DNA of 64,000 nt. It comes from an uncultured Alphaproteobacteria bacterium. GTDB taxonomy: Bacteria > Pseudomonadota > Alphaproteobacteria > RF32 > CAG-239. Below, in pieces: positions 1 through 64,000 of this stretch (positions within the stretch are counted from its first letter, which is position 1; each line of letters opens with the position of its first letter). The translations under genes were made by a program, and so were the position numbers. The notes under the pieces were generated by a model, which worked only from the letters and a program-made list of their open reading frames with translations, was not told the origin of the DNA and ran no database searches. The DNA lies in the NCBI GenBank assembly GCA_947588655.1, contig CANPYS010000001.1:6391-70390 (forward strand). The letters are read 5' to 3'.

Positions 1-1353
1 GAACGCACCGTGAAGCAGATTTATTCGGTTGATGATCAGATGTTTTTGGCCGACCGTTATATTACAGGCACTTGCCCGCATTGCGGTTATGATAAGGCTC
101 GTGGTGATCAATGCGAAAATTGTACTAAAGTTTTGGAGCCGACTGAGCTTTTGAATGCTCGGAGCACGATTTCGGGTTCGCAAAATTTGGAAGTGCGCGA
201 AACAAAGCATTTGTTTTTAAATCTGCCTAAAGTTGAGCCTAAACTTCGCGAATGGCTTAAAAGTAAAGAGCCTTTTTGGCCGGAAGTGGCTTATTCCATT
301 GCGCAAAAATGGCTTAAAGAAGGCTTGCAACCCCGTTGCATCACGCGCGATTTGAAATGGGGCTTCCCTGTGCCAAAAGAGGGTTTTGAAAACAAGGTTT
401 TTTATGTGTGGTTTGATGCGCCGATTGGTTATATCGGCATTACCAAGCAATGGGCTGATGAAGATCCCAAAAATCGTGATTGGAAAGATTGGTGGATGGG
501 CGCTTCCGATGTGCGGCATGTGGAGTTTATGGGCAAAGACAATGTGCCTTACCATTCTATTACATTTCCGGCTACGCTTTTAGGGACGGGCGAGCCTTGG
601 ACGCAGGTGGATTATCTGAAAGGTTGCAGTTATCTGACCTATGAGGGCGGTAAGTTTTCAAAGTCAGAAAACAGGGGGATTTTTGCTGAAGATGCCGTGA
701 AAGAATTTCCGGCGGATTATTGGCGCTATTGGCTGATGAGCAACATTCCGGAGGCTTCCGATTCCAGCTTTACGTTTGATTTGTTTGCCGCGGTTGTGAA
801 TAAGGATTTGAACGGCGTGTTGGGGAATTTTGTTTCCCGCGTGTTGAAGATGACATCTTCTAAGCTTGGCGCGTTTGTGCCGGCAAGCGGGGCAGATACA
901 GCTTTAGAAACAACATTAAAGCAAAATTTGAAAACGCGCGTGGCGGCTTATTGCAAATATATGGACGCGATGGAGTTTCGTAAGGCTTTAAACGAATTGC
1001 GCGCTATTTGGGTGGAAGGCAATAACTACATTTCTGATGCCGAGCCGTGGACGGTTATTAAAGAGGATGTCGCGCGGGCAGGGGCTATCTTGAATGTGTG
1101 CATTAACCTCATTCGTCTTTTTGCCGTTTTGAGTGCGCCTGTTATGCCGCAGACGGCAGAAGCTATGCTGAATCGCCTTGGCTTAAAGCTTTCAGATATG
1201 CCGTCTTTGAAGGATTTTGACGTTGAAAAAGAACTCTTGGCCTTAAAAGAAGGCGCGCCGTTTGAGGTGGGTGAGCCTTTGTTTGAGCGCATTACACCTG
1301 AACGTTTGGAAGAATTAAAACAAAAGTATGGGAGTGAGAATCGTGGAGCTTGA
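1..1353 (+). CDS. metG: methionyl-tRNA synthetase, 3' portion; the 5' end lies upstream of the window; short form without C-terminal tRNA-binding domain
   Basis: ORF in frame from nt 1. Contains the zinc-knuckle CPHCGYDKARGDQCENC, class I anticodon-binding region and typical MetRS core motifs. Ends about 450 aa after the knuckle. Confidence 0.85.
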   Translation, partial: ERTVKQIYSVDDQMFLADRYITGTCPHCGYDKARGDQCENCTKVLEPTELLNARSTISGSQNLEVRETKHLFLNLPKVEPKLREWLKSKEPFWPEVAYSIAQKWLKEGLQPRCITRDLKWGFPVPKEGFENKVFYVWFDAPIGYIGITKQWADEDPKNRDWKDWWMGASDVRHVEFMGKDNVPYHSITFPATLLGTGEPWTQVDYLKGCSYLTYEGGKFSKSENRGIFAEDAVKEFPADYWRYWLMSNIPEASDSSFTFDLFAAVVNKDLNGVLGNFVSRVLKMTSSKLGAFVPASGADTALETTLKQNLKTRVAAYCKYMDAMEFRKALNELRAIWVEGNNYISDAEPWTVIKEDVARAGAILNVCINLIRLFAVLSAPVMPQTAEAMLNRLGLKLSDMPSLKDFDVEKELLALKEGAPFEVGEPLFERITPERLEELKQKYGSENRGA

Positions 1354-2230
1354 TCGGTTAAAAGATATTCGGATTCGGGGCTTTGCCAAGCTATTTCATC
1401 GGTTGTTTATGGGTTTGACTTATCCATTGCGGCATCCATTCCGTTTTTTGGCTTTTTTGCTGGTTTTGGTTTTGATTTTGGTTGCTGTGCCTCTCATCAA
1501 AGGTGTTTCGTGGCGACAAATTCCGGCGTGGTATTCTTTAACGACTTCTGCGCCCCAAAAAGTTCGGTCTTTGCCGCAACCCGATGTTGTTTATCAGCCG
1601 ATTGAAAACGAATCGGAAGAACAGGTCGCCCCTAAAACCGAATCCATTGTTTTGGAACATCCCTTTAAACCGCAACCGCCCAAAGAATATAAGCCAATGA
1701 AGTTGCCTCAAAATTGGGAAGAAGGGCGTGCGGAAGGCTTAAATTTACAAGAAATTCAGGCTAAAAGTCAGCAACCTGTCCTTATTCCGATGTTGTCGGA
1801 AGAACCTGTTTCTGATACGGTTGTTGCCGAAACATCTGAAGAAATAGGGCCTTCGTTGGAAAAAGAAGCGCCAGTTCAGGCAGAAGCTCAGCCTGCGCCG
1901 AAGCCAAGTTATCGCGTTGATACAAATTTGCCCCTTGTTTATGAGGAAAATCCAAAACATATTCAAGGGAAAGCTTTTGTTTTTAGCGCTAATGAATTGA
2001 CTGTTGGCAAAACTTATCTTTATCTTTACGGTATTTATACCGATGCTGATAAATATAATCCGCAGGAAGCGCAGGCTTACCTGGAAAATTTAGTTCGCGG
2101 ACAAACACTGGATTGTGATTTGGTGGCTTATACTTATCAGCATTTAGCGACGGGTATTTGTTATATCAATGGGCAAAGCGTCAACCAAAATATGGTGGAC
2201 AAGGGCTTTGCCGATAATGTGGCTTTGTAG
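1328..2230 (+). CDS. hypothetical membrane-anchored protein with Pro/Glu-rich linker and C-terminal globular domain
   Basis: 300-aa ORF with N-terminal hydrophobic segment (FLAFLLVLVLILVAVPLI) and PQPP/EE-rich low-complexity middle. Start uncertain (overlaps the metG end; an alternative ATG at 1408). Confidence 0.4.
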   Translation: MGVRIVELDRLKDIRIRGFAKLFHRLFMGLTYPLRHPFRFLAFLLVLVLILVAVPLIKGVSWRQIPAWYSLTTSAPQKVRSLPQPDVVYQPIENESEEQVAPKTESIVLEHPFKPQPPKEYKPMKLPQNWEEGRAEGLNLQEIQAKSQQPVLIPMLSEEPVSDTVVAETSEEIGPSLEKEAPVQAEAQPAPKPSYRVDTNLPLVYEENPKHIQGKAFVFSANELTVGKTYLYLYGIYTDADKYNPQEAQAYLENLVRGQTLDCDLVAYTYQHLATGICYINGQSVNQNMVDKGFADNVAL

Positions 2231-2241
2231 AGAGTTTTGCG

Positions 2242-3684
2242 ATGTTTCGGCCTGTTCTTTTGATTAATGGATGTGTGCTTTCTTTTTTAGGTTTGGGCAT
2301 GCTCTTGCCGGCGCTGATGGATATGTACGACGAACGCTCTGATTGGTCGCCTTTTTTGACATCGGCTCTTTTGGCGCTTGGTGTTGGTTCAGGGCTTTTT
2401 TTGCTTAATAGATTTACCACGCCCAAAATCTCTATTCGGACAGGTTATTTAGCAACACTAACAAGTTGGCTTTCAGTGGCTTTTTTTGCGGCAGTGCCGT
2501 TTTATTTGAGCGGCGCTTTTCAAGATATACCCTCTGCCTTGTTTGAAAGTTTTTCCGGTGTGACTGGCACCGGTGCGACTGTCTTGGCAGATGTTGAAAG
2601 TCAGGCACGTTCTGTTTTGTTGTGGCGCTCTATGCTCAATGCTTTGGGTGGTATCGGGATTGTGGTGTTTGCCGTGGCGGTTTTGCCGTTTTTAGGCATT
2701 GGCGGTATGCAGGTTTTTCAACGCGAAAACACAGATCCTGGCGATAAATTTATGCCGCATTTTGTGGATATTGTGCAGTGGATTATTGGTATTTATTTGT
2801 CGCTTACGCTTTTATGCGCTCTTCTTCTTATGCTTTGCGGTATGGGGCGTTTTGATGCGCTTAATCATGCTATGACGGCCGTTGCGACGGGAGGGTTTTC
2901 AACCAAAAATGATTCTGTTGCCGGTTTTGATAGCGTCTCGGTTGAACTTGTGCTTTCTGTTTTTATGCTTTTGGGTGCTTTACCCATGACTTTTTATATT
3001 TTGCTTATCAGGCGACAAGCGATGGATATATTGCGTTTGGAGCAAGTGAAATCGTTTTTAAGAGCGGTTGTTTTTTTGGCGGCCTTTGTGACGTTGTGGC
3101 TTTATTTTCAAAGAGGGTATGATATTTTTAGAGCCTTGCGGCAAGCTTGGTTTAATGTGATTTCTGTTATTACCACAACGGGTTATGCCTCGTCCGATTA
3201 TTTGAATTGGGGAATCGGGGCAGGGGTGTTCTTTGCACTTTTGGCGTTTCATGGTGGTTGCGTTGGCTCAACGACAGGCGCTATTAAGGAAATGCGTTGG
3301 CAGGTTTTGTGGTCATATTTTAACAAAACTTTTTTAAATGCAATTGAGCCTAATCGTATTGTTCCGGTTAAAGCTGGTTCTGCCGTTGTTTCCGATGATG
3401 TGGTTGGATCGGTTTTTGGTTTTGTGTGTTTGTTTTTTGTGTCGGCGGCTTTGGCAGCTTTATGTATGGGACTTTCGGGGTATGATTTTGCCACGTCGTT
3501 TTCAACTGCGGCGGCTCTGATTACGAATACAGGTCCGGGGTTTATCGGGGCGACTGGTCCGATGGGGAATTATGCGCTTTTATCGCCGCACATTAAGCTT
3601 TTGATGTGTTTTGTTATGCTTTTGGGACGCTTGGAAATTTTGACTGTTTTGGTTATTTTCAGTCGCTCGTTTTGGAAATCTTAG
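2242..3684 (+). CDS. trkH: Trk-type potassium uptake transporter, TrkH/TrkG family
   Basis: 480-aa polytopic membrane protein with repeated pore-loop GxG segments (TGTGATV, TTTGYASS, TNTGPGF) typical of TrkH. Confidence 0.85.
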   Translation: MFRPVLLINGCVLSFLGLGMLLPALMDMYDERSDWSPFLTSALLALGVGSGLFLLNRFTTPKISIRTGYLATLTSWLSVAFFAAVPFYLSGAFQDIPSALFESFSGVTGTGATVLADVESQARSVLLWRSMLNALGGIGIVVFAVAVLPFLGIGGMQVFQRENTDPGDKFMPHFVDIVQWIIGIYLSLTLLCALLLMLCGMGRFDALNHAMTAVATGGFSTKNDSVAGFDSVSVELVLSVFMLLGALPMTFYILLIRRQAMDILRLEQVKSFLRAVVFLAAFVTLWLYFQRGYDIFRALRQAWFNVISVITTTGYASSDYLNWGIGAGVFFALLAFHGGCVGSTTGAIKEMRWQVLWSYFNKTFLNAIEPNRIVPVKAGSAVVSDDVVGSVFGFVCLFFVSAALAALCMGLSGYDFATSFSTAAALITNTGPGFIGATGPMGNYALLSPHIKLLMCFVMLLGRLEILTVLVIFSRSFWKS

Positions 3685-3886
3685 TTTGTAAAACTTGTTC
3701 TAGTACAAAAATTCTAATTGCGCTTGAAAGGTTTGTTTCTGTGCGGTTGGCATCAATTTGTGTGATTAAATCGTTAAGCGTTTGATGCCTTTGTGCGGCA
3801 AGTTCTTTAAGCTTTTCATAAAAAATGTCTTCTAAAGAAATGCTGGTGTGATGTTGTTTGGCAATCAGCACTGAAATTTTTTTCAT
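3659..3886 (-). CDS. ribbon-helix-helix (RHH_4-like) DNA-binding protein
   Basis: 75 aa from ATG at 3886, immediately after the sspB stop. Motif SISLEDIFYEKLKELAAQRHQTLNDLITQID...NLSSAIRIFVL resembles alphaproteobacterial RHH_4/COG4321 proteins. Confidence 0.5.
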   Translation of the reverse strand: MKKISVLIAKQHHTSISLEDIFYEKLKELAAQRHQTLNDLITQIDANRTETNLSSAIRIFVLEQVLQTKISKTSD

Positions 3887-3887
3887 T

Positions 3888-4331
3888 TTACTTTTTCCGA
3901 AAACTGTCAATAGAAATAACTTCCGCCGGTTTATCGGGGATTATTTTTTTAGATTTTGCAGGGGATTCGTCGCTTTCTTCCAAAACAAAGCTCAAGCCAA
4001 ACTTAGCATAAGGATCAGCAAAATAGTTTACAGCGTCAAAAGGAACAGTTAAAGGTTCTGGTACGCCGCCAAAAACCAAAATAACCGAAAACTGATTTTC
4101 ATCAACCACCAAATCTGAAAACTGATGTTGCAGAACAATGGTCATATTTTCCGGATATTGTGTTCTTAATGCTATAGGCATTTGAACGCCGGGGTAATTT
4201 GTTTGAAAGGTGATGTAAAAATGATTCTCGCCTTGCAAGCCTTGCTCGGCAACGCATTTAAGAGCATCTATCATGACGCCCTTTAAATGCTTTGTAATTA
4301 GCTTATCGTAATTAATTTCTGTTATTTGCAT
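3888..4331 (-). CDS. sspB: stringent starvation protein B (ClpXP adaptor SspB)
   Basis: 147 aa with conserved SspB core (HFYITFQT...GVQMP...IVLQHQF..L...QFSVIL.FGG) and acidic C-terminal tail. Confidence 0.75.
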   Translation of the reverse strand: MQITEINYDKLITKHLKGVMIDALKCVAEQGLQGENHFYITFQTNYPGVQMPIALRTQYPENMTIVLQHQFSDLVVDENQFSVILVFGGVPEPLTVPFDAVNYFADPYAKFGLSFVLEESDESPAKSKKIIPDKPAEVISIDSFRKK

Positions 4332-4390
4332 TTGAACCTCTTTTTTTCTTTATAGGCTCTTTTGCTTAAAGTTTTATTAAAATGCTACCA

Positions 4391-4424
4391 CAAAATAAAA
4401 AGGAGAGGAAAATCCCTCTCCTTC
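4391..4424 (-). terminator. rho-independent terminator downstream of the OMP gene (minus strand)
   Basis: Read on the minus strand: hairpin GGAGAGG-GATTTTCC-TCTCC followed by TTTTTTATTTT. Confidence 0.55.
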
Positions 4425-4441
4425 CAAGGACGTTTTTCTTG

Positions 4442-5188
4442 TTAGAAAGCGTAACGAACGCCAAGCAAGAACTCGTGCGCGGTTACATCATAATGTCCGG
4501 TGTTGACGGTTAAGGCCTTTAATCCGGTTGCGCTTTGAACGGTGGTTTCTTTGACTTTGCCGTAATCAGAATATCTGTAACCGGCATCAAAAGAAACTTT
4601 ATCATTCAAGGCATAAGAAACACCGGCGCTGATGTTATAAGCGATATTGTGATCACCTTCGCTACTGCCTTGGTTAATGTATGCGCCATCACCTGCAGGA
4701 CCTGTCACTTTAGTTTTGTTCTTCAAATAAGCATAACCTAAACCGGCGCCGACATAAGGTGTGAACTTTGTGCCCGTGTTGAAGTCATAATAAAGGTTAA
4801 GCATAGCGGAATAAACCGATAATTTGGTTTCAAATTTTTGGTTGTAGGGTTGTTTAATACGGAAAGTGTAGCCGTTAGAATCGCGGGCGTTGCTGTTCCA
4901 GCCTAATTCAAATTCAGCGCGGAGTTGATTGTTATCAAGCGGTTTAACCGTACCGGCGGCAAGTCTTAAACCAAAAACATTATCTTCGTGCTTTTCTTTT
5001 GAAAAAGTATTTAAGTAATGTCCTAAACCGTTAAATGAATAGTCCGAAATTGCATGTGCATCGTTTATCATATGAACGAAGGCTGCTTTGGCAGATACAT
5101 AATAGTTGGAAGTTGTGGCTTCAGTGGCATTGGCACTTGTTGCTAATAAAGCTGTGGCTATGCCAGAAAGTAATATAGTTTTTTTCAT
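4442..5188 (-). CDS. small outer-membrane beta-barrel protein (OmpA-like/Omp25-Omp31-type porin family)
   Basis: Start at MKKTILLSGIATALLATSANA (signal peptide, GGAGA RBS). Alternating amphipathic strands, C-terminal ...GVRYAF aromatic terminus. Confidence 0.7.
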   Translation of the reverse strand: MKKTILLSGIATALLATSANATEATTSNYYVSAKAAFVHMINDAHAISDYSFNGLGHYLNTFSKEKHEDNVFGLRLAAGTVKPLDNNQLRAEFELGWNSNARDSNGYTFRIKQPYNQKFETKLSVYSAMLNLYYDFNTGTKFTPYVGAGLGYAYLKNKTKVTGPAGDGAYINQGSSEGDHNIAYNISAGVSYALNDKVSFDAGYRYSDYGKVKETTVQSATGLKALTVNTGHYDVTAHEFLLGVRYAF

Positions 5189-5446
5189 ATTTAATCTCCA
5201 TAAATAGTTAAAAAATGCCACTTTGATGAAAGGTGGCAGGAAGTAAGAATCTATTTACGGAATAGTGTAGTATATTGGTTATAACAACCTATTTTACTAC
5301 CTTCCTGCCCTAGGCAAAAAGGTAGTGTTTTACATCTGTTTTTACAGATAACCGTAAAGAGGATTCTTGACCCCATATCAGGTATCGCCTGATACAAGGT
5401 TAGATTATCCAAAATATAATAGAAAGTCAAGGTTTAAAATAAAAAA

Positions 5447-5483
5447 AAGAGCCTTCTGTTGCTAAGCGGCTCTCAAGCTCCAC
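5447..5483 (-). terminator. rho-independent terminator oriented for a minus-strand transcript coming from the repeat region
   Basis: Plus strand reads AAAAAAAAGAGCCttctgttgctaagcGGCTCT. The minus-strand reading is a GC stem followed by a T8 run. Confidence 0.45.
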
Positions 5484-5690
5484 TTGTGGCAAACCAATGC
5501 CTCAAGAATTAAGTTTATTGCTTTCGCCTAAATTAAGCAGCGATTGCAACAGGTGCAAAATTATCATTTGCATTCATTTATTTTGAACCGGTAACGGTGG
5601 TTTCTCGCCGAACACAACATCTATCTTTACTGTTGTCCTGTCAAACCTATTTCGCCCCCTACGAAAATGTGCTAAAGCGCTTTCATGCTT

Positions 5691-5937
5691 GGGATTTTTT
5701 CGCTCATTTACGCCTTTTGTAAACTTCGCTCAAAAATCCCTGTGCAGCAAAGCACTTTATCCCATTTTCAACAGGCACCGTGCTTGCTGCCTTTCATACT
5801 TGGAATTTTTTCGCTCATTTACCCATTTTGTAAACTTCGCTCAAAAATCCCTGCGTAGCAAAGACCTTCTCCGCTTTCTTAAGGTCTTAGGGTTTTTGTT
5901 GTTTACGCCTTTTGTAAACTTCGCTCAAAAATCCCTT
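5691..5937. repeat. three tandem imperfect ~50-85-bp units, each an internal palindrome GGGATTTTTT...AAAAATCCC
   Basis: Units at 5691-5740, 5802-5851 and 5890-5937 share ...ttttttcgctcatttacSccttttgtaaacttcgctcaaaaatccct... Flanks are also similar (ctttcatRcttgg / tgYgYagcaaag). Extra hairpin AAGACCTT...AAGGTCTT at 5860-5888. Confidence 0.8.
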
Positions 5938-6220
5938 TAATTGGTGGAGGCGCCGGGTACTGCCCCCGGGTCCAATACACCTATTCCATAGTGTTTTTCG
6001 TGTCAAAGTCGGTTGCCCGACTATTTCTATTATATCTCTTAAACAAAAGAAAGCAAGCTTTTTATTAAAAAACTATTCTTTTGTTTGTTTCAATTCATCT
6101 TTTTAATGTATCCGCTATCTATTCGGTTATATCATTTTGACCGATGTTAGCTCTGTTTTGAGGTATATATTTTTTTTGCTTTCAATCATTTGGCGTCAAA
6201 GTTGCAGTTGAGGAAAATTG

Positions 6221-8755
6221 ATGCCAAATGGTTTTTTTTATAAATCTGCAAGGCTTTTTTTCTTTTTTCAATTAAATCTCACTGCCGCAACAACTTATGC
6301 TTCTGTGATAGATGTTCCTGCCGGTGCGCATCAATCTTTAGACGGCGAAACTTATTATGGCAACGAACTAGAGGTTTCTGATCAGCAGGGCGTGTTGCAT
6401 GGCGGTGTGGTTTATGTTGAACCGGCAGAATCGGGCAAAGCCAGAGGTGTTTTAGACAGTCTGACCAATACCAACTTTTATGAAAATATCGTGACGGCGA
6501 AGGAGAATCTTTCTGTTTGGGGCGGAGCGATTGATAATGATGGCGAGATTACGCTTTTAGACAGTGTGATTTTTACGCATAACCAACTTTTGATAGAAGG
6601 GGAAAATCAGTCAGCATACGGTGGCGCTATTGCGAATCAAAAAGGTGCAATAATTCAACGCTTTGTCAAGGGGAGCTTTGTGGATAATATCGCTCAATCG
6701 GATGCTGGCAATGCCTATGGTGGCGCTATTTATAATGGCGGTGAAATCGGTTCTATGGAAAATGTTTATTTTTCAGAAAATATTGTTCAAGCGCATGGCG
6801 CGGCTTTGGGCGGCGCGCTTTATCATGAGGGTGGCACGCTCTTTTTGAGTGGTATGAATACGTTTGCAGGCAATCAGGCCTCTTCAGATACCGGCCAAGC
6901 GCTGGGTGGCGCGATTTATATGAAATCGGGCGATATCATTTTTTCGGGTATGAATTTCTTTTCATTTAATACGGCTGATGGTGTGGCAAATGATATTTAT
7001 ATTGAAAACGGACGAATTCTTATTCGTGACGGTGAACTTTATTTAGACGGCGGCATTATGGGCAATGGCATTACCCTGATTGCCCCGCAGGCAAAGCTTT
7101 ATTTGCGGCAGACGCTTGCCGATACGGTTATGGAAACAACACTTGTTAATAATGGCATTGTTGCTATTGAAGAGGGCTATCGGGCGCATTTTTCGCGTGA
7201 AACATTTAATAATGGTCTGATTGAAGTGGAGCCCAACGCCGAACTTTATACGACAGGCATTGACAATACCGGCACGTTGACAAACGCGGGTCAATATGTG
7301 AATGAGGGCGATATTTATCTTTTGGGGCAGGGTGTTTTTTTAAATGAGGGTAAAGCAGAAAATAGCGGTATGCTTTCTCTCTCAGATAACTCTTCTCTTA
7401 AGCTTGGCACGCAAAGTCTTTTGCATACAGGCAGTTATCAAGCCAGTGGAACGCCGACTTTGGAGCTTGATGTTTTGCTTAATCCGGAAACACACGAGGT
7501 TACGCACGGCGTTTTGGAGGTTGAGGGCGATGTGATTGGGAAAACGGGCGTTATTTTGCATTTTTTAGATAGTGATCAGGGCTTTCCGAGTATGGAAGGG
7601 TTTTTAAGTGCGTATGTTTTAGCGCCGAATGATGATTTGATGACGCCGGCAGATTTTATTGTTCAACGTATTTGGGGCAGTCCGTTAGATTTTAATTGGC
7701 TGTCGCGTTATAATGCCAAGGGCGATGAAAAAGGAAGTGCTTGGTATTTGGGCGTGTTGCCCCCTGAGCCGAGACAACCTGATTTGCCCTTTGAGTTTGT
7801 GACGCCTCTCCCTGAGCCACCACCACGACCGTCTGTTTATGTGCCGGAAGTGCCGGTTTATGCAGCGTTGGGGCAGGTTTTATATGAGCAGACGCGACAT
7901 TTGTTTGAGGCTGTGCAAAGTGGATTTGCGCCTCAAATTTGCGCTGATTGTGCGTTTTCATCTGATCCGCGGGGTTTTGTTCAGGTGCAGTATCATCATG
8001 TTGCGTTAGACAAGCCCTCAGATGTGAGAGGGCATGTTCAGGCAGTCAATGCTGGTGTGCGGGTTGTGGAAAACGGCGCTTATCAGGCCGGTGTGTTTGG
8101 TCAATACGGCAAAGGAAAATACAGCTTTTCAGGGGCAGGGGATTATCAGGCTTTAAGTGGCGCAAAAATGCGTGTCACGGATTATGTTTTTGGTCTTTAT
8201 CAGCAGTATCAGACAGAAAAATACGGTTTGTTCGGCGCATTATACGGCGGACGGCAAAATATGGGCTTTACAACGGATGACGGCGTGATTGATGAAAACA
8301 CGCATGCAATGGTATATGGAATCGGCGTTTCGGCGGCGCGTTATGTGCCGCTTGCTTTACGTTGGCAACTTGTGCCGTTCGTTTCGGTTCAGGCGGAGCG
8401 GCTAGAGATTGCCGATATTCATGATCAGGCCGGCAAAACGGCGCATTATCACAATCCGCTTTATGGCGAGGCGAGCTTGGGCGCGGCTTTGAAATATGAT
8501 TCATGTGAGGGGCAGAATAAAGCCGGCTTTTATGTCAAACCTTCGGTGGTGCAAACGTTTGGGCGGCATACGGGTGTTCAAATCACGGGGATGAATCAAA
8601 CAAAATCGCAACCCTCACAGACACTCGGGCGGTTTGAACTGGGCGCGGAATTTGCGCATCATGAGCGCATTTCGGGCTATGCCGGCGCGGCTTATACCTT
8701 TGGCAAAGACTATCACGCCTACCAATTCTCCGCAGGGGTAAAGATTGCTTTTTAG
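6221..8755 (+). CDS. autotransporter with Pmp-type (GGAI / FxxN) passenger repeats and C-terminal beta-barrel translocator
   Basis: RBS GAGGAAAA then ATG 6221. Repeated AYGGAI/ALGGAIY and FTHN/FSEN/FAGN/FSFN motifs in the passenger. C-terminal ~280 aa has alternating beta-strands ending FSAGVKIAF. Confidence 0.8.
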   Translation: MPNGFFYKSARLFFFFQLNLTAATTYASVIDVPAGAHQSLDGETYYGNELEVSDQQGVLHGGVVYVEPAESGKARGVLDSLTNTNFYENIVTAKENLSVWGGAIDNDGEITLLDSVIFTHNQLLIEGENQSAYGGAIANQKGAIIQRFVKGSFVDNIAQSDAGNAYGGAIYNGGEIGSMENVYFSENIVQAHGAALGGALYHEGGTLFLSGMNTFAGNQASSDTGQALGGAIYMKSGDIIFSGMNFFSFNTADGVANDIYIENGRILIRDGELYLDGGIMGNGITLIAPQAKLYLRQTLADTVMETTLVNNGIVAIEEGYRAHFSRETFNNGLIEVEPNAELYTTGIDNTGTLTNAGQYVNEGDIYLLGQGVFLNEGKAENSGMLSLSDNSSLKLGTQSLLHTGSYQASGTPTLELDVLLNPETHEVTHGVLEVEGDVIGKTGVILHFLDSDQGFPSMEGFLSAYVLAPNDDLMTPADFIVQRIWGSPLDFNWLSRYNAKGDEKGSAWYLGVLPPEPRQPDLPFEFVTPLPEPPPRPSVYVPEVPVYAALGQVLYEQTRHLFEAVQSGFAPQICADCAFSSDPRGFVQVQYHHVALDKPSDVRGHVQAVNAGVRVVENGAYQAGVFGQYGKGKYSFSGAGDYQALSGAKMRVTDYVFGLYQQYQTEKYGLFGALYGGRQNMGFTTDDGVIDENTHAMVYGIGVSAARYVPLALRWQLVPFVSVQAERLEIADIHDQAGKTAHYHNPLYGEASLGAALKYDSCEGQNKAGFYVKPSVVQTFGRHTGVQITGMNQTKSQPSQTLGRFELGAEFAHHERISGYAGAAYTFGKDYHAYQFSAGVKIAF

Positions 8756-8766
8756 GGATGTCTTTT

Positions 8767-10989
8767 CTAGATTTTCATTGAGCCTAATTTATTTAAAAGC
8801 TCGTCCGCTGTTAGTTTGTTTAAATCTTCCTTAATGCCTTGTGAATCATAATAAACGGTAGAATGAATGGTATTATCTTGTCCAACTTCCCAAATAGCGA
8901 TGACTAAATTTGAAGGAAATAAATCATCTATACGGTTTTTAAAATAATCTTCATAAGCTTTTTTAAGCAATTCTGTTTTTTCTGCGTTAATGTCAGGAAT
9001 ACCCTTAACTTCAATATAAAGGTAAATGCCATTGATAAACTTTAAGATAAAATCAAAATAGCTTTTTTTCACATTAAGAGTGTCGTCTAGATATTCGCCA
9101 AAAATATTAGAGAATGCCAAATTCTTTGCCCACAATTTGATACCGTCTTCATTTTCCGTGTAATCTTTTATTGTTTGAAAAGCGAGCATTTCAGGGGTTG
9201 AATCCAAGGGTTGTTGATTGCCATTGAGTTTGTCCTCCTCGTTAATACTAAACAAGTATTGTTTTTTTGTAATTTCCCTCTTTTTTTGATTATGGGTATA
9301 AATTTCTTGGTATGATTGAGGATCATAAGGTTTTTCTAAAATCTTGTAGCGCGGTTTACAAGTTCTTGTTTTTGATATAATGTTTAAAATATCTTTTTTA
9401 TGTTTTTCCAACAAAACCGTCATTAAAAACTCTTTGAGTATATGGTTTTTCTTTAAAAAGGTGTTTGCTAGAGGGTTTATTAAATCAAACAATTGCTTGT
9501 TGGCGGTTATCAACCTCTTATAATCTCTCAGAAATATAAACGGATTTGTGATTGTCGTATAAATTTGATTGCCGTTTGCTGTGCTTAAAACCTTTTTGTA
9601 TGTTTTATAGTCATTAATAAATATTCTTTTAATTTCCTGTAAAAAAGGATTTTCACTCTCATTTAACCAATCTGTAAACTTTTTCGTAAATTGTTCGTTT
9701 GATTTTGAATTTTTTATTTCCCCTTTATTTTCTATATCTATGGATAAAAATGTTTCGTTTGAAAACTTTTCTCTGACTTTGTAATGATATTCGTTTATTT
9801 CGTCATTTTCTGTTTGTGTATTAGAATAGATATAATATTTTGAGGTTACATCATTGTATTCAAGGTTCGGATAGGGGTTGCGCTTTATTCTGCCTAAGGT
9901 TTGAATATTTAAATTTGTTGAGGATACGTTTCGTAATTGAATCAACATACAAGCTCTTGGAATATCCCATCCTGTTGAGGGACCAATTTTGAAAATGATA
10001 GCGTCAATGTCATTGTTGTTTTCTGTTATTTCATCTAGGGTAAATTTATTTTTATAAACCCTGTTGGAGTCTTTGTCGTTATTGCCAAAATATTGAATCC
10101 ATGCTATATTGTGGCAATCAAGTGTTTTTTTGATGTTTGCTATTCCCTCATGAAAGGCTAGAGATTTGATTTTATCTTTGGGCGCGTCATTATCTACCTG
10201 TATCAGCATAGCAGGGTGAATACCGATGTTTAAGTTGGCGTATTCTTTTTTTATTTGTTGAAAATGTTTAATGGCATCTTCTAAAACTTCTGTGTCTTGT
10301 AAACTTTTATTTAATAGAGATTGTGGAGTTGTTTTTAAAAGATATTTGTCTTCATTAAGCAATCTATTGTTTAAATCACTTTCTTTTAAGATAACTTTTT
10401 GAGTGAATGGATTTCTATAATCCGGTGTTGCTGTCATTTTTAAGACAAATGTGGCGTTATTGTTCATCAGATTTTCAAAATCTTCGTCTTTGTTTGGTTT
10501 CTCTCCACCAATGTGTGCCTCATCTCGGATATAAATCAACTTTAGTCCTTTATCTTTAGCGCAAATTACAAAATCTGTGATAATGCCATATTCGCTTAAA
10601 ATCCGCCCTTTTCCGAAAGATGATTTGCCAAAAATATAAACTTTGTTTTGTTCAGGGATGATTTTGTTTATGCTTTCAGTTTTTTCTGTTTTTGCCGTGG
10701 AAGGCGATTGAATATATTCCACCTCAAATTTTGAATAAGGTAAATCTGTCTTATATTTATTGAGCTTTTGTTCAAAAAAATACGGCAAAGAGGAAGAAGA
10801 TGGGGTTGCAACCACAAAAATAAATTGGTCATTTGGATTGCGTTCAATTATAGAGGATATAAAATAAGACGCCATTAAGGTTTTGCCACTACCTGTGGGT
10901 GCTTTAAATTCACAAACCACTTTTTGAGATGGCTGGTATAAATCCAAAATTTGTTGCACGGTTTTTTGTTGGAGTGAAGTTAGTTCCAT
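8767..10989 (-). CDS. res: Type III restriction enzyme Res subunit (SF2 helicase plus C-terminal PD-ExK nuclease)
   Basis: Walker A APTGSGKT, DEAH box (IRDEAH), motif III TATP, motif VI QTLGRIKR, C-terminal ...YLYIEVKG (ExK). Start ATG overlaps the mod stop (ATGA). Confidence 0.85.
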   Translation of the reverse strand: MELTSLQQKTVQQILDLYQPSQKVVCEFKAPTGSGKTLMASYFISSIIERNPNDQFIFVVATPSSSSLPYFFEQKLNKYKTDLPYSKFEVEYIQSPSTAKTEKTESINKIIPEQNKVYIFGKSSFGKGRILSEYGIITDFVICAKDKGLKLIYIRDEAHIGGEKPNKDEDFENLMNNNATFVLKMTATPDYRNPFTQKVILKESDLNNRLLNEDKYLLKTTPQSLLNKSLQDTEVLEDAIKHFQQIKKEYANLNIGIHPAMLIQVDNDAPKDKIKSLAFHEGIANIKKTLDCHNIAWIQYFGNNDKDSNRVYKNKFTLDEITENNNDIDAIIFKIGPSTGWDIPRACMLIQLRNVSSTNLNIQTLGRIKRNPYPNLEYNDVTSKYYIYSNTQTENDEINEYHYKVREKFSNETFLSIDIENKGEIKNSKSNEQFTKKFTDWLNESENPFLQEIKRIFINDYKTYKKVLSTANGNQIYTTITNPFIFLRDYKRLITANKQLFDLINPLANTFLKKNHILKEFLMTVLLEKHKKDILNIISKTRTCKPRYKILEKPYDPQSYQEIYTHNQKKREITKKQYLFSINEEDKLNGNQQPLDSTPEMLAFQTIKDYTENEDGIKLWAKNLAFSNIFGEYLDDTLNVKKSYFDFILKFINGIYLYIEVKGIPDINAEKTELLKKAYEDYFKNRIDDLFPSNLVIAIWEVGQDNTIHSTVYYDSQGIKEDLNKLTADELLNKLGSMKI

Positions 10990-12689
10990 TATTTTTCTCC
11001 GTCATTTTGTTTTTGTGGATTAAGGGCGGATAAATCGTTATAAATGTCAAAATCATTGCACGGATGATAGTTTTCATTCAGCTTTTTAAACTCTAGTTTT
11101 GCTTTTTCTTTTAATTCTTCTGCTTTTTCTAAATCTTGTAATGTGAGTTCTGTCGTTTCAATATTAAATACGCGGACGGCATTGTTTGTGAGATAGGGTT
11201 TTTCTTTTGTATATGTCCACTCTATCTTTTCTCCATTGCTTCCTTTACCGTTAATAACGCGGTATAGCCGCTCGCGTGTGATTTTTTCGCCGATACCATT
11301 TTCATTATTTGTAACCAAAATAAATTTGCGCTTTCCGCCGTCTTCTTCATTAAGTTCCATGACGGCTTGCCCTGTTGTGCCACTACCTGCATAAAAATCA
11401 AGGATTGTTGAATCTTGTTTTTTTATGCCTTTAATTAAATATGTAATTAATTCTATAGGCTTTGGATTTCCGAATAATCTTTCATTAAGTAATTTTTCTA
11501 GCTCTTTTGTTCCATTACTACTTGAAATGTTGATGAAACTTTTTAGAGGACCTTCCGATATTACTTTTTTTTGTTTTGCATCTATAAATATTTTTTTTAC
11601 AACACTATACCCAAGAGATGTTTCCTTGATGTAAATTTTATCTCTTTCCTCATTAAATTTATTAAGCTTCCAAGTCCAACGCCCTAACTTATTTCCTTTT
11701 TTAGGAGGTCTTATCTTAATATATCCTTTTTTTAATAATGTTAGATTATCTTTATAAACTTCATCTTCTATATTATTTGTCTTTGCTTTTTCTATATCAT
11801 AATCAGCTACAGCAATTTTATCTTTTGTGCTTGGATTATAGTATATTGTGTAACCTAAATTAGGTCTTCGATTTAAAGTGCCTCCTGCACCTCCCGTTAG
11901 AATTCCAGAACCTTCATAAAAAGATTCCCCATTTTCTTGTATAACTTTTATACTTTTTTCTGTTTCCACAGAAAGAAGATTTTTTTGATTTTTCTTGGCT
12001 ATTATAAGAATGTATTCATGATTTTTTTGTAAATTATCGGCATCATTTTGGGCGTTCCCTTTTAGCCAAATTAAATTTCCAACAAAATTTTCTTCCCCAA
12101 AAATTTCATCGCATAGGACTTTTAAATAAGCTTGTTCGCTGTCGTCTATGGAGATAAAAATTACGCCCGTGTCGCTTAATAATCGTTTTGCCAGTTTTAA
12201 GCGTTCATTGAGCATATTAAGCCAACCATCGCGAGTGAACTTATCTCTGTAAATAAATTTTTCTGCCTTTATTTCTTCTTTATAATCATTGCCGTCAGCT
12301 TTTGAGGCTTCTGTGTTATAAGGTGGATCAATATAGATGACATCAATCAGACCTTTGCCATTTTTATCTATATAAGTGGCGCACAAGTTCTTTAGGGCAT
12401 CATAATTTTCACCAATAATCAGCTTATGTTCTAATTTTCCGTCAAAATCTATGTTTATACCTAATTCTCTGTTTTCCTTTATAAGGGCTACGGCATCATG
12501 ATTAACTTCCGGTGCTTCATCAAATACAAAACCTGTTTTTACACGCTGTGTAATTAAGTTATAAACTGCGTTTAAGTCATTATCAGCGGTGTTCTCAATA
12601 ATTTTCTTGGCAATTTGCTTTTGCTCCTTGTTAAAAGAAACAGTCGGTATTCTTTCAAGTTTTGCAATGTATTCTTCTTTTAATGCCAT
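10989..12689 (-). CDS. mod: Type III Mod subunit, beta-class N6-adenine DNA methyltransferase
   Basis: Motif IV DVIYIDPPYNT lies N-terminal to motif I FYAGSGTTGQAV (beta-class order). Central variable region (TRD). Translationally coupled to res. Confidence 0.85.
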   Translation of the reverse strand: MALKEEYIAKLERIPTVSFNKEQKQIAKKIIENTADNDLNAVYNLITQRVKTGFVFDEAPEVNHDAVALIKENRELGINIDFDGKLEHKLIIGENYDALKNLCATYIDKNGKGLIDVIYIDPPYNTEASKADGNDYKEEIKAEKFIYRDKFTRDGWLNMLNERLKLAKRLLSDTGVIFISIDDSEQAYLKVLCDEIFGEENFVGNLIWLKGNAQNDADNLQKNHEYILIIAKKNQKNLLSVETEKSIKVIQENGESFYEGSGILTGGAGGTLNRRPNLGYTIYYNPSTKDKIAVADYDIEKAKTNNIEDEVYKDNLTLLKKGYIKIRPPKKGNKLGRWTWKLNKFNEERDKIYIKETSLGYSVVKKIFIDAKQKKVISEGPLKSFINISSSNGTKELEKLLNERLFGNPKPIELITYLIKGIKKQDSTILDFYAGSGTTGQAVMELNEEDGGKRKFILVTNNENGIGEKITRERLYRVINGKGSNGEKIEWTYTKEKPYLTNNAVRVFNIETTELTLQDLEKAEELKEKAKLEFKKLNENYHPCNDFDIYNDLSALNPQKQNDGEK

Positions 12690-13215
12690 TTTCCTCTCCG
12701 TTATAAATCATAAAGAAAAACCACCTTGTTCATAAGGTGGTCGGAGAGTTAAACAATCATATCGTGCAAAATGACTCTTTTAGCCTTTTCAACCAAATAT
12801 GGTCTTGGACATACGCTAAAAGCTCCCCGACCATACAAGATGAATCGGGGATATATTCTTGCTTGCGACCAAATACTACGGTAACAAGCAAATTAACGAT
12901 GTTATACCCTAACACCGTGCACGATAAGAGCTGTTTAATGCTCCGCACCTTAAACCAAGGCACTGGGTTGTGGAAATTCCGCAACCTTACTTGAAGCATA
13001 TATTAAAATATTTAATATCTCAAGAGATTTTTATATATTTCAGCGAATCATGAAAATTTATATCAATCAAACAAAATCTCGTTAGGGGCAAAGATTGCTT
13101 TTTGAAAGAAAAATAAGTTGTGAAAAAGTTGTTGTGTTTTTAGTAAAAATTTGCTAAAGTATGAATGTTTAATAAATTCTATTATTTCTATTTCTTTTTT
13201 GAAACTTGACCTTGG

Positions 13216-13246
13216 CAGAAATTAAAGGCATTCCTTTCGGGAATGC
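13216..13246. terminator. palindromic terminator hairpin 3' of tRNA-Val
   Basis: AAAGGCATTCC-tttcg-GGAATGCCTTTTTT. Perfect 10-bp stem with A/T flanks on both sides. Confidence 0.6.
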
Positions 13247-13255
13247 CTTTTTTAA

Positions 13256-13332
13256 TGGTGGGCGTTGAGAGATTCGAACTCCCGACCCTCTCGGTGTAAA
13301 CGAGATGCTCTAACCAACTGAGCCAAACGCCC
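13256..13332 (-). tRNA. tRNA-Val (anticodon UAC)
   Basis: The reverse complement folds as a cloverleaf: GGGCGTTTGGCTCAGTTGGTTAGAGCATCTCGTTTACACCGAGAGGGTCGGGAGTTCGAATCTCTCAACGCCCACCA. T-loop GGTCGGGAGTTCGAATC, anticodon loop tTTACAc, encoded CCA. Confidence 0.85.
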
Positions 13333-13419
13333 GATAAAATACTTTAGGCTTTATAATGGATTAATTTCTTAAAATCAAGCAAAAAATATAAAAAAAGACC
13401 TGCTTGTGCAGGCAGGTCT

Positions 13420-13857
13420 TTAAATAGCGTTTAAAATTGTTCGGACATTGTCAATGTTGTCAGTTTCATAACGCGGTATGAGATGCCCACAACACATGGA
13501 GTCTTTCCATGGTCCTTTCCAATCAGCCCAACCCCAATGATATCCGTTCCTGATATTGTGCGCCTCAATACCATTGGCACGAAAAACTTTCATGGCATCG
13601 TTGATGACAAGGGCATTTTTCCAAAAGAGTAAAAGCTCTGTGCTTTTCATTAAACGCTCACCTTTTTCTCTCGCAAGCTTATCGGCATCGAGCCAGTTGG
13701 AATTGGGATAATACAGCTTGTTTAAATACAAACCGGCAACCTCAACGCCATAAACATTTTTCTTGTAGCCTAAATGTAAATAAGGCAAACGATAAATTTT
13801 GCCATCACCAAATGTGTAAATGACGGGCAGAGGTGTTCTTACCTTTAAATTTTCCAT
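13420..13857 (-). CDS. hypothetical protein (Trp/Gly-rich; no family recognised)
   Basis: 145-aa ORF with a plausible start. Composition is not low-complexity. Confidence 0.4.
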   Translation of the reverse strand: MENLKVRTPLPVIYTFGDGKIYRLPYLHLGYKKNVYGVEVAGLYLNKLYYPNSNWLDADKLAREKGERLMKSTELLLFWKNALVINDAMKVFRANGIEAHNIRNGYHWGWADWKGPWKDSMCCGHLIPRYETDNIDNVRTILNAI

Positions 13858-13978
13858 AACATAATAAATTTTAATAATTTAACATTACTTTTAACATAAA
13901 ACCCTTATTCTAAAAGTCAACAAAAAAATAAGGCAGAACTATTTAAGCCTGCCTTATTTTAACTTTCAACAAATAAAA

Positions 13979-14254
13979 TTATTTGTTTACCGCTTCATGC
14001 AAAGCTTTACCAGCTTTGAACTTGGCTTGTTTGCGAGCTGCAATTTTAATCACAGCACCGGTGCGCGGGTTGCGGCCGGTTGTGGCAGCGCGTTTGGCAA
14101 CGGAGAATGTACCGAAGCCAACCAAGCGAACTTCGTCGCCTTTCTTCAAAGCTTTAGTAACAGAAGCTACAAAAGCATCAACAGCCTTAGCTGTATCTGT
14201 CTTTGTCAAGCCGGTTGAGCTAGCAATGCTAGAAATGAGTTCATTTTTATTCAC
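13979..14254 (-). CDS. hup: DNA-binding protein HU
   Basis: GTG start preceded by GAGGGAG. (V)NKNELISSIA...GFGTFSVAKRAATTGRNPRTGAVIKIAARK is the canonical HU/IHF fold signature. Confidence 0.85.
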   Translation of the reverse strand: MNKNELISSIASSTGLTKTDTAKAVDAFVASVTKALKKGDEVRLVGFGTFSVAKRAATTGRNPRTGAVIKIAARKQAKFKAGKALHEAVNK

Positions 14255-14567
14255 GGTGAGGACTCCCTCTAAAAAAGTTAAAAACCAATGTGATATGCAC
14301 AATTTGCGCCTATCACACTTAAATTGAAACGATTTTTTTGGCGTCTGTCAAATAAAAAAAACACTTTTTTGCACAAATAACCCTGTTTTTTTGTTTTTTT
14401 GCACTATTTTTGAGTGTCGGAAGGTCAAAAAAACGGATTTTTTATAACTTTTTTGAAGAAAAAAAGACTCGGGCGCTTTAAAATTTGGCCGAGTCTGTTA
14501 TTTTTCTTTTCTTTTTTAAAAAACGGATATATAAATAAATGTGTCTGTTCTTTTTAAGGAGGTTGTG

Positions 14568-15308
14568 ATGAATAAAATATATGCTTATATTTTGCGCGGC
14601 AGCGGTGTTGGCGCCTTTTTGCTTTTTGCAATGGCTTTTCTGGCTTCTCTTTATTATATGTATCCTGTTCGTTCGGTTTTAGTGGATAGCATTCCTTATA
14701 TGCAAGATGTGGCAGATCAGTTGTTGCCGGTTAAAATTGAAAATGGTCGGATTGTTGAGCCGCTGGATACTTATCGTGAAGTCAAACTTTTTGCCGATGA
14801 AGATTTGAATGATGATGAGTCAAATGATATGTCGCCTTTTTCGTATCGTTTGGTTCTAGATACGCGTGCAGATGAATTGGACGCTTATCAATTTTCAGAC
14901 GGTATATATGTGTCGCGGCAATATATTTATATGGTTGCCAATAAAAATGTTGAGCGCCAGTCTTTGGAAGGAACTTATGAAATTGAGAAAAAAGATTATA
15001 GCGATGTTTTTGAAGATATCGTTCAATGGGCTTCGTGGGGCTATTTCTTTATTTTATTGCTGAGTGTTTTTATGGGGTATTTTGTGCTGACAATTATCCT
15101 TTCGTTTTTGAGCGCTCTTGCTTTGCATATTTATGGGCGCTCTTTAAGCTTTGATGTTAAAATGCGGATGACAAGCGTTATATTTGTTGCAGTGCAGATT
15201 TTATATATTTTGCTCACAAGTTGCGGCATTTCTATGACTTGGTGGCTGTGGTCATGCTTGCTTGTTATTTTCGGGCAAATCTTGCTTGTGAAAAAATTGC
15301 CGGCATAA
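14568..15308 (+). CDS. hypothetical integral membrane protein
   Basis: AGGAGG RBS then ATG (MNKIYAYILRG...). Several TM segments and an acidic loop. Followed by a terminator. Confidence 0.45.
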   Translation: MNKIYAYILRGSGVGAFLLFAMAFLASLYYMYPVRSVLVDSIPYMQDVADQLLPVKIENGRIVEPLDTYREVKLFADEDLNDDESNDMSPFSYRLVLDTRADELDAYQFSDGIYVSRQYIYMVANKNVERQSLEGTYEIEKKDYSDVFEDIVQWASWGYFFILLLSVFMGYFVLTIILSFLSALALHIYGRSLSFDVKMRMTSVIFVAVQILYILLTSCGISMTWWLWSCLLVIFGQILLVKKLPA

Positions 15309-15327
15309 GGTTAAAAAAACTCTGTTT

Positions 15328-15356
15328 CAAGCCCCGCGAAGGGGCTTGATTTTTTT
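15328..15356 (+). terminator. rho-independent terminator
   Basis: CAAGCCCCGCGAAGGGGCTTG followed by TTTTTTT. Confidence 0.7.
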
Positions 15357-15448
15357 GTCATTTTTTTGTTGCATTTGTTTTTATTTTATTATATAAAAGA
15401 GGACATAAGAAATTATTAACCCTAATTATTAACAAAAAACAAAAAATT

Positions 15449-15874
15449 ATGAAAACAAAAAAATTTGAGGGGATTCTCCTCACGCTGTTCGGTGCGGTTG
15501 CTGGGTATTTGCTTCTTCGTTTCTTCGCAATGTCGTTTATTGTTGAAATAAACGAGGCGAGCGCGCCTGTTGCTATGGCGTTGTTCGGGCACATGTTCTT
15601 GTTTATCTATTTGCCCATCGTATGGATGTGCAAAAAAACACCGGCCGGAGCTTCATGGCCTCGTATATCAGAGATCTTGGCACTAAGTGTCGTCTGGATG
15701 ACGATAGTTTTTGACGCCGCATTAAACAATGTTCTTTTGGGACAATTGTGGTATACTGTATCGGATTTTTTGTTTGTATGGCTTACCGCTATACCGTTTG
15801 TCACGACAAAAAAATCCAAAAAGATTTTGACTATTGTCGGCATTGTCCTGACCGTGATTGCCGCTTTCTTCTAA
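15449..15874 (+). CDS. hypothetical small membrane protein (4 TM)
   Basis: 141-aa hydrophobic ORF in an AT-rich region. Confidence 0.4.
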   Translation: MKTKKFEGILLTLFGAVAGYLLLRFFAMSFIVEINEASAPVAMALFGHMFLFIYLPIVWMCKKTPAGASWPRISEILALSVVWMTIVFDAALNNVLLGQLWYTVSDFLFVWLTAIPFVTTKKSKKILTIVGIVLTVIAAFF

Positions 15875-15976
15875 AATTAATAGACGCTTCTTTTTTAAGA
15901 GGCGTCTTTTGTTTTTTAAAGAATCAAAAACACTCCTGTTGCGGAGTGTTCTCATATAAAGATGACTTTATATTAA

Positions 15977-16204
15977 TTATTTTTTGCTGCTTTTTGCAGC
16001 CGGTTTGGAAGCCGGTTTGGAAACAGTTTTGCTAGCAGGTTTTTTGGCTGAGCAAGAAGGCTTCTTGGCAGAGCAAGATTTTTTGGAGCAAGAAGAAAAT
16101 TGTTCAACAGCCATTGACCAGAACTTTTCATCCTGTCCGCTCGGGCAGCCGGCGTTTTGCCAAAGGAAATAAGCAGCTTCCCGAATGTAATTTTCATTAG
16201 ACAT
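15977..16204 (-). CDS. DUF2934-like small protein with Lys/Ala/Ser-rich basic tail
   Basis: N-terminal motif IREAAYFLWQNAGCPSGQDEKFW.MA resembles DUF2934. C-terminus is KKPSCSAKKPASKTVSKPASKPAAKSSKK. Confidence 0.5.
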   Translation of the reverse strand: MSNENYIREAAYFLWQNAGCPSGQDEKFWSMAVEQFSSCSKKSCSAKKPSCSAKKPASKTVSKPASKPAAKSSKK

Positions 16205-16400
16205 ATATCTTCTCCATAATAGATAATAAATTAAAACATCACCTAATATATATACTTTTTTTTAGAAGGTCAATATATATTTTTAATTTAAATGTGATGT
16301 TTATTTTCTTGCATTTAAATAAAAGTGTCGTTATAGATATAAGATAGGGTTTTAAGACTGTTGATATTTATTATTTTTAAAAATAACCTGCGGAGGCAAG

Positions 16401-18599
16401 ATGGAAAATTTATTATCAAAAGAAGAAATGAACGCCATTGTTGACGGTGACCACGGTAATGTTTTTGCTGTTTTGGGAATCCATCGTGATAAGGGGTCTA
16501 AAAACGTTTTTATCCGCACTTTTCAACCACATGCAGAAACAGTTGAACTTATTGATGAATCGGGGCAATCGCTTGGTATGCTCACAAAACTTGATGAGCA
16601 TGGTTTTTTCCAAATTAATTTGGGTGCAAAAGAAAATTTTAAATATCGTTTTAAGATTACAAACGATATTCATCAGTCTTATGTTATAGAAGATCCTTAT
16701 CGTTTTTTACCAACAATCGGGGATATTGATGAATATCTTTTTTCAGAGGGGAATCACCGCGATATTTATAAAAAACTTGGCGCGCATATTATAGAAATGG
16801 ATGGCGTGAAAGGTGTGGCTTTTGCCGTGTGGGCGCCGAATGCTAAGCGTGTTTCCGTCGTGGGCGATTTTAATAATTGGGATGGTCGCGCACATGTGAT
16901 GCGTAAACATCCGACCTGTGGCGTATGGGATATTTTTGTGCCGGGAATCGGCGAAGGTGAAGTTTATAAATATGAAATTAAAACTTATGAAAATTATATT
17001 CTTTGTAAGACTGATCCGGTCGGATTTTATGCCGAAAAACGCCCTAAAACAGCCTCTATTGTTTTTGATTTGAATCACTATACATTTAATGATGCACAAT
17101 GGATGGCTTATCGCGAATCGTATAATAGTTTTGATAAGCCGATGTCTATTTATGAAGTGCATCTTGGCTCGTGGCGGCGCAAAGGCGAGCATGGCGAATC
17201 GTATTTGACTTATCGCGAATTTGCCGATTGGCTTGTGCCTTATGTGAGCAATATGGGCTTTACGCATGTTGAGTTTTTGCCTTTGTGCGAACATCCGTTA
17301 GATGCCTCGTGGGGTTATCAGGTCACAGGGCTTTTTGCACCAACATCACGTTTTGGGAATCCCGACGATTTCAGGTATATGATTGATCGTTTTCACCAAG
17401 CGGGAATCGGCGTGATTATGGATTGGGTGCCAGCGCACTTTCCAAAAGACGGACATGGTTTGGTGGAATTTGATGGAACACATCTTTATGAACATGCCGA
17501 TCCGCGCAAGGGCGAACATAAAGATTGGGGAACAAAAATTTATAATTACGGACGAACAGAAGTTTGCAATCTGTTGTGCGCGAGTGCTCTTTATTGGCTG
17601 AAAGAATATCATATTGACGGTTTGCGCGTTGATGCCGTTGCTTCTATGCTTTATTTGGATTATTCACGTAAAGACGGCGAATGGATCCCGAATCAATATG
17701 GCGGTAATGAAAATTTGGAAGCTATTTCTTTCTTGCGGAAAATGAATGAACTTGTCTATGGGCAGAATCAGGGTGTTTTGACATGCGCTGAAGAATCCAC
17801 CGCGTGGCCGATGGTTTCACGCCCGACAAGTATGGGTGGTTTGGGTTTTGGTTATAAATGGAATATGGGTTGGATGAATGATACGTTGCGTTACATCAGT
17901 CATGAACCAGTGCATCGGAAATATCATCATGGGCTTTTAACATTCGGACTTTTGTATGCCTTTAACGAAAACTTTATTCTGCCGATTTCACATGATGAGG
18001 TTGTTCACGGCAAAGGTTCTATGCTTTCCAAAATGCCTGGCGATGAGTGGCAAAAGTTTGCGAATCTGCGTGCTTATTATGGTTTTATGTGGACGCATCC
18101 GGGCAAAAAACTTTTGTTTATGGGGTGTGAATTTGGGCAGGATTGGGAATGGAATTCGGCTGAAAGTTTGCGCTGGCATTTGCTCCAGTATCCGATGTAT
18201 AAAGGTGTTCAAAACTGCGTGCGCGATTTGAATCTGATGTATAAAGGCAATGCTCCATTGTATGAAGAAGACTTTGATTATAAAGGCTTTGAGTGGATTG
18301 ATCATTCAGATTGTGATGATAGTGTTGTTTCATACATCAGGCGTGGTCATCATCCGGATGACTTTTTGATTGTGGTGTGTAACTTTACGCCGGTGGTGCG
18401 TCGTAATTTTAGAATCGGCGTGCCAGAAGCTTGTCGCTATCAAGAAATTTTTAATAGTGATGATCCAAGTTATTGGGGAAGTGGTGTTCGTAATGAAGGC
18501 TTGATGAATGTGAAAGGCGAGGGGTGGAATATGAAACCTTTTTCGTTGGAGATTGTTTTGCCTCCACTTTCTACCATTGTGATTAAGCCTATCAGATAA
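16401..18599 (+). CDS. glgB: 1,4-alpha-glucan branching enzyme
   Basis: 732 aa, GH13 catalytic motifs (GIGVIMDWVPAHF, DGLRVDAV, EESTAWP, LPISHDEVVHGK), N-terminal CBM48-like region. Confidence 0.9.
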   Translation: MENLLSKEEMNAIVDGDHGNVFAVLGIHRDKGSKNVFIRTFQPHAETVELIDESGQSLGMLTKLDEHGFFQINLGAKENFKYRFKITNDIHQSYVIEDPYRFLPTIGDIDEYLFSEGNHRDIYKKLGAHIIEMDGVKGVAFAVWAPNAKRVSVVGDFNNWDGRAHVMRKHPTCGVWDIFVPGIGEGEVYKYEIKTYENYILCKTDPVGFYAEKRPKTASIVFDLNHYTFNDAQWMAYRESYNSFDKPMSIYEVHLGSWRRKGEHGESYLTYREFADWLVPYVSNMGFTHVEFLPLCEHPLDASWGYQVTGLFAPTSRFGNPDDFRYMIDRFHQAGIGVIMDWVPAHFPKDGHGLVEFDGTHLYEHADPRKGEHKDWGTKIYNYGRTEVCNLLCASALYWLKEYHIDGLRVDAVASMLYLDYSRKDGEWIPNQYGGNENLEAISFLRKMNELVYGQNQGVLTCAEESTAWPMVSRPTSMGGLGFGYKWNMGWMNDTLRYISHEPVHRKYHHGLLTFGLLYAFNENFILPISHDEVVHGKGSMLSKMPGDEWQKFANLRAYYGFMWTHPGKKLLFMGCEFGQDWEWNSAESLRWHLLQYPMYKGVQNCVRDLNLMYKGNAPLYEEDFDYKGFEWIDHSDCDDSVVSYIRRGHHPDDFLIVVCNFTPVVRRNFRIGVPEACRYQEIFNSDDPSYWGSGVRNEGLMNVKGEGWNMKPFSLEIVLPPLSTIVIKPIR

Positions 18600-18611
18600 A
18601 AGGAAGATAGT

Positions 18612-20684
18612 ATGTCAAAAATCAAAATTTCAAAAGGTCAAAGTTATCCGCTCGGTTCATCTTGGGACGGTAAGGGCGTTAATTTTGCGCTTTTTTCGGC
18701 ACATGCTGAAAAAGTAGAGCTTTGCCTTTTTGATTCGTTTGGCATACATGAAACTTTAAGAGTGTGTCTTTTAGAAAATGAACATGGCATTTGGCACACT
18801 TATTTAGAAGGTGTTGAACCAGGGCAGGTTTATGGTTGGCGCGTTTACGGACCTTATGCGCCTTTAGAAGGAAAACGCTTTAATCCAAACAAACTTTTGC
18901 TTGATCCTTATGCCAAAAAAATTGTTGGTAAATTAATTTGGCACAAAGCTATTTTTGGTTATGATATTGATAGTCCGGATCAAGATTTATCGTTTTCCGA
19001 GCTTGATAGTGCGCCTTATGTGCCAAAGTCTGTTGTCACATCTGATGACTTTGATTGGACCGATGATGTTAAGCCAAATTATGCATTTCAAGATACCGTG
19101 ATTTATGAACTGCATACAAAGGGGTTTACGGTTACACATCCGAAAGTACCGGATATGTATCGGGGCAAGTTTAAAGGTCTTGCCACTAAAATGGTTATGC
19201 GTTATCTGAAATGGCTCGGCGTTACAACGCTTGAACTTTTGCCTATTCATTATTTTGCCGGCGATGTTCTTGGTAAAAATATCAAAAATTATTGGGGCTA
19301 TGAAACGCTTAATTTCTTTACACCGGATGGTCTTTACCTTTCAGGTGGTGATGTTAAGGATTTGAAAGAAACAGTCAAGGCGTTGCATCAAAATGGTTTG
19401 GAAGTCATTTTAGATGTGGTTTATAATCATACTGGCGAGGGCAATCAGCTTGGACCGACACTTTGTTACCGTGGCATAGATAATGAAACTTATTATATCT
19501 TAGATAAAAATAACAAGCGTTTTTATTATGATAGCACTGGTTGCGGCGCATCTTTTAATGTGGAGAATCCAAATGTTTTAGCACTGGTTATGGATTCATT
19601 AAGGTATTTTGCATCAGAGGTTCATGTGGATGGATTTCGGTTTGATTTAGCCTCGTCACTCTCGCGTGTTCAAACTCAATTTTCTCAGCAAAGCGGTTTT
19701 TTATATGCCCTTCAGCAAGATGAAATTTTACGTTCCTTAAAGTTAATTGCCGAACCATGGGATACTGTGGCTGGAGGTTATCAGATTGGTGCTTTCCCGA
19801 CAAGTTGGGGCGAATGGAATGATCGTTTCCGTGACGTTGTGCGTCGTTTTTGGCGTGGCGATGAACGGCAAATTGGCGAGTTTGCAAGTCGTGTAGCCGG
19901 ATCAAGTGATATTTTCGGTTATAATAATCGCAATCTTTGGAGTAGTATTAATTTTGTGACAGCGCATGACGGCTTTAATTTGCACGATTTATTGAGTTAT
20001 AATCAAAAGCATAATGAAGTCAATGGCGAGGGTAATCGTGACGGTAATGATATGAATTGGAGTTGGAATGCTGGCGTTGAAGGTCGTGCCAAAGAGCCCT
20101 CTGTTTTGCAAAACCGTATGTTGCGTGCCAAGGCTTTAATGACCACGCTTTTATTATCGTTTGGGACACCTATGCTTGTTGCCGGCGATGAGTTTTTGAA
20201 TACTTCTTTTGGTAATAATAATCCTTATTGTCAGGATAATGTTTTTTCGTGGTTGGTTTGGGAAGCTATTCGCCCCGCTGATAAAAACTTTATTCGCTAT
20301 GTGCGCCGCTTAATTAAATTGCGTCAAAAGCTTGAAGTCTTTCATCGTATGCAGTTTTTCCAAGGAAATAAAATTTCGGATACAGACTTTAAAGATTTGG
20401 CTTGGTATAAAGAAGACGGCAATGAGTTTACGGCCGCTGATTGGAATAATGATAAACGGCGGAGTATCGCTTATTTGGCGTATGCGCCGCAAAGACTTTT
20501 GTTGGTTGTTTTTAATGCCGAGGCTCAAACAAAAATTTGGAAATTGCCTGCTTTGAAAAAAACAAAAAAATGGCGCTTGCTTGTTGACAGTTCTGCTCAG
20601 TTTGATACGCAAACCCCTTTGGGGCAGGGTAAAAAAATTGAGCTTCCGGCGTGGTCTGTTTTGGCGTTTGAAATTACAATTTAG
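18612..20684 (+). CDS. glgX: glycogen debranching enzyme
   Basis: 690 aa GH13_11-type: YWGY, VILDVVYNHT, DGFRFDLAS, EPWD, VTAHDGF motifs. Confidence 0.85.
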   Translation: MSKIKISKGQSYPLGSSWDGKGVNFALFSAHAEKVELCLFDSFGIHETLRVCLLENEHGIWHTYLEGVEPGQVYGWRVYGPYAPLEGKRFNPNKLLLDPYAKKIVGKLIWHKAIFGYDIDSPDQDLSFSELDSAPYVPKSVVTSDDFDWTDDVKPNYAFQDTVIYELHTKGFTVTHPKVPDMYRGKFKGLATKMVMRYLKWLGVTTLELLPIHYFAGDVLGKNIKNYWGYETLNFFTPDGLYLSGGDVKDLKETVKALHQNGLEVILDVVYNHTGEGNQLGPTLCYRGIDNETYYILDKNNKRFYYDSTGCGASFNVENPNVLALVMDSLRYFASEVHVDGFRFDLASSLSRVQTQFSQQSGFLYALQQDEILRSLKLIAEPWDTVAGGYQIGAFPTSWGEWNDRFRDVVRRFWRGDERQIGEFASRVAGSSDIFGYNNRNLWSSINFVTAHDGFNLHDLLSYNQKHNEVNGEGNRDGNDMNWSWNAGVEGRAKEPSVLQNRMLRAKALMTTLLLSFGTPMLVAGDEFLNTSFGNNNPYCQDNVFSWLVWEAIRPADKNFIRYVRRLIKLRQKLEVFHRMQFFQGNKISDTDFKDLAWYKEDGNEFTAADWNNDKRRSIAYLAYAPQRLLLVVFNAEAQTKIWKLPALKKTKKWRLLVDSSAQFDTQTPLGQGKKIELPAWSVLAFEITI

Positions 20685-20693
20685 GAGGCAGTC

Positions 20694-22841
20694 GTGGATG
20701 CCCGATTGAAACTTTTGGCAGAAAAATTAGGTGTTTCGGTTTATTTTTCCGATGCCGGTGTTTCTCAAAAAAATTATGAAGTTGATGAAAAAACGGTTCG
20801 CTTTTTTTGTGCTGAACTTGGCTATCTAGCACGCAATGCTCAAGAAGTTGAAAGCTCACTTAAAGCTGTTGAAAATAAAAGTTGGAAAACACCTTTTGAA
20901 AATATGATTGTGATGCGGCAAGATAAGCCCGAGATTGTATTTTCTTTGCCTGCAACCTATGAGCCGAAAGATTTGTCTGTGGAGCTTTATGCCAAAGGGT
21001 GTAAAGAGCCATTGTCTTATGCCTTTTTTTGTACGCCGACAACCGAGGAAAAAATTATTGGAAGTAAGGTTTTCAGACGGTGGCAATTTGTTTGGCAAGA
21101 TGAACTTCCTTGGGGTTATTATGACTTTATTTTGCATGCTGGTAAAGAAGTCTTTCGGACAATTTTAGCCTGCGTGCCAAGCCGGTGCTATACGACAGAT
21201 GAGGTTGAAAACGGTCGGCTTTGGGGCTTTAATCTGCAACTTTATTCTTTAAAAAGTTGCCGCAATTGGGGCGTTGGTGATTTGACTGATTTGAAAAATT
21301 TTGCCCACCTTTGCGCTCGTGTTGGCGCTGATGTTATTGGGCTTAATCCGCTTAATCCGTTGTTTCATGATTTTCCGGAAAATGCCAGTCCTTATAATTC
21401 AGTTAGCCGAATGTTTTTGAATCCGATTTATTTGGATGTGGAAAAAGTGCCGACTTTTTCCTTTGATATTTTGCCTGATTTGAAAGCACAAATTGCCGAT
21501 GCCCAAAAAGGCGAATATATCAATTATACAAAGGTTTATCAGCTTAAAATGAAAGTCTTACATCAAATTTTTGAAGCCAACAAATTTGATGAAACATATC
21601 AACGGGCTTTCCAAAAATTTATGGAAGAAGAAGGGTGGCATTTGGAAATTTTTGCCACCTATCAGGCTCTCTATAGCAAGGAATGTACTTGTGTCTGGGG
21701 CGGTTGTGCCGCTTGGCCGAAAGAGTTGCAAAATCCGGCATCATTGGCAGTTGAAAAGTTTAGAAAAGATAATGCGCATGAAATTTTATTCTTTAAATTT
21801 TTGCAATTTGAAACATCACGACAGTTTCAGGAAGTGTTTGATGTTGTAAAGCATTTAGGCTTAAAAATTGGTCTTTATCGTGACTTGCCTGTTGGCGTTT
21901 GCAAAGATAGTGCAGAGTTTTGGTGTGATAAGGGCGCTTTTATGCCGCATGCCGGTGCCGGTGCGCCGCCGGATGCTTTTTTTCCAAATGGGCAAAAATG
22001 GTGCTTGGGAGCGTTTCATCCTTTTGCTTTAAAGCAACGTGCTTATGAACCCTTTTTGAAAGTTTTGCGCGCGAATATGCGTTGTGCCGGTGCTTTGCGA
22101 ATTGACCATGTGATGGGGTTGATGCGCTTGTTTATGATTCCAGATCGGGAAAAAGACGGTACTTATATTGCCTATGCTTTTGATGATATGCTTGGGCTTG
22201 TGGCTTTGGAAAGTCATTTGAATAAAACCCTGATTGTGGGCGAAAGTATTGGCAATGTGCCGGAAGGTTTTATGGATCATTTGCAAATGTCAAGGATTTA
22301 TTCTATCAGTGTTTTGTGGTCGGAGCGTTGGCAAAATGGTTCGGGCTTATTTAAAATGCCTTGCGATTATTGTGAAAATGCCTTTGTTTCTGTGGGGACG
22401 CATGATATGCCGCCTTTAAAAATGTGGTGGTTTGGTTATGATATTGAACTTCGGCACAGGCTCAAGATGATTAATGATTCGGAGCGTGTCGGGGCTTATA
22501 AATTAAGAGAAGCGGATCGGCAAAAACTTTTAGATGCTTTAGATTATAATCGTGTCTGGCCGGAAGATAAACCGCGGAAAGGCAATTATCTTTACGGCGA
22601 GGGTTTTCCCGAAGGGTTGGAAGAGGCCGTTCATCGGTTGATTGCCGCCTCATGCGCTAAAGTGGCACTTATTCAGCCTGAAGATGTTTTTCAAGTGTCT
22701 AAGCAACAAAATGTTCCAGGGACAGATTGCGATGTTTATCCTAATTGGCGGTTGCGTCTGCCGATTGATTTAGAAAACTTTTTGTCTTCCGAAGCTTTTA
22801 TGCGCAACGTCAATGCCATGAAGCGCGAACGCGGGCGTTAA
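20694..22841 (+). CDS. malQ: 4-alpha-glucanotransferase (amylomaltase, GH77) with ~150-aa N-terminal extension
   Basis: GH77 motifs (GDLTDL, NPLNP, RIDHVMGL, VGESIGNVPEG, GTHDMPP). GTG start as called in the ORF track. Confidence 0.8.
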   Translation: MDARLKLLAEKLGVSVYFSDAGVSQKNYEVDEKTVRFFCAELGYLARNAQEVESSLKAVENKSWKTPFENMIVMRQDKPEIVFSLPATYEPKDLSVELYAKGCKEPLSYAFFCTPTTEEKIIGSKVFRRWQFVWQDELPWGYYDFILHAGKEVFRTILACVPSRCYTTDEVENGRLWGFNLQLYSLKSCRNWGVGDLTDLKNFAHLCARVGADVIGLNPLNPLFHDFPENASPYNSVSRMFLNPIYLDVEKVPTFSFDILPDLKAQIADAQKGEYINYTKVYQLKMKVLHQIFEANKFDETYQRAFQKFMEEEGWHLEIFATYQALYSKECTCVWGGCAAWPKELQNPASLAVEKFRKDNAHEILFFKFLQFETSRQFQEVFDVVKHLGLKIGLYRDLPVGVCKDSAEFWCDKGAFMPHAGAGAPPDAFFPNGQKWCLGAFHPFALKQRAYEPFLKVLRANMRCAGALRIDHVMGLMRLFMIPDREKDGTYIAYAFDDMLGLVALESHLNKTLIVGESIGNVPEGFMDHLQMSRIYSISVLWSERWQNGSGLFKMPCDYCENAFVSVGTHDMPPLKMWWFGYDIELRHRLKMINDSERVGAYKLREADRQKLLDALDYNRVWPEDKPRKGNYLYGEGFPEGLEEAVHRLIAASCAKVALIQPEDVFQVSKQQNVPGTDCDVYPNWRLRLPIDLENFLSSEAFMRNVNAMKRERGR

Positions 22842-23566
22842 TCTTTGCTTGACTTTAAGGCATTAATTATGCCGTAAAGTGTGTTCAATTCCTGCTTGGT
22901 CATTTGATTGCGTGAGAAGATATTGCGTATGTTACGTTGCAATGATGGGCGTTTCTCGGCATCTTGAAAATTTTTATATTGCTTGAGAGATGCTTCCAAA
23001 AACTCAAAAAAATTTAGCAACTCTTCTTTATCAGCCAATTTTCCAGCGTTTGTTTGAAAAATTTCACGCGGGGGATTGAGTTGTTTTTTGTACCACTCAT
23101 AACCAACAAGTAAAACCGCTTGTGACAGATTCAAGGAACAATGTTCAGGGTTAAGCGGAATTTCAATAATAGCATCAGCCTTTGAAACTTCATCATTTTC
23201 AAGCCCTGTGCGCTCAGGACCGAATAAAACGCCGCATTGAGCTTGTTCGTTTATTTTTTGGTGCAGAATTTCCGCGGCTTTGTCCGCGGTATAAATAGCT
23301 TTGACCTGATTGCGCCGTCTTGCTGTTGTTGCCAAAACAAGGTTCAAATCTTTTAGCGCCTCGTCTAAGGTTGAAAAAATTTGCGCATGATGTAAAATTT
23401 TTTCTGCGCCACTGGATGCCGCTAAAGCTTTGCTATCTGTCGGACTTTGATGTGGTGCAACTAAGCGCATTTCGTATAAGCCGCAATTAAGCATTGCGCG
23501 TGCTGTCATGCCGATATTTTCCGCCAATTGCGGTCGTACCAAAATGATTTTGGGCAGATTTTGCAT
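22838..23566 (-). CDS. trmJ: SpoU-family RNA 2'-O-methyltransferase (TrmJ-like)
   Basis: 242 aa with SPOUT motifs (ILVRPQLAENIGMTARAM, VLFGPERTGL, IPLNPEHCSLNLSQAV). Confidence 0.7.
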   Translation of the reverse strand: MQNLPKIILVRPQLAENIGMTARAMLNCGLYEMRLVAPHQSPTDSKALAASSGAEKILHHAQIFSTLDEALKDLNLVLATTARRRNQVKAIYTADKAAEILHQKINEQAQCGVLFGPERTGLENDEVSKADAIIEIPLNPEHCSLNLSQAVLLVGYEWYKKQLNPPREIFQTNAGKLADKEELLNFFEFLEASLKQYKNFQDAEKRPSLQRNIRNIFSRNQMTKQELNTLYGIINALKSSKD

Positions 23567-23567
23567 C

Positions 23568-24173
23568 TTAGTCTGTGCCTAAAATATCCAGTGTGTTAAA
23601 AATCAGGTTATTAAAGTCTAAGCCACTGTAATTTTCCATGATGTTAATCATATTTTTAAATGATGTGCTAAAAGGATCCGTGCCACTATTTAAATCACTC
23701 ATACTTTGGTGCATGTAAAGACTATAATTTTTAGGTAAATCCTTGATTTTTTGATCATAGCTTGTCGGAATTTTATAACCCATATTGCGCAGATGTTCAA
23801 GCATCACAATCATATTATGGCGGTTCACTTCAGGGGCAATCATTTCTTCGCCGCCACCGGCTGTTGAACTGAAAGTTGTTGCCTCGCCGATATAATTTAA
23901 TTTGCCGTGTTGTCCGCTACCACGCCATGTTTTAATGCCACTGCGATCACGAGCGCGCGCCCAAGGATCAACAGGGATAATTTGCCCGCCACCTTCATTG
24001 TTTTGATAAATAGGCGCATTGGTGATAGCGCCCTCTGTGCCGTTGCCGACATTATCGCCAAAATAGCCATCATTAGGATGTGGCGCCCATGGATTGCCAG
24101 GGAGTTGCGCCCATACGCTGTTTGAAAAAGTCAGCAGACAAAGGGATGTCAAAAAAGCATAAATTAAGCGCAT
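23568..24173 (-). CDS. hypothetical secreted protein
   Basis: Signal peptide MRLIYAFLTSLCLLTFSNSVWA. Gly/Asn-rich, no recognised family. Confidence 0.4.
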   Translation of the reverse strand: MRLIYAFLTSLCLLTFSNSVWAQLPGNPWAPHPNDGYFGDNVGNGTEGAITNAPIYQNNEGGGQIIPVDPWARARDRSGIKTWRGSGQHGKLNYIGEATTFSSTAGGGEEMIAPEVNRHNMIVMLEHLRNMGYKIPTSYDQKIKDLPKNYSLYMHQSMSDLNSGTDPFSTSFKNMINIMENYSGLDFNNLIFNTLDILGTD

Positions 24174-24239
24174 GGTCTTTCTCCTTTTGTTTATATATTT
24201 TAGTATAACATAAAAATTTTAAAAAGAATAGTGATATTA

Positions 24240-24926
24240 TTATGACATTTTACTTTTTTTCAAAATTTCTATCTCTTCATGTAAATTTTTAATTTGAATT
24301 TGAAGTTTTTTGAAATCTTCATCAAAAGAATCGGGCGCATTACCGTTTAGGCCGTAAGCGCAAAAGGTTTTATCTTTTGTTTTGTTCTTTTCAACCTTGT
24401 GCGCGGCAACGCCAACAACCGTTGTGTCGGGAGCAACGTCTTTAACGACAACCGCGTTAGAACCGACTTTAGCATTGTTGCCGATTTTGATTGGACCTAA
24501 AATTTGAGCGCCCGAACCAACAATCACATTATCCCCTAAAGTCGGGTGACGCTTGGTCGTGACTTTGCCGTTTTTATCAAAAACCGTTGCGCCACCTAAG
24601 GTTACATCGTGATAAAGCGTAACATTTTCGCCAATGTCTGTTGTTTCGCCAATTACCACGCCCATGCCGTGATCAATGAAGAAACCTTTGCCGATGTTTG
24701 CCGCCGGATGAATTTCAATGCCTGTGAAAAAACGGCAAATGCCTGATAAAAAGCGAGCTGTAAGCTTCCAATTTTTTTGCCACAAATAGTGGTTAAGCCT
24801 GTAACAGGAAATGGCATGAAAGCCTGATGAAAACAAAGCGGCTTCAAAACGAGAATGTGTCGCCGGATCGCGCGCGATGACGGCGTCTAAATCCGATAAA
24901 ATTGTAGAATTTTCTTTTTTCTTCAT
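24240..24926 (-). CDS. cysE: serine O-acetyltransferase with C-terminal coiled-coil tail
   Basis: Left-handed beta-helix hexapeptide repeats (GIEIHPAANIGKGFFIDHGMGVVIGETTDIGENVTLYHDVTLGG) plus N-terminal SAT helical region. Confidence 0.75.
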   Translation of the reverse strand: MKKKENSTILSDLDAVIARDPATHSRFEAALFSSGFHAISCYRLNHYLWQKNWKLTARFLSGICRFFTGIEIHPAANIGKGFFIDHGMGVVIGETTDIGENVTLYHDVTLGGATVFDKNGKVTTKRHPTLGDNVIVGSGAQILGPIKIGNNAKVGSNAVVVKDVAPDTTVVGVAAHKVEKNKTKDKTFCAYGLNGNAPDSFDEDFKKLQIQIKNLHEEIEILKKSKMS

Positions 24927-25018
24927 GAGAGATTTTTCCTCTAAAAACTTGACATTTATAATTTTATAGTTTAATAATCTAGTTTAAAATAGTAAATTAA
25001 TCATAAAAGAGTAGGTCA

Positions 25019-25768
25019 ATGGTTGAAGTTTTATTTAACGGACATGCCGGACGCTTGGAAGGCAGGTATCATCAAGGGGCGAAACCAAACTCGCCTGTGG
25101 CTTTGATTCTGCATCCACATCCGCAATATGGTGGTACAATGAATAATAAGGTTGTTTACAGCCTTTTTAGTTGTTTTCGGGATTTAGGTTTTTCTGTTTT
25201 GCGTTTTAATTTCAGGAGTGTCGGGCGTTCTCAGGGTATGTTTGAAAATGGTCCGGGCGAGCTTTCGGATGCTACAGTGGCTCTGGATTGGCTTCAATTG
25301 CATAATCCTGATGCGCGTCAATGTTGGATTGCCGGATATTCGTTTGGGGCATGGATTGCATTGCAGCTTTTGATGCGTCGTCCCGATATTAATAATTTTA
25401 TTGCTGTATCGCCACCTGCGAATGAAAATGATTTTACTTTTTTGGCGCCTTGCCCAACATCCGGCTTGGTTATTCAGGGGGGCAAAGATGAGATTGTGCC
25501 ACCGGAAACGGTTGTCGCACTTGCAAAACGCCTAAATGCTCAACGGAATGTTGATATTGATTTTGCCATGATTGAAGAGGGCGACCATATGTATAATAAT
25601 CATTTGGTTGATTTATATAAAGTGGCTGGTCATTATGTGGTAGATACTATGAATAAGCCTCCCGTTTCCCGTAAACCTGTAGAAACTATACAAGCTGACG
25701 ATAATGATGATTTGTTGATGTTGGAAGGGGACGAAGATTTGGAAGAAGATGATGAAGAAAGTCTTTAG
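25019..25768 (+). CDS. alpha/beta-fold hydrolase (COG2945-like) with acidic C-terminal tail
   Basis: GYSFG nucleophile elbow. Asp and His further downstream. Tail DDNDDLLMLEGDEDLEEDDEESL. Confidence 0.6.
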   Translation: MVEVLFNGHAGRLEGRYHQGAKPNSPVALILHPHPQYGGTMNNKVVYSLFSCFRDLGFSVLRFNFRSVGRSQGMFENGPGELSDATVALDWLQLHNPDARQCWIAGYSFGAWIALQLLMRRPDINNFIAVSPPANENDFTFLAPCPTSGLVIQGGKDEIVPPETVVALAKRLNAQRNVDIDFAMIEEGDHMYNNHLVDLYKVAGHYVVDTMNKPPVSRKPVETIQADDNDDLLMLEGDEDLEEDDEESL

Positions 25769-26275
25769 GAATCGCGTTTCATAAGCTAGGAAAAGTAAAG
25801 AATTTACTTTATCGTCACTCACAAGAGTTTGCTATAACTGATGGTTAGGGAATGATAAGTAACACTTTCACCTTGTTTGGGTGAATTTGGATTTTTAGAT
25901 TAGGCATTGGAACAAAACAGGTGGAGATTGTGTAGCACTCTCCGCCTGTACTTCTATTTGTGACTTTTAGATTTAACTGAGCAAGAGAATATATAAAAAG
26001 CACTAAGAATCAATAACTTATTAACAAAACGTATGCAAAAAAAAGTAGAGGTTAAAAAACAACAATTACTTTTGTTGTTTTTTTTGCTCTTCTTGCTCGT
26101 AAGTGTTGCGATGAACGCAAAACTAACTCGCTTCGGTCACCGCTCTGTAACGCTTGCTTTGGCGCCTATCGGCGTCTTGCAAGCTAACACTCGCGTTATC
26201 TCGCCCAAAAAACACCAATTACTTTTGGTGTTTTTTGGGCTCTACGCCTCAGAATGACGCAAATATTACCATTAA

Positions 26276-26543
26276 AATCAACAACTTATCAACAAAATGC
26301 ATGCAAAAAAAGGTACCTTTAAATGTGCATTTTGTCAAGCAAAAAATTTTGAGATATTTCAAAAGGTTATTTTCTTGATGAAATGTGCATTTAAACGTAC
26401 GTTTTTTTGAGAAGATTCTCAAAGGTCATCCTGAACTCGTTTCAGGATCTCATAAAAAAAGATGCTGAAACAAGTTCAGCATGACATTTGGGGCGTTCAG
26501 CATGACGATTCGGATGGAGAACTTTATAATTAAGGAGTAAAGA
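26276..26543 (+). promoter_or_regulatory. conserved ~250-bp upstream cassette of paralog family (copy 1)
   Basis: AAATGTGCATTT at 26321-26332 and 26381-26392. TGAGAAGATTCTCA. Hairpin arm1 26424-26453 / A7 / arm2 26461-26485. TGACGATTCGG. RBS TAAGGAG. Confidence 0.75.
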
Positions 26544-27593
26544 ATGAAGTACGTTTTATTTTTAGTTATGGTTTTGTTTTCAAATCAGGCGGTGGCGCTG
26601 AATTGTGAAAAGCAACCGACATGTGAGGAGTTAAATTATTCCAAAGAAGATGATCCACAATGCGCCGATGACGGCTATATCTTATGTCCGTTTGACTTTT
26701 CCTATAAAAAATGTTTACAGCCTGATTGTGAAAAATTAGGTTTTACATCATCTGAAAAATCAGGTTGGTGTTCTGAAATTATTACTTGTCCGCAAGATTC
26801 TTCTTATACGGCTTGCAACTGTCTTAAGCCACGTTGCAACATCGGCGATGTGTTGTATGCGGACAGCTCTTGTGGCGATGTCAAAGATTACAGCGAAGAT
26901 AAAGTTGCGGTTGGTGTGGTTTATTACACAAACTGCGATGGTGGTGGCAAGGTGATTAGTCTTAAAGATTTAACGCTTGATTCAAACTATGTTTTTCACC
27001 CAACAGAGCCTTTTGGCAACACCGCTCTTTACAAGTTTCCTTGGGGACTTTCTGGCGTAACTGTTCCAGGCTTGAAATATAAGTGGGCTACTAATGAACA
27101 ATTCTTGCTCGCTCTTCAAACAAGAGATCCTGACTTTTTCAACGGCGAAAAAGATACGCAAACTTTGATTAATTTCAAGAAAGACTCTTGCTCTTATGAT
27201 GAAGGCACAAAAGGATATGCTGAGTATTGCGTGGCGACGGCGGCTTTGGCGGCGCATCAATTTTATCCGCTTGGCGTTGAGCCAAACAATACGATTGTCG
27301 GCGCAGGGCGTTGGTATTTGCCCTCTCTTGGCGAGCTAACCGAACTTTATGGCTATGATTATGACCAAGTTACGACATGGGATACTGGAAAAACGGGCAA
27401 AACAAAAGAAAAAGTCACTCAGACGCTTACAACGCTTGAAGGCAAAGCGGAACCTTTAAAAAATATTGAATACTGGGCTTCAATTGAATACTCTGGAGAT
27501 ATTGCTTATGAATTGAAAGCTGACGGTTCTATCAGCAAATATTATAAAAAAGATCCGCACTGCGCTGTCCGCGCCAGTTTGAACTTTCGGTAA
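26544..27593 (+). CDS. secreted Cys-rich paralog P1: conserved N-module plus DUF1566/Lcl-C-like C-terminal domain
   Basis: Signal peptide ...QAVA|LNCE. N-module NCEKQPTCEELNYSKEDDPQCADDGYILCPFDFSYKKCLQPDCEKLGFT. C-terminal WYLPSLGEL, YWASIEY and ...HCAVRASLNFR match DUF1566-type motifs. Confidence 0.8.
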   Translation: MKYVLFLVMVLFSNQAVALNCEKQPTCEELNYSKEDDPQCADDGYILCPFDFSYKKCLQPDCEKLGFTSSEKSGWCSEIITCPQDSSYTACNCLKPRCNIGDVLYADSSCGDVKDYSEDKVAVGVVYYTNCDGGGKVISLKDLTLDSNYVFHPTEPFGNTALYKFPWGLSGVTVPGLKYKWATNEQFLLALQTRDPDFFNGEKDTQTLINFKKDSCSYDEGTKGYAEYCVATAALAAHQFYPLGVEPNNTIVGAGRWYLPSLGELTELYGYDYDQVTTWDTGKTGKTKEKVTQTLTTLEGKAEPLKNIEYWASIEYSGDIAYELKADGSISKYYKKDPHCAVRASLNFR

Positions 27594-27597
27594 AAAG

Positions 27598-27636
27598 AAC
27601 CCCCTCTTTTCCAAGAGGGGCGTTTTTATTCTTCAA
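27598..27636 (+). terminator. rho-independent terminator after P1
   Basis: CCCCTCTTTTCCAAGAGGGG then CGTTTTTATT. Confidence 0.7.
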
Positions 27637-27831
27637 CAAAACCAGCTTGCAGTTTTTCCTTTTTAACACAAATGATGACGGCGGTTATTCAGCGGGACAC
27701 AGGCAAAAGAGCCTCCTTGCCTTCTTTTTGTCTTCCGGCACATTGTTTGCCGAAATTTGGCGTAAAATTATGCTGAGCGCGGTAGAACCCTAAAAAATTC
27801 AAGATTTTTTGAAGCCTAAAATTTTATAAAA

Positions 27832-28102
27832 TTCAAGAATTTATCAACAAAATGTGTGCAAAAAAAGGTACCTTTAAATGTGCATTTTGTCAAGCAAAAA
27901 ATTTTGAGATATTTCAAAAGGTTATTTTCTTGATGAAATGTGCATTTAAACGTACGTTTTTTTGAGAAGATTCTCAAAGGTCATCCTGAACTCGTTTCAG
28001 GATCTCATAAAAAGAGATGCTGAAACAAGTTCAGCATGACTTTTGGGGTCGTTTCAGGATGACGATTCGGATGGGAGGACTTTTTTATTTAAGGAGTAAA
28101 AA
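27832..28102 (+). promoter_or_regulatory. conserved upstream cassette (copy 2)
   Basis: Near-identical to 26276-26543 including both hairpins and palindromes. Confidence 0.75.
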
Positions 28103-29029
28103 ATGAAGTACGTTTTAATTTTAATAGCAATTTTGTTTTCAAGTCAGGCGGTGGCGCTGAATTGTGAAAAGCAACCAACCTGCGAGGAGTTAAATTATTC
28201 CAAGGAAGACGATCCTCAATGTGCTGAGGACGGTTATATTCTCTGTCCGTTTGACTTTTCCTATAAAAAATGTTTACAGCCTGATTGTGAAAAATTAGGC
28301 TTTACACAATCGGATAAATCATTATGGTGCAATGAAATTGCTTCCTGTCCGTTCAACGCCTCTTACACGCTTTGTAATCGCAAAGCCGTGCAATGTAAGG
28401 TTGGCGATGTGTATTACGCAGATGACACTTGCGGTTCTTCCAATAATCTGGACACTACTAAAATTCCGGTCGGCGTTGTGTTTTATGTGACAGCTGACGG
28501 ACGTCACGGTCGCGTTTTGGCTTTTGATGAGTTCCAAGGAGCCTACAGCGCAATGAATTCAATCAGCGCCGCCTTACCTTTGTTTACCTGTGAACAAGTG
28601 TTGGACGGTTTGAAAAAAGGAAATCCGGATTTATATGATGGTCAAGCGCAAACCCAAAAAGTTGCCGCGCTTGATTCGCAAAGTGCCGCCGCCAAAGCTC
28701 TTGAATATTATCCTCAAGAAATTGACCCTGATACACCTTACACCGGCAAAGGAAACTGGTATTTGCCAACACTTGGCGAGTGGGAGTGGCTTTATGACCA
28801 TGAATTTATAGACAAATGCCCGATTTCATCAGGTGGAAATAATTACGCCAACATTCCTATTGTACCTGTCTTAAAAAAGCTTGGAAAGAGCGGCATGCGG
28901 ACAGACCGTTTTTGGTCGATTAACTTATTTTCATCTAAACAAGCGCTTTATTTTGGCACCACTTACGGGGATATAGATTCCAAACTTCTGCTTTATCAAT
29001 ATTATATTCGTCCGATTATGAAATTTTAA
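28103..29029 (+). CDS. secreted Cys-rich paralog P2
   Basis: First ~95 aa about 90% identical to P1. Divergent middle. C-terminal WYLPTLGEWEWLY, FWSINLF and ...YYIRPIMKF. Confidence 0.8.
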   Translation: MKYVLILIAILFSSQAVALNCEKQPTCEELNYSKEDDPQCAEDGYILCPFDFSYKKCLQPDCEKLGFTQSDKSLWCNEIASCPFNASYTLCNRKAVQCKVGDVYYADDTCGSSNNLDTTKIPVGVVFYVTADGRHGRVLAFDEFQGAYSAMNSISAALPLFTCEQVLDGLKKGNPDLYDGQAQTQKVAALDSQSAAAKALEYYPQEIDPDTPYTGKGNWYLPTLGEWEWLYDHEFIDKCPISSGGNNYANIPIVPVLKKLGKSGMRTDRFWSINLFSSKQALYFGTTYGDIDSKLLLYQYYIRPIMKF

Positions 29030-29072
29030 GCGGATGAGCAGATTTTTTTCTTCCTTACGATTGTAAAATGAA

Positions 29073-29107
29073 TTTTCCCGATTACTTTTTATGAAAAATC
29101 GGGAGAA
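29073..29107 (+). promoter_or_regulatory. possible RBS-sequestering hairpin in the adiC leader
   Basis: TTTTCCCGATT (29073-29083) pairs with AATCGGGAGAAAA (29097-29109). The GGGAG Shine-Dalgarno lies in the 3' arm, 5 nt before ATG 29110. Confidence 0.35.
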
Positions 29108-29109
29108 AA

Positions 29110-30588
29110 ATGATGGATGAAAAAAATAAAATCGGTCTTCTACCGGCAACTTTGATGGTTGCCGGCAATATGATGGGTTCAGGTGTGTTTATGTTACCTG
29201 CCAATTTGGCGGGCATCGGGAGCATTGCCATTTTCGGGTGGTTGATTACCGTTGTGGGCGCTATTTGTTTGGCGCTTGTCTTTTCCAAACTGACGCAAAT
29301 TTATCCGGCGGCGGGCGGTCCTTATGCCTATGCCAAAAAAGCGTTCGGTAATTATATGGGTTATCAGACAAACTTGGTTTATTGGCTTGCCAATGTGGTT
29401 GGCAATGTGGGGCTTGCCGTGGCGGGACTCGGCTATTTAACAACTTTTTTCCCCACGCTTAAAGATCCGCTTGTCATGGCGTTTGCGCAAATTGCCGTCA
29501 TATGGTTTTTTACTTATGCCAATATTTTAGGTCCGAATGTGGTTGGCCGTTTGCAAAGTATGACCACCATTTTAGCCTTAGTTCCGATTATCGGTATGGC
29601 GCTTTTGGGCTGGTTTTGGTTTCATGCCGATACGTATATGCAAGGTTGGAATGTGACCGGTAAGAGCGATCTGACGGCTATTGGGATGACGCTTAATTTT
29701 ACGCTTTGGGCGTTTATCGGTGTGGAAAGCGCTTCCGTTTCAACGGCGGTGGTGAAAAACCCCACCCGCAATGTGCCGATTGCAACAGTTGCCGGTGTGA
29801 TTTTAGCCGCTGTTTGTTATGTTTTGAGCTCCAGCGCGATTATGGGCATTATTCCGAGCTCAGAGCTGATGTCTTCTTCCGCGCCGTTTTCGCAAGCGGT
29901 TGCCGTTGCCCTTGGTCCGACAGCCGGCGATATTGTGGCGGCATGCGCCGCGATCGGTTGTCTTGGTTCGCTCGGCGGTTGGACGCTTTTGGTCGGGCAG
30001 ACGGCAAAAGCCGCCGCTGATGACGGTTTGTTCGGGCGCGTGTTTGCCTGCACCAACAGCAAGGGCGTGCCGGCTTCCGGCTTGGCTATTGTCGCCGGCA
30101 TTATGACATTGCAGGTTTTGGCAACCATGTCGCCGACTGCCTCGGAGCAATTTGGCAAAATTGCTTCCATTGCCGTGATTTTGACCTTATTGCCTTACAT
30201 TTATTCTTCGGTGGCAATTAAGATTATCGGGCGCGATAAAATAGATGCTAAGCAAGGCGTGTTTTATACGGTTGTCGGCTTAATCGGTGCTTTTTATTCC
30301 ATGGCGGCAATGATTGGTTCTGATCCGGCGCAAACCCGTTGGGCTTTGATGTTTGTGATTGCTACCATTATCTTTTATGAATTGGCGGAAGAGCGTCAAT
30401 GGGCGATGGGCGAGAACCCCGAAGGCATTAAATGTATTGTGCCATCATGGGTGCGTCATTTAACTTTGCTTGTGACCATTTTGGCGCTTGTTGTTATGTT
30501 TTGGATTTCGTTTGGCGAAAACAGCGCGCTTATTCACCGCACCAAGAGCCACTTTCCGGTGGTTGAACAGCTTGAAAATTTGAGTTAA
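29110..30588 (+). CDS. adiC: arginine:agmatine antiporter-like APC-family transporter
   Basis: Long near-identical blocks to E. coli AdiC: KIGLLPATLMVAGNMMGSGVFMLPANLA, VAGVILAAVCYVLSSSAIMGIIP, GCLGSLGGWTLLVGQTAKAAADDGLF. Confidence 0.75.
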   Translation: MMDEKNKIGLLPATLMVAGNMMGSGVFMLPANLAGIGSIAIFGWLITVVGAICLALVFSKLTQIYPAAGGPYAYAKKAFGNYMGYQTNLVYWLANVVGNVGLAVAGLGYLTTFFPTLKDPLVMAFAQIAVIWFFTYANILGPNVVGRLQSMTTILALVPIIGMALLGWFWFHADTYMQGWNVTGKSDLTAIGMTLNFTLWAFIGVESASVSTAVVKNPTRNVPIATVAGVILAAVCYVLSSSAIMGIIPSSELMSSSAPFSQAVAVALGPTAGDIVAACAAIGCLGSLGGWTLLVGQTAKAAADDGLFGRVFACTNSKGVPASGLAIVAGIMTLQVLATMSPTASEQFGKIASIAVILTLLPYIYSSVAIKIIGRDKIDAKQGVFYTVVGLIGAFYSMAAMIGSDPAQTRWALMFVIATIIFYELAEERQWAMGENPEGIKCIVPSWVRHLTLLVTILALVVMFWISFGENSALIHRTKSHFPVVEQLENLS

Positions 30589-30602
30589 GAAAGGAGTGAG
30601 AA

Positions 30603-32900
30603 ATGCATCAAAATAAAAATCCGTTCGGGGTGAAAATTTTACTTTCCTATGAGGAGCTTGAGCGCGATACCGCGGCGGCGCGCGCGGTTCGGCATTTGCA
30701 GACCGATTTGGCAGATGATGATACGGAAATTATTGTCGCAGAACATTTAGAAGACGCTCGCGCTATTTTTGCAAGCGACGCCGGCATTCAATGTGTGTTG
30801 ATGGGCCTAGAATGTCAGTATTGCTCCAACACTTATGAGGTTTTGGATGTTCTTCGGGCGCAAAATCCGACCGTGCCGATTTTTTTGATGTCAAGCCGCA
30901 ATATGGCCTCGCAAATTCCGACTTCTGCGCTTGAAAAAGTGAGCGATTTTATTTGGCTTTTGGAAGATACCACCGATTTTATTTCAGGACGAATCCGCGC
31001 CGCGATTGAGCGTTATCGTTCCTTTATCCTGCCGCCGATGTTTAAGGCATTGGCACGGTTTGCCAAAATTCATGAATATTCGTGGCACACCCCGGGGCAT
31101 ACAGGCGGAACGGCGTTTTTGAAATCTGCCGTCGGACGCGACTTTTTTAATTTTTTCGGCGAACAGGCGTTTCGTTCCGATCTTTCCATTTCCGTTGGCG
31201 AGCTTGGCTCTATGCTTGACCATACTGGTCCTATCGGGGAAAGCGAAAAATATATGGCGCGTGTGTTTAATTCTACCCGCAGTTATCATGTTACCAACGG
31301 TTCGTCCACCTCTAACCGCATTATCTTAACGGCAAGTGTGACACGTGATGAAATTTGCTTGTGTGATAGAAATTGTCACAAATCGGTAGAGCATGCGATG
31401 ACGCTTTCAGGCGCTATCCCGACTTATTTAGTTCCGACCCGCAACCAATACGGCATTATCGGCCCGATTTTGCCCGAGCGTTTAACGCCCGAGGCCGTTA
31501 AGCAGGCCATTGATGAAAACCCGCTTGTGAGCGAGCGCATTGATCATCAGCCCAAGCATGCCATTATCACAAACTCCACTTATGATGGCTTGTGTTATAA
31601 TGTTACGCAAGTGCGCGACTTGTTAGGGCAAAGTGTTGACCGCTTGCATTTTGACGAGGCTTGGTACGGATATGCGCGCTTTAATCCGATTTATGAGGGG
31701 CGTTATGCGATGTGTTGCAATCCGCAAACTTATGATAAATCGCAACCAACTGTTTTTGCCACACAATCCACGCACAAGCTTTTGGCGGCCTTCTCGCAAG
31801 CCTCTATGATTCATGTGTTGGAAGGGCGCAACCCGATTGACCATGTCCGCTTTAACGAATCGCTGATGATGCACTCGTCCACATCGCCGCTTTATCAGAT
31901 TATTGCCTCTAATGATGTGAGCGCGGCAATGATGGATAACGGAGGTGGCAAAACCTTGACCGATATTTCCATTCGTGAAGCGATTGATTTCAGAAAAACA
32001 GTGGCGCGAATCCATAAAGAATATGGCGATAATGATGATTGGTTCTTTAATATTTGGCAACCGGATCAGGTTCGTATCCCCGAAACGGGTGAAAAAGTGC
32101 CGTTTTATGAAGCGCCTGACGACCTTTTGGCGACTATGCCCGATTGTTGGGTTTTGCACCCTGATGAAGCTTGGCACGGTTTCGGCGCTATTGCAGATGG
32201 TTATTGCATGCTTGATCCGATTAAAGTTTCAGTCACAACCCCCGGCGTGATGCCTGATTCATCGCTTGCCGATTGGGGCATTCCGGCGGCGCTTTTAACG
32301 GCTTATTTGGATAATAAGGGCATTATTGTTGAAAAGACGACCGATTTTACCATTCTGTTCCTCTTCTCAATGGGTGTGACAAAAGGGAAATGGGGCACGC
32401 TCTTAAACGCTCTCTTTGCCTTTAAAGATGATTATGACAACAATGTGCCGCTTTCGCGCATCATGCCCAAAATTTACCACGCAGATGAAACAAAATATGC
32501 TTCCATGGGGTTGCGTGATTTAAGTGTGGAAATGTTTGAGGCGATGAAATCTTTGGGAACAACCAAAGCCCTTTCGGCGGCGTTTTCCGTCCTTCCGCAT
32601 CCGGATATGACGCCTGTTGAAACGCATGAGCAACTTGTTAAAAATAATGTGGAATCGCTTACGCTTGATGAAATGGAGAATCGCACCGTTGCCACCGGCG
32701 TTGTTCCATATCCGCCAGGAATCCCGATGTTAATGCCTGGTGAAAATGCAGGCCCTTCAGACGGTCCGCTTCTCGGTTATCTCAAAGCCTTGGAAGCCTT
32801 TGATCAAAGATTCCCTGGGTTTGGGCATGATACGCATGGGGTGGAAGTAGTGGCTGGTTCCGGCAAATACCGCATTCTATGTTTAAGAAAAGGCGTATAA
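30603..32900 (+). CDS. adiA: biodegradative arginine (Orn/Lys/Arg family) decarboxylase, fold-I PLP enzyme with N-terminal wing domain
   Basis: 765 aa. Blocks WLLEDTTDFISGRIRAAIERYR, KIHEYSWHTPGH, DRNCHKS, RLHFDEAWYGYARFNPIY and IPYPPGIPML align best with AdiA. PLP-Lys in ...STHKLL... Confidence 0.65.
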   Translation: MHQNKNPFGVKILLSYEELERDTAAARAVRHLQTDLADDDTEIIVAEHLEDARAIFASDAGIQCVLMGLECQYCSNTYEVLDVLRAQNPTVPIFLMSSRNMASQIPTSALEKVSDFIWLLEDTTDFISGRIRAAIERYRSFILPPMFKALARFAKIHEYSWHTPGHTGGTAFLKSAVGRDFFNFFGEQAFRSDLSISVGELGSMLDHTGPIGESEKYMARVFNSTRSYHVTNGSSTSNRIILTASVTRDEICLCDRNCHKSVEHAMTLSGAIPTYLVPTRNQYGIIGPILPERLTPEAVKQAIDENPLVSERIDHQPKHAIITNSTYDGLCYNVTQVRDLLGQSVDRLHFDEAWYGYARFNPIYEGRYAMCCNPQTYDKSQPTVFATQSTHKLLAAFSQASMIHVLEGRNPIDHVRFNESLMMHSSTSPLYQIIASNDVSAAMMDNGGGKTLTDISIREAIDFRKTVARIHKEYGDNDDWFFNIWQPDQVRIPETGEKVPFYEAPDDLLATMPDCWVLHPDEAWHGFGAIADGYCMLDPIKVSVTTPGVMPDSSLADWGIPAALLTAYLDNKGIIVEKTTDFTILFLFSMGVTKGKWGTLLNALFAFKDDYDNNVPLSRIMPKIYHADETKYASMGLRDLSVEMFEAMKSLGTTKALSAAFSVLPHPDMTPVETHEQLVKNNVESLTLDEMENRTVATGVVPYPPGIPMLMPGENAGPSDGPLLGYLKALEAFDQRFPGFGHDTHGVEVVAGSGKYRILCLRKGV

Positions 32901-33042
32901 CCGCTCATCTAGAGGCGTTTTTACGGGTCTCGGGAAATTCACGTACCTCTTTTGTACGCTGGAATTTCCCTCGCCCTTAAAACACCTCTATCTAAACGGT
33001 TCTCCGCCTTTCCACGGCTTGGGAGAAAATTAAGAAAACGTC

Positions 33043-33078
33043 CATTTCAAAATGGACGTTTTTTGTTTTTGTGCTTAC
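33043..33078 (+). terminator. rho-independent terminator after adiA (repeat copy also at 42757-42790)
   Basis: AAAACGTCCATTTCAAAATGGACGTTTTTTGTTTTTG. Confidence 0.7.
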
Positions 33079-33109
33079 GAATAAAAAAATCAAGTAAAAT
33101 CAAAGAAAT

Positions 33110-33377
33110 GTCTCAAAAAAACGTACGTCATTATTTACAACTTGTCAAGTGAAAAAAATTGGGTTTTTCAATAACTTATTTTTGCAAAAAAATGCACAAA
33201 AAAACGTACGTTTTTTTGAGATAGGGAAAAACTTTCTCTCAAACGTCATGCTGAGCTTTGGTGCGTTAGCACCATTCGCGAAGCATCCAGGAACAGTATA
33301 GCTAATTTGTTGTCCTGGACTCTTCGCCTGCAGCTCAGAGTGACGATTCGGCAGAGTTCGTAATTAAGGAGAAAAAA
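33110..33377 (+). promoter_or_regulatory. degenerate copy of the upstream cassette (copy for P3)
   Basis: Retains AAACGTACGTTTTTTTGAGA core, GTCATGCTGA, TGACGATTCGG and TAAGGAG. Central hairpins replaced. Confidence 0.55.
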
Positions 33378-34562
33378 ATGAAGTATGTTTTATTTTTGAT
33401 GTTGGTATTGTTTTCAAGTCAGGCGGTGGCGCTTAATTGTGAAAGGCAACCGACTTGTGAAGAATTGGGTTATTCTACGCAAAATAATCCAAACTGTTTA
33501 GATGACGGTTATTTAATTTGCCCGTTTGATTCTAATTATAAGAAATGCGTCAACTTTAGTTGCGAATCGCTCGGGTTTACGCTATCCGATAAATCGGGCT
33601 GGTGCGCTGAAACAATAGAATGTAAAGGTGATAAAAGTTATACTCTTTGCAAAACATCTTGTATTGCTTGGGATTCTGATACGCTTTCCATGCTTGCCGA
33701 ATCGGGCAAATGTAAGCTCATCACGATGAAAAATGACATCACGCTTTCAGAAGATAAGCTCAACGTTTCCGCAAACACCATGATTGACGGTGGTGGGCAT
33801 ACGCTTCATGTGTCGGCGAATATAAACCCGATAGATTTACAAGCGAACAGCGGTCTCAAAAATCTTAACTTGGATGTAAAGGGTACCGGCGTTAAACAAG
33901 GTTATATTCTTCTTCCGCAAGGTAATGGAGTTCTCTTTGAAAACCTGACGGTTGCGGTTTCTGGCATGACACAAAAATATAATGCAGGGCTTGTTGGTAT
34001 GTCAAATTTTTCTGCCGAATTTAGAGGTCAAACAAATCTGAATTCAAATTATTATAGTGTCTTTTTCAATAGTGATCATATTAACTTTACAAATGCGCAA
34101 GCCACTCTTTTTGCCGCTAATGATTTAATGAAAAGTTCCAACGTCACACTTCACAATTCCACACTTGATATTACAATGAGTACTGTTCTCATGACGCGCT
34201 CTAAATTAACGCTTTACAATTCCACACTCCATTTTACAGGCACACATTTGTTCTGGACAGGAAGTTCAACGGTAGAAAATGTCTTGACAATCGGGGAGGG
34301 TTCCACCGCGGTGATTAAAGTTTCAAACGGTCTGAATATGGAAAGTACTAGAAAATCAAATTTTGTGTTAAGCGGGACAGCAGATGCGCCAGCAAAGTTA
34401 GAAATTACGACACCTGATAAAAATAATAATGAAACATATATCACAGCTCATAACATAACGGATACGCTTGTCTTAAATAACAAGACATATCATCCAACGC
34501 AAACAGCTACAACGCTTATATCGGATGTTCCAAACTCAAGTTATTGGCGCGCTGTGCCATAG
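33378..34562 (+). CDS. secreted Cys-rich paralog P3: conserved N-module fused to parallel beta-helix-like C-terminal domain
   Basis: N-terminal 95 aa homologous to P1/P2/P4/P5 (NCERQPTCEELGYS...CPFD..YKKC). Remainder has repetitive NxT/beta-strand periodicity (LHNSTLDIT..., LYNSTLHFT...) and lacks the DUF1566 motifs. Confidence 0.7.
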   Translation: MKYVLFLMLVLFSSQAVALNCERQPTCEELGYSTQNNPNCLDDGYLICPFDSNYKKCVNFSCESLGFTLSDKSGWCAETIECKGDKSYTLCKTSCIAWDSDTLSMLAESGKCKLITMKNDITLSEDKLNVSANTMIDGGGHTLHVSANINPIDLQANSGLKNLNLDVKGTGVKQGYILLPQGNGVLFENLTVAVSGMTQKYNAGLVGMSNFSAEFRGQTNLNSNYYSVFFNSDHINFTNAQATLFAANDLMKSSNVTLHNSTLDITMSTVLMTRSKLTLYNSTLHFTGTHLFWTGSSTVENVLTIGEGSTAVIKVSNGLNMESTRKSNFVLSGTADAPAKLEITTPDKNNNETYITAHNITDTLVLNNKTYHPTQTATTLISDVPNSSYWRAVP

Positions 34563-34633
34563 AATGTTTTTATGAGTCTCGGCATAAATCTTTTTTTAAG
34601 TTTTCTCTTTTAAAATCATTTGCCGAGGTGTTT

Positions 34634-35248
34634 ATGGATTACGTTAAAATAGAAGGCGAGCGTTTTGTTGTCCGGTTGATGTATGCCGGCATGCAAAATA
34701 TGAGCGGTCGGGCTGTTTATCAGGAAACAGGCTGGGGAAATGTGGCGGTGGTGCATCGGGATTTGTTTGCGGCGTTGCAAAAGACGGTGCCTATTTTGGA
34801 AAAGCACAATCTTTATATGCTCATTTTTGATGCGTATCGCTTGCCTGATGCGCATAATATGTTGGTGCAAGCTGTACCGTTTGGTCTTTTTGCGCCTGAG
34901 CCGAAATTATCGGCGCATTGTCATGCCACGGCGGTGGACGTGTGTCTTGCCGATGAAAATCTTCAACCTCTGAAATATCCGACACCTGTTGATAATTATA
35001 CACCTCAAAATGCGGCGGCTGTTCGTTTTGGACATATCGCCCCTTTTGAAAGGGATATGCTTAAAGCCCGTCATGATTATCAAGACGCCGCACCCAAGGA
35101 AAAATCAAATCGTCTTTTCTTAAAAAAATTAATGGAAGGCGTTGGTTTGGAAAGCTTGGACTCGGAATGGTGGCATTATTCTTTGCCTGAAGGTCTTCTT
35201 GAGGAAAAATACCCGCTTATCAGTTTGTTTTCGGAAGATTTTGAATAA
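34634..35248 (+). CDS. D-alanyl-D-alanine dipeptidase (VanX/DdpX-like, M15D)
   Basis: SAHCHATAVD (SxHxxGxAxD-type zinc site) and EWWHY (E-W-H catalytic motif). Start at MDYVKIEG. Confidence 0.6.
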   Translation: MDYVKIEGERFVVRLMYAGMQNMSGRAVYQETGWGNVAVVHRDLFAALQKTVPILEKHNLYMLIFDAYRLPDAHNMLVQAVPFGLFAPEPKLSAHCHATAVDVCLADENLQPLKYPTPVDNYTPQNAAAVRFGHIAPFERDMLKARHDYQDAAPKEKSNRLFLKKLMEGVGLESLDSEWWHYSLPEGLLEEKYPLISLFSEDFE

Positions 35249-35249
35249 A

Positions 35250-35990
35250 TCAGATATTTTGTAAAACCCGCGCGACATCTTCCATGGTTCGCTCTATGCC
35301 GGCATCGCCTTGATGCCAACCTGCCGGACAAACATTGCCGTTTGTTTCAGTAAATTGAAGCGCATCCGTTATTCTTAAAGATTCTGCCGGATCGCGCCCA
35401 ATTCTTTCATCATTTATTGTCAGATAACGCACGATTTTGCTTAAATCAAGCAAAAATGAGGCGCGCATGGCTGTGCCGTCGGCATTTAAAACGCCATAAC
35501 TTGCGGCAATCTGACCGTGTATGTCTGAAACAAGCGGAAAGTTTATTTTTCCGATACCGCCTTCCTGAAAAGACATTTTCTTCCAAGCTAAATGCGCATG
35601 TGCCGAATCGGTGCTGATGCCCAAAAGCCTTACTTTTCGGCGCTCAAATTCAGGCAACATTTTATTATAAAAAACGAGTTCTGAGGGGCAAACATAGGTA
35701 AAATCCGCCGGATAAAAAATCAAAAATCCATAAACATTATCTAAATATTGATAAAGGTTGAAGCTTGTTGTTATGGTATCATCAGGCATTACGGCAGAGG
35801 CTGTAAAATCGGGCGCAGGGCTTGACATTAAGACGCTGTGTGTCGTTTTTGGGGTCGGTACAATCGGTTCAGGTGTAGGCGTGTTGCATGAAAAATCGTG
35901 CGGCATATTGTTTGGAAAAGTGCACCCGCATTTATCGTCTTCACTACAATCGCATTTGTTGGCATAATCATAAAAACAATCATCAGACAT
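35250..35990 (-). CDS. typical 2-Cys peroxiredoxin (AhpC/Tsa) with ~55-aa N-terminal Cys-rich plus Pro/Thr-rich extension
   Basis: GAGGAG RBS 7 nt before ATG 35990 (MSDDCFYDYANKCDCSEDDKCGCTF...C). Prx core FYPADFTYVCPSEL (peroxidatic Cys) and C-terminal NVCPAGWH (resolving Cys). Confidence 0.75.
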   Translation of the reverse strand: MSDDCFYDYANKCDCSEDDKCGCTFPNNMPHDFSCNTPTPEPIVPTPKTTHSVLMSSPAPDFTASAVMPDDTITTSFNLYQYLDNVYGFLIFYPADFTYVCPSELVFYNKMLPEFERRKVRLLGISTDSAHAHLAWKKMSFQEGGIGKINFPLVSDIHGQIAASYGVLNADGTAMRASFLLDLSKIVRYLTINDERIGRDPAESLRITDALQFTETNGNVCPAGWHQGDAGIERTMEDVARVLQNI

Positions 35991-36056
35991 GTCAAAACTC
36001 CTCAAAAATAAGCCGGAACAATCTCCGGCTTATGATATAGGCAATTTTTGAGCAAA

Positions 36057-36533
36057 TTAAACGTATTTGACCTCTAAAATCTCAAAAGATTTTTTGCCAC
36101 CCGGCGCGGTGTATTCCGCCACATCGCCTACTTCTTTGCCAATAAGTGCGCGTGCCAAAGGCGAGGAGAGGGAAATCAGGTTCTTTTCAATATCCGCCTC
36201 ATAATCGCCCACAATTTGGTAAGTTGTTTCAACATCCGTGTCTTCATCAACCACCACAACCGTCGCGCCAAAGCGTACCACATCGCCCTTAACCGACTGC
36301 GGATCAATCACTTGCGCGCGACTAACAACTGCTTCAAGTTCCTGAATACGCCCTTCAATAAAGCTTTGCTTTTCTTTGGCGGCAGAATATTCAGCATTCT
36401 CAGATAAATCGCCGTGCGAGCGTGCCTCGGCAATGGCGGCAATAATGTTCGGGCGGTCAACGCCTTTAAGATTTTTCAATTCCTGCTCAAGCTGTAAAAA
36501 TCCCTTTTTCGTTAAAGGAAACTTATCCATCAT
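36057..36533 (-). CDS. greA: transcription elongation factor GreA
   Basis: 158 aa. N-terminal coiled coil with ...ARSHGDLSENAEY... and C-terminal FKBP-like domain. Confidence 0.85.
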   Translation of the reverse strand: MMDKFPLTKKGFLQLEQELKNLKGVDRPNIIAAIAEARSHGDLSENAEYSAAKEKQSFIEGRIQELEAVVSRAQVIDPQSVKGDVVRFGATVVVVDEDTDVETTYQIVGDYEADIEKNLISLSSPLARALIGKEVGDVAEYTAPGGKKSFEILEVKYV

Positions 36534-36745
36534 TATTCTCCAAAAGTTAGAAAAATGAAACTGCGGCGAAGCGACTCGTCACAGCTTGTTTTTTGTTTTT
36601 AATGGTCTCTTTATAATCCAATTTAAAACAAAATCAAGCTTTTTCTTTTTTGTGTAAAACTTTTTCATTTTTAGCTGTCCAAAACCTCTAAAAAATGCTT
36701 GGCATAATGGTGCAATTTGGTATGCTTGATTTGAGGGAGAAAACG

Positions 36746-37333
36746 ATGACTAAAATTGCAATCTGGTGCCGACATCAAGGGGATAATGTTATTGGGATTG
36801 GGCCGAATATTCCTTGGCATATTTCGTCTGATTTTAAACGCTTTCGCCGCATTACTGAAGGCCAAAGCCTTGTTGCCGGCGAAAAAACGTATGAGAGTTT
36901 CCCAAACCGCACGCTGCCAAACCGCAAAATTTATGTTTTAAGCTTTAATCCGGATTATGAAGTTTCGGACAAGGCTAACCATTTTGTTGTCAATGACATT
37001 AAAGCTTTTAAAGATTTTGAAGGCAATCTCTTTATTGCCGGCGGCGCGGGAACGTATAAAGCCTTTTTTTCAAATGGGGCGAAACTTTTGCCTGATATTA
37101 TCGTGGATAGTTGTTACAAAGGCGCTTTAAATGTTCATTTAAAAGGTGAAAAAGTTGATATAACTCCTTGTATTGACGTTATGAATGAAAAATATGTAAA
37201 GGTCTCACAGGACTATGAACTGGACAATATTCTAACCACTGTTTGGGTGCAAAAAGGAGCTTTTGTTGACCAAGCCGCGCTCAAGCATATTGTCAAAGCC
37301 ATTGAGGATAAAAAAGATGAAACAGTATCTTGA
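36746..37333 (+). CDS. folA: dihydrofolate reductase
   Basis: GGGAG RBS. MTKIAIW..., [36 protein letters not shown] match DHFR motifs. 3' end overlaps thyA. Confidence 0.65.
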
Positions 37334-38102
37334 TTTATTAAGAGACATCATGGAAAACGGCGTGGATAAAACGGATCGCACCGGTGTGGGGACACGTTCT
37401 GTTTTTGGGCGTCAGATGCGCTTTGATTTGAATGCGGGTTTTCCGCTTGTAACCACCAAAAAAGTGCACCTTAAAAGTATTATTTATGAGCTTTTGTGGT
37501 TCATTAAGGGTGATACAAACGTGAAATATCTGCAAGATAACGGCGTGCGTATCTGGAATGAATGGGCGGATGAAAACGGCAGTCTCGGGCCGGTTTACGG
37601 CGCGCAATGGCGTAACTGGAACGGCGAGGGGATTGATCAGCTTCAAAATGTGATTCATCAGCTCAAAACCAACCCGAACGACAGGCGGATGATTGTCTCG
37701 GCTTGGAATGTGGGGCAAATCGGGCAGATGCGGTTGCCACCGTGCCACATGATGTATCAGTTTTATGTGGCAAACGGCAAACTTTCGTGCATGCTTTATC
37801 AGCGCTCGTGCGATATGTTTTTGGGTGTGCCGTTTAACATTGCCTCTTATGCGCTTTTAACCATGATGGTCGCGCAGGTCACGGGTCTGAAACTTGGCGA
37901 ATTTGTGCATACTTTGGGCGATACGCACATTTATCACAATCACTTTGAGCAGGTTCGCGAGCAATTAACGCGTACTCCCTTGAAACTGCCGACCATGAAA
38001 CTTAATCCCGATGTGAAAGACATCAATGACTTTCGCTATGAAGACTTTGAACTCATCGGCTATGAAAGTTACGGCGTCTTAAAAGGCAAGGTTGCCGTCT
38101 AA
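37317..38102 (+). CDS. thyA: thymidylate synthase
   Basis: [27 protein letters not shown]..., LPPCH active-site Cys, [16 protein letters not shown]. Confidence 0.9.
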
Positions 38103-38136
38103 AATCTTCGTAAAATATTTTAAAAAGGAGGCAGAT

Positions 38137-38805
38137 ATGAAAGTGTTTTTAACCGGCGGCAATGGCAATATCGGTTCTGCAATCAAAGAAAAATTTATTC
38201 ATAACGGCGATGAAGTTGTCGCGCCCTCAAGCGCGGAGCTTGATTTATCTGATTTAGCGGCGATTGAGGCTTATTTTAAGAAAAATGGCGCTGATTTTGA
38301 CGTCGTGGTGCATTGCGCTGGCTATAATCCGATTGCCTCGGCTGAAGAATTAACAGCCACTGAATTTTTGAAAACGGAAAACATTAATGTGACGGCGCTT
38401 TTAGAAATTTGTAAGCATGTGATGCCTTATTTTCAAAAGAAAAAACGCGGTTATGTGTTAGGGATTGCCTCGCTTTATGCCACCACGGGACGTTCGGACA
38501 GAGCGGCTTATGCGGCTTCAAAGCATGCGTTGCGTGGGCTTGTTCAAACGCTTGCAATTGAGCTTGGTAAATATCAGGTCATGTGCAATACCGTTTCCCC
38601 AGGGTATGTGGATACCAAAATGTTTCGCGCCCGCAATAGTGCAGAAAAAATCCAATCAATTGTTTCTAAAATTCCGCTTCAACGGTTGGCGCAATCTCAA
38701 GATATTGCAGATATTGTGGCGTTTTTATGCAGTCCGCAAAACACTTACATCACGGGGCAGGATATTATTGTTGACGGTGGCTTTATGGCAGGTGGTTTTC
38801 AATAA
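38137..38805 (+). CDS. short-chain dehydrogenase/reductase (SDR)
   Basis: AGGAGG RBS. TGGNGNIGSAI Rossmann motif and YAASKHAL (YxxxK). Confidence 0.7.
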   Translation: MKVFLTGGNGNIGSAIKEKFIHNGDEVVAPSSAELDLSDLAAIEAYFKKNGADFDVVVHCAGYNPIASAEELTATEFLKTENINVTALLEICKHVMPYFQKKKRGYVLGIASLYATTGRSDRAAYAASKHALRGLVQTLAIELGKYQVMCNTVSPGYVDTKMFRARNSAEKIQSIVSKIPLQRLAQSQDIADIVAFLCSPQNTYITGQDIIVDGGFMAGGFQ

Positions 38806-39005
38806 AGCAGCATGCTTTATAAAAATAAATTGCTTTGTGTCCTGACTTTAGTCATTTTTGGAAAAATTGTTCAAATAATTAAAAATAGTTATTGCTTTTT
38901 TAATGTTGTGTGTTATAGAGCATTCCAGATTAAGAATCTATGGAAACTAACCAGAGTTTAAAAGGGGTTCCTTTTAGGCTCATCTTGAATTGATAAGGAA
39001 ATAAA

Positions 39006-42000
39006 ATGTCAGATGTTAAAATGAAAATGATGGACGCTAATGAAGCCGCGGCTTCTGTGGCGCACCGCATGAATGAAGTTTGTGTGATTTACCCAATCAC
39101 GCCGTCTTCCCCGATGGGCGAGTGGGCAGATGCTTGGTCGGCGGCCAAGCAGAAAAACCTTTGGGGTGTGATCCCTGAGGTGCAGGAAATGCAGTCCGAG
39201 GCCGGTGCCGCGGGTGCTTGCCACGGTTCGTTGCAGGCAGGCTCGCTCACCACAACCTTTACGGCTTCGCAAGGCTTGCTTTTGATGATTCCAAATATGT
39301 ATAAGATTGCCGGCGAATTGTTCCCGTTTGTGATGCATGTTGCCGCGCGCTCTTTGGCTTATCATGCCTTATCAATTTTTGGCGATCATTCCGATGTGAT
39401 GGGTTGCCGCCAGACAGGTTTTGCTATGCTCTGCTCAAATTCCGTTCAGGAAGCGCACGACTTTGCCGCGATTGCGCAAACATCTACTTTGCGTTCACGC
39501 GTGCCATTTATGCACTTCTTTGACGGTTTCAGAACATCGCACGAAATCAAAAAAATCAGCCTCCTTTCCGATGATGATTTGCGCGGTATGCTAGACGGCG
39601 TTGATTATACCTTTAACGCTAAGCATGCTTTGCGTCCTGAAAAGCCCGTTATTCGCGGCACAGCGCAAAACCCTGATGTGTTTTTCCAAGGTCGCGAGGC
39701 GTCTAACCCTTATTATCAAAAGGTTGAAGGCATTGTTCAGGAAGAAATGGATAAGTTTGCTAAAATTTCCGGCAGATCTTACCATGTCGTGGATTATTTC
39801 GGTGCGCCTGATGCTGAAGAAGTGATTGTGATTATGGGTTCCGGCGGCGAAACCGTTGAAGAAGCCATTACTTACTTAAATAATCAAGGTGCTAAACTCG
39901 GTGTGATGAAAGTCCATTTGTATCGTCCGTTCCCGGTTCAAAGTTTCTTGAAAGTTTTGCCGAAATCCGTCAAGGCTGTTTCAGTGCTTGATCGTACCAA
40001 AGAATCGGGCTCTATTGGCGAACCGTTGTACTTGGATGTTGTCGCGACACTCACACAAGCGTTTGCGCATGGTCAAATCAGCGCGATGCCGAAAATTGTC
40101 GGCGGTCGTTATGGCTTGTCTTCTAAAGAATTTACCCCCGGCATGGTTAAAGCGGTCTTTGATAACGGCTTGTCTGCCAACCCGATTAACGGTTTCTCGG
40201 TCGGTATCACAGATGATGTGAGCAAAACTTCGCTTGCCTTTGATGATAGCATTGATACCGAGCCGCAAGACGTGGTTCGTGCCGTGTTCTTCGGCTTGGG
40301 TGCCGATGGTACGGTCGGGGCGAACAAAAACTCCATTAAAATTATTGCCGAAGATGCCGGTAAGTACGGGCAGGGCTATTTTGTGTATGACTCCCGTAAA
40401 TCCGGTTCTATGACAACATCGCACTTGCGTTTTTCGGATCATCCGATTAAGTCGGCTTACCTTATTTCTAAGGCTGATTTTGTGGCTTGTCACCAATTCC
40501 CCTTCATGAATAAGGTGGATATCTTAAAAATTGCCAAACCCGGCGCGACTTTCTTGCTTAACGCGCCTTATACGGCAGATGAAGTTTGGGACAAGCTCCC
40601 GATTGAAGTCCAACAGCAAATCATTGAGAAAAAACTTCAGTTTTATACCATTAACGCGGTTGAAGTGGCGCGTGCTACAGGTATGGGGCAACGCATTAAT
40701 ACCGTGATGCAGACTTGCTTCTTCGCCATTTCTAACATTTTGCCCAAAGATGAGGCGATTGCGCAAATTAAGGCTGCGATTAAGAAAACTTATTCCAAGA
40801 AGGGCGATGCCATCGTGCAGAAAAATTTTGAAGCGGTTGATGCCTCGTTGGAGCACTTGCACAAAGTGGAATATCCTTCCACGGTGACTTCAACTTTCCA
40901 CCGTCAAGAGCCTGTTCCGGCCGATGCGCCTGAATTTGTGAAACGTTTGACCGGCGAACTTATTGCCGACCGTGGCAACGAGCTTCCTGTTTCGGCCTTT
41001 GCCGAAGTGGCGGACGGCACTTGGCCGACCGGTACAACGCAGTTTGAAAAGCGTTGCATTGCCACCGAAATTCCGGTTTGGGATCCTGAAGTGTGTATCC
41101 AATGCGGTAAATGCTCGCTTGTTTGCCCGCATGGTGTTATTCGTATGAAAGTGGCTTCTGATGAGGAGCTTAAAGACGCCCCGGCAACCTTAAAACGTGC
41201 CGATTATAAGGGCAAGGAATTTGCCGGCAAGAAGTTTATGCTTCAAATTTCGCCGGAAGACTGCACGGGTTGCGGTTTGTGTGTTTCGGCTTGTCCGGCG
41301 CGTAACAAAATTGATGCGCTTAAAAAAGCTATTAATATGGATCACATTGAAAAGCATTTGGCGGAGCAAAAGGCAAACTGGAAGTTCTTTGAAAAGTTGC
41401 CTTATGTGAAACGTACCGAAGTGGAGAAAAATCTGCCCAAGACAACGCAACTTATTCAGCCTTTGTTTGAATATTCCGGTGCTTGCGCTGGTTGTGGCGA
41501 AACACCTTACATCAAGCTCGTCACACAGCTTTTCGGTGATCGTATGGTTGTTGCCAATGCTACAGGTTGCTCGTCTATTTATTCTGGCAACCTGCCGACC
41601 ACGCCTTATACCAAAGATGAAAAAGGTCATGGTCCGGCTTGGGCGAACTCGTTGTTTGAAGATAATGCCGAGTTTGGCTTGGGTATGCGGTTCTCCATTG
41701 ATCAGCAAACAAGCGTTGCCAAAACCCTTTTGGAAGGCTTAAAAGATCAGATTGGGGCAGATCTCGTCACGCAAATTTTGGGCAATCCGCAAAAGACTGA
41801 TGTGGAAGTTGAGGCTCAGCGCGGTTACGTTGAGGCTCTTCGCCAAAAGCTTGCAACAATTTCTTCGTCAGAAGCCAAGCATTTGAATGAATTGGCTGAT
41901 TACTTAATCCGCAAATCCGTTTGGATCTTCGGTGGTGACGGTTGGGCGTATGATATTGGTTTCGGCGGTTTGGATCATGCCATTGCGTCTGGCAAAAATA

Positions 42001-42560
42001 TCAATATTTTGGTGATTGATACCGGCGTTTATTCCAATACCGGCGGTCAACAGTCCAAGGCAACCCCGATGGGCGCTTCCGCCAAATTTGCCACGGCAGG
42101 TAAAGAATTACCCAAGAAAGATTTGGGCATGATTGCCATGTCGTACGGCAATGTTTATGTGGCGCAAGTTTCCTTTGGTGCAAACGACATGCAGTTGATT
42201 AAAGCCTTAAACGAGGCGGAAGCTTATGACGGTCCGTCTATCGTGATTGCATACTCACACTGCATTGCGCAGGGCTTTAACCTTGCCGAAGGTGTGGAAC
42301 ACCAAAAGAACGCTGTTGAAACAGGCTCATGGCCTTTGTATCGCTACAATCCGGACAACGTCAAAGAAGGCAAAGCGCCTTTGATGTTAGACTCCAAAGC
42401 ACCCTCTCGGCCGCTTTCGGACTATATGTCTAATGAAACGCGTTTCCAGATTGTCAACAAAGCCAACCCCGAGCGTTATGAAAAGCTTTTGAACAAGGCA
42501 CAAGAGAATGTAAAGGAAAAACGTGCATTGTTAGAGCATCTTGCTCGGAAAGACGTATAA
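39006..42560 (+). CDS. nifJ: pyruvate:ferredoxin (flavodoxin) oxidoreductase, single-polypeptide PFOR
   Basis: 1184 aa. Two ferredoxin-type motifs CIQCGKCSLVCPHG and CTGCGLCVSACPA. TPP-binding GGDGW...D. Domain order I-VI as in NifJ/Por. Confidence 0.9.
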   Translation: MSDVKMKMMDANEAAASVAHRMNEVCVIYPITPSSPMGEWADAWSAAKQKNLWGVIPEVQEMQSEAGAAGACHGSLQAGSLTTTFTASQGLLLMIPNMYKIAGELFPFVMHVAARSLAYHALSIFGDHSDVMGCRQTGFAMLCSNSVQEAHDFAAIAQTSTLRSRVPFMHFFDGFRTSHEIKKISLLSDDDLRGMLDGVDYTFNAKHALRPEKPVIRGTAQNPDVFFQGREASNPYYQKVEGIVQEEMDKFAKISGRSYHVVDYFGAPDAEEVIVIMGSGGETVEEAITYLNNQGAKLGVMKVHLYRPFPVQSFLKVLPKSVKAVSVLDRTKESGSIGEPLYLDVVATLTQAFAHGQISAMPKIVGGRYGLSSKEFTPGMVKAVFDNGLSANPINGFSVGITDDVSKTSLAFDDSIDTEPQDVVRAVFFGLGADGTVGANKNSIKIIAEDAGKYGQGYFVYDSRKSGSMTTSHLRFSDHPIKSAYLISKADFVACHQFPFMNKVDILKIAKPGATFLLNAPYTADEVWDKLPIEVQQQIIEKKLQFYTINAVEVARATGMGQRINTVMQTCFFAISNILPKDEAIAQIKAAIKKTYSKKGDAIVQKNFEAVDASLEHLHKVEYPSTVTSTFHRQEPVPADAPEFVKRLTGELIADRGNELPVSAFAEVADGTWPTGTTQFEKRCIATEIPVWDPEVCIQCGKCSLVCPHGVIRMKVASDEELKDAPATLKRADYKGKEFAGKKFMLQISPEDCTGCGLCVSACPARNKIDALKKAINMDHIEKHLAEQKANWKFFEKLPYVKRTEVEKNLPKTTQLIQPLFEYSGACAGCGETPYIKLVTQLFGDRMVVANATGCSSIYSGNLPTTPYTKDEKGHGPAWANSLFEDNAEFGLGMRFSIDQQTSVAKTLLEGLKDQIGADLVTQILGNPQKTDVEVEAQRGYVEALRQKLATISSSEAKHLNELADYLIRKSVWIFGGDGWAYDIGFGGLDHAIASGKNINILVIDTGVYSNTGGQQSKATPMGASAKFATAGKELPKKDLGMIAMSYGNVYVAQVSFGANDMQLIKALNEAEAYDGPSIVIAYSHCIAQGFNLAEGVEHQKNAVETGSWPLYRYNPDNVKEGKAPLMLDSKAPSRPLSDYMSNETRFQIVNKANPERYEKLLNKAQENVKEKRALLEHLARKDV

Positions 42561-42756
42561 CCACGAGGGAATGCGTCTAATGGGCGCCTTTTGGAAATGC
42601 GTCTAGCTGGCACCTAGAGCAATTTAAGGGGCAAAAGTGTCCTCACGTACGCTTTTAGTACGCTGTGGTACTTTTGCCCCTTAAATCACTCTATCTGCAC
42701 ACGCTATCCGCATTTCCGAGGACTATGATTAAAAATAAGGATTCGATATTAAAAAA

Positions 42757-42790
42757 ACGTCCATTTCAAAATGGACGTTTTTTGTTGCTT
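42757..42790 (+). terminator. rho-independent terminator after nifJ (same hairpin as 33043-33078)
   Basis: AAAACGTCCATTTCAAAATGGACGTTTTTTGTTG. Confidence 0.65.
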
Positions 42791-42799
42791 TAATATAGC

Positions 42800-42908
42800 A
42801 ATTTAAAGGTACCTTTAAATTGATGCGATTCGACAGCCACCGAACGTCATGCTGAACTTGTTTCAGCATCTCTTTGATGAGATCCCGAAACAAGTCCGGA
42901 ATGACAAA
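42800..42908 (-). repeat. orphan reverse-oriented fragment of the paralog upstream cassette (double-hairpin part)
   Basis: GTCATGCTGAACTTGTTTCAGCATCTCTTTGATGAGATCCCGAAACAAGTCCGGAATGAC is the reverse complement of the arm1-A-arm2 element. No paralog gene follows on the minus strand. Confidence 0.6.
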
Positions 42909-42921
42909 GAAAAAACAAGAA

Positions 42922-43387
42922 AATCAATAACTTATCATCAAAACATGTGCAAAAAAAGGTACCTTTAAATGTGCAATTTGTCAAGAAAAATTTTTGAGAT
43001 TTTTCAAAAGGTTATTTTCTTGATAAAACGTGCATTTAAACGTACGTTTTTTTGAGAAATGTGTATAGCGGCACATCTAAAGCCGTTTTTTCAAGTTCGG
43101 AAAATTCACGTACGTCTATGTACGCTCAAATTTTCCTCACTTTTGAAACGACTTTATCTGCACCACTCTCCACATTTCTTTGGCTAGAACAAGAGAGGGA
43201 AAGTCTCTCTAAAATGTCATTTCCAAACTCGTTTCGGGATCTCATAAAAAGAGATGCTGAAACAAGTTCAGCATGACATTTGGGGTGTTTTGGGGATGAC
43301 GATTCGGAAGAGTTTGTTGTCCTAGACTCTTCGCTGACGCTCAGAGTGACCATGACGGCGGAAATAGTGACGAACAAGGAGGAAAGA
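42922..43387 (+). promoter_or_regulatory. upstream cassette (copy for P4), interrupted by ~150 bp of unrelated repeat sequence
   Basis: First half 42922-43050 matches the cassette (AAATGTGCAATTT..., AACGTGCATTTAAACGTACG). 43055-43205 differs (shares gaaaattcacgtac...tacgct with 32926-32990). Arm2/TGACGATTCGG/RBS resume at 43205-43387. Confidence 0.6.
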
Positions 43388-44506
43388 ATGAGGTATGTTT
43401 TATTTTTAATAGCAATTTTGTTTTCAAGTCAGGCGGTAGCGCTGAATTGTGAAAAGCAACCAACCTGTGAAGAATTAAATTATTCTAAAGAAGATGATCC
43501 GCAATGTGCCGATGACGGCTATATCTTATGTCCGTTTGACTTCTCATACAAAAAATGTGCACAGCCTGATTGCTCAAAAATGGGCTTTACACACTCCAAT
43601 AAATCCGCTTGGTGTGAAGAAATTATTTATTGCCCGCAAGATAACACATATTCTCTTTGCAAAACACTCCAACTGCAATGTGAAATCGGCGATGTCTTTT
43701 TTGCCGACCGCACCTGTGGCAAAGCTTCCGATTGGTCAAAAGAAAGTGGCAAAATCCCTGTGGGCATTGTTTATTATGTGGAAGAGGGCGGGCGCCACGG
43801 ACGCGTGATAAACCTCAAAAACCTTTGGCGCGGTTCGGATTATCTTTTTCATGCTGATAGCCCTTACAGTGGCTTAAGTGATTACATGCCTTGGGGCTAT
43901 CAAAATTATGACCTTACATCTCTTAAAAACTATGATGGCTCGCCTGAAATTTTGAATGCTTTGCAAACGCGCGATCCCGATTTGTACAAAGGCGAAGAAA
44001 ACACAAAGCTGATTTTAGAAGCCAAAGCTCCGGATTGTGCTTATCAAAAGAATACCAAAGAATACGCTCAGTATTGTGTGCCGACGGCGGCTTTGGCGGC
44101 ACATCAATTTTATCCGCCTGAAGCCGGTGCGGATAACCTTTATGTCGGGCAGGGTAAGTGGTATTTGCCTTCATGGGGCGAGTGGATGGAAGTTTATGGC
44201 TATGATAATAGTCAAATTGTGTGTGGCGGACCTCAAAATTGTACGACGGCAGATTCAGCAAATAATGAGGGAACGTCAGGCGCTGTCGGTGATCATAAAA
44301 AATTAATTGAAACTGCGCTTCAAACACTTCAAGAAAAAGGCGCTGGTGCCGAAAAACTTGTCAGAGGTCCTTTTTGGAGTTCCACGGAATATGATTCATT
44401 CAGTGCGCGTACGTTTTATATGGACTCAGGCCATCGTTCAGCATACAATAAAAAGAATGCTGATAATAATTATCATGCGTACGTTCGCGCAAGCCTGAAG
44501 TTTTAA
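43388..44506 (+). CDS. secreted Cys-rich paralog P4 (DUF1566/Lcl-C-like C-terminus)
   Basis: AAGGAGG RBS, MRYVLFLIAILFSSQAVA|LNCE. C-terminal KWYLPSWGEWMEVYGY, FWSSTEY and ...YHAYVRASLKF. The longer ORF-track start at 43280 has no RBS. Confidence 0.8.
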   Translation: MRYVLFLIAILFSSQAVALNCEKQPTCEELNYSKEDDPQCADDGYILCPFDFSYKKCAQPDCSKMGFTHSNKSAWCEEIIYCPQDNTYSLCKTLQLQCEIGDVFFADRTCGKASDWSKESGKIPVGIVYYVEEGGRHGRVINLKNLWRGSDYLFHADSPYSGLSDYMPWGYQNYDLTSLKNYDGSPEILNALQTRDPDLYKGEENTKLILEAKAPDCAYQKNTKEYAQYCVPTAALAAHQFYPPEAGADNLYVGQGKWYLPSWGEWMEVYGYDNSQIVCGGPQNCTTADSANNEGTSGAVGDHKKLIETALQTLQEKGAGAEKLVRGPFWSSTEYDSFSARTFYMDSGHRSAYNKKNADNNYHAYVRASLKF

Positions 44507-44759
44507 AAAGGCTATGGAACGCGTCTAGCGGACACCTAGAGCAATTTAATGGGCAAAACTGTCCTCACGTACGTCTTATGGTCTAACTCGTTTCGGTCTT
44601 GCTCGTAAGTTTTGCGTAAAACGCAAACTAACTTGTTTCGGTCACCGCTCTGTAACGCTTGCCGTCAAATCCGATTTTTTCTGGCGCTTTTTGTTGTTTC
44701 TATTCGCCTCATTATCTGTCTTTCCTAAGGTTTACTAACGTCCGTCATGACCAAAATTT

Positions 44760-44966
44760 CTAAATGATTGAGGCATTGACGTATAGGGTTTGGCTTTTTC
44801 TGATTTGATAAAAGTTTTTCGCGGACACTTTCCAAGCGTTTTTGAATTTCTTTATCTTGATAAATATTGCTCTTATTTTCTTTAGTATGTACTGTTTGAC
44901 GTCTGTAATCAGCTCTTGCATAATTTTGTCGGCGATAGGTGTTGCCTTTTCTTTTTCGTCGGCCAT
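44760..44966 (-). CDS. hypothetical small Lys-rich protein
   Basis: 68-aa ORF with AGGAG about 11 nt upstream. No recognised family, so low confidence. Confidence 0.25.
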   Translation of the reverse strand: MADEKEKATPIADKIMQELITDVKQYILKKIRAIFIKIKKFKNAWKVSAKNFYQIRKSQTLYVNASII

Positions 44967-45068
44967 TATTGTTACTCCTCTTATTTCAAGAGAACCAATA
45001 TAATTTAAGTATACCTTATTTATGTATAAAAGTCAATTAAAATGATGCTTGTTTACCGTAACGAATCA

Positions 45069-45102
45069 ACAAAAAAAGAGGTATGAAAATACCTCTTTTT
45101 TT
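45069..45102. terminator. palindromic terminator 3' of tRNA-Lys
   Basis: AAAAAAAGAGGTATGAAAATACCTCTTTTTTT, bidirectional. Confidence 0.6.
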
Positions 45103-45104
45103 GT

Positions 45105-45180
45105 TGGTGAGCGCGTCGGGATTCGAACCCGAGACCCTTTGATTAAAAGTCAAATGCTCTACCGACTGAGCTACGCACCC
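45105..45180 (-). tRNA. tRNA-Lys (anticodon UUU)
   Basis: The reverse complement folds as a cloverleaf: GGGTGCGTAGCTCAGTCGGTAGAGCATTTGACTTTTAATCAAAGGGTCTCGGGTTCGAATCCCGACGCGCTCACCA. Anticodon loop cTTTTaa, encoded CCA. Confidence 0.85.
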
Positions 45181-45334
45181 TTATACAATGTGCTGATATA
45201 TAAAAGATAATAAAACGCCTGTCAACAAAAAAAATAAAAAAAGTTAAAAAATTTAAAAAAGGTGTTTATTTGTTAAGAATTATGTGCTATTGTTAATTCC
45301 ATATGATGTGTTTAATTTATGTTAGAGGTTAAAA

Positions 45335-45646
45335 ATGGCTCAAAATCAACCGTCAGAAGATAGTCGCTATGATATTTTGCAAAATAATCGCGGCGATATT
45401 TTGATTATTTTATCGCAACGCAACGGTGGTCCTGAAAATCCGCTCTTTATTTATGACGGTTCTCAATACGCCCTTTTATACCGCAGTCACGAAAGTACGG
45501 TTTATTTTGACGATATTGCACCTGAAGCGCGCACACCTTTGAAATCTGTCTCTTCTATGAAGATTGTTGAAATTGAAAATGATGATGTCGTTCGTGAATA
45601 TTCCGTTCCTGTTCGGTTGGTTAAAAACGTTAAAGCCCTGATGTAG
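45335..45646 (+). CDS. hypothetical protein
   Basis: 103-aa ORF with RBS-like GAGGTTAAAAATG. No family recognised. Confidence 0.35.
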   Translation: MAQNQPSEDSRYDILQNNRGDILIILSQRNGGPENPLFIYDGSQYALLYRSHESTVYFDDIAPEARTPLKSVSSMKIVEIENDDVVREYSVPVRLVKNVKALM

Positions 45647-45701
45647 GCTTTCATAATTTAAAATGAGGGCTTTCAAGCCCTTATTTTTATATGAGGATAT
45701 T

Positions 45702-46421
45702 ATGACTTCTATATCTTTTCAACGGTTTGATTTTGATGAACTGGACAGTACCAATAATAAAGCCGCTGATTTGGCGTGCCTGTTTCAAAAACCTTTGTTC
45801 GTTGTGGCTAAACGTCAGACAAACGGTCGCGGTCGGCGCGGGCGCTCATGGGCGTCTTTGGAGGGCAACTTATTTGTTTCGTTTGCTTTTGACGGTGCAG
45901 GGCTTTCAGCAGGGCAATGGTCTGTTTTAAGCGGTGTGGCGGTTATGCAAACAGTACGACATTTTTGTCCTGAGGCTGATGTTCAAATCAAATGGCCGAA
46001 CGATGTCTTGGCTTTTGGCGGTAAAATTTCAGGTATTTTGTTTGAACGTGCCGATAATGGCTTTTGGATTATGGGTATTGGCATTAATGTTACTTGTCAT
46101 CCTCAAGAAACAACGATTGGCTATCATGCCGAAAGTTTAGCTCATTTGGGCGCAAAGACTGATGCTAACGAGGTTTTAAGCGTTTTAATACAAAAGTTTC
46201 AGGCGCTTTTGAGTGTGGCTTTTGCCGAGTCGTTTGAACCTATCCGCCAAGTTTGGCTTGACAATGCTTATCATTTGGGGCAAAACATAAAAATAAAACA
46301 AGAAAAACAAATTGTTGAAGGTACTCTCATCGGACTTGATTTAGAGGCTAACCTTTTGATACGCACAAGCAAAGGCTTAGAACGCCTGAATTATGGCGAT
46401 ATTTTATATGAAAAGGAATAA
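45702..46421 (+). CDS. birA: biotin--[acetyl-CoA-carboxylase] ligase (group I BirA, no DNA-binding domain)
   Basis: GAGGA RBS, MTSISFQRFDFDELDSTN. Biotin-binding GRGRRGRSW motif, KWPNDV. Confidence 0.8.
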   Translation: MTSISFQRFDFDELDSTNNKAADLACLFQKPLFVVAKRQTNGRGRRGRSWASLEGNLFVSFAFDGAGLSAGQWSVLSGVAVMQTVRHFCPEADVQIKWPNDVLAFGGKISGILFERADNGFWIMGIGINVTCHPQETTIGYHAESLAHLGAKTDANEVLSVLIQKFQALLSVAFAESFEPIRQVWLDNAYHLGQNIKIKQEKQIVEGTLIGLDLEANLLIRTSKGLERLNYGDILYEKE

Positions 46422-46422
46422 A

Positions 46423-48087
46423 ATGAAAGAATTAAAAAAGGACGGGGTTTATTTTTTACCGCTCGGGGGAGCCGATGAAATCGGGATGAATATGTATGCC
46501 TACGGCTGTAACGGCAAGTGGATTGTCGTTGACGCGGGTTACGGCTTTTTAAATGATGACTACCCCGGTATGGATATGTGCTATGCTTCGCCCGAATTTT
46601 TGGCGGAGCAAAAAGAAAATGTCGTCGGTCTTTTTATTACCCATGGTCATGAAGATCATATGGGCGCGGTGGCGCACCTTTGGCCAGCTTTGGGTTGCAA
46701 GGTTTATGCCACGCCTTTTGCGATGGGGCTGATTAAAGAACGCTTGAGAGAATATCACTTGGAAGATGCCGTACCGCTTGAGGTTGTTCGGCCTCAAAAA
46801 AGCGTTTCCATTGCTGATTTTGATGTGATGTTTGTCCCTTTGGCGCATTCCGTGCCCGAAACTTGCGGCTTGTGGATTAAAACGCCGAATGGCAACATCT
46901 TCCATGCTACCGACTGGCGTTTTGATGACGGGCAAACCAAACTTTTACCGACTGATTGGGAAATGTTGGAAAAAATTGGCGCTCAAGGGTTGGATTTGTT
47001 TGTTTGCGATTCTACCAACATTTTGGTTCAAAATCCGCAACCGACGGAAGAAGATGTCCGCCGACACCTTATGAAACTTGTGCCACAAATTAAAGGTGGC
47101 TTGATTGTGACGTGTTTTGCAACCAATATTATGCGTTTGCAAAGCCTTTTGATGGCGGCGGATAAGGCACAACGCACGCCGATTCTTCTGGGGCGAAGTC
47201 TTATTAAAAGCGTTGAAATTGCCCAAGAAAACGGCTATCTGCAAGATTTGCCGAAAACACATACGGTTGAGGAAGTGCCAGGGCTTTCGCCAGATCAAGC
47301 GCTCTATATCTGCACGGGTTCGCAGGCCAATTATCGTAGTGCGCTTTCTATTATTGCCAAAGGTGAGAGCAAATATGTGAAGCTCACGCCTAATGACACC
47401 ATTATCTTTTCATCTAAAATTATCCCCGGGAATGAAGATAAAATTGAAAAAATGCAAGAAAATATGCGTGATAAAGGTGTGACGGTCATCACTGATGAAA
47501 CGGAGCTTGTGCATGCCAGTGGTCATGCGAATCAGGCGGATCTCCGCCGGATGTATGAAATCTTGAAACCGGCGGTTTTATTGCCTGTGCATGGCGATAA
47601 GCGCTTTATTCGGGAGCATAAGCGTTTTGCTCTAAAGTGCGGTGTATCATCTGTCTTTTCAGCCAGAAATGGCGATATTTGCCTCTTAAAAGATGGCGGG
47701 ATTTGTAAAGAGGAAGAAACTTTTTGCGATATTTTGGGCGTTGATCGTGGACGTAGTGTTTCCTTAGGTTCGGATCTTATTGCCAGACGGCGGCAGATTG
47801 CCTATAATTGCAGTTTGTTCATCAGCGTGGTTATTTCTTCGGACTATCACTTAAAAGATTTGCAAATGACCTCGCTTGATATTTTGCCCGAAGATGATTG
47901 GACGGCTTTGTCTGAGCGTATTATTGAGGATTTATCGCCAATTATTGATGAAAAAATCCATGCGATAGGGGAGTTAAATCAGCAGATTAAAGATTTTATT
48001 CGTGCACGTATTCGGCGGCGTGTTGAAAATGTCACTTCGGTTAAACCTGTAACGGTGGCACATTTTTATATTGAACCAAAACTTTAA
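46423..48087 (+). CDS. rnj: ribonuclease J (beta-CASP metallo-beta-lactamase RNase)
   Basis: AAGGAA RBS. HGHEDHMG zinc motif, beta-CASP motifs (D..., H... in ASGHANQAD), ~555 aa typical of RNase J. Confidence 0.75.
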   Translation: MKELKKDGVYFLPLGGADEIGMNMYAYGCNGKWIVVDAGYGFLNDDYPGMDMCYASPEFLAEQKENVVGLFITHGHEDHMGAVAHLWPALGCKVYATPFAMGLIKERLREYHLEDAVPLEVVRPQKSVSIADFDVMFVPLAHSVPETCGLWIKTPNGNIFHATDWRFDDGQTKLLPTDWEMLEKIGAQGLDLFVCDSTNILVQNPQPTEEDVRRHLMKLVPQIKGGLIVTCFATNIMRLQSLLMAADKAQRTPILLGRSLIKSVEIAQENGYLQDLPKTHTVEEVPGLSPDQALYICTGSQANYRSALSIIAKGESKYVKLTPNDTIIFSSKIIPGNEDKIEKMQENMRDKGVTVITDETELVHASGHANQADLRRMYEILKPAVLLPVHGDKRFIREHKRFALKCGVSSVFSARNGDICLLKDGGICKEEETFCDILGVDRGRSVSLGSDLIARRRQIAYNCSLFISVVISSDYHLKDLQMTSLDILPEDDWTALSERIIEDLSPIIDEKIHAIGELNQQIKDFIRARIRRRVENVTSVKPVTVAHFYIEPKL

Positions 48088-48100
48088 GAAAGAGATTTAA

Positions 48101-49072
48101 ATGTCTATAATTCCAAACAAATTAAAGCAAGGCGACAAGGTTATGATTGTGGCGCCGTCACGTGGCTTAAAGCTGATTGGAGCCGATTGTCGGCAGATTG
48201 CTCAAGAGCGTTTGAAGGCTTTGGGCTTGGAAGTGGTATTTGCGCCGAATACGACCGATGAAAACTTTGATCAAACAGGTTCGGCAAGCATTGAAAAACG
48301 TGCGGCAGATTTGATGACGGCGTTTCAGGATAAGTCCGTAAAGGCTGTTTTGACTGTGATCGGCGGTTTTAATTCTAACCAGATTCTTCATAAGATTGAC
48401 TATGATGTTATTCGTCAAAACCCTAAGATTTTTATGGGCTTTTCAGATATTACGGCGCTTCATGCTGCGATTTATGCAAAAACGGGGCTCGTTACTTATT
48501 ACGGGCCGCATTACAGCTCGCTTGGTATGAAAAAAGGGTGCGCATACACGCTTGAAAATATGGAGAAAATGCTTTTCGGCACCGGCGAACTCACACTTCA
48601 ATCCTCTCAAGAATGGTCGGATGACTTATGGTTTTTGGATCAAGACAAGCGCGAATTTATTTCAAACGAGGGCTGGTGGCAGATTTCGGCAGGCAATGCC
48701 TCTGGTACGATTATCGGCGGCAATCTCGGCACGTTTGTGCTGAACCTTGGCACAAGTTTCCGTCCGAAGTTTGAAAAAGAGACTATTCTCTTTTTGGAAG
48801 ATGATGAAAGCGCAAAATTGTTAGATTTTGAACGCCAATTGTGGGCGTTAATGAATCAGCCTGATTTTGAAAATGTGAAAGGGCTTGTGATTGGGCGTTT
48901 CCAAAAGGCCTCAAGGGTTTCAAGGGCTGATTTAGAGTTTATTTTGCGCCCCTTGATTGGTAAAATGCCGATTATCGCCAATATTGATATGGGACACACC
49001 ACGCCGATTGCCACCATTCCTATGGGTGGCAAAGCATATCTGGAAAACGGCACTATTCGTTTGAAAGGTTAA
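48101..49072 (+). CDS. ldcA: LD-carboxypeptidase (peptidase S66, LdcA-like)
   Basis: 323 aa. GFSDITAL (Ser nucleophile), C-terminal ...DMGHTTP... (His). Typical LdcA length and layout. Confidence 0.7.
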   Translation: MSIIPNKLKQGDKVMIVAPSRGLKLIGADCRQIAQERLKALGLEVVFAPNTTDENFDQTGSASIEKRAADLMTAFQDKSVKAVLTVIGGFNSNQILHKIDYDVIRQNPKIFMGFSDITALHAAIYAKTGLVTYYGPHYSSLGMKKGCAYTLENMEKMLFGTGELTLQSSQEWSDDLWFLDQDKREFISNEGWWQISAGNASGTIIGGNLGTFVLNLGTSFRPKFEKETILFLEDDESAKLLDFERQLWALMNQPDFENVKGLVIGRFQKASRVSRADLEFILRPLIGKMPIIANIDMGHTTPIATIPMGGKAYLENGTIRLKG

Positions 49073-49127
49073 GCATGAAGTGTTGCTTATATAAAAACAT
49101 CTGCCTTTTGGCAGATGTTTTTTGTTT

Positions 49128-49574
49128 TTATTGTCTTGGTAAGGTTTTATGCTTGATTTTGTCGCCAACTTTGATGCCGTGCTTTTGGACATCGCCACCA
49201 TTTAGCTCCAAAACAGCATATAAGGGCACACAACTTTTTGGATAAATCAAATTCACTGATTCTGGCTCGGCATTTTCATAAATATAAACAATCTCGCCAT
49301 TTTGATCAGCAAAAAGCATATCCAAAGGAATGTGCGTGTCTTTCATCCACATCACAACTTGGTGTTCGCCATTTAATACAAAAATCATACCCGAATTTTC
49401 AGCCAATTGCTGGCGGTTCATTAAGCCGATTTCCATTTGTTTGCGTGTGGCGGCCGTTTCAACTTCATATTCAATGGTTTTATCTTGCGTTTCAATTGTG
49501 AGTTTGCTCAACTTGTCTTCAGAAGGTGTGCACCCCAAAAGCAATAAAACAGCTAAAAATATTCTTAAACGCAT
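49128..49574 (-). CDS. DUF192 (COG1430) periplasmic protein
   Basis: Signal/lipobox-like MRLRIFLAVLLLLGC. GLMNRQQL...GMIFVL, WMKDTHIPLDMLFAD.NGEIV are the DUF192 hallmarks. Confidence 0.65.
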   Translation of the reverse strand: MRLRIFLAVLLLLGCTPSEDKLSKLTIETQDKTIEYEVETAATRKQMEIGLMNRQQLAENSGMIFVLNGEHQVVMWMKDTHIPLDMLFADQNGEIVYIYENAEPESVNLIYPKSCVPLYAVLELNGGDVQKHGIKVGDKIKHKTLPRQ

Positions 49575-49718
49575 CTGAACCTCCTTTTCATAATGTTTAT
49601 ACCGTATAATATTTTTCTGTGGTTTGCAAGCTTTTAATGAAAAAGAGGATATTTTTTAAAAAAACTTGTGCTTTTATAGAAAAAAGCTTAACCTTGAATG
49701 AAATTAACGGAGGCATTT

Positions 49719-51479
49719 GTGGAAAAAACATCATTAAATGGCAATCGCTGGATTATGCAATCAGCGGATGACAGGACGGCACAAGCTTTGGCATTGCAAA
49801 TGGATTTGCCCTTGATTTTGGCGCAAATTTTATCGGCGCGCGGTGTTGATGCCACCTCAGCACCAAACTTTCTTAATCCGAAACTTTCTAATCTGATGCC
49901 AGATCCGTATTCCTTAAAAGATATGAAAAAAGCCGCCGAACGTTTGGCAGATGCCGTTATGAACAATGAAAAAATTGGGATTATTGGGGACTATGATACA
50001 GATGGGGCAACTTCCACCGCTGTTTTGAAGATGTTTTTAGAAACCTTGGGTGTTCAGGTCGCAACGCATATTCCTGAACGTGAGGAAGGCTATGGTCCAA
50101 GTGAAGGAGCTTTTGCCGAATTTAAGGCCTTTGGCGCTAACTTAATTGTGACGGTAGACTGTGGGACAACGGCTTTTGAGGTCTTAAACCAAGCTTCAGC
50201 AGATGGTTTTGAGGTGATTGTTCTTGATCATCATGAAGCCGAGGCTTTGTTACCCAATGTTTTAGCAGTGGTTAATCCAAAGCGCTTAGATGAAGAAAAT
50301 GATTATCCTTATTTGAAGTTTATGGCGGCTGTTGGTGTTGTCTTTATGAGTGTCGCCGCGGTTAATCGGGTTTTGCGTGAGAAAGGTTATTATCAAACGC
50401 ATCAAGAGCCTGATTTGAAACAATATCTTGATTTGGTGGCGCTTGGTACGGTTTGTGATGTTGTGCCGCTTTTGGGCTTAAATCGGGCTTATGTGAAGCA
50501 GGGTTTAAAAGTTATGGCAACTAGGCAAAATATCGGACTAAAAGCACTTTCAGATGTGGCGCATTTAGAACAAGCGCCGACCGCTTATCATTTGGGTTAT
50601 GTTTTAGGCCCAAGGCTTAATGCGGGTGGGCGTGTTGGCAAGGCTTCAACCGGCAGTGCGCTTTTGTGCGCCAATGATAATGTTGTGGCGCAAAAGCTTG
50701 CAGAAGAGCTTAATACATATAACACTGAGCGCAAAGATATAGAATCTTTTGTCTTATTAGAAGCTATTGAAATGCTTGAGGGGACACCTCAAGAATATCC
50801 AATGGCTTTTGTTGCCGGTTCAAATTGGCATCAAGGGGTTATTGGTATTGTGGCTGGTAAGCTTAAAGAACGGTATAATTTGCCCTCGTTTGTGATGTCT
50901 ATAGAAGATGATGAAGTTAAAGGTTCGGCGCGTTCTATTGCAGGACTTGATTTAGGCGCGCTTGTTATGGCCGCCAAAGAAAAAGGGCTTTTAACGAAAG
51001 GTGGCGGGCATACCATGGCGGCAGGTTTTTCGTTAAATGAAAATCAGATTGAACCTTTTAAAGTGTTTGCCGGTGAATATATCAAAGATCGCTTGGGATC
51101 TGAAAAGCTTGTGCCGGAAATTAATATTGATGCCGCTGTGGCTCTCTCAGGAGCTAATTTATCGCTTGCTGAAACGCTTGCAACCTTGGAACCTTTTGGG
51201 GCAGGGAATCAGGAGCCGACGCTTTTAATTTCGGGCGTTCAGATTCTCCGACCAGCGTTGGTTGGCGTAGGACATGTGCGGTGTTTGCTCTCTAAAGAGG
51301 GCGCGCCACGCTTGAAAGCAGTTGCTTTTCGCTCGGCTGATACGGCTGTTGGTAAGGCTATGCTTGCTGCAAAAGGCGAACGCTATGACGTTGTTGGCAA
51401 GTTGCGTGCTGATTCTTGGCAGGGGCAAACCACCGTGCAGTTTGTTATTGAAGATATGAGGAGTGTTGAAAATGCCTAA
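49719..51479 (+). CDS. recJ: single-stranded-DNA-specific exonuclease RecJ
   Basis: DHH motifs (GDYDTDGATS, DHH). DHHA1 C-terminal GGGH.MAAG. GTG 49719 preceded by GGAGG is preferred over ATG 49698. Confidence 0.8.
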   Translation: MEKTSLNGNRWIMQSADDRTAQALALQMDLPLILAQILSARGVDATSAPNFLNPKLSNLMPDPYSLKDMKKAAERLADAVMNNEKIGIIGDYDTDGATSTAVLKMFLETLGVQVATHIPEREEGYGPSEGAFAEFKAFGANLIVTVDCGTTAFEVLNQASADGFEVIVLDHHEAEALLPNVLAVVNPKRLDEENDYPYLKFMAAVGVVFMSVAAVNRVLREKGYYQTHQEPDLKQYLDLVALGTVCDVVPLLGLNRAYVKQGLKVMATRQNIGLKALSDVAHLEQAPTAYHLGYVLGPRLNAGGRVGKASTGSALLCANDNVVAQKLAEELNTYNTERKDIESFVLLEAIEMLEGTPQEYPMAFVAGSNWHQGVIGIVAGKLKERYNLPSFVMSIEDDEVKGSARSIAGLDLGALVMAAKEKGLLTKGGGHTMAAGFSLNENQIEPFKVFAGEYIKDRLGSEKLVPEINIDAAVALSGANLSLAETLATLEPFGAGNQEPTLLISGVQILRPALVGVGHVRCLLSKEGAPRLKAVAFRSADTAVGKAMLAAKGERYDVVGKLRADSWQGQTTVQFVIEDMRSVENA

Positions 51480-52140
51480 AAAGGAACATGAACCACAGAA
51501 AAAATCTTTTTGGAAACGCCTAAGAAGTCGCTTTAAAGCTTATTTCTTTACCGGCATTTTGGTGACTGCGCCTGTGACCATTACTTTTTATATGGCTTAT
51601 CGGCTGATTATGTATATTGACCGCAGTATCAATAATTTATTGCCACCAAAATTTCAGCTTAATCAGTATTTGCCGTATGATATTCCGGGGTGGGGTTTGT
51701 TGGTTTTAATTGTCGGACTCGTGTCCATTGGTATGCTGACAACAGGTTGGTTTGGTAAATTCTTTGTCAATCTTGGTGAAAAAATTGTGGCGAAAATGCC
51801 CTTTATTTCTAGTGTTTATTCGCTCTTAAAACAAGTTTTTGAAACATTTTTTTCAAATAAGAAACAATCGTTTAATCAGGTTGTCTTGTTGGAATATCCG
51901 CGCAAGGGGCTTTGGACAGTTGGGTTTGTGAGCGCGCATACAAGTGGCGAGCCTTCTAAACAACTCGGACCGAAAATGATTAATGTTTTTGTGCCAACCA
52001 CGCCAAACCCAACATCGGGCTTTTTGCTCTTTGTGCCTGAAAAAGATGTGATTAAGCTGAAGATGTCGGTAGAAGACGGCTTAAAACTTGTGATTTCTTG
52101 CGGTATCGTCACGCCGGAAAAAGCTAAGAATCAGAGGTAG
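51463..52140 (+). CDS. DUF502 (COG2928) membrane protein
   Basis: Two N-terminal TM helices, conserved P..YS.LKQ..E and VVLLEYPRKGLWTVGFV motifs. Confidence 0.65.
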   Translation: MLKMPKKEHEPQKKSFWKRLRSRFKAYFFTGILVTAPVTITFYMAYRLIMYIDRSINNLLPPKFQLNQYLPYDIPGWGLLVLIVGLVSIGMLTTGWFGKFFVNLGEKIVAKMPFISSVYSLLKQVFETFFSNKKQSFNQVVLLEYPRKGLWTVGFVSAHTSGEPSKQLGPKMINVFVPTTPNPTSGFLLFVPEKDVIKLKMSVEDGLKLVISCGIVTPEKAKNQR

Positions 52141-52808
52141 CCTTTTCTATCTAAAACGCCTAAAATGAGGGTTAAAAGATAAATGCCCGCCATGAGTGCG
52201 ATGGCAATATAGAGCCATTGCCGATCAGTTAAAACATGATGTATACCATTAATGCCCAAAGCACTACCGACCACCTTAAAACCTTTGACTGGTCGGACAT
52301 GTAAAATTGTGACGGCAATCTGCGTGCTGGGGTTTAAAAAATCAAATGTGATGACAATACTGTTGTGATAACTCTTTAGACGCGCCGAAACAGAGGGTGT
52401 CGTTAGAGTTCGGTCTATGGTAAAATGAACCATTTCCGCATTTTGAGGAACAATGATGCGAATAGGATCGTGTCCGATTTTAGAAACATCGCTTCCGGCT
52501 AATGGCTGTTGCCCGTTGTTTTCTAGCAAGACAACCGTCTGATAAAGATTGTCGTAAGCTTTACCGTCCACTAAAACTTTAAAACGATTGTTGTTTTGTG
52601 ATGAAATAAAACTGTGCGTGAAAGTATCGTATTCTATAATCGGACGATTAACATAATATTGATATAGTCCGATTAAAAGCGCCGAAATACCGATGATAAA
52701 CGCGCCCACATTGCTGATTGAAAAATGCCACAGCTTTGTTAAAAACTTTTTCACAGGTGTGTTTTTAGGCCTTAAAGGCCGAGCTTTGAGGACGCGTGTT
52801 CTTTTCAT
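52131..52808 (-). CDS. hypothetical membrane-anchored protein
   Basis: 225 aa with one N-terminal TM (FIIGISALLIGLYQYYV) and a C-terminal TM. No family recognised. Confidence 0.4.
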   Translation of the reverse strand: MKRTRVLKARPLRPKNTPVKKFLTKLWHFSISNVGAFIIGISALLIGLYQYYVNRPIIEYDTFTHSFISSQNNNRFKVLVDGKAYDNLYQTVVLLENNGQQPLAGSDVSKIGHDPIRIIVPQNAEMVHFTIDRTLTTPSVSARLKSYHNSIVITFDFLNPSTQIAVTILHVRPVKGFKVVGSALGINGIHHVLTDRQWLYIAIALMAGIYLLTLILGVLDRKGYL

Positions 52809-52819
52809 CGGGGTTTTCC

Positions 52820-53389
52820 TTAATTTAATGAGCCTTTAGGTTTTAAGTAGCTTCTGAAATAAAAGTATTCAGCAATTTCTAAAATGCCGTAAAGCACAAT
52901 GTAAAGCCCCATTAAGGTGCTTATGGTTACCATGCCTAATGCCGGAAATTCTAAAATTAAAAAGCCAAAGACAATGCCTAATAAGCCGAGGGTTAAACTC
53001 CAACCCCAAGGATGACCGTGGCGGCTTAAATGATAAGAACTTACCAATTGTACGGCACCAACCACCAAACACCATAAACCAACAATAACAGGCAGGGTTG
53101 CCGCTGTTAAGCCAATGTTTGATACTAAGACAATGCCGATGATGATGTCTATTAAGCCGACAAACATATACCAGCCCGATTCAACGCTTAACGAAGATGC
53201 TGTATATCCAGCACCGATGATGATAAGCGCGATGCCAATGTATAAACTTAACGCCAAAAGGCTGACAAATGGATTAAGCCAAACATAAACGCCCAAAATG
53301 AGCATTAAAATTCCGGCAATTAAATGCCAAATACCGACACAACAACTTTGAGCCGGATTTTTGATTTTAACAAGATTTTCTTCAGACAT
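52820..53389 (-). CDS. hdeD: HdeD-family (DUF308) acid-resistance membrane protein
   Basis: 189 aa, six TM, repeated GxxxLxxGxxxxxxP motif (GILMLILGVYVWLNP; GIVFGFLILEFP). Confidence 0.5.
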   Translation of the reverse strand: MSEENLVKIKNPAQSCCVGIWHLIAGILMLILGVYVWLNPFVSLLALSLYIGIALIIIGAGYTASSLSVESGWYMFVGLIDIIIGIVLVSNIGLTAATLPVIVGLWCLVVGAVQLVSSYHLSRHGHPWGWSLTLGLLGIVFGFLILEFPALGMVTISTLMGLYIVLYGILEIAEYFYFRSYLKPKGSLN

Positions 53390-53534
53390 AGGTTTTCTCC
53401 TGTTTTGATTGAACGCTTTTCATATAATCTTTTTTCAGAAGATAAACAGTACTAAAGTAGAAAAAAATACGCTCTTTGAAAAATAAAAATAAGGATTATC
53501 TCAGAATCGGTTATCAATTCAAAGGAGATATGTT

Positions 53535-53900
53535 ATGAATCAAATCTTAGCAGCACTCATTACAGCCGGTGTGTTGGCTGGTGCAGGAACGGTGCAAGCC
53601 GGTGATAAACATCATAAAGGTGGCTGGCAGGACGACCATGAAAACAAAATTTCAAGTGTTCAGGAAGTTCGCGCCATGCAAGATGACGGCAATGTAACGA
53701 TGCAGGGTAAAATTGAAAAACACTTGAAACGTGATAAATATCAATTCAGAGATGGCACGGGCTTTATTATCGTTGAAATTGACGATGATGTTTGGGACGG
53801 ACAAACCGTCACACCGCAAGATACTATTTGGATTTTTGGTGAGCTTGATAGTGATCCAGAAAATCCGGAAGTTGATGTTGAGCGCTTAAAGAAAAAATAA
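53535..53900 (+). CDS. YgiW/YdeI-family BOF (bacterial OB-fold) periplasmic protein
   Basis: Signal peptide. ...VTMQGKIEKHLKRDKYQFRDGTGFIIVEIDDDVWDGQTV...IFGELD is the BOF signature. Confidence 0.65.
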   Translation: MNQILAALITAGVLAGAGTVQAGDKHHKGGWQDDHENKISSVQEVRAMQDDGNVTMQGKIEKHLKRDKYQFRDGTGFIIVEIDDDVWDGQTVTPQDTIWIFGELDSDPENPEVDVERLKKK

Positions 53901-53908
53901 GCTTTATA

Positions 53909-53936
53909 AAAGAAAGCCCCGCTTACAAGCGGGGCT
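53909..53936. terminator. palindromic terminator between convergent genes
   Basis: AAAGAAAGCCCCGCTTACAAGCGGGGCTTATTTTT. Confidence 0.6.
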
Positions 53937-53941
53937 TATTT

Positions 53942-54211
53942 TTAATCAAGAGGTTGATTGTATTTGAACGGATCTTCTTTTTCTTTGCCGTTATACACAT
54001 CAGCAGCTTCATTAAACCGATCGGTTAAAACGTTTTTAAGTTTGCCGGCAGATGATTCTGTCTCGTTGACATGACTTGAAATTTTACCAGATAAATTTGT
54101 GACATATCCTTTTAAAGTATCCCATTGATTCTGCGGCTGAATGCCGAAACCAAACCATGCAACAAAAACACAAATTGCAATCAAACCAATTAAATAAATA
54201 AGTGCTCTCAT
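53942..54211 (-). CDS. hypothetical small membrane protein
   Basis: GAGGAG RBS then ATG (MRALIYLIGLIAICVFVAWFGF...). One TM plus a soluble domain. Confidence 0.45.
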   Translation of the reverse strand: MRALIYLIGLIAICVFVAWFGFGIQPQNQWDTLKGYVTNLSGKISSHVNETESSAGKLKNVLTDRFNEAADVYNGKEKEDPFKYNQPLD

Positions 54212-54381
54212 GATTTTCTCCTCATAACCCAAATAAGTATAAAATATGAAATCTTAAAAAGTGTTTAATGACAATGTAAATTTTTTTCTTGCATTTTAAA
54301 ATTTATCCACTAAAGTATGTAGAGTGTTGTTTAGTTATTAAGCAATACGTATAAGTTTAACTATATAAAAGGACGTTCTCT

Positions 54382-54906
54382 ATGAAGAAAATTTTATTAC
54401 TTGCCGGTGTGGCCAGTGTTGTTGCAATGAGTGCCAATGCCGCTAACTTTACACCTTATGTTGGTGTTGATTATAACTATTCTTTGGTTCACCATGATGC
54501 TTCCATGAATAACTGGATGTCTGGTCATGCCAATTCTGGTAGCCTTATTTTGGGTACAAGTTTTGGTCAATATGCCAGTGTTGAAGCTTTTTATCAGCTT
54601 TCTAAGAAAGAACACAAAGCTGATAAGCGTTCACAAATCCAAGCTTATGGTGCTGACGTTTTAGGTCATCTGCCTTTGGGTTGCATGGGCGAATGGGAAT
54701 TGCTTGGTTCTGCTGGTACAGGTTGGTACGATGCCAAATATAACAAAGATAATGATTCCGGTTGGGGCTATCGTTTAGGTGCTGGTGTTCAGTACAACTT
54801 TGCTAATAACTGGGCAGCTCGTGCTATGTATCGTCATGTTTGGGTGGATAAATCCGTCCTTGACTGCATGAATGAATTTTCTTTGGGTGTCAGATATTAT
54901 TTCTAA
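54382..54906 (+). CDS. small outer-membrane beta-barrel protein (same OmpA-like/Omp25 family as the 4442-5188 OMP)
   Basis: Signal peptide ...MSANA. FTPYVG first strand shared with the 4442 OMP. C-terminal ...GVRYYF. Confidence 0.65.
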   Translation: MKKILLLAGVASVVAMSANAANFTPYVGVDYNYSLVHHDASMNNWMSGHANSGSLILGTSFGQYASVEAFYQLSKKEHKADKRSQIQAYGADVLGHLPLGCMGEWELLGSAGTGWYDAKYNKDNDSGWGYRLGAGVQYNFANNWAARAMYRHVWVDKSVLDCMNEFSLGVRYYF

Positions 54907-55020
54907 GCCTTTAGAAAACTTGTTGATATTAGAATCGCGGTTTATAACCGCGATTCTTTTTTTGACTTTACGAAAAGATGAATTATTTTAAATGAAAGTG
55001 TCATTTTAAGGAGAATTTTT

Positions 55021-56481
55021 ATGCGTTCTTTAGCTTTTTTCCTCTCTTTTTCAGCTTTTTTGTTTTCTACGGCTTCTTATGCCGCGGAAGAAAACGCCTC
55101 TTTTTTGGGGTTGAGCATTTATAATAATGATTTAGCTCTCGTGAAAGACACCCGCCGTATGGATTTGAAACAAGGCGAAAATCTAACGGCTTTTGAGGGT
55201 GTTGCGTCAGCTATTAAACCCGAAAGTGTGATGATTTATGGCGAAGGTATTAAGGTTTTGGAACAAAATTATGATTATAACCTCTTAACGCCTTATAATA
55301 TTTTGGAAAAATCTGTTGGGCAAAAAGTTAAAACCGCGGTGCAAAATCCGGAAAACGGCGAAGATATTTTTCAAGAAGCGACGCTGATTAGCGCGGTTAA
55401 CGGCCAAGCCGTTCTTTCCATGCCTTATGGCGTGGAAACGGCTTTTCAAGGACGTATCGTTTTTGAAAAATTGCCTCAAGGTTTGTATGTTAAACCCACA
55501 CTGGCGGCTAAAATTTACTCCACATCGGCGGCTTTAAAAGACTTAACCCTTGCTTATCTTACAACGGGACTTTCTTGGACAACCAATTATGTCGCGCGTG
55601 TCTTACCGTCTGATAAATTAGATCTGACGGCTTGGGTTTCGCTTAAAAATGAATCGGGCGCAGACTATCAAAATGCACAAATCCAACTGATTGCCGGCAA
55701 TGTTAACGAGGTGACCGTGATGCAAAATTATGCGCGTCCGATGCTTAAAATGGCGCGCGGGGCGATGATGGATACAGCAGAAGTTGCCACAGATGCCGTT
55801 GCCCCGCAGGAATTAAGCGGGTATTATCTTTATACGTTACCTCTTACCACTGATTTGAAGGATCAGCAGACAAAGCAAATCAGCTTTTTGGAGAAAAACG
55901 GCGTTTCTTACACGAAAGAGGGGCGTCTTACTTCCAGCCTTTATTTCGGGCGTGAAAACTTGTCAAGCTTTGAAAAAGTTCATCCGGCACTTTATTACTT
56001 AACGCAAAATACGGCCGAAAACAACTTGGGCCTGCCGATGCCTGCCGGTGTGGTGCGTTTTTATGAAAATGATAAAGATGGGCGGATGCAGTTTATCGGC
56101 GAAGATAATTTGCCGCACACGGCGCAGGGTGAAAAAATTGAGCTGAAGCTCGGCAGTATTTTTGATGTTTATGCGAACGGCAAAATCTTGAAAGCAACTA
56201 AGAAATCGGAAAATAAAAAGGCCGAGAAAAACGGTTGTGAGGTTTTGAACGAGGTTTGGACTTACGACGCGTCTGTTGAATTTTCTAACGGCGGAACAAC
56301 GGATTATGAGGTTCTTTTTAAGCAAAACATTAACAAAAATATTCAGATTACAGCCGAAAATTTGAAGGGTGAGGCGGTGAATGCCAACTTATATCAATGG
56401 CGTGTGAATGTGCCTGCAAACGGCTCTGAAACGTTGACTTTCAGTGTGGAAGTAACCACGGAAAGCAGAACTTGCCGTTAA
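55021..56481 (+). CDS. secreted hypothetical protein, possibly DUF4139/DUF4140 (MuiA-like)
   Basis: Signal peptide MRSLAFFLSFSAFLFSTASYAA. 486 aa, all-beta character. The family assignment is from memory only. Confidence 0.45.
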   Translation: MRSLAFFLSFSAFLFSTASYAAEENASFLGLSIYNNDLALVKDTRRMDLKQGENLTAFEGVASAIKPESVMIYGEGIKVLEQNYDYNLLTPYNILEKSVGQKVKTAVQNPENGEDIFQEATLISAVNGQAVLSMPYGVETAFQGRIVFEKLPQGLYVKPTLAAKIYSTSAALKDLTLAYLTTGLSWTTNYVARVLPSDKLDLTAWVSLKNESGADYQNAQIQLIAGNVNEVTVMQNYARPMLKMARGAMMDTAEVATDAVAPQELSGYYLYTLPLTTDLKDQQTKQISFLEKNGVSYTKEGRLTSSLYFGRENLSSFEKVHPALYYLTQNTAENNLGLPMPAGVVRFYENDKDGRMQFIGEDNLPHTAQGEKIELKLGSIFDVYANGKILKATKKSENKKAEKNGCEVLNEVWTYDASVEFSNGGTTDYEVLFKQNINKNIQITAENLKGEAVNANLYQWRVNVPANGSETLTFSVEVTTESRTCR

Positions 56482-56627
56482 AAGATTAACGCTGAACTTT
56501 ACGGCAGGCGTTTAGGGCTTTCATTTTTAAACGTCTTTTTGACTATAAACTCAAATAGGGCTTGCGTTTTAAGATATGAGCGGTTATACTAATTTGAGTT
56601 TTAAAATAAATTAAGGAAAAATAAAAA

Positions 56628-58085
56628 ATGCTTACGCCCAAAAATAATTTTGCTTTAATGCGCCAAAATGTTTATGCCAAAGTTGCCGAAAGCTTTTTAC
56701 AGCGCCAATTTTCGGATTTAGATGCTTTGCCTGAGGCGATTGTGCCGGATGGGGCATCGCCTATGCGCGGCTCGCTTGAAAGAGATCGGCAAGTTGTTAA
56801 AGAACAAATTATGGCGCTTTTGGGTTTTGTGCCTGAAAATGAAGATGTTTCCAAGCCTTTGAGTCATTTTTCGGCGGAAGCGTTAAAGCGCACGTCTGCG
56901 CCTGTTGCGACAGTTTCGGTTTTGCCCTCGGCTTGCGCGGCTTGTATGGAAACGCGGCTGACTGTTACCGAAATGTGCCGCGGTTGTTTCGCGAGACCTT
57001 GCGCCGTGAATTGCCCGAAAAAAACAATTACTGTTGACGGAAAAGCCTTTATTCATCAAGAAAACTGCATTAAATGCGGTTTGTGCGCCACGGTTTGTCC
57101 GTACGGGGCTATTAACAAAGCGGTTGTGCCTTGTGAAGACGCTTGTCCGGTGGGCGCTTTGAGTAAAGATGAAAACGGGCATGAGCATATTGATCCGAAC
57201 AAGTGTATTTCGTGCGGTAAATGCACACTTTCTTGCCCCTTCGGTGCAATTTTCCATAATTCGCAGATGATTGATGTTTTAAATGCGGTTCAAAACGGCA
57301 AGCGTCCTGTTGTGGCGATGTTGGCGCCCGCCGTCATCGGGCAGTTCGGTAATGATATTAACAAAGTTATCGGCGCGCTTAAAAAGATTGGTTTTGCTGA
57401 TGTGACGGAAGTTGCCGAAGGCGCTGACGTGACTACCACCAATGAGGCGGCGGAGTTTGTGGAGCGTATGCATGAGGGTGCGCCCTTTATGACCACATCA
57501 TGCTGTCCGGCGTGGATGAAAGCCGCCGAAACGGCGTTGCCTGAGATCAAACCCTTTATTTCAAGCACCGGAAGCCCGATGTATTATATGGCAGAAATTG
57601 TTAAAAAAGCTCGTCCGGATTGTATTTCCGTGTTTGTGGGGCCGTGCTTGGCGAAGCGTTTGGAAGCCGAGAAAAATCCGAATGTGGATTATGTTTTGGT
57701 GTTTGAGGAATTGCAAGCCATCTTGGCCGGCTCTCAGATTGATGTCAACACTTGCGAGCCTGTGCCGTTTGCGAAAGTTTCGTCCGCGCAGGGGCGGATT
57801 TTCCCTGTTTCCGGCGGTGTGGCCGGTGCGGTGGCGCACATGGTGGGCGATCAGGCGGATTATCGTCCGGAGGCTATTAACGGGCTGAATAAGGAAAGTA
57901 TTCGCAAGCTCAAAATGTATGCCGCCAAAAAGAGCGCCGGTGCGTTTAATATGGTTGAGGTGATGTGTTGTGAAAGCGGTTGTGTCGGCGGTCCGGGGTG
58001 TGTGGTGTTGCCCAAGAAATCGGCCGTGATGGTGGATGCTTATGTCAAAACCAGTCCTGATTTGAAAGATTTGCAAGGAAAGTGA
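56628..58085 (+). CDS. [FeFe]-hydrogenase-like protein (H-cluster domain plus N-terminal ferredoxin-like FeS domains)
   Basis: H-cluster motifs L1 TSCCPAW, L2 GPCLAKRLE (PCxxKxxE), L3 EVMCCESGCVGGPG. Two CxxCxxCxxxCP ferredoxin motifs and further Cys clusters N-terminal. Confidence 0.7.
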   Translation: MLTPKNNFALMRQNVYAKVAESFLQRQFSDLDALPEAIVPDGASPMRGSLERDRQVVKEQIMALLGFVPENEDVSKPLSHFSAEALKRTSAPVATVSVLPSACAACMETRLTVTEMCRGCFARPCAVNCPKKTITVDGKAFIHQENCIKCGLCATVCPYGAINKAVVPCEDACPVGALSKDENGHEHIDPNKCISCGKCTLSCPFGAIFHNSQMIDVLNAVQNGKRPVVAMLAPAVIGQFGNDINKVIGALKKIGFADVTEVAEGADVTTTNEAAEFVERMHEGAPFMTTSCCPAWMKAAETALPEIKPFISSTGSPMYYMAEIVKKARPDCISVFVGPCLAKRLEAEKNPNVDYVLVFEELQAILAGSQIDVNTCEPVPFAKVSSAQGRIFPVSGGVAGAVAHMVGDQADYRPEAINGLNKESIRKLKMYAAKKSAGAFNMVEVMCCESGCVGGPGCVVLPKKSAVMVDAYVKTSPDLKDLQGK

Positions 58086-58086
58086 C

Positions 58087-59415
58087 ATGCAACCGTTATC
58101 CGCTCTTGACATTGTCCGTATTGTCGGTTCGGCTTCAAAGCCTGCCGATGTTGTGGTTCAAGGTGTTTCAACCGATAGCCGTGTTTGTGGAGCGAAAGAT
58201 GTTTTTATTGCTTTAAGCGGTGAAAAATTTGACGGACATACTTTTGTTCAAGAGGTTTTAGCAAAGGGTTGTCCGTTGGCAATTGTGTCGCATCTGGTTG
58301 AAAATGCCGATCCGAACAAGCAAATTGTTGTGGCAGACACGTTGGAAGCTTACGGGAAGCTTGGGGCTTACAATCGCACGCTTTTCAAAGGTGTTGTGAT
58401 TGGGCTTACGGGCAGTGCCGGCAAGACCACCACGAAGGAGGAGTTGAAGTTTATTCTTTCTAAGTTCGGCAAAGTTTATGCTACCAAAGGTAATCATAAC
58501 AATTTTGTTGGTGTGCCGGAAAGTCTTTGTAACCTTGATATGAGCGCTGATTATGCTATTATTGAAATGGGCATGAGCGCGAAAGGGGAAATTGCGCGTC
58601 TTGTTTCGTATGTGCGGCCTGATGTGGCGATTGTGACGAATGTTTACCCGATGCATATTGAGTTTTTTGAAAACCTAGAGGGCATTGCGCGTGCCAAAGC
58701 TGAAATTTTTGGCGGGCTTCAAAAAGGCGGTGCGGCGGTCATTAATGCCGATACGTCTTATGCTGATGTTTTGGAAAATTTAGCGCGGGCGCAAACGAAT
58801 CGGATTTATAAATTCGGGCAAAATGAGCCTGTTGGCGCAGATTTCCAAACTGCCGAAAAGGGAGCGCAGTTTGAAATGAACGCGCGTTGCGTTTTAAAAA
58901 CGGTTGAAGCCTTAGGGCTTGACGTTTCTCAAGCGGCGCCGTATATTCAAGACTTTGGGGCTTTGGACGGTCGTGGCAAACAACATCGCTTGGCTTTGCC
59001 CAAAGGTGGCTTTTATACGTTGATTGATGATAGTTATTCGGGGCAACCGGAATCTATGAAGTTGGCGATACAAGGGCTTGCCGCGATGAAAGTGAATGGG
59101 CGCAAAATTGCTGTTTTGGGCAAAATGGCGGAGCTCGGCGCGCATTCTGAAACGGCGCATCAAGAAATCGGACAGGTGGCGGCCGTGGCAAATTTAGATG
59201 TTGTCATTGGCGTTTGTCCTGAAATGAAAGTTATGCTTGCCGCACTACCCGCTGAAACAAAGCAATATTATTTTGAAAATAAAGACGGCTTGGCGGCGTT
59301 TTTGACAGGTAAACTTTTGCAAGATGGTGATGTTGTGTTAATCAAAGGCGCGCATTATTCCTCAAAGCTTTTTGAAGTTGCCGAAACGCTGATTAAAGAA
59401 GGGAAAATAAAATGA
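58087..59415 (+). CDS. murF: UDP-N-acetylmuramoyl-tripeptide--D-alanyl-D-alanine ligase
   Basis: [14 protein letters not shown]-loop, Mur ligase middle and C domains, 442 aa. Confidence 0.85.
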
Positions 59416-59900
59416 AGTGTCCGTTTTGCGGTTGTGATGACACCATTGTGAAGGATTCGCGCAATACTGATGACAATGCGGCTGTTCGTCGTCGGCGCGA
59501 GTGTCCGGAGTGCGGTTCGCGTTTTACCACGTTTGAGCGCGTCCAGCTCCGCGAGCTGATTGTGGTGAAAAAAAATGGCGAGCGCACTTTTTTTGACCGC
59601 GACAAGCTTTATCGCTCCATAGAACTTGCCGTGCGCAAACGCCCGATTTCGCCGGAGCGCGTGGATAAGGTGGTTAATTCTATTCAGCGCCGTTTTGAAA
59701 GTTCGGGCGAAAATGAAATTACAACTGTGGATATTGGCGAGGCGGTGATGGAGGCGCTTTCAAGGCTTGATCATATCGCTTATATTCGCTTTGCCTCGGT
59801 TTATAAGGACTTTAAGGAAGTGAAGGATTTTGAGGACTTTGTGGAAACTATTGATAATCTGGCAAAGCCTGTTTTAGAAAAGGATGAAGACAATGACTAA
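59412..59900 (+). CDS. nrdR: transcriptional repressor NrdR
   Basis: [17 protein letters not shown]...[14 protein letters not shown] zinc ribbon plus ATP-cone. Confidence 0.9.
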
Positions 59901-60387
59901 ATTTGTTTCAAAAAAAATCAGACGGAAGTCGGGTGCGCGGTTGGCCGCCGTACAGGCAACGTATATGATTGCTTATGGTCAACTTCCCGTTGAAACCGTG
60001 ATTAAAGACTTTGTGGAAGGGCGTGTCGGACGCTATGTGATTGAAGAAACAGGCCCTGCGGAAACAGAGGAGATGCTTGAGGTTGCGCCTATAGATGCCG
60101 AATATTTTGAAATGCTTGTGAAGGGTGTGCATCGCAAAAAACAAGATTTAGAGAAATCATTGGCGCAGTATCTTCATAATCAGCTTAAATTTGAACAAAT
60201 GGACGGCACGCTTCAGGCACTTTTGCTTTGCGCGGTTTATGAGCTGACCAATACTTTGGATATTGATACAAAAGTACTTATTCAGGAATATGTTGATTTG
60301 GCATACGCTTTCTTTAGCAAAAATGAGCCTAAAATGGTCAACGCCCTTTTGGATCAGATTGCCCATGCTGTTAGGGATGAAAAATGA
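59893..60387 (+). CDS. nusB: transcription antitermination factor NusB
   Basis: ...[15 protein letters not shown]... NusB signature and all-helical ~160 aa. Start ATG 59893 or 59884, overlapping the nrdR end. Confidence 0.75.
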
Positions 60388-60920
60388 GTTTGCTGCCGTT
60401 ATATGAATATCCGCACCCGATTTTGCGCCAAAAAGCTAAGCCGGTTGAAACCGTAGATGAAGAATTGCGTCGGTTTTTAGATGATATGCTTGAAACAATG
60501 TATGCGGATAAGGGCGTCGGGTTGGCGGCGCCACAAGTGGGCGTTTCAAAGCGTGTGATTGTGATTGACACGCATCAACATGAAGAAGATGAAAGTGGCG
60601 ATTTTCGTCCGGGGCAACCGATGTATCTTCTCAACCCTGAAATTGTTTGGCATTCGGAAGAAACAATTCTTTTTTGCGAGGGTTGTCTTTCCGTGCCGGG
60701 GCAAAATGCCGATGTGGAGCGCTTTCAAAGCGTTCGGGTGAAATATTTGGATTATGACGGCAATCCGCAGGAAATTGAGGCCTCTGATTATGAGGCCGTT
60801 GTGCTTCAGCATGAAATTGACCATTTAGACGGCATTTTATATATTGATCATTTGAGCCGTCTTAAACGAGATATGCTCTTAAAAAAGCTTAAAAAATATA
60901 GAGAAAGCCACGAAAAATAG
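60384..60920 (+). CDS. def: peptide deformylase
   Basis: GVGLAAPQVG, EGCLSVPG, QHEIDHLDG metal-binding motifs. Confidence 0.9.
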   Translation: MSLLPLYEYPHPILRQKAKPVETVDEELRRFLDDMLETMYADKGVGLAAPQVGVSKRVIVIDTHQHEEDESGDFRPGQPMYLLNPEIVWHSEETILFCEGCLSVPGQNADVERFQSVRVKYLDYDGNPQEIEASDYEAVVLQHEIDHLDGILYIDHLSRLKRDMLLKKLKKYRESHEK

Positions 60921-61007
60921 ATTTTAGTGCGCTTAATGAAAAAAAACGCTTGAAAAAAAGTAAGTTTGATATTTTAATCTATCTATAACCAGATGAAAGG
61001 ATGAAAA

Positions 61008-61625
61008 ATGCTGAAATATTTTTTATACATTTTACTTTTGTTAATTGTTGTTATTTTGGGTGCTTTTGTTTTTCATAAATATAAAGTAGAAGACCAAAAT
61101 AAAAAGGAGATGGCGCAATATATGGGCGAGCCCGTTATGCTTGAAAAAGATTTGGGGCGCGTTTTGGTTATTTATTACAGTTTAAATGGACATACGCGCG
61201 ATATTGCTGAAAAAATCCAAAGCCTTACAAACGGCGATATTTATGCTATTCAGACAGAGGAAAAATTTGAGACTAATTTTGGCTTTTATTTAGATGTCTT
61301 GAAACAACTTTATAACAAGCAATATCCTGAACTTTCAACCATGGCACCTGATGTTTCGTCTTATGATATTGTGTTTGTTGGTTTTCCGGTTTGGTGGTAT
61401 ACCATGGCAACGCCGGCGTATTCGTTCTTGAAACAGGCTGATTTTGGCACAACAAAAGTGGCTTTGTTCTCCACACAAGGGAGTAATTCGGGGCGCTTTT
61501 TCTTTGATTTTGCTAACAACGTTCAAGGTTCAAAACTTGTTTCTATGAAAGAGTTTAATAATCTGCCTCAAGAATATGATGAGGCTGTTCGGAATAAAGT
61601 TGCGGCTTGGTTGAATAGCTTGTAA
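61008..61625 (+). CDS. membrane-anchored flavodoxin-like protein (Flavodoxin_4-type)
   Basis: N-terminal TM (YFLYILLLLIVVILGAFVF), then VLVIYYSLNGHTRDIAEKI... and YDIVFVGFPVWWYTMATPA. Paralogous to 63071-63637. Confidence 0.6.
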   Translation: MLKYFLYILLLLIVVILGAFVFHKYKVEDQNKKEMAQYMGEPVMLEKDLGRVLVIYYSLNGHTRDIAEKIQSLTNGDIYAIQTEEKFETNFGFYLDVLKQLYNKQYPELSTMAPDVSSYDIVFVGFPVWWYTMATPAYSFLKQADFGTTKVALFSTQGSNSGRFFFDFANNVQGSKLVSMKEFNNLPQEYDEAVRNKVAAWLNSL

Positions 61626-61628
61626 TAA

Positions 61629-61660
61629 AAAATCCCTGCGTTAAGGCAGGGATTTTTTTC
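61629..61660. terminator. terminator hairpin (identical copy at 63025-63058)
   Basis: AAAAATCCCTGCGTTAAGGCAGGGATTTTTTT. Confidence 0.7.
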
Positions 61661-61670
61661 CTTAAGATTT

Positions 61671-62744
61671 TTAAAATGTTGTCATCGGGCGGATTCTATA
61701 GCTCCTATCTGTCCATTCTATAGCTGTTTTATAACTTCCAAGATTAAATGTCCAAAATGTTCTGCTATCAAAGAAAGTGGAAGAATAGTAATAGTTGGCA
61801 AGGGATTGCGCTTTCCCTTTTTGTTGAAGCCTAGATAATGTGGTGTTGATTTGATCAAGGTAAACTTGTTTGTAATCAGGCTGACGATTATATTCATTCT
61901 CCCAAACAAGTGTGGTATAACCTGTTCCAACAACATCTATCCATTCGCCTAAGGAAGGTACATACCATTTGCCTTTGCCCAAGTGCGCATCATCTGCCGA
62001 AACGCCTTCAGGATAAAAAGCCATAGCGGCTCTTGGCCCAGGGGTGTCGCAATACTCAGCATAACGAAGTGTGCCTTTCTTATCTGAAGGTTGGCAACCA
62101 TCGCCAATGGTTTGCGGAGTTTCAACAAAGGCGGCTTTTGTGGCGCTTAAGCCGTCCCAAAGCCAAGTGTCATGCTTTGTAAAGGCTGATAAAATGCTAT
62201 TTGTATTATAGGTGTGCGTTCCTAATCTTTCATAATGGTAACCACCGAATGGTATTTCTTTAATACTTCCGCCAAAGGGATTCTGTTCGTCAAAGGTGTA
62301 GTCATCTTGAAGTGTTAAATCGTTTAATGCAAGGATTTTGCCGTGCGTTCCCTCGGTGTTTACGGTTACCACCACGCCGACAGGTATTTTAGAACCATTT
62401 GAGTCATAATCTTTGGCATAACCGCAAGTCCCATCCGCATAATAAACATCACCAATTTCGCAAAGGGCTTTACATGCCGTGTAGGTTTTATCGTTCGGAC
62501 AAAAGGCAAGCTTGCCACACCAATCCGATTTTTCAGACTTTGTGTAACCCATTTTTTCACAATCAGGCTGTAAACATTTTTTATAAGAGAAGTCAAACGG
62601 ACAAAGAATATAACCGTCCTCAGCACATTGTGGATCATCTTCTTTGGCATAATTTAACTCCTCACAGGTTGGTTGCTTTTCACAATTCAGCGCCACTGCT
62701 TGCTTTGAAAATAAAATCATCATTAAAAATAAAACGTACTTCAT
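61671..62744 (-). CDS. secreted Cys-rich paralog P5 (DUF1566/Lcl-C-like C-terminus)
   Basis: TAAGGAG RBS, MKYVLFLMMILFSKQAVA|LNCEKQPTCEELNYAKEDDPQCAEDGYILCPFDFSYKKCLQPDCEKMGYT. KWYVPSLGEWIDV, YYSSTFFD, ...YRIRPMTTF. Confidence 0.8.
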   Translation of the reverse strand: MKYVLFLMMILFSKQAVALNCEKQPTCEELNYAKEDDPQCAEDGYILCPFDFSYKKCLQPDCEKMGYTKSEKSDWCGKLAFCPNDKTYTACKALCEIGDVYYADGTCGYAKDYDSNGSKIPVGVVVTVNTEGTHGKILALNDLTLQDDYTFDEQNPFGGSIKEIPFGGYHYERLGTHTYNTNSILSAFTKHDTWLWDGLSATKAAFVETPQTIGDGCQPSDKKGTLRYAEYCDTPGPRAAMAFYPEGVSADDAHLGKGKWYVPSLGEWIDVVGTGYTTLVWENEYNRQPDYKQVYLDQINTTLSRLQQKGKAQSLANYYYSSTFFDSRTFWTFNLGSYKTAIEWTDRSYRIRPMTTF

Positions 62745-63014
62745 TTTTTCCTCCTTATTTACAGACTCCACCATCCGAATCGTCATACTGAAACGATCCC
62801 AAATGTCATGCTGAACTTGTTTCAGCATCTCTTTTTATGAGATCCTGAAACGAGTTCAGGATGACCTTTGAGAATCTTCTCAAAAAAACGTACGTTTAAA
62901 TGCGCATTTCATCAAGAAAATAACCTTTTGAAAAATCTCAAAAAAAAATCCTTGACAAATTGCGCATTTAAACGTACCTTTTTTTGCACACGTTTTGATG
63001 ATAAGTTGTTGTTT
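62745..63014 (-). promoter_or_regulatory. upstream cassette (copy for P5, minus orientation)
   Basis: Reverse complement matches copies 1 and 2. Here both 12-mers are the perfect palindrome AAATGCGCATTT. Confidence 0.75.
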
Positions 63015-63024
63015 TAAAATAAAA

Positions 63025-63058
63025 AAATCCCCGCGTTAAGGCAGGGATTTTATTAAGA
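63025..63058. terminator. terminator hairpin (duplicate of 61629-61660)
   Basis: AAAAAAATCCCCGCGTTAAGGCAGGGATTTTATT. Confidence 0.7.
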
Positions 63059-63070
63059 GAGTATATTAAG

Positions 63071-63637
63071 TTATTTCACTTTATAACCCAAATTTTCAAG
63101 CCAAGCATCTAAACCCGTTGTAGTGTTTGAATAACCAACCCAAGGATTGTCTGAAATTTGGCAACCTTGGCATTGCTCTTTTATGGTGCTGACTGTGTTT
63201 TGCACGCCACCACTGCCGTGTGTGATGAACGGAATAACCGTTTTGCCGTTTAAATCATAGCTTTCTAAAAAGCTACTGACAGCCGGCGCAATCGTTCCCC
63301 ACCAGTTCGGCGAGCCTAAGAAAATGACATCGTATTGCGCAATATCTGCCACTTTGGTCTTGAGGTCAGGGCGAAAACCTTCATTGATTTCCTTCTTAGC
63401 CTGTTCGGTTGTGGCGCGATATTCTTCAGGATAAGTTTGCACGGTTTCAATCGCAAACAAATCGCCACCAATTTTATCGTGAATCGCCTCAGCTACTTGC
63501 TTTGTGTTGCCACTCCAAGAATAATAAGCGACCAAAATTTTGGGTGTTGCCGATTCATTGCTGATTGCCGTGTTGCCTTCAGCGGCTTGGGCGTTTAGCG
63601 CTATAAATGATATACCTAATGCAAGTAATTTTTTCAT
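63071..63637 (-). CDS. secreted flavodoxin-like protein (paralog of 61008-61625)
   Basis: Signal peptide MKKLLALGISFIALNAQA, then ILVAYYSWSGNTKQVAEAI..., YDVIFLGSPNWWGTIAPAV. Confidence 0.6.
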   Translation of the reverse strand: MKKLLALGISFIALNAQAAEGNTAISNESATPKILVAYYSWSGNTKQVAEAIHDKIGGDLFAIETVQTYPEEYRATTEQAKKEINEGFRPDLKTKVADIAQYDVIFLGSPNWWGTIAPAVSSFLESYDLNGKTVIPFITHGSGGVQNTVSTIKEQCQGCQISDNPWVGYSNTTTGLDAWLENLGYKVK

Positions 63638-63798
63638 TAAATCCTCCTTTGTTAAATGAACAACTTCTTATTTAATCGTAAAATGTCGTTTTAAGTCAAG
63701 ATTTTTTTCTGATTGTGTTTATTTTTAAACTAACCTTCTTGGAAAAAACTTTATAAAGCCTATATAATCTTTGTTTTTTAACCATAAAGGAGGATACA

Positions 63799-63933
63799 AT
63801 GGAAAATTATGAACGTTTGCAAAAACAAATGGATAAAATTATGCAGGATCATAAAGATTTGATGAAAGAACATAAGCAAATTATGAAAGATCATGCTAAA
63901 TTAATGAAAGTCTTGGAAAAAGCACCTCGCTGA
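63799..63933 (+). CDS. small (44-aa) His/Lys/Met-rich repeat protein; below the ORF-track size cutoff
   Basis: AAAGGAGG RBS 6 nt before ATG. MENYERLQKQMDKIMQDHKDLMKEHKQIMKDHAKLMKVLEKAPR with (K/Q)xHK.(L/I)MK heptad-like repeats. Followed by terminator AAAAAAGCCCTTAAGGGGCTTTTTTTT (63940-63968). Confidence 0.55.
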   Translation: MENYERLQKQMDKIMQDHKDLMKEHKQIMKDHAKLMKVLEKAPR

Positions 63934-64000
63934 TTTCAAAAAAAGCCCTTAAGGGGCTTTTTTTTATGTTCTTTGCGCTTATATCTTTCTTAACAAAAAG

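What the first reader, a model, noticed from the sequence alone, without database searches (positions are those of the whole stretch)
26276..26543. Conserved ~250-bp palindrome-rich cassette precedes every paralog (plus orphan, inverted and degenerate copies)
Copies occur at 26276-26543, 27832-28102, 42922-43387 (interrupted), 62745-63014 (minus) and a degenerate one at 33110-33377. Each contains a 12-mer AAATGYGCATTT twice, about 60 bp apart; it is perfectly palindromic AAATGCGCATTT in the P5 copy. Each also contains the palindrome TGAGAAGATTCTCA and two 21-nt hairpins, ATCCTGAA-ctcgt-TTCAGGAT and ATGCTGAA-acaag-TTCAGCAT, separated by an A-run. The two hairpins are reverse complements of each other (3 mismatches), so they can form either two local stem-loops or one long 21-bp duplex. 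Downstream follow the box TGACGATTCGG and the RBS TAAGGAG. This architecture fits a shared operator-plus-leader. Paired dimer-binding sites flank a promoter, and the leader RNA has alternative foldings (attenuator or riboregulator). Either could co-regulate the family or impose on/off switching on it. Propagation as a unit to five loci, plus an orphan reversed fragment at 42800-42908 and a stub at 26010-26045, also suggests a mobile promoter module.
Basis: seen in the sequence. Interest (0 to 1): 0.8.

Follow-up and report, generated by a model that had tools for sequence, protein, structure and literature searches.

The report
Shared palindromic promoter-leader of a secreted-protein family
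The repeated ~270-bp block is the common upstream region of five related secreted-protein genes in an uncultured gut alphaproteobacterium, and its "hairpins" are copies of a known palindromic repeat (CGTC-type REP) found across many bacteria, not a riboswitch-like regulator specific to this family.

Summary
The cassette is real. It precedes all five paralogs: secreted, Cys-rich, with a weakly Lcl_C/DUF1566-like C-terminus.

It consists of two adjoining long palindromes.
- **Palindrome 1 (26304-26408).** It has two A7-SGTACS-T boxes 84 bp apart. That spacing is kept in three unrelated sequence types (83-84 bp; 73 bp in one). A TTGACA-17-TACSTT motif always faces away from the gene. A weaker mirror image faces the gene in type I only.
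- **Palindrome 2 (26425-26485).** It is an inverted dimer of CGTC-tagged REP units, the superfamily that includes Neisseria dRS3. The same 25-mers occur in more than 120 unrelated metagenome contigs and in Sphingobium, Novosphingobium and Treponema replicons.

Leaders differ between paralogs and strains by module swaps, nested insertions and two independent in-place inversions of the REP dimer. A related allele is a mosaic of P2-, P4-, P5- and P1-like segments. The cassette therefore spreads by segmental duplication and recombination, not as an autonomous element.

No Rfam family, sense-strand terminator, anti-SD pairing, regulator or recombinase was found.

Best reading: a shared promoter plus a NIME-like REP leader. 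Promoter position and any switching remain untested.

The parts
26276..26543 (+). P1 cassette (type I), upstream of paralog P1 (26544-27593)
26304..26408 (.). Palindrome 1, a 105-nt near-perfect palindrome. Box cores are GGTACC at 26312-26317 and CGTACG at 26396-26401, 84 bp centre to centre. The AAATGTGCATTT 12-mers lie at 26321-26332 and 26381-26392.
   Evidence: DNA fold z = -7.0. Box spacing and the TTGTCAA offset hold in every instance. 12-mers.
26310..26338 (-). Promoter-like TTGACA (26338-26333), 17-nt spacer, TACCTT (26315-26310). It points away from the gene.
   Evidence: TTGTCAA lies 14 nt from the gene-distal box core in all 20 box pairs (19 plus L134) and never in the mirror position. 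Read. The -10 is only 3 of 6, below the threshold of the scanner.
26375..26403 (+). Promoter-like TTGATG, 17-nt spacer, TACGTT, pointing towards the gene. The predicted start is about 26409-26411.
   Evidence: Read. L012 has TTGACG-17-TACCTT at this place. Types II and III lack a -35 here. This assignment is inferred, not mapped.
26408..26421 (+). Small palindrome TGAGAAGATTCTCA at the predicted 5' end of the transcript
   Evidence: 100% identical in P1, P2, P5 and L012. Replaced by other GAGA...TCTC hairpins in P3, P4 and L136.
26425..26485 (.). Inverted dimer of CGTC-type REP units. Unit A is GTC-ATCCTGAA-ctcgt-TTCAGGAT-CTC. Unit B lies on the minus strand as GTC-ATGCTGAA-cttgt-TTCAGCAT-CTT. 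Tags face outward and an A-run forms the spacer.
   Evidence: unit structure; cosmopolitan family; family definition; 98-100% identity among copies.
26473..26513 (+). Two tandem units of GTTCAGCATGAC plus about 10 nt (period 21-23 nt).
   Evidence: Half-sites. Three units with 22-nt period in L005. Three or more in L135. The same grammar occurs in unrelated metagenome loci.
26532..26546 (+). SD AAGGAG (26532-26537) and the ATG start codon (26544)
   Evidence: Invariant. Unpaired in the MFE and centroid folds.
27831..28102 (+). P2 cassette (type I), upstream of P2 (28103-29029). It is preceded at 27662-27830 by a decayed 3' end of a PBP gene.
62745..63014 (-). P5 cassette (type I), upstream of P5 (62744-61671)
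42922..43387 (+). P4 cassette (type I), upstream of P4 (43388-44506). It is interrupted by a MITE-like insertion at 43059-43190. The first REP unit is degenerate, and an extra P3-like module lies at about 43309-43375.
33099..33377 (+). P3 cassette (type III), upstream of P3 (33378-34562). Boxes are 83 bp apart. The leader has different inner hairpins, closed by GTCATGCTGAGC / GCTCAGAGTGAC.
   Evidence: The L139 ortholog shows compensatory changes in the inner hairpin (GGTGC/GCACC versus GACGC/GCGTC).
42790..42908 (+). Remnant of a type II cassette. It has a type II left flank, a single GGTACC box (42805-42816), TGATGCGATTCGAC, and a REP dimer (42846-42905) inverted relative to L134.
   Evidence: Compared with L007 and L134. 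Dimer identity forward 0.77, reverse 0.92.
26008..26047 (+). Stub: the cassette's 5' flank up to the middle of box 1, followed by element X (26048-26262, minus-strand sense) and a half box
   Evidence: repeat family D5; X matches L007 9716-9884 and L135 192-338.

Best explanation
The cassette is the common promoter-plus-leader region of a lineage-specific family of secreted proteins. The proteins have a Cys-rich N-terminus and a variable, weakly Lcl_C/DUF1566-like C-terminus.

**Shown**
- The cassette is two adjoining long palindromes.
- The upstream palindrome has two A7-SGTACS-T boxes held 84 bp apart (83-84 bp; 73 bp in one allele). That is a whole number of helical turns, kept across three unrelated inner sequences.
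- The downstream palindrome is an inverted dimer of CGTC-tagged REP units. It is followed by 2-3 tandem REP half-sites and then an unpaired SD.
- The REP units belong to a cosmopolitan family.
- Leaders are mosaics of REP-bounded modules. They differ between paralogs and strains by insertion, replacement and in-place inversion.
- Alleles are mosaics of different paralogs.

**Inferred**
- Transcription starts at the gene-proximal box (-10 TACSTT), at about 26409.
- The mRNA would then begin with a small hairpin followed by the long REP hairpin. These would act as a 5' stabiliser or an RNase III substrate rather than as a switch.
- The boxes and the 12-mers are protein-binding sites.
- The conserved cassette plus the conserved 5' coding region serve as a homology tract. 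Through it the paralogs exchange segments, in the way proposed for Neisseria NIME arrays next to surface-protein genes.
- The cassette multiplies with its gene by segmental duplication.
For: **Architecture and conservation:**. The block 26408-26485 is 98-100% identical. Flanking segments are 53-91% and the C-terminal coding sequence is below 50%.

**Boxes:** 20 of 20 pairs are spaced 83-84 bp (73 bp in L134), each with the same TTGTCAA offset.

**Promoter lies within palindrome 1:** one L007 copy has only 57 nt between box 2 and the ATG.

**REP membership**
- Tag, 8-bp stem starting A-T then T-A, 5-nt loop, 3-nt tail, inverted dimer: against the definition in PMC3733652.
- More than 120 exact metagenome hits.
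- 77 of 116 partner candidates fold as hairpins, against 0-4 when the register is shifted. There are 17 stem variants with compensatory changes.
- Exact matches in Sphingobium, Novosphingobium and Treponema.
- Neighbouring genes show no enrichment for any family.

**Folding:** one long hairpin, z = -4.3, with the SD free. The P3 leader is closed by GTCA...TGAC arms.

**Dynamics**
- Dimer inverted in L005 vs P4: forward 0.73, reverse 0.85. Remnant vs L134: forward 0.77, reverse 0.92.
- Module swaps.

**Duplication and recombination**
- A PBP gene fragment lies upstream of P2.
- The L005 allele is a mosaic: P2-like context, P4-only MITE, then P5-like and P1-like coding sequence.

**NIME precedent:** PMC1797815.

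**Protein family:**
Against: - There is no transcript data.
- Both -10 candidates (TACSTT) match only 3 of 6 positions, whereas the tRNA promoters in the window are canonical TTGACA-17-TATATA and TTGATT-17-TATAAA. The generic scan finds no conserved sigma-70 promoter in the cassette.
- The only strictly conserved -35 (TTGACA) points away from the gene, and this reading does not explain it.
- Types II and III lack a gene-facing -35.
- The role of the REP dimer in RNA stability or processing is inferred by analogy only.
- Its near-invariance could reflect constraints acting on REPs everywhere rather than a function for this gene.
- Only about 150 kb of this lineage was sampled.
Confidence: 0.55

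Rival explanations
1. Invertible mini-promoter (phase variation). The two boxes would be recombinase sites. The 84-bp segment would carry the only good -35 (TTGACA), which reads outward (OFF) in all assemblies. Flipping would place it 17 nt from the gene-proximal TACSTT (ON). If only one of N paralogs is ON per cell, the consensus at each locus would be OFF.
For: - 25-nt inverted repeats with a palindromic GTAC core flank the segment.
- The TTGACA always faces away from the gene, 20 of 20.
- Types II and III have no gene-facing -35.
- The spacing is held to whole helical turns: 84, 83 and 73 bp.
- No divergent gene exists that the outward promoter could serve.
- The host is a gut organism and the products are secreted or surface-type proteins.
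- Precise loss of the inter-box segment in the remnant at 42805-42816 shows the boxes recombine.
Against: - No flipped copy was seen among 20 instances from several samples.
- No recombinase gene lies in the 64 kb.
- 84 bp is shorter than any inverton I know of (my own recollection).
- In type I the flip would only change TTGATG to TTGACA.
- The deletion can also be explained by slippage between the approximately 17-bp direct repeats.
Confidence: 0.12
2. The AAATGYGCATTT pair would be a dedicated operator for a dimeric regulator. The hairpin pair would be a leader RNA switch (attenuator or riboregulator) that co-regulates the family.
For: - Palindromic 12-mers sit in the spacers of both mirror promoters, 60 bp apart.
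- Two alternative folds exist.
- The hairpin block is nearly invariant in four copies.
Against: - The hairpins are generic CGTC REPs.
- Neither fold sequesters the SD or forms a sense-strand terminator.
- The dimer is inverted, degenerate or replaced in P3, P4, L005, L134, L135 and L139.
- The 12-mers are absent from types II and III.
- No Rfam match.
- No regulator gene lies nearby.
Confidence: 0.1
3. Neutral hitch-hiking. The palindromes would be selfish or junk repeats that landed once in an ancestral leader. Their conservation would reflect only recent duplication or gene conversion.
For: - Leaders tolerate insertions, inversions and replacements.
- According to PMC3733652, CGTC REPs cannot be important chromosome components.
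- There is evidence of gene conversion.
Against: - A sharp 78-nt island is 98-100% identical while the flanks are 53-91%, including in a copy from another strain.
- The box spacing and the TTGTCAA offset are kept across three unrelated inner sequences.
- Stems are kept by compensatory changes.
Confidence: 0.15
4. An autonomous mobile promoter module, that is, a MITE-like foldback element with outward-facing promoters, comparable to a Correia element.
For: - Palindrome 1 is a 105-bp foldback with 25-nt terminal inverted repeats and mirror promoter-like hexamers.
- Remnants and a stub exist.
Against: - Every full copy sits in front of a paralog.
- Duplicates carry flanking gene fragments.
- No target-site duplication and no transposase were seen.
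- The three types share length and box positions but not inner sequence, which points to a functional constraint rather than a transposed copy.
Confidence: 0.05

Closest known systems
CGTC-tagged REP superfamily (Di Nocera, De Gregorio and Rocco 2013, PMC3733652), which includes Neisseria dRS3 and Rickettsia RPE-4/RPE-6
   Same: - An unpaired (C/T/G)GTC tag.
- An 8-bp stem whose first two pairs are A-T and T-A.
- A 5-nt loop and a 3-nt tail (CTC or CCA).
- Mostly inverted dimers that can fold as one long hairpin.
- Found mainly in Alphaproteobacteria, and also in Spirochaetes.
- No associated transposase.
   Different: - In about 150 kb of this lineage, every clean unit lies in the 5' leaders of one gene family, and none lies in other intergenic regions.
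- REPs are usually found downstream of genes.
- The dimers here have a very short spacer (11-13 nt) and are followed by tandem half-site arrays.
- In-place inversion of the dimer between strains is not described in that paper (0 occurrences of "inversion").
Neisserial intergenic mosaic elements (NIME arrays: dRS3 units flanking RS modules; Bentley et al. 2007, PMC1797815)
   Same: - REP-type units of the same superfamily bound variable modules.
- The arrays lie next to variable cell-surface or secreted protein genes.
- The arrays are dynamic between strains.
- Recombination end points fall in or near them.
   Different: - That paper states NIMEs had not been observed outside Neisseria.
- The arrays here are short (1-4 units) and always lie in the 5' leader between a conserved promoter region and the SD.
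- The host is an alphaproteobacterium.
- No dRS3-specific recombinase or phage was seen.
REPIN / BIME elements with RAYT transposases (E. coli, Pseudomonas)
   Same: Two REPs in inverted orientation form one long hairpin. Proposed roles include mRNA stabilisation and transcription attenuation.
   Different: The tag is GTC(A), not GTAG. No RAYT (Y1 transposase) gene was found among the Pfam-scanned ORFs of the window.
Correia elements (CREE/nemis) of Neisseria
   Same: A palindromic element of about 100-150 bp lies upstream of genes and affects their expression (PMC1797815). From my own recollection, these elements carry outward-facing promoter hexamers and their transcribed hairpin is cut by RNase III.
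   Different: There is no sequence similarity and no evidence of transposition. Here the element is tied to one gene family.
Invertible promoters (fimS; Bacteroides and other gut invertons)
   Same: Inverted repeats flank a promoter upstream of surface-protein genes in a gut bacterium.
   Different: The segment is only 84 bp. Both orientations have not been observed. No recombinase was found.

Membership tests
CGTC-tagged REP (PMC3733652) | Unpaired terminal tag CGTC (often TGTC or CCTC) at one end | tested here: met
   All 10 clean units in the window begin with GTC, preceded by G, T or C. The metagenome partner units do the same.
CGTC-tagged REP (PMC3733652) | Stem of 8-9 bp with complementary A/T residues in the first and second positions, and a loop of 4-5 nt | tested here: met
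   Stems are 8 bp (ATCCTGAA, ATGCTGAA, ATTCCGGA) with 5-nt loops CTCGT or CTTGT. Position 1 is A-T in 76 of 77 partner units. Position 2 is T-A or C-G.
CGTC-tagged REP (PMC3733652) | Short unpaired 3-nt tail (consensus CCA) | tested here: met
   Tails here are CTC or CTT. Among the metagenome partners: CTC 24, CCA 14, CTT 13.
CGTC-tagged REP (PMC3733652) | Units mostly arranged as inverted dimers | tested here: met
   Every cassette unit is in an inverted dimer with tags outward. 66 metagenome loci have an inverted partner. Whether this is the paper's "HH" or "TT" arrangement could not be checked because the figures are not held.
CGTC-tagged REP (PMC3733652) | A family of many dispersed extragenic copies per genome | tested here: inconclusive
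   Only 64 kb of the genome plus about 86 kb of relatives were available. All clean copies are in paralog leaders and none lies elsewhere. The genome-wide count is unknown.
NIME-like array | REP (dRS3-type) units flanking variable modules, next to variable surface-protein genes, and dynamic between strains | tested here: met
   - GTCA...TGAC units bound the modules: hairpins, element X and the MITE.
- The flanking genes have coding sequences that are under 50% identical towards the C-terminus.
- Strain differences and a mosaic allele were found.
NIME-like array | The arrays promote recombination of the adjacent gene | not testable with these tools
   Only one mosaic allele (L005) shows exchange points in or near the cassette. 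Recombination rates cannot be measured here.
REPIN / RAYT system | GTAG tag and an associated RAYT (IS200/IS605-like Y1 transposase) | tested here: not met
   The tag is GTC(A). No Y1 transposase was found among the ORFs scanned.
Inverton (invertible promoter) | Inverted repeats flanking a promoter | tested here: met
   25-nt inverted repeats flank TTGACA-17-TACSTT.
Inverton (invertible promoter) | Both orientations present in the population | tested here: not met
   Of the 20 assembled instances, none is flipped. Consensus assemblies cannot show minority orientations, so read-level data are still needed.
Inverton (invertible promoter) | A site-specific recombinase | tested here: not met
   None was found in the window. 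One could be encoded elsewhere in the genome.
Riboswitch / transcription attenuator | A known aptamer, or a terminator/anti-terminator or SD-sequestering alternative fold in the sense RNA | tested here: not met
   - No Rfam family reaches its gathering score. The only hits are generic long-hairpin matches far below threshold.
- Terminator-like hairpins occur only on the antisense strand.
- The SD is unpaired in the predicted fold.

The most novel reading that the evidence does not exclude
Each paralog may be controlled by two stacked DNA flip switches made of palindromes.
1. **An 84-bp mini-inverton.** It would be held to whole helical turns between two GTAC-core boxes. It would redirect the only good -35 hexamer towards or away from the gene.
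2. **The REP dimer.** Its in-place inversion was seen twice between strains. It would move the hairpin-plus-T-run, now always antisense, onto the sense strand, where it would act as a terminator.

Together these would give stochastic expression of one family member at a time. The CGTC tags would be the cleavage and joining sites of an unknown recombinase. That would also give this "orphan" REP superfamily its first mechanism.
Probability: 0.1. Interest if true: 0.75.

Novelty: new variant of a known kind. Interest (0 to 1): 0.4.

Why it matters
- **A route to function for CGTC REPs.** They are widespread but have no known mobilising enzyme or function. Here they sit only in the 5' leaders of one variable secreted-protein family, are nearly invariant there, and have flipped in place between strains. 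That gives a tractable setting in which to test what they do: RNA stability, RNase III processing, recombination or switching.
- **NIME-like arrays outside Neisseria.** The arrangement resembles a NIME array, which the Neisseria literature describes as not seen outside that genus (PMC1797815).
- **Gut biology.** The data suggest that an uncultured alphaproteobacterial lineage diversifies a family of adhesin-like proteins by recombination through a shared cassette.
- **A practical caution.** "Conserved hairpins upstream of paralogs" should be checked against REP families before being read as riboregulators.

Tried and rejected
- **Rfam.** At gathering thresholds nothing matches at the cassette. 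At permissive E-values only generic miRNA-precursor-like long-hairpin hits appear, far below threshold.
- **Literature search for the hairpin sequences.** It returned only unrelated primer matches.
- **Leader peptide.** A 37-codon ORF starts at 26298 in P1 and has a counterpart in P2. It has no start codon in P5 and is out of frame in P4, so I rejected it (read).
- **The ATGACG-17-TATAAT promoter hit at 26502-26530.** It is specific to P1 and would start transcription inside the SD, so I rejected it.
- **Sigma-54, sigma-32 and ECF-type motifs.** I saw no convincing match by eye. This was not tested formally.
- **A gene associated with the REP.** The 150 ORFs flanking the metagenome hits fall into 180 Pfam families with no enrichment. 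GIY-YIG occurs in only 2.
- **Orientation bias of the REP relative to neighbouring ORFs.** None was found.
- **Regulator or recombinase in the window.** None was found.
- **Distant homologs in other Alphaproteobacteria MAGs (L001-L004).** They lack the cassette.
- **Look-ups that returned nothing.** Exact-protein look-ups failed for P1, P0053 and P0020.
- **Wobble-pair bias as a test of RNA-level versus DNA-level selection.** 3 G-T pairs against 6 A-C/C-A pairs, so it is uninformative.
Full report
**1. Host and genes**

The window is a housekeeping region with about 41% G+C. It carries an alphaproteobacterial-type permuted tmRNA, PFOR, an Fe-only hydrogenase and a glycogen metabolism gene cluster. 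The only relatives of the paralogs in the species-level genome collection are fecal or uncultured "Alphaproteobacteria bacterium" MAGs, at 31-42% identity.

There are five paralogs:
- P1, 26544-27593
- P2, 28103-29029
- P3, 33378-34562
- P4, 43388-44506
- P5, 62744-61671 on the minus strand

They share a signal peptide and a Cys-rich N-terminal region of about 100 aa, then diverge. Three have sub-threshold Lcl_C (PF07603/DUF1566) hits at the C-terminus. Thirteen of the 79 database homologs carry that domain. The family is small and confined to closely related metagenome contigs.

**2.

The cassette copies are at the stated coordinates and are far beyond chance. P4 is interrupted. P3 shares only the 5' architecture, TGACGATTCGG and the SD.

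Conservation is uneven:

| Segment | Identity among P1, P2, P5 and L012 |
|---|---|
| 26408-26485 (TGAGAAGATTCTCA plus hairpin pair) | 98-100% |
| Upstream palindrome | 78-100% |
| RBS region | 53-73% |
| Signal peptide | 78-88% |
| Cys-rich domain | 64-76% |
| Remainder of the coding sequence | under 52% |

L012 is a copy from another strain.

**3. Anatomy of the upstream half**

Positions 26304-26408 form a 105-nt near-perfect palindrome (DNA fold z = -7.0). Its ends are two boxes of the form A-run, SGTACS, T-run.

Related contigs show three cassette types with unrelated inner sequences:
- Type I: P1, P2, P4, P5, L005, L012
- Type II: L007, L134, and the remnant at 42790-42908
- Type III: P3, L136

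All types keep the two boxes. Spacing is 84 bp centre to centre in 16 instances, 83 bp in three (P3, its duplicate locus L011, and P4), and 73 bp in L134, which is one helical turn less. All keep TTGTCAA exactly 14 nt inside the gene-distal box. On the opposite strand this reads TTGACA-17-TAC(C/G)TT and points away from the gene. No divergent gene exists to use it.

Only type I has a gene-facing mirror: TTGATG-17-TACGTT in P1 and TTGACG-17-TACCTT in L012. The AAATGYGCATTT 12-mers are the spacers of these mirror promoters and are specific to type I.

The tRNA promoters in the window are canonical, TTGACA-17-TATATA and TTGATT-17-TATAAA. The TACSTT -10 candidates are therefore weak, and the generic scan does not report them.

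One L007 copy has only 57 nt between box 2 and the ATG. The promoter must therefore lie in this palindrome. I place the start just after the gene-proximal box, at about 26409. This is an inference.

**4. Anatomy of the downstream half**

Each hairpin reads GTC-AT......AT-CTC, with an 8-bp stem and a 5-nt loop. The two units are inverted with their tags outward.

A degenerate 25-mer covering either unit has more than 120 exact hits in metagenome contigs. The hits come from soil, marine, sludge, fermenter and gut samples, in both high-GC and low-GC contexts. Exact matches also occur in Sphingobium, Novosphingobium and Treponema saccharophilum replicons.

Of 116 GTCA candidates upstream of those hits, 77 form the same 8-bp/5-nt hairpin, against 0-4 when the register is shifted. 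There are 17 stem variants with compensatory changes at five positions. Sixty-six loci have an inverted partner. The flanking ORFs are a random set of housekeeping genes.

This matches feature by feature the CGTC-tagged REP superfamily of Di Nocera et al. (PMC3733652). That superfamily occurs mostly in Alphaproteobacteria, lacks a dedicated transposase, and includes Neisseria dRS3 and Rickettsia RPE-4/6.

After the dimer come tandem units of GTTCAGSATGAC plus about 10 nt, with a period of 21-23 nt. There are two units in P1, P2 and P5, three in L005, and more in L135. TGACGATTCGG is simply the end of the last unit. The same grammar occurs in unrelated metagenome loci.

**5. RNA considerations**

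The leader's minimum-energy fold is one long hairpin made from the REP dimer (z = -4.3). The SD is unpaired. The P3 leader has different inner hairpins but is closed by the same GTCA...TGAC arms. Its ortholog L139 keeps an inner hairpin through two compensatory changes.

Terminator-like REP-plus-T-run configurations exist only on the strand antisense to the gene in P1, P2, P4 and P5. Rfam has nothing. So there is no sign of an attenuator or an SD-sequestering switch. A 5' stabiliser or an RNase III substrate is the most economical RNA-level role. That role is inferred.

**6. Dynamics**

- In L005 the cassette and its MITE insertion are 93-98% identical to P4, yet the 61-bp REP dimer is inverted (forward 0.73, reverse 0.85).
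- The dimer in the remnant at 42846-42905 is inverted relative to L134 (forward 0.77, reverse 0.92).
- The breakpoints coincide with the GTCAT/ATGAC tags.
- Leaders also differ by nested modules: the MITE-like element, element X, and a GAAGAGTCCAGGAC hairpin.
- The "orphan" is a type II cassette that has precisely lost its inter-box segment.
- The stub at 26008-26047 is a cassette 5' flank ending in the middle of a box. It is followed by element X and a half box.

**7. How it spreads**

- P2 is preceded by a decayed 3' end of the PBP gene that lies intact upstream of the paralog in L005 and L007.
- The L005 allele is a mosaic: P2-like context, P4-only MITE, P2-like tandem and RBS, a P5-like first 150 nt of coding sequence, then P1-like sequence.
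- No cassette occurs without a paralog.
- No transposase, recombinase or regulator lies in the window.
- Several metagenome contigs break inside the cassette (L010, L013, L135), as expected for a multi-copy repeat.
- In about 150 kb of this lineage, every clean CGTC unit lies in a paralog leader.

The closest precedent is the Neisseria NIME array. There, dRS3 units bound variable modules next to variable surface-protein genes, and the arrays are proposed to promote recombination. They were said not to occur outside Neisseria (PMC1797815).

**8. Verdict**

The cassette is a shared promoter region plus a NIME-like, REP-built leader. It is propagated and shuffled by duplication and recombination.

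The family-specific riboregulator and the autonomous mobile-module ideas are not supported.

What stays unexplained, and is the most interesting part:
- the strictly conserved, away-facing TTGACA between boxes phased at whole helical turns;
- the confinement of a cosmopolitan REP to one gene family's leaders, and its near-invariance there;
- the repeated in-place flipping of the dimer.

These leave open a low-probability reading in which the palindromes are DNA flip switches.

Noticed in passing
window 5445-6060 (minus strand): A permuted (alpha-type) tmRNA scores 195 bits in Rfam over 616 nt against a 355-position model. ARAGORN did not call it. It contains a 78-nt direct repeat (5680-5757 and 5791-5868, 90% identical) in the intervening part.
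   Followed up: no
window 32905-33030, 42575-42720, 43059-43190, 44518-44720; also L005 4236-4370, L007 8120-8250, L136 7790-7920, L139 1-100: A MITE-like palindromic element of about 130 nt with core CACGTAC...GTACGC. It usually sits directly after stop codons and before the terminator. One copy is inserted in the P4 cassette. The copy at 44518 is itself interrupted at its GTAC core by a fragment of element X.
   Followed up: partly
window 26048-26262 (minus-strand sense) and 44598-44662; L007 9716-9884; L135 192-338: Element X is a module of about 170-200 nt bounded by two similar A-run/T-run hairpins (AAAAACAMCAAAAGTAATTGKTGTTTTT). It lies in sense orientation inside the leaders of other family members. 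In the window it lies upstream of the P1 cassette in the opposite orientation. It has no Rfam match.
   Followed up: partly
window 27662-27830: A decayed 3' end of a penicillin-binding protein gene (Transgly/Transpeptidase). It is 88-92% identical to the intact gene end upstream of the paralog in L005. It is a footprint of the segmental duplication that created the P1-P2 arrangement.
   Followed up: yes
L014-L133 (metagenome loci) and plasmid hits H1-H4: REP units with identical 25-mers occur in clearly unrelated bacteria, in high-GC and low-GC contexts, including Sphingomonadales and a Treponema. Only a few stem variants dominate (ACCCTGAA, ATCCTGAA, ATGCTGAA, ATTCCGAA). What keeps the sequence the same across phyla is unexplained.
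   Followed up: partly
window 8767-12689 (minus strand): A Type III restriction-modification pair (ResIII helicase and N6_N4 methylase) lies in a low-GC patch (0.32-0.38), next to tRNA-Val. It is possibly horizontally acquired.
   Followed up: no
window 33378-34562 (P3), repeats at 34118-34238: P3 shares only the N-terminal region of about 100 aa with the other paralogs. Its C-terminal part is different and contains internal 58-nt repeats. It has no Lcl_C signal.
   Followed up: no
L134 128-206: The box-to-box spacing is 73 bp here instead of 84 bp, which is one helical turn less. The TTGTCAA offset is unchanged.
   Followed up: yes
window 4442-5221 (minus strand) and 6218-8755: An Opa-like or OMP beta-barrel protein gene and an autotransporter gene with Chlamydia-PMP-type repeats flank the tmRNA. 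They are further surface proteins in the same region.
   Followed up: no

What the first reader, a model, noticed from the sequence alone, without database searches (positions are those of the whole stretch)
33378..34562. Domain-swapped paralog: the same N-module fused to a beta-helix-like C-terminal domain
P3 keeps the conserved Cys-rich head. After residue ~100 it lacks every DUF1566-type motif. Instead it shows repeating ~22-25-aa units rich in N-x-T/S and alternating hydrophobics (LHNSTLDITMSTV / LYNSTLHFTGTHL / VLTIGEGSTAVIKVSNG). Such units are typical of right-handed parallel beta-helices (pectate-lyase/adhesin fold). Its upstream cassette is also the most diverged copy. This indicates modular shuffling of effector or adhesin tails onto a common secretion/folding head.
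Basis: partly seen in the sequence, partly recalled or inferred. Interest (0 to 1): 0.55.

Follow-up and report, generated by a model that had tools for sequence, protein, structure and literature searches.

The report
Variable secreted beta-helix protein family member
This gene encodes a secreted protein with a small cysteine-rich head and a beta-helix body, one of a large recombining family in uncultured gut Alphaproteobacteria, and each family gene sits behind what looks like a flippable promoter, so it is probably part of a switchable repertoire of surface or binding proteins.

Summary

This is not a one-off swap. Head plus beta-helix is an established family, with at least 17 copies in a sister rabbit-gut MAG. 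In 1.84 billion representatives the tail is found only behind this head.

The gene is a mosaic. At the same locus, one strain keeps the head and the last ~35 aa but has an unrelated core (~40% nt identity). A second genome keeps the core (93-97%) but has a different head and C-terminal end.

The "upstream cassette" is a candidate invertible promoter. Two palindromic sites flank TTGACA-N17-TACGTT. It faces away from the gene in all five window copies and 30 of 33 tallied copies overall. It is exactly inverted, towards the gene, in two or three.

No catalytic residues are conserved. The best reading is a phase-variable, recombining adhesin-like repertoire. The function, the route across the outer membrane and active switching are inferred, not shown.

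The parts
33033..33064 (.). Bidirectional terminator-like hairpin that ends the upstream decarboxylase gene. The outward-facing promoter of the cassette fires towards it.
33111..33139 (.). Left inverted-repeat arm of the upstream cassette, with palindromic core AAAAAAACGTACGT.
   Evidence: I1: 29 nt, 83% complementary to 33193-33221
33193..33221 (.). Right inverted-repeat arm. It is itself a perfect palindrome, CAAAAAAACGT/ACGTTTTTTTG.
   Evidence: I1, I5
33120..33148 (-). Sigma-70-like promoter TTGACA (33148..33143) - 17 nt - TACGTT (33125..33120), facing away from the gene. The -10 lies inside the palindromic site.
   Evidence: All five window copies have the same geometry, and 30 of the 33 gene copies tallied have it facing away.
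33241..33348 (+). Long nested hairpin module in the 5' leader. The whole leader 33219-33380 folds at -56.4 kcal/mol, z -4.5, and the outer stem reaches the Shine-Dalgarno region.
33366..33371 (+). Shine-Dalgarno AAGGAG.
33378..33434 (+). Signal peptide (aa 1-19, ...AVA|LNC). The A-x-A is a signal-peptidase-I type site and there is no lipobox.
   Evidence: Read from the sequence. AF2 pLDDT <50 for residues 1-19.
33435..33662 (+). Cys-rich head (aa 20-95) with ten invariant Cys. It is two tandem ~30-aa modules, C-x2-LG[YF][ST]-x6-7-C-x5-7-C-x8-C.
   Evidence: AF2 pLDDT 91.4. No PDB analogue. No Pfam or NCBIfam hit.
33663..33812 (+). Conserved start of the beta-helix (aa 96-145): helix 100-109, invariant C112, and the ITMKNDITL...NTMIDGGGHTL motif. 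It is distantly related to the PF20585 'pectate lyase-like adhesive domain'.
   Evidence: 62% mean pairwise identity; hhalign 97%, E 7e-11
33813..34442 (+). Hypervariable beta-helix core (aa 146-355), with an Asn ladder at N239/N260/N281. It is replaced as a block between strains at this locus.
   Evidence: (25% mean pairwise identity)
34443..34562 (+). Conserved C-terminal cap (aa 356-394, TDTLVLNxxTYHPT...S..W) plus the stop codon. It forms the downstream homology arm for core replacement.
   Evidence: (pLDDT 91-97)
26544..27593 (+). Paralog A: same head, DUF1566-like tail. Its cassette is at 26309-26405 with the promoter facing away.
28103..29029 (+). Paralog B: same head, DUF1566-like tail. 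Its cassette is at 27864-27960 with the promoter facing away.
43388..44506 (+). Paralog D: same head, DUF1566-like tail. Its cassette is at 42955-43050 with the promoter facing away.
61671..62744 (-). Paralog E: same head, DUF1566-like tail. Its cassette is at 62886-62982 with the promoter facing away.

Best explanation
P3 is one member of a multigene repertoire of Sec-exported, two-part proteins in uncultured gut Alphaproteobacteria.

Shown:
- It has a signal-peptidase-I type signal peptide.
- It has a ~75-aa head with ten invariant Cys, built of two tandem 4-Cys modules. The head is confidently modelled and has no known fold relative.
- The tail is a right-handed parallel beta-helix of about ten coils. 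Its first coils are distantly related to the PF20585 adhesive-domain family.
- The helix core is hypervariable (25% identity among 29 members) between well-conserved ends.
- The gene is a recombinational mosaic. At this same chromosomal locus one strain has swapped the core and another genome has swapped the head and the C-terminal end.
- Every family gene, with either tail type, is preceded by a cassette of two palindromic sites flanking a consensus -35 hexamer. The -10 is supplied by the palindrome itself.
- In P3 and most copies this promoter points away from the gene. In two or three paralogs the inner segment is exactly inverted and points into the gene.

Inferred:
- The cassette is an invertible promoter, and most family genes are kept OFF while a few are ON (phase variation).
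- The conserved head and C-terminal cap serve as homology arms for gene conversion between paralogs and strains.
- The beta-helix is a non-enzymatic binding surface (adhesin or lectin-like), exposed outside the cell and diversified to change ligand specificity or to escape antibody or phage recognition.
- The head is the shared module for export, anchoring or disulfide-stabilised presentation.
For: Architecture and paralogs.
Family size and restriction: 16 clusters at 90% identity; at least 17 full-length copies in MAG GCA_947630965.1. The tail profile against 1.84e9 representatives gave 30 hits below 1e-10, and every strong full-length hit starts at residue 96.
Distant link to adhesive beta-helices.
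Conservation profile: head 0.67, N-cap 0.62, core 0.25, C-tail 0.48. The only invariant tail residues lie in the first coils and the cap.
Same-locus core replacement: L082 is 96% identical downstream but about 40% identical across 33708-34440.
Reciprocal mosaic: in L002 the flanks are 94% and the core 93-97% identical, but the head is about 60% and the C-terminal end about 65% identical, with dS saturated in the head.
Head module shared across tail classes.
Cassette anatomy.
Orientation tally: 30 away, 2 toward, 1 double. The reverse-complement junctions fall exactly at GGTACC in L008 and in the L014 minus-strand gene. No divergent gene is available for the outward promoter to serve, and terminators lie just upstream.
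The host is diderm and alphaproteobacterial: alpha_tmRNA and OMP beta-barrel genes.
No phage relation.
Against: No experiment or read-level data show switching. At the three loci checked across 3-5 independent samples, the assembled orientation was always the same: P0010 toward in 3/3, P0113 away in 5/5, P0130 away in 3/3.
No recombinase gene is present among the window ORFs that were scanned. None was found by a crude search of about 955 kb of held loci.
dN/dS of the core shared with the L002 ortholog is 0.32. This equals the neighbouring M15 peptidase gene (0.31), so there is no evidence of positive selection on point substitutions.
Surface exposure is not shown. There is no lipobox, no autotransporter barrel and no recognised outer-membrane export signal, so by default a Sec substrate in a diderm is periplasmic.
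The AF2 alignment is shallow (16 sequences) and residues about 170-250 have pLDDT 56-80.
No ligand is known.
Confidence: 0.6

Rival explanations
1. The tail is a carbohydrate-active enzyme (a pectate, alginate or other polysaccharide lyase, a GH28-type hydrolase or an epimerase). The family diversifies to cover different dietary or host glycans.
Against: P3 has no Pfam or NCBIfam hit to any lyase or hydrolase family, and the PDB sequence-profile search finds nothing. In the 16- and 29-member alignments no acidic or basic residue is invariant in the core. The invariant positions are structural: the DGGG.T turn, the Asn ladder and the cap. The best structural match and the only sequence-level link are to adhesive domains. 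The helix is short (about 280 aa) and has no predicted large loops or accessory domains to form a cleft.
Confidence: 0.12
2. The cassette is not a switch. The palindromes are operator sites for a regulator, or remnants of a small mobile palindromic element. The orientation is fixed at each locus, and the two or three inverted copies are rare historical rearrangements. The family is then an ordinary, conventionally regulated set of secreted or periplasmic paralogs.
For: Orientation is identical across all samples at each of the three loci compared. 30 of 33 copies share one orientation. No recombinase was found nearby. The cassette and leader consist of repeated palindromic modules that resemble REP/MITE-like elements.
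Against: A perfect TTGACA at a fixed 11 nt from the site, with a 17-nt spacer to TAC[CG][CT]T, is conserved across three different inner-segment types. It points at a terminator and at no gene, which is hard to explain unless it is sometimes turned round. The inverted copies are clean reverse complements bounded exactly by the palindrome cores. No alternative conserved promoter towards the gene was seen by eye. Assemblies report only the majority orientation, so minority flipping would be invisible.
Confidence: 0.3
3. P3 is a periplasmic structural or chaperone-like beta-helix protein (compare NosD or AlgG-type periplasmic beta-helices). It would have a housekeeping role linked to its neighbours, the M15 D-Ala-D-Ala-type peptidase and the acid-resistance decarboxylase and antiporter.
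Against: A housekeeping periplasmic protein would not be expected to exist in at least 17 copies with 25% core identity, nor to have its core replaced between near-identical strains. Other family members have unrelated neighbours, so the M15 link is specific to this locus.
Confidence: 0.08

Closest known systems
Binding region of the Lactobacillus reuteri serine-rich repeat protein (SRRP-BR, PDB 5NXK) and the Pfam family PF20585 'putative pectate lyase-like adhesive domain'
   Different: Sequence identity is 13%. P3 itself gives no PF20585 hit. SRRPs are large Gram-positive glycoproteins with LPXTG anchors (the PDB entry describes the protein as LPXTG-anchored). P3 is a 394-aa protein of a diderm, with a Cys-rich head and no anchor motif.
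DUF1566 / Lcl C-terminal domain (PF07603) paralogs of the same genome
   Same: They share the signal peptide and the 10-Cys head (60-68% identity). They have the same upstream cassette design and a similar size.
   Different: The tail is unrelated in sequence and P3 has no PF07603 hit. The junction after the head is specific to each class...CQTPC[IL]AW or CQSPCFAT in beta-helix members against ...CKALCE[IV]G in DUF1566 members.
Beta-helical passenger domains of type V autotransporters and multigene Pmp-like families (pertactin, UpaB, Vag8, Fap2)
   Different: P3 has no C-terminal beta-barrel translocator and no PF03797 hit. The protein ends in a compact cap at residue 394.
Invertible promoters (invertons), such as E. 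coli fimS and the Bacteroides fragilis capsular-polysaccharide promoters
   Same: A promoter sits between inverted repeats upstream of surface-related genes. Many loci in one genome share the same repeat, and most copies are in one orientation with a few flipped. Invertons near surface genes are common in gut bacteria (PMC11892184, PMC11602134).
   Different: The element is very small (73-85 bp between sites). Each site is itself a palindrome that also supplies the -10 hexamer. The recombinase is not identified, and no within-population heterogeneity has yet been shown. I found no description of this for this lineage of gut Alphaproteobacteria, but I did not search for one specifically.
Gene-conversion-based variable surface proteins (for example Neisseria pilE/pilS and Treponema TprK; from my own knowledge)
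   Same: Conserved ends flank a variable central cassette, and there are sharp recombination breakpoints at this locus.
   Different: No promoterless silent cassettes were seen. Every copy is a complete gene with its own promoter cassette. The exchange is documented here only between strains, not within a clone.

Membership tests
Right-handed parallel beta-helix (pectin-lyase-like fold) | Stacked three-strand coils that form a right-handed helix, recognisable by structural similarity to solved members | tested here: met
Right-handed parallel beta-helix (pectin-lyase-like fold) | Sequence repeat of about 22 aa with an Asn ladder | tested here: inconclusive
   [FLIV]xN[AS] occurs at 237, 258 and 279 with 21-aa spacing, and N260 and N281 are nearly invariant. 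Global autocorrelation at 20-25 aa is not significant (z<=1.9).
PF20585 Pectate_lyase_5 (putative pectate lyase-like adhesive domain) | Match to the Pfam HMM at or above the gathering score (24.3 bits) | tested here: not met
   P3 has no hit at E<=10. Two of 16 family members hit (best E 8.5e-5). hhalign of the family profile to a PF20585-bearing protein gives 97% probability, E 7e-11, over 128 columns. P3 is therefore a distant relative, not a member by Pfam's rule.
DUF1566 / Lcl_C (PF07603) and FISUMP (TIGR02145) | Match to the family HMM in the C-terminal region | tested here: not met
   There are 0 hits for P3 at E<=1 and at E<=10 for the tail alone. There is no BLAST similarity to the DUF1566-like tails of the window paralogs.
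Polysaccharide lyase / GH28-type beta-helix enzymes | Conserved catalytic Asp, Arg or Lys residues (or Ca-binding acidic residues) on one face of the helix | tested here: not met
   The invariant tail positions are A97, L106, A107, S109, G110, C112, T116, D120, I121, D137, G138, G139, T142, N162, Y371, S387 and W390. None lies in the core coils 146-355. There is no hit to lyase or hydrolase families.
Type V autotransporter | C-terminal outer-membrane beta-barrel (PF03797) | tested here: not met
   There is no Pfam hit. The protein ends in a beta-helix cap at residue 394.
Bacterial lipoprotein | Lipobox [LVI][ASTVI][GAS]C at the end of the signal peptide | tested here: not met
   The sequence is AVA|LNC. 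The residues before Cys21 are A-L-N here and x-D/N/E in relatives.
Invertible promoter (inverton) | Inverted repeats flanking a promoter upstream of the regulated gene | tested here: met
   The IR arms are 33111-33139 and 33193-33221. TTGACA-N17-TACGTT lies between and within them. All five window copies have the same design, as do the copies found upstream of family genes in the sister MAG. This is a consensus match only.
Invertible promoter (inverton) | Both orientations of the same segment occur | tested here: inconclusive
   Between paralogous loci the answer is yes: 30 face away, 2 face toward and 1 is double, with exact reverse-complement junctions. At the same locus across samples no difference was seen (3/3, 5/5 and 3/3). 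Read-level data were not available.
Invertible promoter (inverton) | A cognate site-specific recombinase | tested here: inconclusive
   None was found among the 20 window ORFs scanned with Pfam. A Hin-like tblastn and a crude tyrosine-recombinase motif search of 955 kb of held loci also found none. The rest of the genome could not be searched.

The most novel reading that the evidence does not exclude
Uncultured gut Alphaproteobacteria may run a previously undescribed surface-variation system. It would consist of dozens of genes for secreted binding proteins with beta-helix or DUF1566-lectin tails. All would be presented on one novel disulfide-rich head domain. Each would be controlled by its own miniature inverton, in which the palindromic recombination site doubles as the -10 element. 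The binding cores would be exchanged between paralogs and strains by recombination in the conserved head and cap. This would combine ON/OFF switching with cassette shuffling in a clade where neither has been reported.
Probability: 0.35. Interest if true: 0.72.

Novelty: new variant of a known kind. Interest (0 to 1): 0.55.

Why it matters
Gut Alphaproteobacteria of this type are known only from metagenome bins, and their host-interaction genes are essentially unannotated. None of the head-bearing proteins has a Pfam domain for the head, and most tails have none either. This locus provides three things. First, it gives a concrete, testable picture of how such an organism may vary its exposed proteins: a shared head, two interchangeable binding-tail classes, block replacement of the beta-helix core at a fixed chromosomal site, and a compact candidate inverton in front of every gene. 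Second, it yields a confidently modelled ~75-aa disulfide-rich domain with no structural relative. Third, it offers a sequence signature (palindrome - 11 nt - TTGACA) for finding these switches in metagenomes. If the switching is real, it extends inverton-controlled surface repertoires, best known from Bacteroides, to a new bacterial class and a new protein family.

Tried and rejected
1. The word-indexed homologue search with the head alone (100 aa) returned no candidates and cost one search. The head distribution was recovered instead from the genome scan and from a full-length paralog query.
2. The afdb50 fold library was unavailable.
3. The PDB sequence-profile search with the tail gave only a chance-level hit (E 0.17).
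4. Pfam scans of eight long head-bearing proteins from other MAGs gave no informative domain.
5. Two JGI metagenome scans for the cassette gave 0 and 4 hits, and the four look like chance matches. This lineage seems absent from that collection.
6. I looked for same-locus orientation differences in 3-5 ENA samples at each of three loci and found none. Two contigs break inside the invertible segment (L102, L103). Because the segment is a multi-copy repeat, this is not evidence of inversion.
7. N-glycosylation-sequon enrichment is not significant.
8. Global 22-aa periodicity is not significant.
9. Positive selection on the core is not supported (omega 0.32, the same as the neighbouring gene).
10. 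A phage origin or tailspike homology by sequence is not supported: there is no PHROG hit and no tblastn hit in 50,697 phage records.
11. Rfam has no family for the leader or the cassette.
12. A literature search for DUF1566 with beta-helix paralog families found nothing relevant.

Full report
**Observation**

The ORF lies exactly where stated, at 33378-34562 on the + strand. It is 394 aa, starts with ATG and has a strong AAGGAG ribosome-binding site at 33366-33371.

A tblastn of residues 1-100 against the window finds four further copies. They start at 26544, 28103 and 43388 on the + strand and at 62744 on the - strand. They are 60-68% identical over 91-96 residues, with E 1e-39 to 1e-42.

Residues 96-394 match nothing else in the window (best E 1.4). 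A five-way alignment shows a common signal peptide and a 10-Cys head, after which P3 departs completely from the other four.

P3 has no Pfam, NCBIfam or PHROG hit. It gives none to DUF1566/PF07603 even at E<=10. The other four tails are DUF1566-like. The window copies score only weakly (Lcl_C E 0.15; FISUMP E 0.055). However, 13 of about 65 related clusters carry a precomputed PF07603 hit.

- The sequence repeat is local. [FLIV]xN[AS] occurs at residues 237, 258 and 279, and no significant 20-25-aa period exists over the whole tail.
- The N-x-S/T richness is explained by composition (11 observed against 7.1 +/- 2.2 expected).

**Fold of the tail**

AlphaFold2 on a 16-sequence family alignment gave pLDDT 78.1 and pTM 0.68. 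There is a short helix at residues 100-109, followed by about 30 short strands from residue 114 to the end. Confidence is above 87 for the C-terminal half.

At the sequence level the family is not in Pfam. Even so:
- A profile of the tail reaches long proteins that carry PF20585 ('putative pectate lyase-like adhesive domain') or PF13229.
- Two of 16 members hit PF20585 directly.
- hhalign to one PF20585-bearing protein gives 97% probability over the first coils, around the motif DITL...IDGGGHTL.

**A family, not a one-off swap**

A search with the tail alone found 16 clusters. All are about 400 aa and all carry the same head.

A scan of one genome per species found at least 17 full-length head-plus-beta-helix genes in a single rabbit-gut MAG (GCA_947630965.1, labelled uncultured Alphaproteobacteria). 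That MAG also holds at least nine head-plus-DUF1566 genes.

An exhaustive HMM search of 1.84 billion representative proteins gave only 30 hits below 1e-10. Every strong full-length hit begins at residue 96, that is, directly behind the head. The fusion is therefore old relative to these genomes and restricted to a narrow lineage.

The head motif (C..LGY...C....CPFD..YKKC) is much more widespread. It occurs in many gut Alphaproteobacteria MAGs in front of tails of 100-1,900 aa, and the tails tested have no Pfam domain. The host is an alphaproteobacterium (alpha_tmRNA at 5445-6060) and a diderm (OMP beta-barrel genes).

**The head**

The mature head has ten invariant Cys. It reads as two tandem modules, C-x2-LG[YF][ST]-x6-7-C-x5-7-C-x8-C.

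The signal peptide ends in A-V-A|L-N-C. This is a signal-peptidase-I site and not a lipobox.

**Mosaic structure**

Across 29 distinct family members the mean pairwise identity by region is as follows:

| Region | Mean pairwise identity |
|---|---|
| Head | 0.67 |
| First coils (N-cap) | 0.62 |
| Core (aa 146-355) | 0.25 |
| C-terminal cap | 0.48 |

Two natural alleles of this very locus show how that pattern arises.
- Contig L082 comes from a conspecific strain (96.2% nt identity over the 7 kb downstream). It carries a gene with a closely similar head (about 83% nt identity) and an identical last ~35 aa. Its centre, 33708-34440, is only about 40% identical at the nucleotide level, with sharp edges.
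- The syntenic gene in the sister MAG (L002, flanks 94% identical) shows the reverse. It keeps the core at 93-97% but has a head only about 60% identical and a C-terminal end about 65% identical. Synonymous divergence in the head is saturated.

Head module 1 of P3 is 93% identical to that of several DUF1566-type proteins. It is only about 60% identical to the DUF1566 paralogs in its own window.

The gene is thus assembled from at least four exchangeable segments, and the conserved ends behave as homology arms.

I found no evidence for positive selection on point substitutions. Omega for the shared core is 0.32, against 0.31 for the neighbouring M15 peptidase gene and 0.04 for the decarboxylase. 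The diversity comes from replacement, not from accelerated substitution.

**The upstream cassette**

The five window copies share an upstream element. Its core is two palindromic sites 73-85 bp apart. In this window they read AAAGGTACCTTT or AAACGTACGTTT; in the MAG they read TTTAAAGGTACCTTTAAA.

A perfect TTGACA lies exactly 11 nt inside one site. It sits 17 nt from TAC[CG][CT]T, which is part of the palindrome and so can serve as a -10 in either orientation.

In P3 the arms are 33111-33139 and 33193-33221, and the promoter is on the minus strand (33148..33120).

In all five window copies the promoter faces away from the gene. It points towards the 3' end and terminator of a co-directional upstream gene.

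Across the family genes tallied in the held loci and the window, 30 face away. Two face the gene: P0010, a beta-helix type, and P0154, a DUF1566 type on the minus strand of L014. One gene (L007) has a distal copy facing it and a proximal copy facing away.

In the flipped copies the inner segment is the exact reverse complement of the usual one, with junctions at the GGTACC cores. This is the anatomy of an invertible promoter, with most family genes OFF.

Invertons next to surface genes are well known in gut bacteria (PMC11892184, PMC11602134).

Limits of this evidence:
- At three loci compared across 3-5 samples, the assembled orientation never differed.
- No recombinase was found in the window or in the held flanks.
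- Assemblies show only the majority state.

I rate active switching at about one in two.

**The leader**

Between the cassette and the start codon lies a leader built of long hairpin modules. The P3 leader folds at -56.4 kcal/mol (z -4.5), and its outer stem reaches the Shine-Dalgarno region.

P3 uses the CCAGGA...TCCTGG module type that is common in the MAG. Paralogs A, B, D and E use a different module type.

**Function**

No acidic or basic residue is invariant in the core coils. The invariant positions are structural: the DGGG.T turn, the Asn ladder, Cys112 and the cap.

That pattern, together with the adhesin-type best matches, the extreme core diversity, the multi-copy family and the switch-like promoters, favours a non-enzymatic binding protein presented outside the cell. 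An enzyme role is the main rival (about 0.12) and a periplasmic housekeeping role is a minor one (about 0.08).

How the protein would cross the outer membrane is unknown. There is no autotransporter barrel, no lipobox and no recognised sorting signal. There is no sequence link to phages.

**Verdict**

The finding becomes more interesting once the locus is read as part of a recombining, probably phase-variable repertoire with a structurally novel head.

Each ingredient has known precedents: beta-helix adhesins, invertons, and variable cassettes between conserved ends. I therefore class it as a new variant of a known kind, with interest 0.55.

Noticed in passing
L014:2748-2833: An orphan copy of the promoter cassette sits between two convergent family genes, with terminator hairpins on both sides and no gene to serve. 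It may be a remnant of a larger rearrangement between cassettes.
   Followed up: partly
L007:5695-5971: Two cassettes lie in tandem upstream of one beta-helix gene. The distal one (84-bp type) faces the gene and the proximal one (73-bp type) faces away.
   Followed up: partly
window 33219-33380; also 26405-26543, 27960-28102, 43050-43387 and 62745-62885 (-): The 5' leaders of the family genes are built from interchangeable long-hairpin modules, of at least two types. The P3 leader folds with z -4.5 and its outer stem overlaps the Shine-Dalgarno. No Rfam family matches.
   Followed up: partly
L086-L089, L082, L102, L103 (contig ends): Metagenome contigs very often end within a few hundred bases upstream of family genes, and twice inside the invertible segment itself. 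The multi-copy repeat would explain this, but it could also reflect orientation heterogeneity.
   Followed up: no
window 5445-6060 (-): A two-piece (permuted) alphaproteobacterial tmRNA gene (RF01849, 195 bits). It confirms the class of the host.
   Followed up: no
window 29110-32900 (+): An amino-acid permease or antiporter gene and a 765-aa Orn/Lys/Arg-type decarboxylase gene lie directly upstream of P3. This looks like an acid-resistance pair. They are 94% identical to the sister MAG, and the decarboxylase is under strong purifying selection (omega 0.04).
   Followed up: partly
L002:7502-13000, compared with window 35250 onward: Synteny with the sister MAG breaks right after the M15 peptidase gene. 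The MAG carries umuC/umuD-like genes (IMS, Peptidase_S24), WYL, RNase_T and DnaB_C genes and a 1391-aa autotransporter there. This suggests an inserted mobile element.
   Followed up: no
L065, L067, L071, L073, L076 (CAVBCV01...): A genome labelled 'Lachnospiraceae bacterium' holds at least five genes with the alphaproteobacterial Cys-rich head motif, one of them 1,737 aa long. The bin is probably mislabelled or mixed.
   Followed up: no
window 34634-35248 (+): A VanX-like M15 peptidase gene follows P3 after 72 nt, with no obvious terminator, in all three genomes that share this locus. It may be co-transcribed with P3 when the promoter faces the gene. Its omega (0.31) is unusually high for a housekeeping gene.
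   Followed up: partly
window 33711 (Cys112 of P3): The family has an odd number of invariant cysteines: ten in the head plus Cys112 in the first coil. This implies either a free thiol or a head-to-helix disulfide. The pairing could not be read from the tool output.
   Followed up: no

What the first reader, a model, noticed from the sequence alone, without database searches (positions are those of the whole stretch)
42570..44680. Mosaic of short intergenic repeat families linking the nifJ, adiA and paralog loci
Several different 30-100-bp elements recur. (a) cttgctcgtaagt.ttgcg...acgcaaa.ctaact.g.ttcggtcaccgctctgtaacgcttgc at 26090-26165 and 44595-44672. (b) gcgtctagc.g.cacctagagcaatttaa.gggcaaaa.tgtcctcacgtacg at 42588-42652 and 44517-44578. 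(c) gaaaattcacgtac...ttgtacgct...aatttcc at 32926-32990 and 43086-43150, with a variant at 42640-42700. (d) the terminator acgtccatttcaaaatggacgt at 33046 and 42760. (e) the A/T-flanked hairpins caacaattacttttgttg at 26048-26088 and 26208-26240. The same pieces flank the 3' ends of nifJ, adiA and P4, and element (c) interrupts the P4 cassette. Such patchwork implies repeated recombination among these loci, or small mobile elements shuffling promoters and terminators. It could drive rearrangement or copy-number change of the paralog family.
Basis: seen in the sequence. Interest (0 to 1): 0.5.

Follow-up and report, generated by a model that had tools for sequence, protein, structure and literature searches.

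The report
Dispersed palindromic repeats, not local recombination
The repeated pieces are real, but the main one is a copy of a roughly 125-base hairpin-forming "selfish" repeat found many times over in dozens of uncultured gut Alphaproteobacteria and related to a repeat in E. coli, so it is a new member of a familiar class and not evidence of recombination between these genes.

Summary
All five repeats exist at about the stated coordinates and are far beyond chance. They are not five families and they do not link these loci specifically.

- **Elements (b) and (c)** are one family. It is a ~125-135-nt imperfect palindrome ("PE"), with three full copies, one half copy and two left-arm fragments, all on the + strand.
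- **Distribution of PE.** It forms tandem arrays and sits in frame inside a HemW-like gene.
- **Properties of PE.** The arms keep pairing through compensatory changes. Copies start at or next to the upstream gene's stop codon. Orientation follows GC skew (82 sites versus 4).
- **Relatives.** The apical motif recurs in a ~140-nt E. coli repeat (median 5 places per genome), including the published hairpin insertion in the GlnZ sRNA. A filled/empty hemE-nfi site there shows a duplicated TAA.
- **Elements (a) and (e)** form a separate ~155-nt, terminator-ended unit restricted to this lineage.
- **Element (d)**, a 60-nt hairpin and the promoter palindrome belong to the duplicated upstream cassette of a five-member paralog family.

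Verdict: a MITE/ERIC/RPE-like repeat, a new member of a known kind. No mobilising enzyme was found.

The parts
32884..33019 (+). PE copy 1: a full palindromic element directly 3' of adiA. The adiA stop codon (32898-32900) is the conserved TAA inside the element's left arm (GGCGTA-TAA-CC).
   Evidence: nhmmer 32884-33014, E 5e-30. RNA fold -52.4 kcal/mol, z -5.7. Stop-codon position.
42547..42588 (+). Two left-arm fragments of PE at the end of nifJ. Fragment 1 (42547-42562, GGAAAGACGTATAACC) supplies the nifJ stop codon at 42558-42560. Fragment 2 (42565-42588, GAGGGAATGCGTCTAATGGGCGCC) is identical, 24 of 24, to the left arm of the PE copy in L036.
   Evidence: Read from the sequence and compared with the L036 row of alignment A2.
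42592..42717 (+). PE copy 2: a full element 3' of nifJ.
   Evidence: nhmmer E 5.6e-25. Fold -73 kcal/mol, z -11.9. Self-complementary over 42593-42717.
43054..43197 (+). PE copy 3 (palindrome 43054-43180 plus a short 3' tail), inserted between the promoter module and the 60-nt hairpin of P4.
   Evidence: nhmmer E 6e-28. Filled versus empty comparison with P1, P2 and P5. Fold z -6.0.
44515..44579 (+). PE half copy (left arm plus apical CACGTACG) 3' of P4.
   Evidence: nhmmer model positions 6-71, E 7e-8. 87.7% identical to 42596-42659.
26085..26245 (+). Complete (a)+(e2) unit: stem-loop 1, long stem-loop 2, then an intrinsic-terminator hairpin (26203-26240). The (e1) hairpin at 26054-26087 precedes it.
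   Evidence: Alignment with five copies from L005 (two in tandem), L028, L056 and L093. Consensus fold of 45 pairs, 5 with compensatory changes. No Rfam match.
44597..44662 (+). Truncated copy of the (a) unit (stem-loop 1 and the conserved CTAACT..GTAACGCTTGC stretch), directly after the PE half copy.
   Evidence: 89.6% identical to 26091-26157; alignment A3.
33029..33067 (+). Element (d): terminator-like hairpin (AAAACGTCCATTTCAAAATGGACGTTTTTT) between PE copy 1 and the P3 promoter.
   Evidence: 97% identical to 42748-42786 (D19). The twin at 42752-42783 is called terminator-like.
42748..42786 (+). Element (d), second copy, between PE copy 2 and the P4 upstream region.
   Evidence: (D19).
42840..42906 (+). 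60-nt hairpin module (hp60), an inverted extra copy lying left of the P4 promoter.
   Evidence: 94% and 86% complementary to 43248-43283 and 43221-43249 (I13 and I22). Fold z -4.6.
43213..43283 (+). hp60 in its usual place just upstream of a paralog gene (P4). Equivalent copies lie at 26419-26491, 27974-28046 and 62799-62873 (- strand).
   Evidence: D4, D6; fold z -6.05. Also found upstream of the paralogs in L083 and L097.
42921..43058 (+). Palindromic promoter module of the paralog family (P4 copy). Other copies are at 26272-26413, 27826-27968, 33080-33221 and 62877-63018 (- strand).
   Evidence: D2, D3, I3, I5, I15; 87-91% identity; 42950-43054 is self-complementary.
43388..44506 (+). P4, one of five paralogs (also 26544-27593, 28103-29029, 33378-34562 and 61671-62828 on the - strand). 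The proteins are Cys-rich with a hydrophobic N-terminus that looks like a signal peptide (not tested).
   Evidence: Translation; repeat family D1; no Pfam match for any of the five.

Best explanation
The 'mosaic' is a pile-up of three unrelated kinds of repeat in the spacers around two members of a paralog family.

**1. The palindromic element (PE).** Elements (b) and (c) are copies of a dispersed, non-coding, ~125-135-nt imperfect palindrome.
- It behaves like a miniature mobile element of the ERIC / RPE / Correia type.
- It has many copies per genome in uncultured gut and rumen Alphaproteobacteria.
- It lands at or next to TAA/TAG, typically the stop codon of the upstream gene. It can supply that gene's last codons and its stop codon, as for adiA and nifJ here.
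- It stacks into head-to-tail arrays and can sit in frame inside genes.
- Its arms stay complementary through compensatory change, and its apical motif TCACGTAC-N-GTACGCT is fixed.
- Once transcribed with the neighbouring gene it should form a long hairpin. This has been shown experimentally only for the E. coli relative inside GlnZ, which RNase III cleaves.
- How it moves is inferred, not shown. I favour trans-mobilisation by an unidentified enzyme that duplicates TAA, with orientation filtered or set by the replication strand.

**2. Elements (a) and (e)** form a ~155-nt, terminator-ended unit. It may be a small-RNA gene or a second repeat, and it is restricted to this lineage.

**3. Element (d), the 60-nt hairpin and the promoter palindrome** are parts of the duplicated upstream cassette of the paralog family. 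They reflect ordinary local duplication.
For: Shown by tool results:
- **One family.** Alignment and profile hits.
- **Dispersal.** Of these, 98 come from 41 Alphaproteobacteria MAG assemblies, with up to 28 near-full copies in the sampled loci of one MAG. My own back-of-envelope estimate, not a tool result, is that only a handful of chance matches would be expected.
- **Tandem arrays** with 117-127-nt spacing (L029, L059, L067).
- **In-frame insertion.** One and a half to two units, about 41 aa each, sit in a HemW-like radical-SAM ORF in six loci, against one empty homologue.
- **Covariation.** 980 cells changed on both sides versus 360±18 in shuffles; score 0.399 versus 0.149; slid controls at most 0.163.
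- **Stop-codon link.** The upstream ORF ends 40-62 nt before the core in 39 of 74 copies. TAA/TAG peaks at offsets -43/-42 and -60 to -53.
- **Strand bias.** 82 independent sites are co-oriented with local GC skew against 4. Only 68% of ORFs are co-oriented (p = 3e-10).
- **Insertion in P4** relative to P1, P2 and P5.
- **E. coli relatives.** The central ~45 nt match the PE profile at E 3e-9 to 4e-5. There is a median of 5 places in each of 5426 genomes.
- **Filled versus empty site in E. coli.** The hemE-nfi copy is present in 314 genomes. The empty site reads CACCGCTAAGGAGCG and the filled site CACCGCTAAG[AGCC...GGCTCTAAG]GAGCG.
- **Published RNA evidence.** The glnA-glnL copy is the long, RNase III-cleaved stem-loop called a 'REP insertion' in GlnZ (bioRxiv 10.1101/2022.04.01.486790).
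- **Not a curated RNA family.** No Rfam match.
- **The (a)/(e) unit**.
- **Collinearity of the cassette**.
Against: - No transposase or other mobilising gene was found near any copy. Clustering of neighbouring ORFs gave only pilin-like, ABC-F and HemW-like families.
- The outermost 8-9 bp of the palindrome differ from copy to copy, which is unlike the conserved terminal repeats of classical MITEs.
- A systematic search for target-site duplications around the gut-Alphaproteobacteria copies was no better than permuted flanks: 13 with at least 4 nt observed versus 8.7 expected.
- The reverse-complement strand folds better in 111 of 115 copies. This is not what a simple 'hairpin in the mRNA 3' UTR' function predicts.
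- All window copies lie next to paralog genes P3 and P4, so some copies may have spread by duplication of the cassette and not by transposition.
- Hits outside the Alphaproteobacteria were selected by the pattern itself, so their homology is only moderately supported at 17-26 bits.
Confidence: 0.72

Rival explanations
1. Local history only. The shared pieces arose by recombination, gene conversion or duplication among the adiA, nifJ and paralog loci of this window.
For: - The upstream regions of P3 (32889-33378) and P4 (42595-43388) are collinear: PE, terminator (d), promoter, gene.
- (d) is 97% identical between them.
- The upstream 220 nt of P1, P2 and P5 are 92-96% identical, which is more than their coding regions at 78-87%.
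- All PE copies in the window sit beside P3 or P4.
Against: - The two PE copies next to the near-identical (d) terminators are only ~67% alike and belong to different subfamilies. Each has closer relatives (83-89%) at unrelated loci of the Lapin-021 MAG.
- PE and the (a)/(e) unit occur in many other contexts and genomes.
Confidence: 0.15
2. PE is primarily a selected cis-acting RNA or DNA structure and not a parasite. It could be a 3'-UTR hairpin that sets mRNA stability or RNase III processing, a direction-specific terminator or insulator placed right after stop codons, or both. Its spread would then be secondary.
For: - Position locked to the stop codon.
- Strong covariation.
- A-run before and T-run after the hairpin in the consensus.
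- Published RNase III cleavage of the E. coli relative within a functional sRNA.
- Orientation the same as the upstream gene at 72 of 82 sites.
Against: - The mRNA-sense strand is the worse-folding one: median -42 versus -57 kcal/mol, and G-U pairs 212 versus 536.
- In the window the adiA and nifJ copies are followed by a separate canonical terminator.
- In-frame copies inside a coding gene, and arrays of up to five units, are hard to read as regulatory.
- Orientation tracks GC skew better than it tracks the neighbouring gene.
Confidence: 0.3
3. PE moves or is processed as a folded single strand. Candidates are a HUH/Y1 enzyme as for REP-RAYT and IS200/IS605, or a recombinase acting on one folded strand as for integron attC. 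The replication-strand bias would then be a direct footprint of the mechanism.
For: - 95% co-orientation with GC skew.
- When the neighbouring gene and the skew disagree, the skew wins: 10 sites with an opposed gene are skew-positive or neutral, against 2 skew-negative sites with a same-strand gene.
- Strand-asymmetric pairing: conserved C-A in one strand equals G-U in the other, and a CT/TC loop equals tandem G-A.
- Variable but complementary outer stems.
- From my own knowledge, such strand biases are documented for IS200/IS605 and for attC arrays.
Against: - No Y1 or integrase gene was seen, though only 8-kb loci were available.
- The better-folding strand lies on the leading-strand template, the opposite of IS608-type elements.
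- The E. coli filled site shows a direct duplication of TAA, which fits a staggered double-strand cut better.
- E. coli copies follow the replication rule in only 4 of 5 cases. Map positions there are from memory.
Confidence: 0.2
4. The P4 upstream region is an invertible promoter switch (phase variation). The inverted copies of the 60-nt hairpin at 42840-42906 and 43213-43283 would be the recombination sites.
For: The inverted arms are 94% and 86% complementary and flank the promoter module (I13 and I22). Multi-copy surface-protein families in gut bacteria often use invertons (my own knowledge).
Against: - The promoter module is itself a palindrome, and so is each hairpin.
- With the PE insertion removed, the whole region is symmetric about ~43000. 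This fits the remnant of a head-to-head duplication.
- No recombinase was found among the ten ORFs scanned.
- The other four paralogs have only one hairpin copy.
- No inverted variant could be looked for.
Confidence: 0.07

Closest known systems
The ~140-bp palindromic repeat of E. coli and other enterobacteria, exemplified by the 'REP sequence insertion' in the glnA 3'UTR sRNA GlnZ (Walling et al., bioRxiv 10.1101/2022.04.01.486790). It may be the family called RSA in the K-12 genome paper; that is from memory and unverified.
   Same: - Near-identical apical ~40 nt (AAATCCTCACGTAC-N-GTACGCTCCGGTTT), detected by the PE profile.
- Similar length and a long imperfect hairpin.
- Variable but complementary outer stems.
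- The left end abuts TAA/TAG, often a stop codon.
   Different: - Low copy number: median 5 per genome, against dozens or more in the MAGs.
- The arms outside the apex are not alignable.
- There is no consistent strand asymmetry in folding.
- Both orientations relative to transcription occur.
ERIC / IRU (enterobacterial repetitive intergenic consensus, 127-bp imperfect palindrome)
   Same: - Same size class, intergenic and co-transcribed.
- The hairpin is kept by compensatory changes, and intragenic copies are known (review PMC10969869).
- The centre of ERIC (TCACTTAC..TGTAAGCTCC) resembles the PE centre (TCACGTAC..TGTACGCTCC), with what would be a compensatory T-A to G-C change. This rests on inspection of L120 only.
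   Different: The PE profile does not detect an ERIC copy even at E <= 10 with filters off, so homology is not demonstrated. The host range is also different.
RPE (Rickettsia palindromic elements)
   Same: Alphaproteobacterial, ~100-150 bp and palindromic. They are found both between genes and in frame inside unrelated housekeeping genes, where they add a peptide segment (PMC10969869, compared).
   Different: No RPE sequence was available to compare. The hosts here are free-living gut bacteria. PE is mostly at 3' ends of genes, whereas nearly half of the RPEs are intragenic.
Correia / NEMIS and other TIR-type bacterial MITEs
   Same: Short, non-coding, multi-copy and hairpin-forming in RNA. 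Correia and the E. coli relative of PE are both RNase III substrates.
   Different: Classical MITEs have conserved terminal inverted repeats and a defined target duplication. The termini of PE vary between copies, and no duplication was demonstrable in the gut-Alphaproteobacteria copies.
REP / BIME with RAYT transposases
   Same: Extragenic palindromes at 3' ends of genes, with variable stems, covariation and clustering.
   Different: REPs are 20-40 nt with a conserved GTAG-type 5' tetranucleotide, and they alternate in orientation within BIMEs. PE is about four times longer and its arrays are head-to-tail. No RAYT gene was seen.

Membership tests
MITE (miniature inverted-repeat transposable element, classical definition) | Short (<~500 bp), non-coding, multi-copy and dispersed | tested here: met
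   ~125-135 nt. 190 profile hits in 107 loci; 41 MAG assemblies.
MITE (miniature inverted-repeat transposable element, classical definition) | Conserved terminal inverted repeats matching a parent IS | tested here: not met
   The outermost stem is complementary within a copy but differs between copies: for example GC 35 / AU 30 / UA 14 at columns 17/165. No parent IS was found.
MITE (miniature inverted-repeat transposable element, classical definition) | Target-site duplication and filled/empty sites | tested here: inconclusive
   There is a clean duplication of TAA (at most CTAAG) at the polymorphic hemE-nfi site of the E. coli relative, and a possible GAGA at the P4 insertion. The test was not significant across 82 gut-Alphaproteobacteria copies.
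ERIC / IRU | Sequence match to the ERIC consensus | tested here: not met
   The PE profile finds no hit in an ERIC copy (L120) at E <= 10. Only the central ~20 nt look alike by eye.
ERIC / IRU | ~127-bp imperfect palindrome in transcribed intergenic regions, with a structure conserved by compensatory change | tested here: met
   Transcription itself was not tested.
RPE (Rickettsia palindromic elements) | In-frame insertion in unrelated protein-coding genes | tested here: met
   A HemW-like ORF carries 1.5-2 units in six loci, against an empty homologue. Only one gene family was seen.
RPE (Rickettsia palindromic elements) | Sequence similarity to one of the RPE families | not testable with these tools
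REP / BIME-RAYT | 20-40-nt hairpin with a conserved 5' GTAG-like tetranucleotide, alternating orientation, and an associated RAYT gene | tested here: not met
   The element is ~125-135 nt and its arrays are direct with 117-127-nt spacing. No recurrent small transposase-like ORF lies next to the copies.
Rfam RNA families | Score at or above a family's gathering threshold | tested here: not met
   No family hit at the PE or (a)/(e) positions. Only sub-threshold generic hairpin (miRNA-like) hits appeared.
Integron attC sites | R''/R' core sites (RYYYAAC / GTTRRRY) and ORF-attC cassette arrays next to intI | tested here: not met
   The left arm GTATAAC / GTCTAGC does not fit RYYYAAC. Copies follow ordinary housekeeping genes or form ORF-less arrays. 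intI was not searched for.
Invertible promoter (inverton) | Inverted repeats flanking a promoter, both orientations observed, and a recombinase | tested here: inconclusive
   Inverted repeats are present (I13 and I22). No second orientation could be examined, and no recombinase was found among the ten ORFs scanned.

The most novel reading that the evidence does not exclude
PE, the E. coli GlnZ-type repeat and the hairpins found in Devosia, Paenibacillus, Cytobacillus and Desulfobacteraceae may form one ancient, cross-phylum superfamily. It would be defined by an invariant apical motif (TCACGTAC-loop-GTACGCTCCGG) recognised by a still-unknown, widely distributed protein. The element would act or move as a folded single strand, which would explain the strand-asymmetric G-U / tandem G-A pairing and the ~95% replication-strand bias. 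This would be a new mobilisation or recognition system, as opposed to one more MITE.
Probability: 0.15. Interest if true: 0.75.

Novelty: new member of a known kind. Interest (0 to 1): 0.42.

Why it matters
- **For this window.** The result removes the suggestion of special recombination between nifJ, adiA and the paralogs. The shared pieces are genome-wide repeats plus ordinary cassette duplication.
- **A large repeat family in a neglected clade.** It documents a large, apparently unnamed palindromic repeat family in a widespread, uncultured gut clade. The family rewrites gene 3' ends by supplying stop codons, inserts peptides into a housekeeping enzyme, and probably breaks MAG assemblies, since copies sit at contig ends.
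- **An experimental handle.** The link to the hairpin inside the E. coli sRNA GlnZ connects the family to a system where RNase III processing has already been measured.
- **Clues to mechanism.** The stop-codon targeting, strand bias and strand-asymmetric pairing are quantitative and could be followed up in complete genomes.

Tried and rejected
- **Exact-protein look-ups** of NifJ and P4, to find the same or sister strains, found nothing on record. Isolate polymorphism of this window therefore could not be checked.
- **Rfam**, at gathering and permissive thresholds, on the window, the two spacer regions and seven loci gave only generic hairpin noise.
- **Recurrent neighbouring ORFs.** A search for a transposase gave pilin-like paralogs, ABC-F ATPases, HemW-like genes and syntenic housekeeping genes, but no transposase.
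- **Target-site duplication test** on 82 single copies was not significant, and my boundary calls were unreliable.
- **Viral contigs** gave one hit only, so the element is not phage-borne.
- **Metagenome scan for the (a) unit** gave two contigs from one project. Neither is close to the window and neither carries PE.
- **Plasmid search** with the PE consensus returned only chromosome-sized enterobacterial records mislabelled as plasmids. These led to the E. coli family.
- **ERIC homology** is not supported by the profile search.
- **Literature searches** for repeats in RF32-type gut Alphaproteobacteria, and for the old E. coli family names, found nothing usable.
- **Pfam** gave nothing for the five paralogs.
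- **Mutation bias as the cause of the strand asymmetry** was considered and rejected. The G-rich leading strand carries the version with fewer G-U pairs, the opposite of what skew-driven mutation would give (inference).
Full report
**Observation.**
- A self-comparison of the two spacers gives 26091-26157 versus 44597-44662 at 89.6% (E 7e-16).
- It gives 42596-42659 versus 44518-44582 at 87.7%, and 43051-43185 versus 32882-33019 at 73% over 138 nt.
- The terminator pair 33029-33067 / 42748-42786 is 97% identical.
- The core CACGTAC-N4-10-GTACG occurs three times, against none in 100 shuffles.
- The two A/T-flanked hairpins near 26.05 and 26.2 kb differ by a compensatory change.

**Elements (b) and (c) are one element.**
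- Alignment of the sites in both orientations and folding show three full copies of a ~125-135-nt imperfect palindrome. Fold z-scores are -5.7, -11.9 and -6.0.
- A profile built later places them at 32884-33014, 42592-42717 and 43054-43180, with a half copy at 44515-44579. There is nothing else in the 64 kb. All copies are on the + strand.
- The adiA stop codon is the TAA inside the element's left arm (GGCGTA-TAA-CC).
- nifJ ends in a 16-nt left-arm fragment that supplies its TAA. A second 24-nt left-arm fragment follows, identical to the left arm of a copy in locus L036, and then the full element.
- The third copy is an insertion. P1, P2 and P5 read GTTTTTTTGAGAAGATTCTC where P4 has ~140 extra bases between its promoter module and a 60-nt hairpin.

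**The element is dispersed well beyond this window.**
- A single scan of 185,579 species-representative genomes used a pattern taken from the core and right arm. By my own estimate only a few chance matches are expected.
Of these, 98 come from 41 assemblies labelled uncultured gut, rumen or faecal Alphaproteobacteria, from human, deer, rabbit and other hosts.
- The window carries a permuted tmRNA and ~42% G+C, consistent with that clade.
- The nearest assembly is the rabbit MAG Lapin-021 bin60. It is 83% identical in DNA over 3 kb and 91.5% identical in protein for one ORF.
- That MAG has both PE subfamilies seen in the window, at unrelated loci, with 83-89% identity.
- Arrays of two to five units with 117-127-nt spacing are common.
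- In six loci, 1.5-2 units lie in frame within a HemW-like radical-SAM gene, adding ~41 residues each. One homologue lacks them.
- In several MAGs labelled BRZ the element lies upstream of pilin-like paralogs at contig ends.
- Only one viral contig matches.
- No Rfam family matches at any threshold.

**Structure.**
- In an alignment of 115 distinct copies, the invariant positions are the apical CACGTAC...GTACGCT and CTYTATCT. The search pattern itself required these.
- Almost every stem position covaries, including the outermost 8-9 bp. These differ between copies of one genome yet stay complementary.
- Against a 49-pair consensus, 980 cells have changes on both sides versus 360±18 in column shuffles. 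The covariation score is 0.399 versus 0.149, and at most 0.163 when partners are slid.
- The pairing is strand-asymmetric. The reverse complement folds better in 111 of 115 copies, with a median of -57.3 versus -42.2 kcal/mol. It has 536 G-U pairs against 212.
- The reason is that conserved C-A oppositions and a CT/TC internal loop on the gene-sense strand become G-U and tandem G-A on the other strand.
- Compositional skew would predict the opposite asymmetry, so I take this as a property of the element and not of mutation bias. That is an inference.

**Position and orientation.**
- Of 74 intergenic copies with a same-strand ORF upstream, 39 have that ORF's stop codon 40-62 nt before the core.
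- The stop codon is either the conserved TAA/TAG of the left arm (seven cases, including adiA) or the first bases of the outer stem, or just before it.
- A second cluster at 150-200 nt is the second unit of arrays.
- TAA/TAG frequency peaks at offsets -43/-42 and -60 to -53, with a weaker rise just past the right end.
- The element points the same way as the upstream gene at 72 of 82 independent sites.
- It agrees with local GC skew at 82 of 86 sites, whereas 68% of long ORFs do so (p = 3e-10).
- Where the gene and the skew disagree, the skew usually prevails.
- The two variables are correlated and the loci are only 8 kb long, so this favours a replication-strand effect without proving it.

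**Relatives in E. coli.**
- A BLAST search of the PE consensus against plasmid records hit chromosome-sized enterobacterial entries over the apical 40 nt.
- Following these up showed a ~140-nt palindromic family present in all 5426 complete E. coli genomes, with a median of five places.
- The sites are between hemE and nfi, glnA and glnL, ucpA and cysP, pheM and pheS, and qseE and qseG.
- The PE profile detects all five centrally, at E 3e-9 to 4e-5. It does not detect a canonical ERIC copy, whose centre only resembles PE by eye.
- The glnA-glnL copy lies inside the annotated sRNA GlnZ. A preprint describes it as a large 'REP sequence insertion' forming a long stem-loop that RNase III cleaves in vitro (10.1101/2022.04.01.486790).
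- The hemE-nfi copy is polymorphic: 314 genomes carry it.
- Empty sites read CACCGCTAAGGAGCG. The filled site reads CACCGCTAAG-AGCCTGG...CCAGGCTCTAAG-GAGCG.
- This is an insertion at the hemE stop codon with duplication of TAA (at most CTAAG). It is direct evidence that this kind of element inserts, and that it targets TAA.
- In the gut-Alphaproteobacteria copies a general test for duplications was not significant.

**The other pieces.**
- Elements (a) and (e) are one ~155-nt unit: a short stem-loop, a conserved single-stranded stretch, a long stem-loop and an intrinsic-terminator hairpin, with some compensatory changes.
- It is complete at 26085-26245 and truncated at 44597-44662. It is tandem in L005 and also present in L028, L056 and L093 of the Lapin MAG.
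- It has no Rfam match and only two metagenome hits. It may be a small-RNA gene or a second lineage-restricted repeat.
- Element (d), the palindromic promoter module and the 60-nt hairpin are collinear parts of the upstream region of a five-member paralog family.
- The paralog proteins are Cys-rich with a hydrophobic N-terminus and have no Pfam match.
- P4 has a second, inverted copy of the hairpin to the left of its promoter. With the PE insertion removed, the region is symmetric about ~43000.
- I read this as the remnant of a head-to-head duplication. An invertible switch cannot be excluded.

**Mechanism.**
- Shown: multi-copy dispersal; insertion relative to paralogous and orthologous empty sites; a preference for TAA/TAG and stop codons; maintenance of the hairpin; strand bias.
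- Shown for the E. coli relative only: a TAA duplication, and an RNase III-sensitive RNA hairpin.
- Inferred: the gut-Alphaproteobacteria copies are mobilised in trans by an unidentified enzyme.
- Inferred: the stop-codon position reflects TAA targeting plus purifying selection.
- Inferred: orientation is set or filtered by the replication strand.
- Unexplained: why the outer stems vary yet remain paired, and why the antisense strand is the better-paired one.

**Verdict.** The main element is a new member of the known class of bacterial palindromic intergenic repeats (ERIC, RPE, MITE-like). Its cross-phylum apical motif deserves follow-up.

Noticed in passing
window 5445-6060 (- strand): A permuted (two-piece) alphaproteobacterial tmRNA gene matched end to end over 616 nt against a 355-position model. 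Its interior holds 111-nt direct repeats (5680-5757, 5791-5868, with a third partial copy at 5902-5936), so a tandem repeat has expanded inside the tmRNA locus.
   Followed up: no
window 26272-26493, 27826-28048, 62798-63018: The ~220-nt upstream regions of paralogs P1, P2 and P5 are 92-96% identical. Their coding regions are only 78-87% identical. This suggests gene conversion or strong constraint on the promoter and 5' leader.
   Followed up: partly
window 26419-26491, 27974-28046, 43213-43283, 62799-62873; also L083:5437-5508 and L097:7287-7366: The 60-nt hairpin just upstream of each paralog can fold as one long hairpin or as two short ones (CCTGAAC..GTTTCAGG and GCTGAAAC..GTTCAGC). One half scores as a terminator on the strand pointing away from the gene. 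It could be a leader or insulator element.
   Followed up: partly
L084:3077-4441, L009:6855-8000, L052:1-988, L091, L010, L022 versus L062:6305-7390: A HemW-like radical-SAM gene carries 1.5-2 in-frame palindromic-element units (peptide ...SRTSLYAENFSPLVSTLSS...) in several gut Alphaproteobacteria species but not in one homologue.
   Followed up: yes
L002, L012, L018, L020, L027, L032, L044, L068, L078, L087, L107: In the MAGs labelled BRZ the element sits upstream of a multi-copy family of prepilin-type (pilin-like) genes, often at contig ends. This suggests these repeats break short-read assemblies.
   Followed up: partly
E. coli hemE-nfi spacer (L112:219-374 filled; L121 and L122 empty): About 6% of complete E. 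coli genomes (314 of 5426) carry a 147-bp palindromic insertion exactly at the hemE stop codon, 10 nt before nfi. The rest have the empty site. This is a natural pair for testing the effects of such elements.
   Followed up: yes
L043, L082 (Devosia), L006, L038 and L050 (Paenibacillus camelliae), L045 (Cytobacillus), L007 and L070 (Desulfobacteraceae), L072, L030, L081: Hairpins with the same apical motif and CTYTATCT box occur in distant phyla, sometimes several per genome. In all ten tested, the reverse-complement strand folds better. Homology is only moderately supported, because the search pattern itself selected them.
   Followed up: partly
window 42950-43054, 62881-62986, 33111-33221: The paralog promoter module is itself an inverted repeat, carrying TTGACA/TTGATA-like boxes on both strands and ACGTACGT motifs. 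It may be a bidirectional promoter or a symmetric operator.
   Followed up: no
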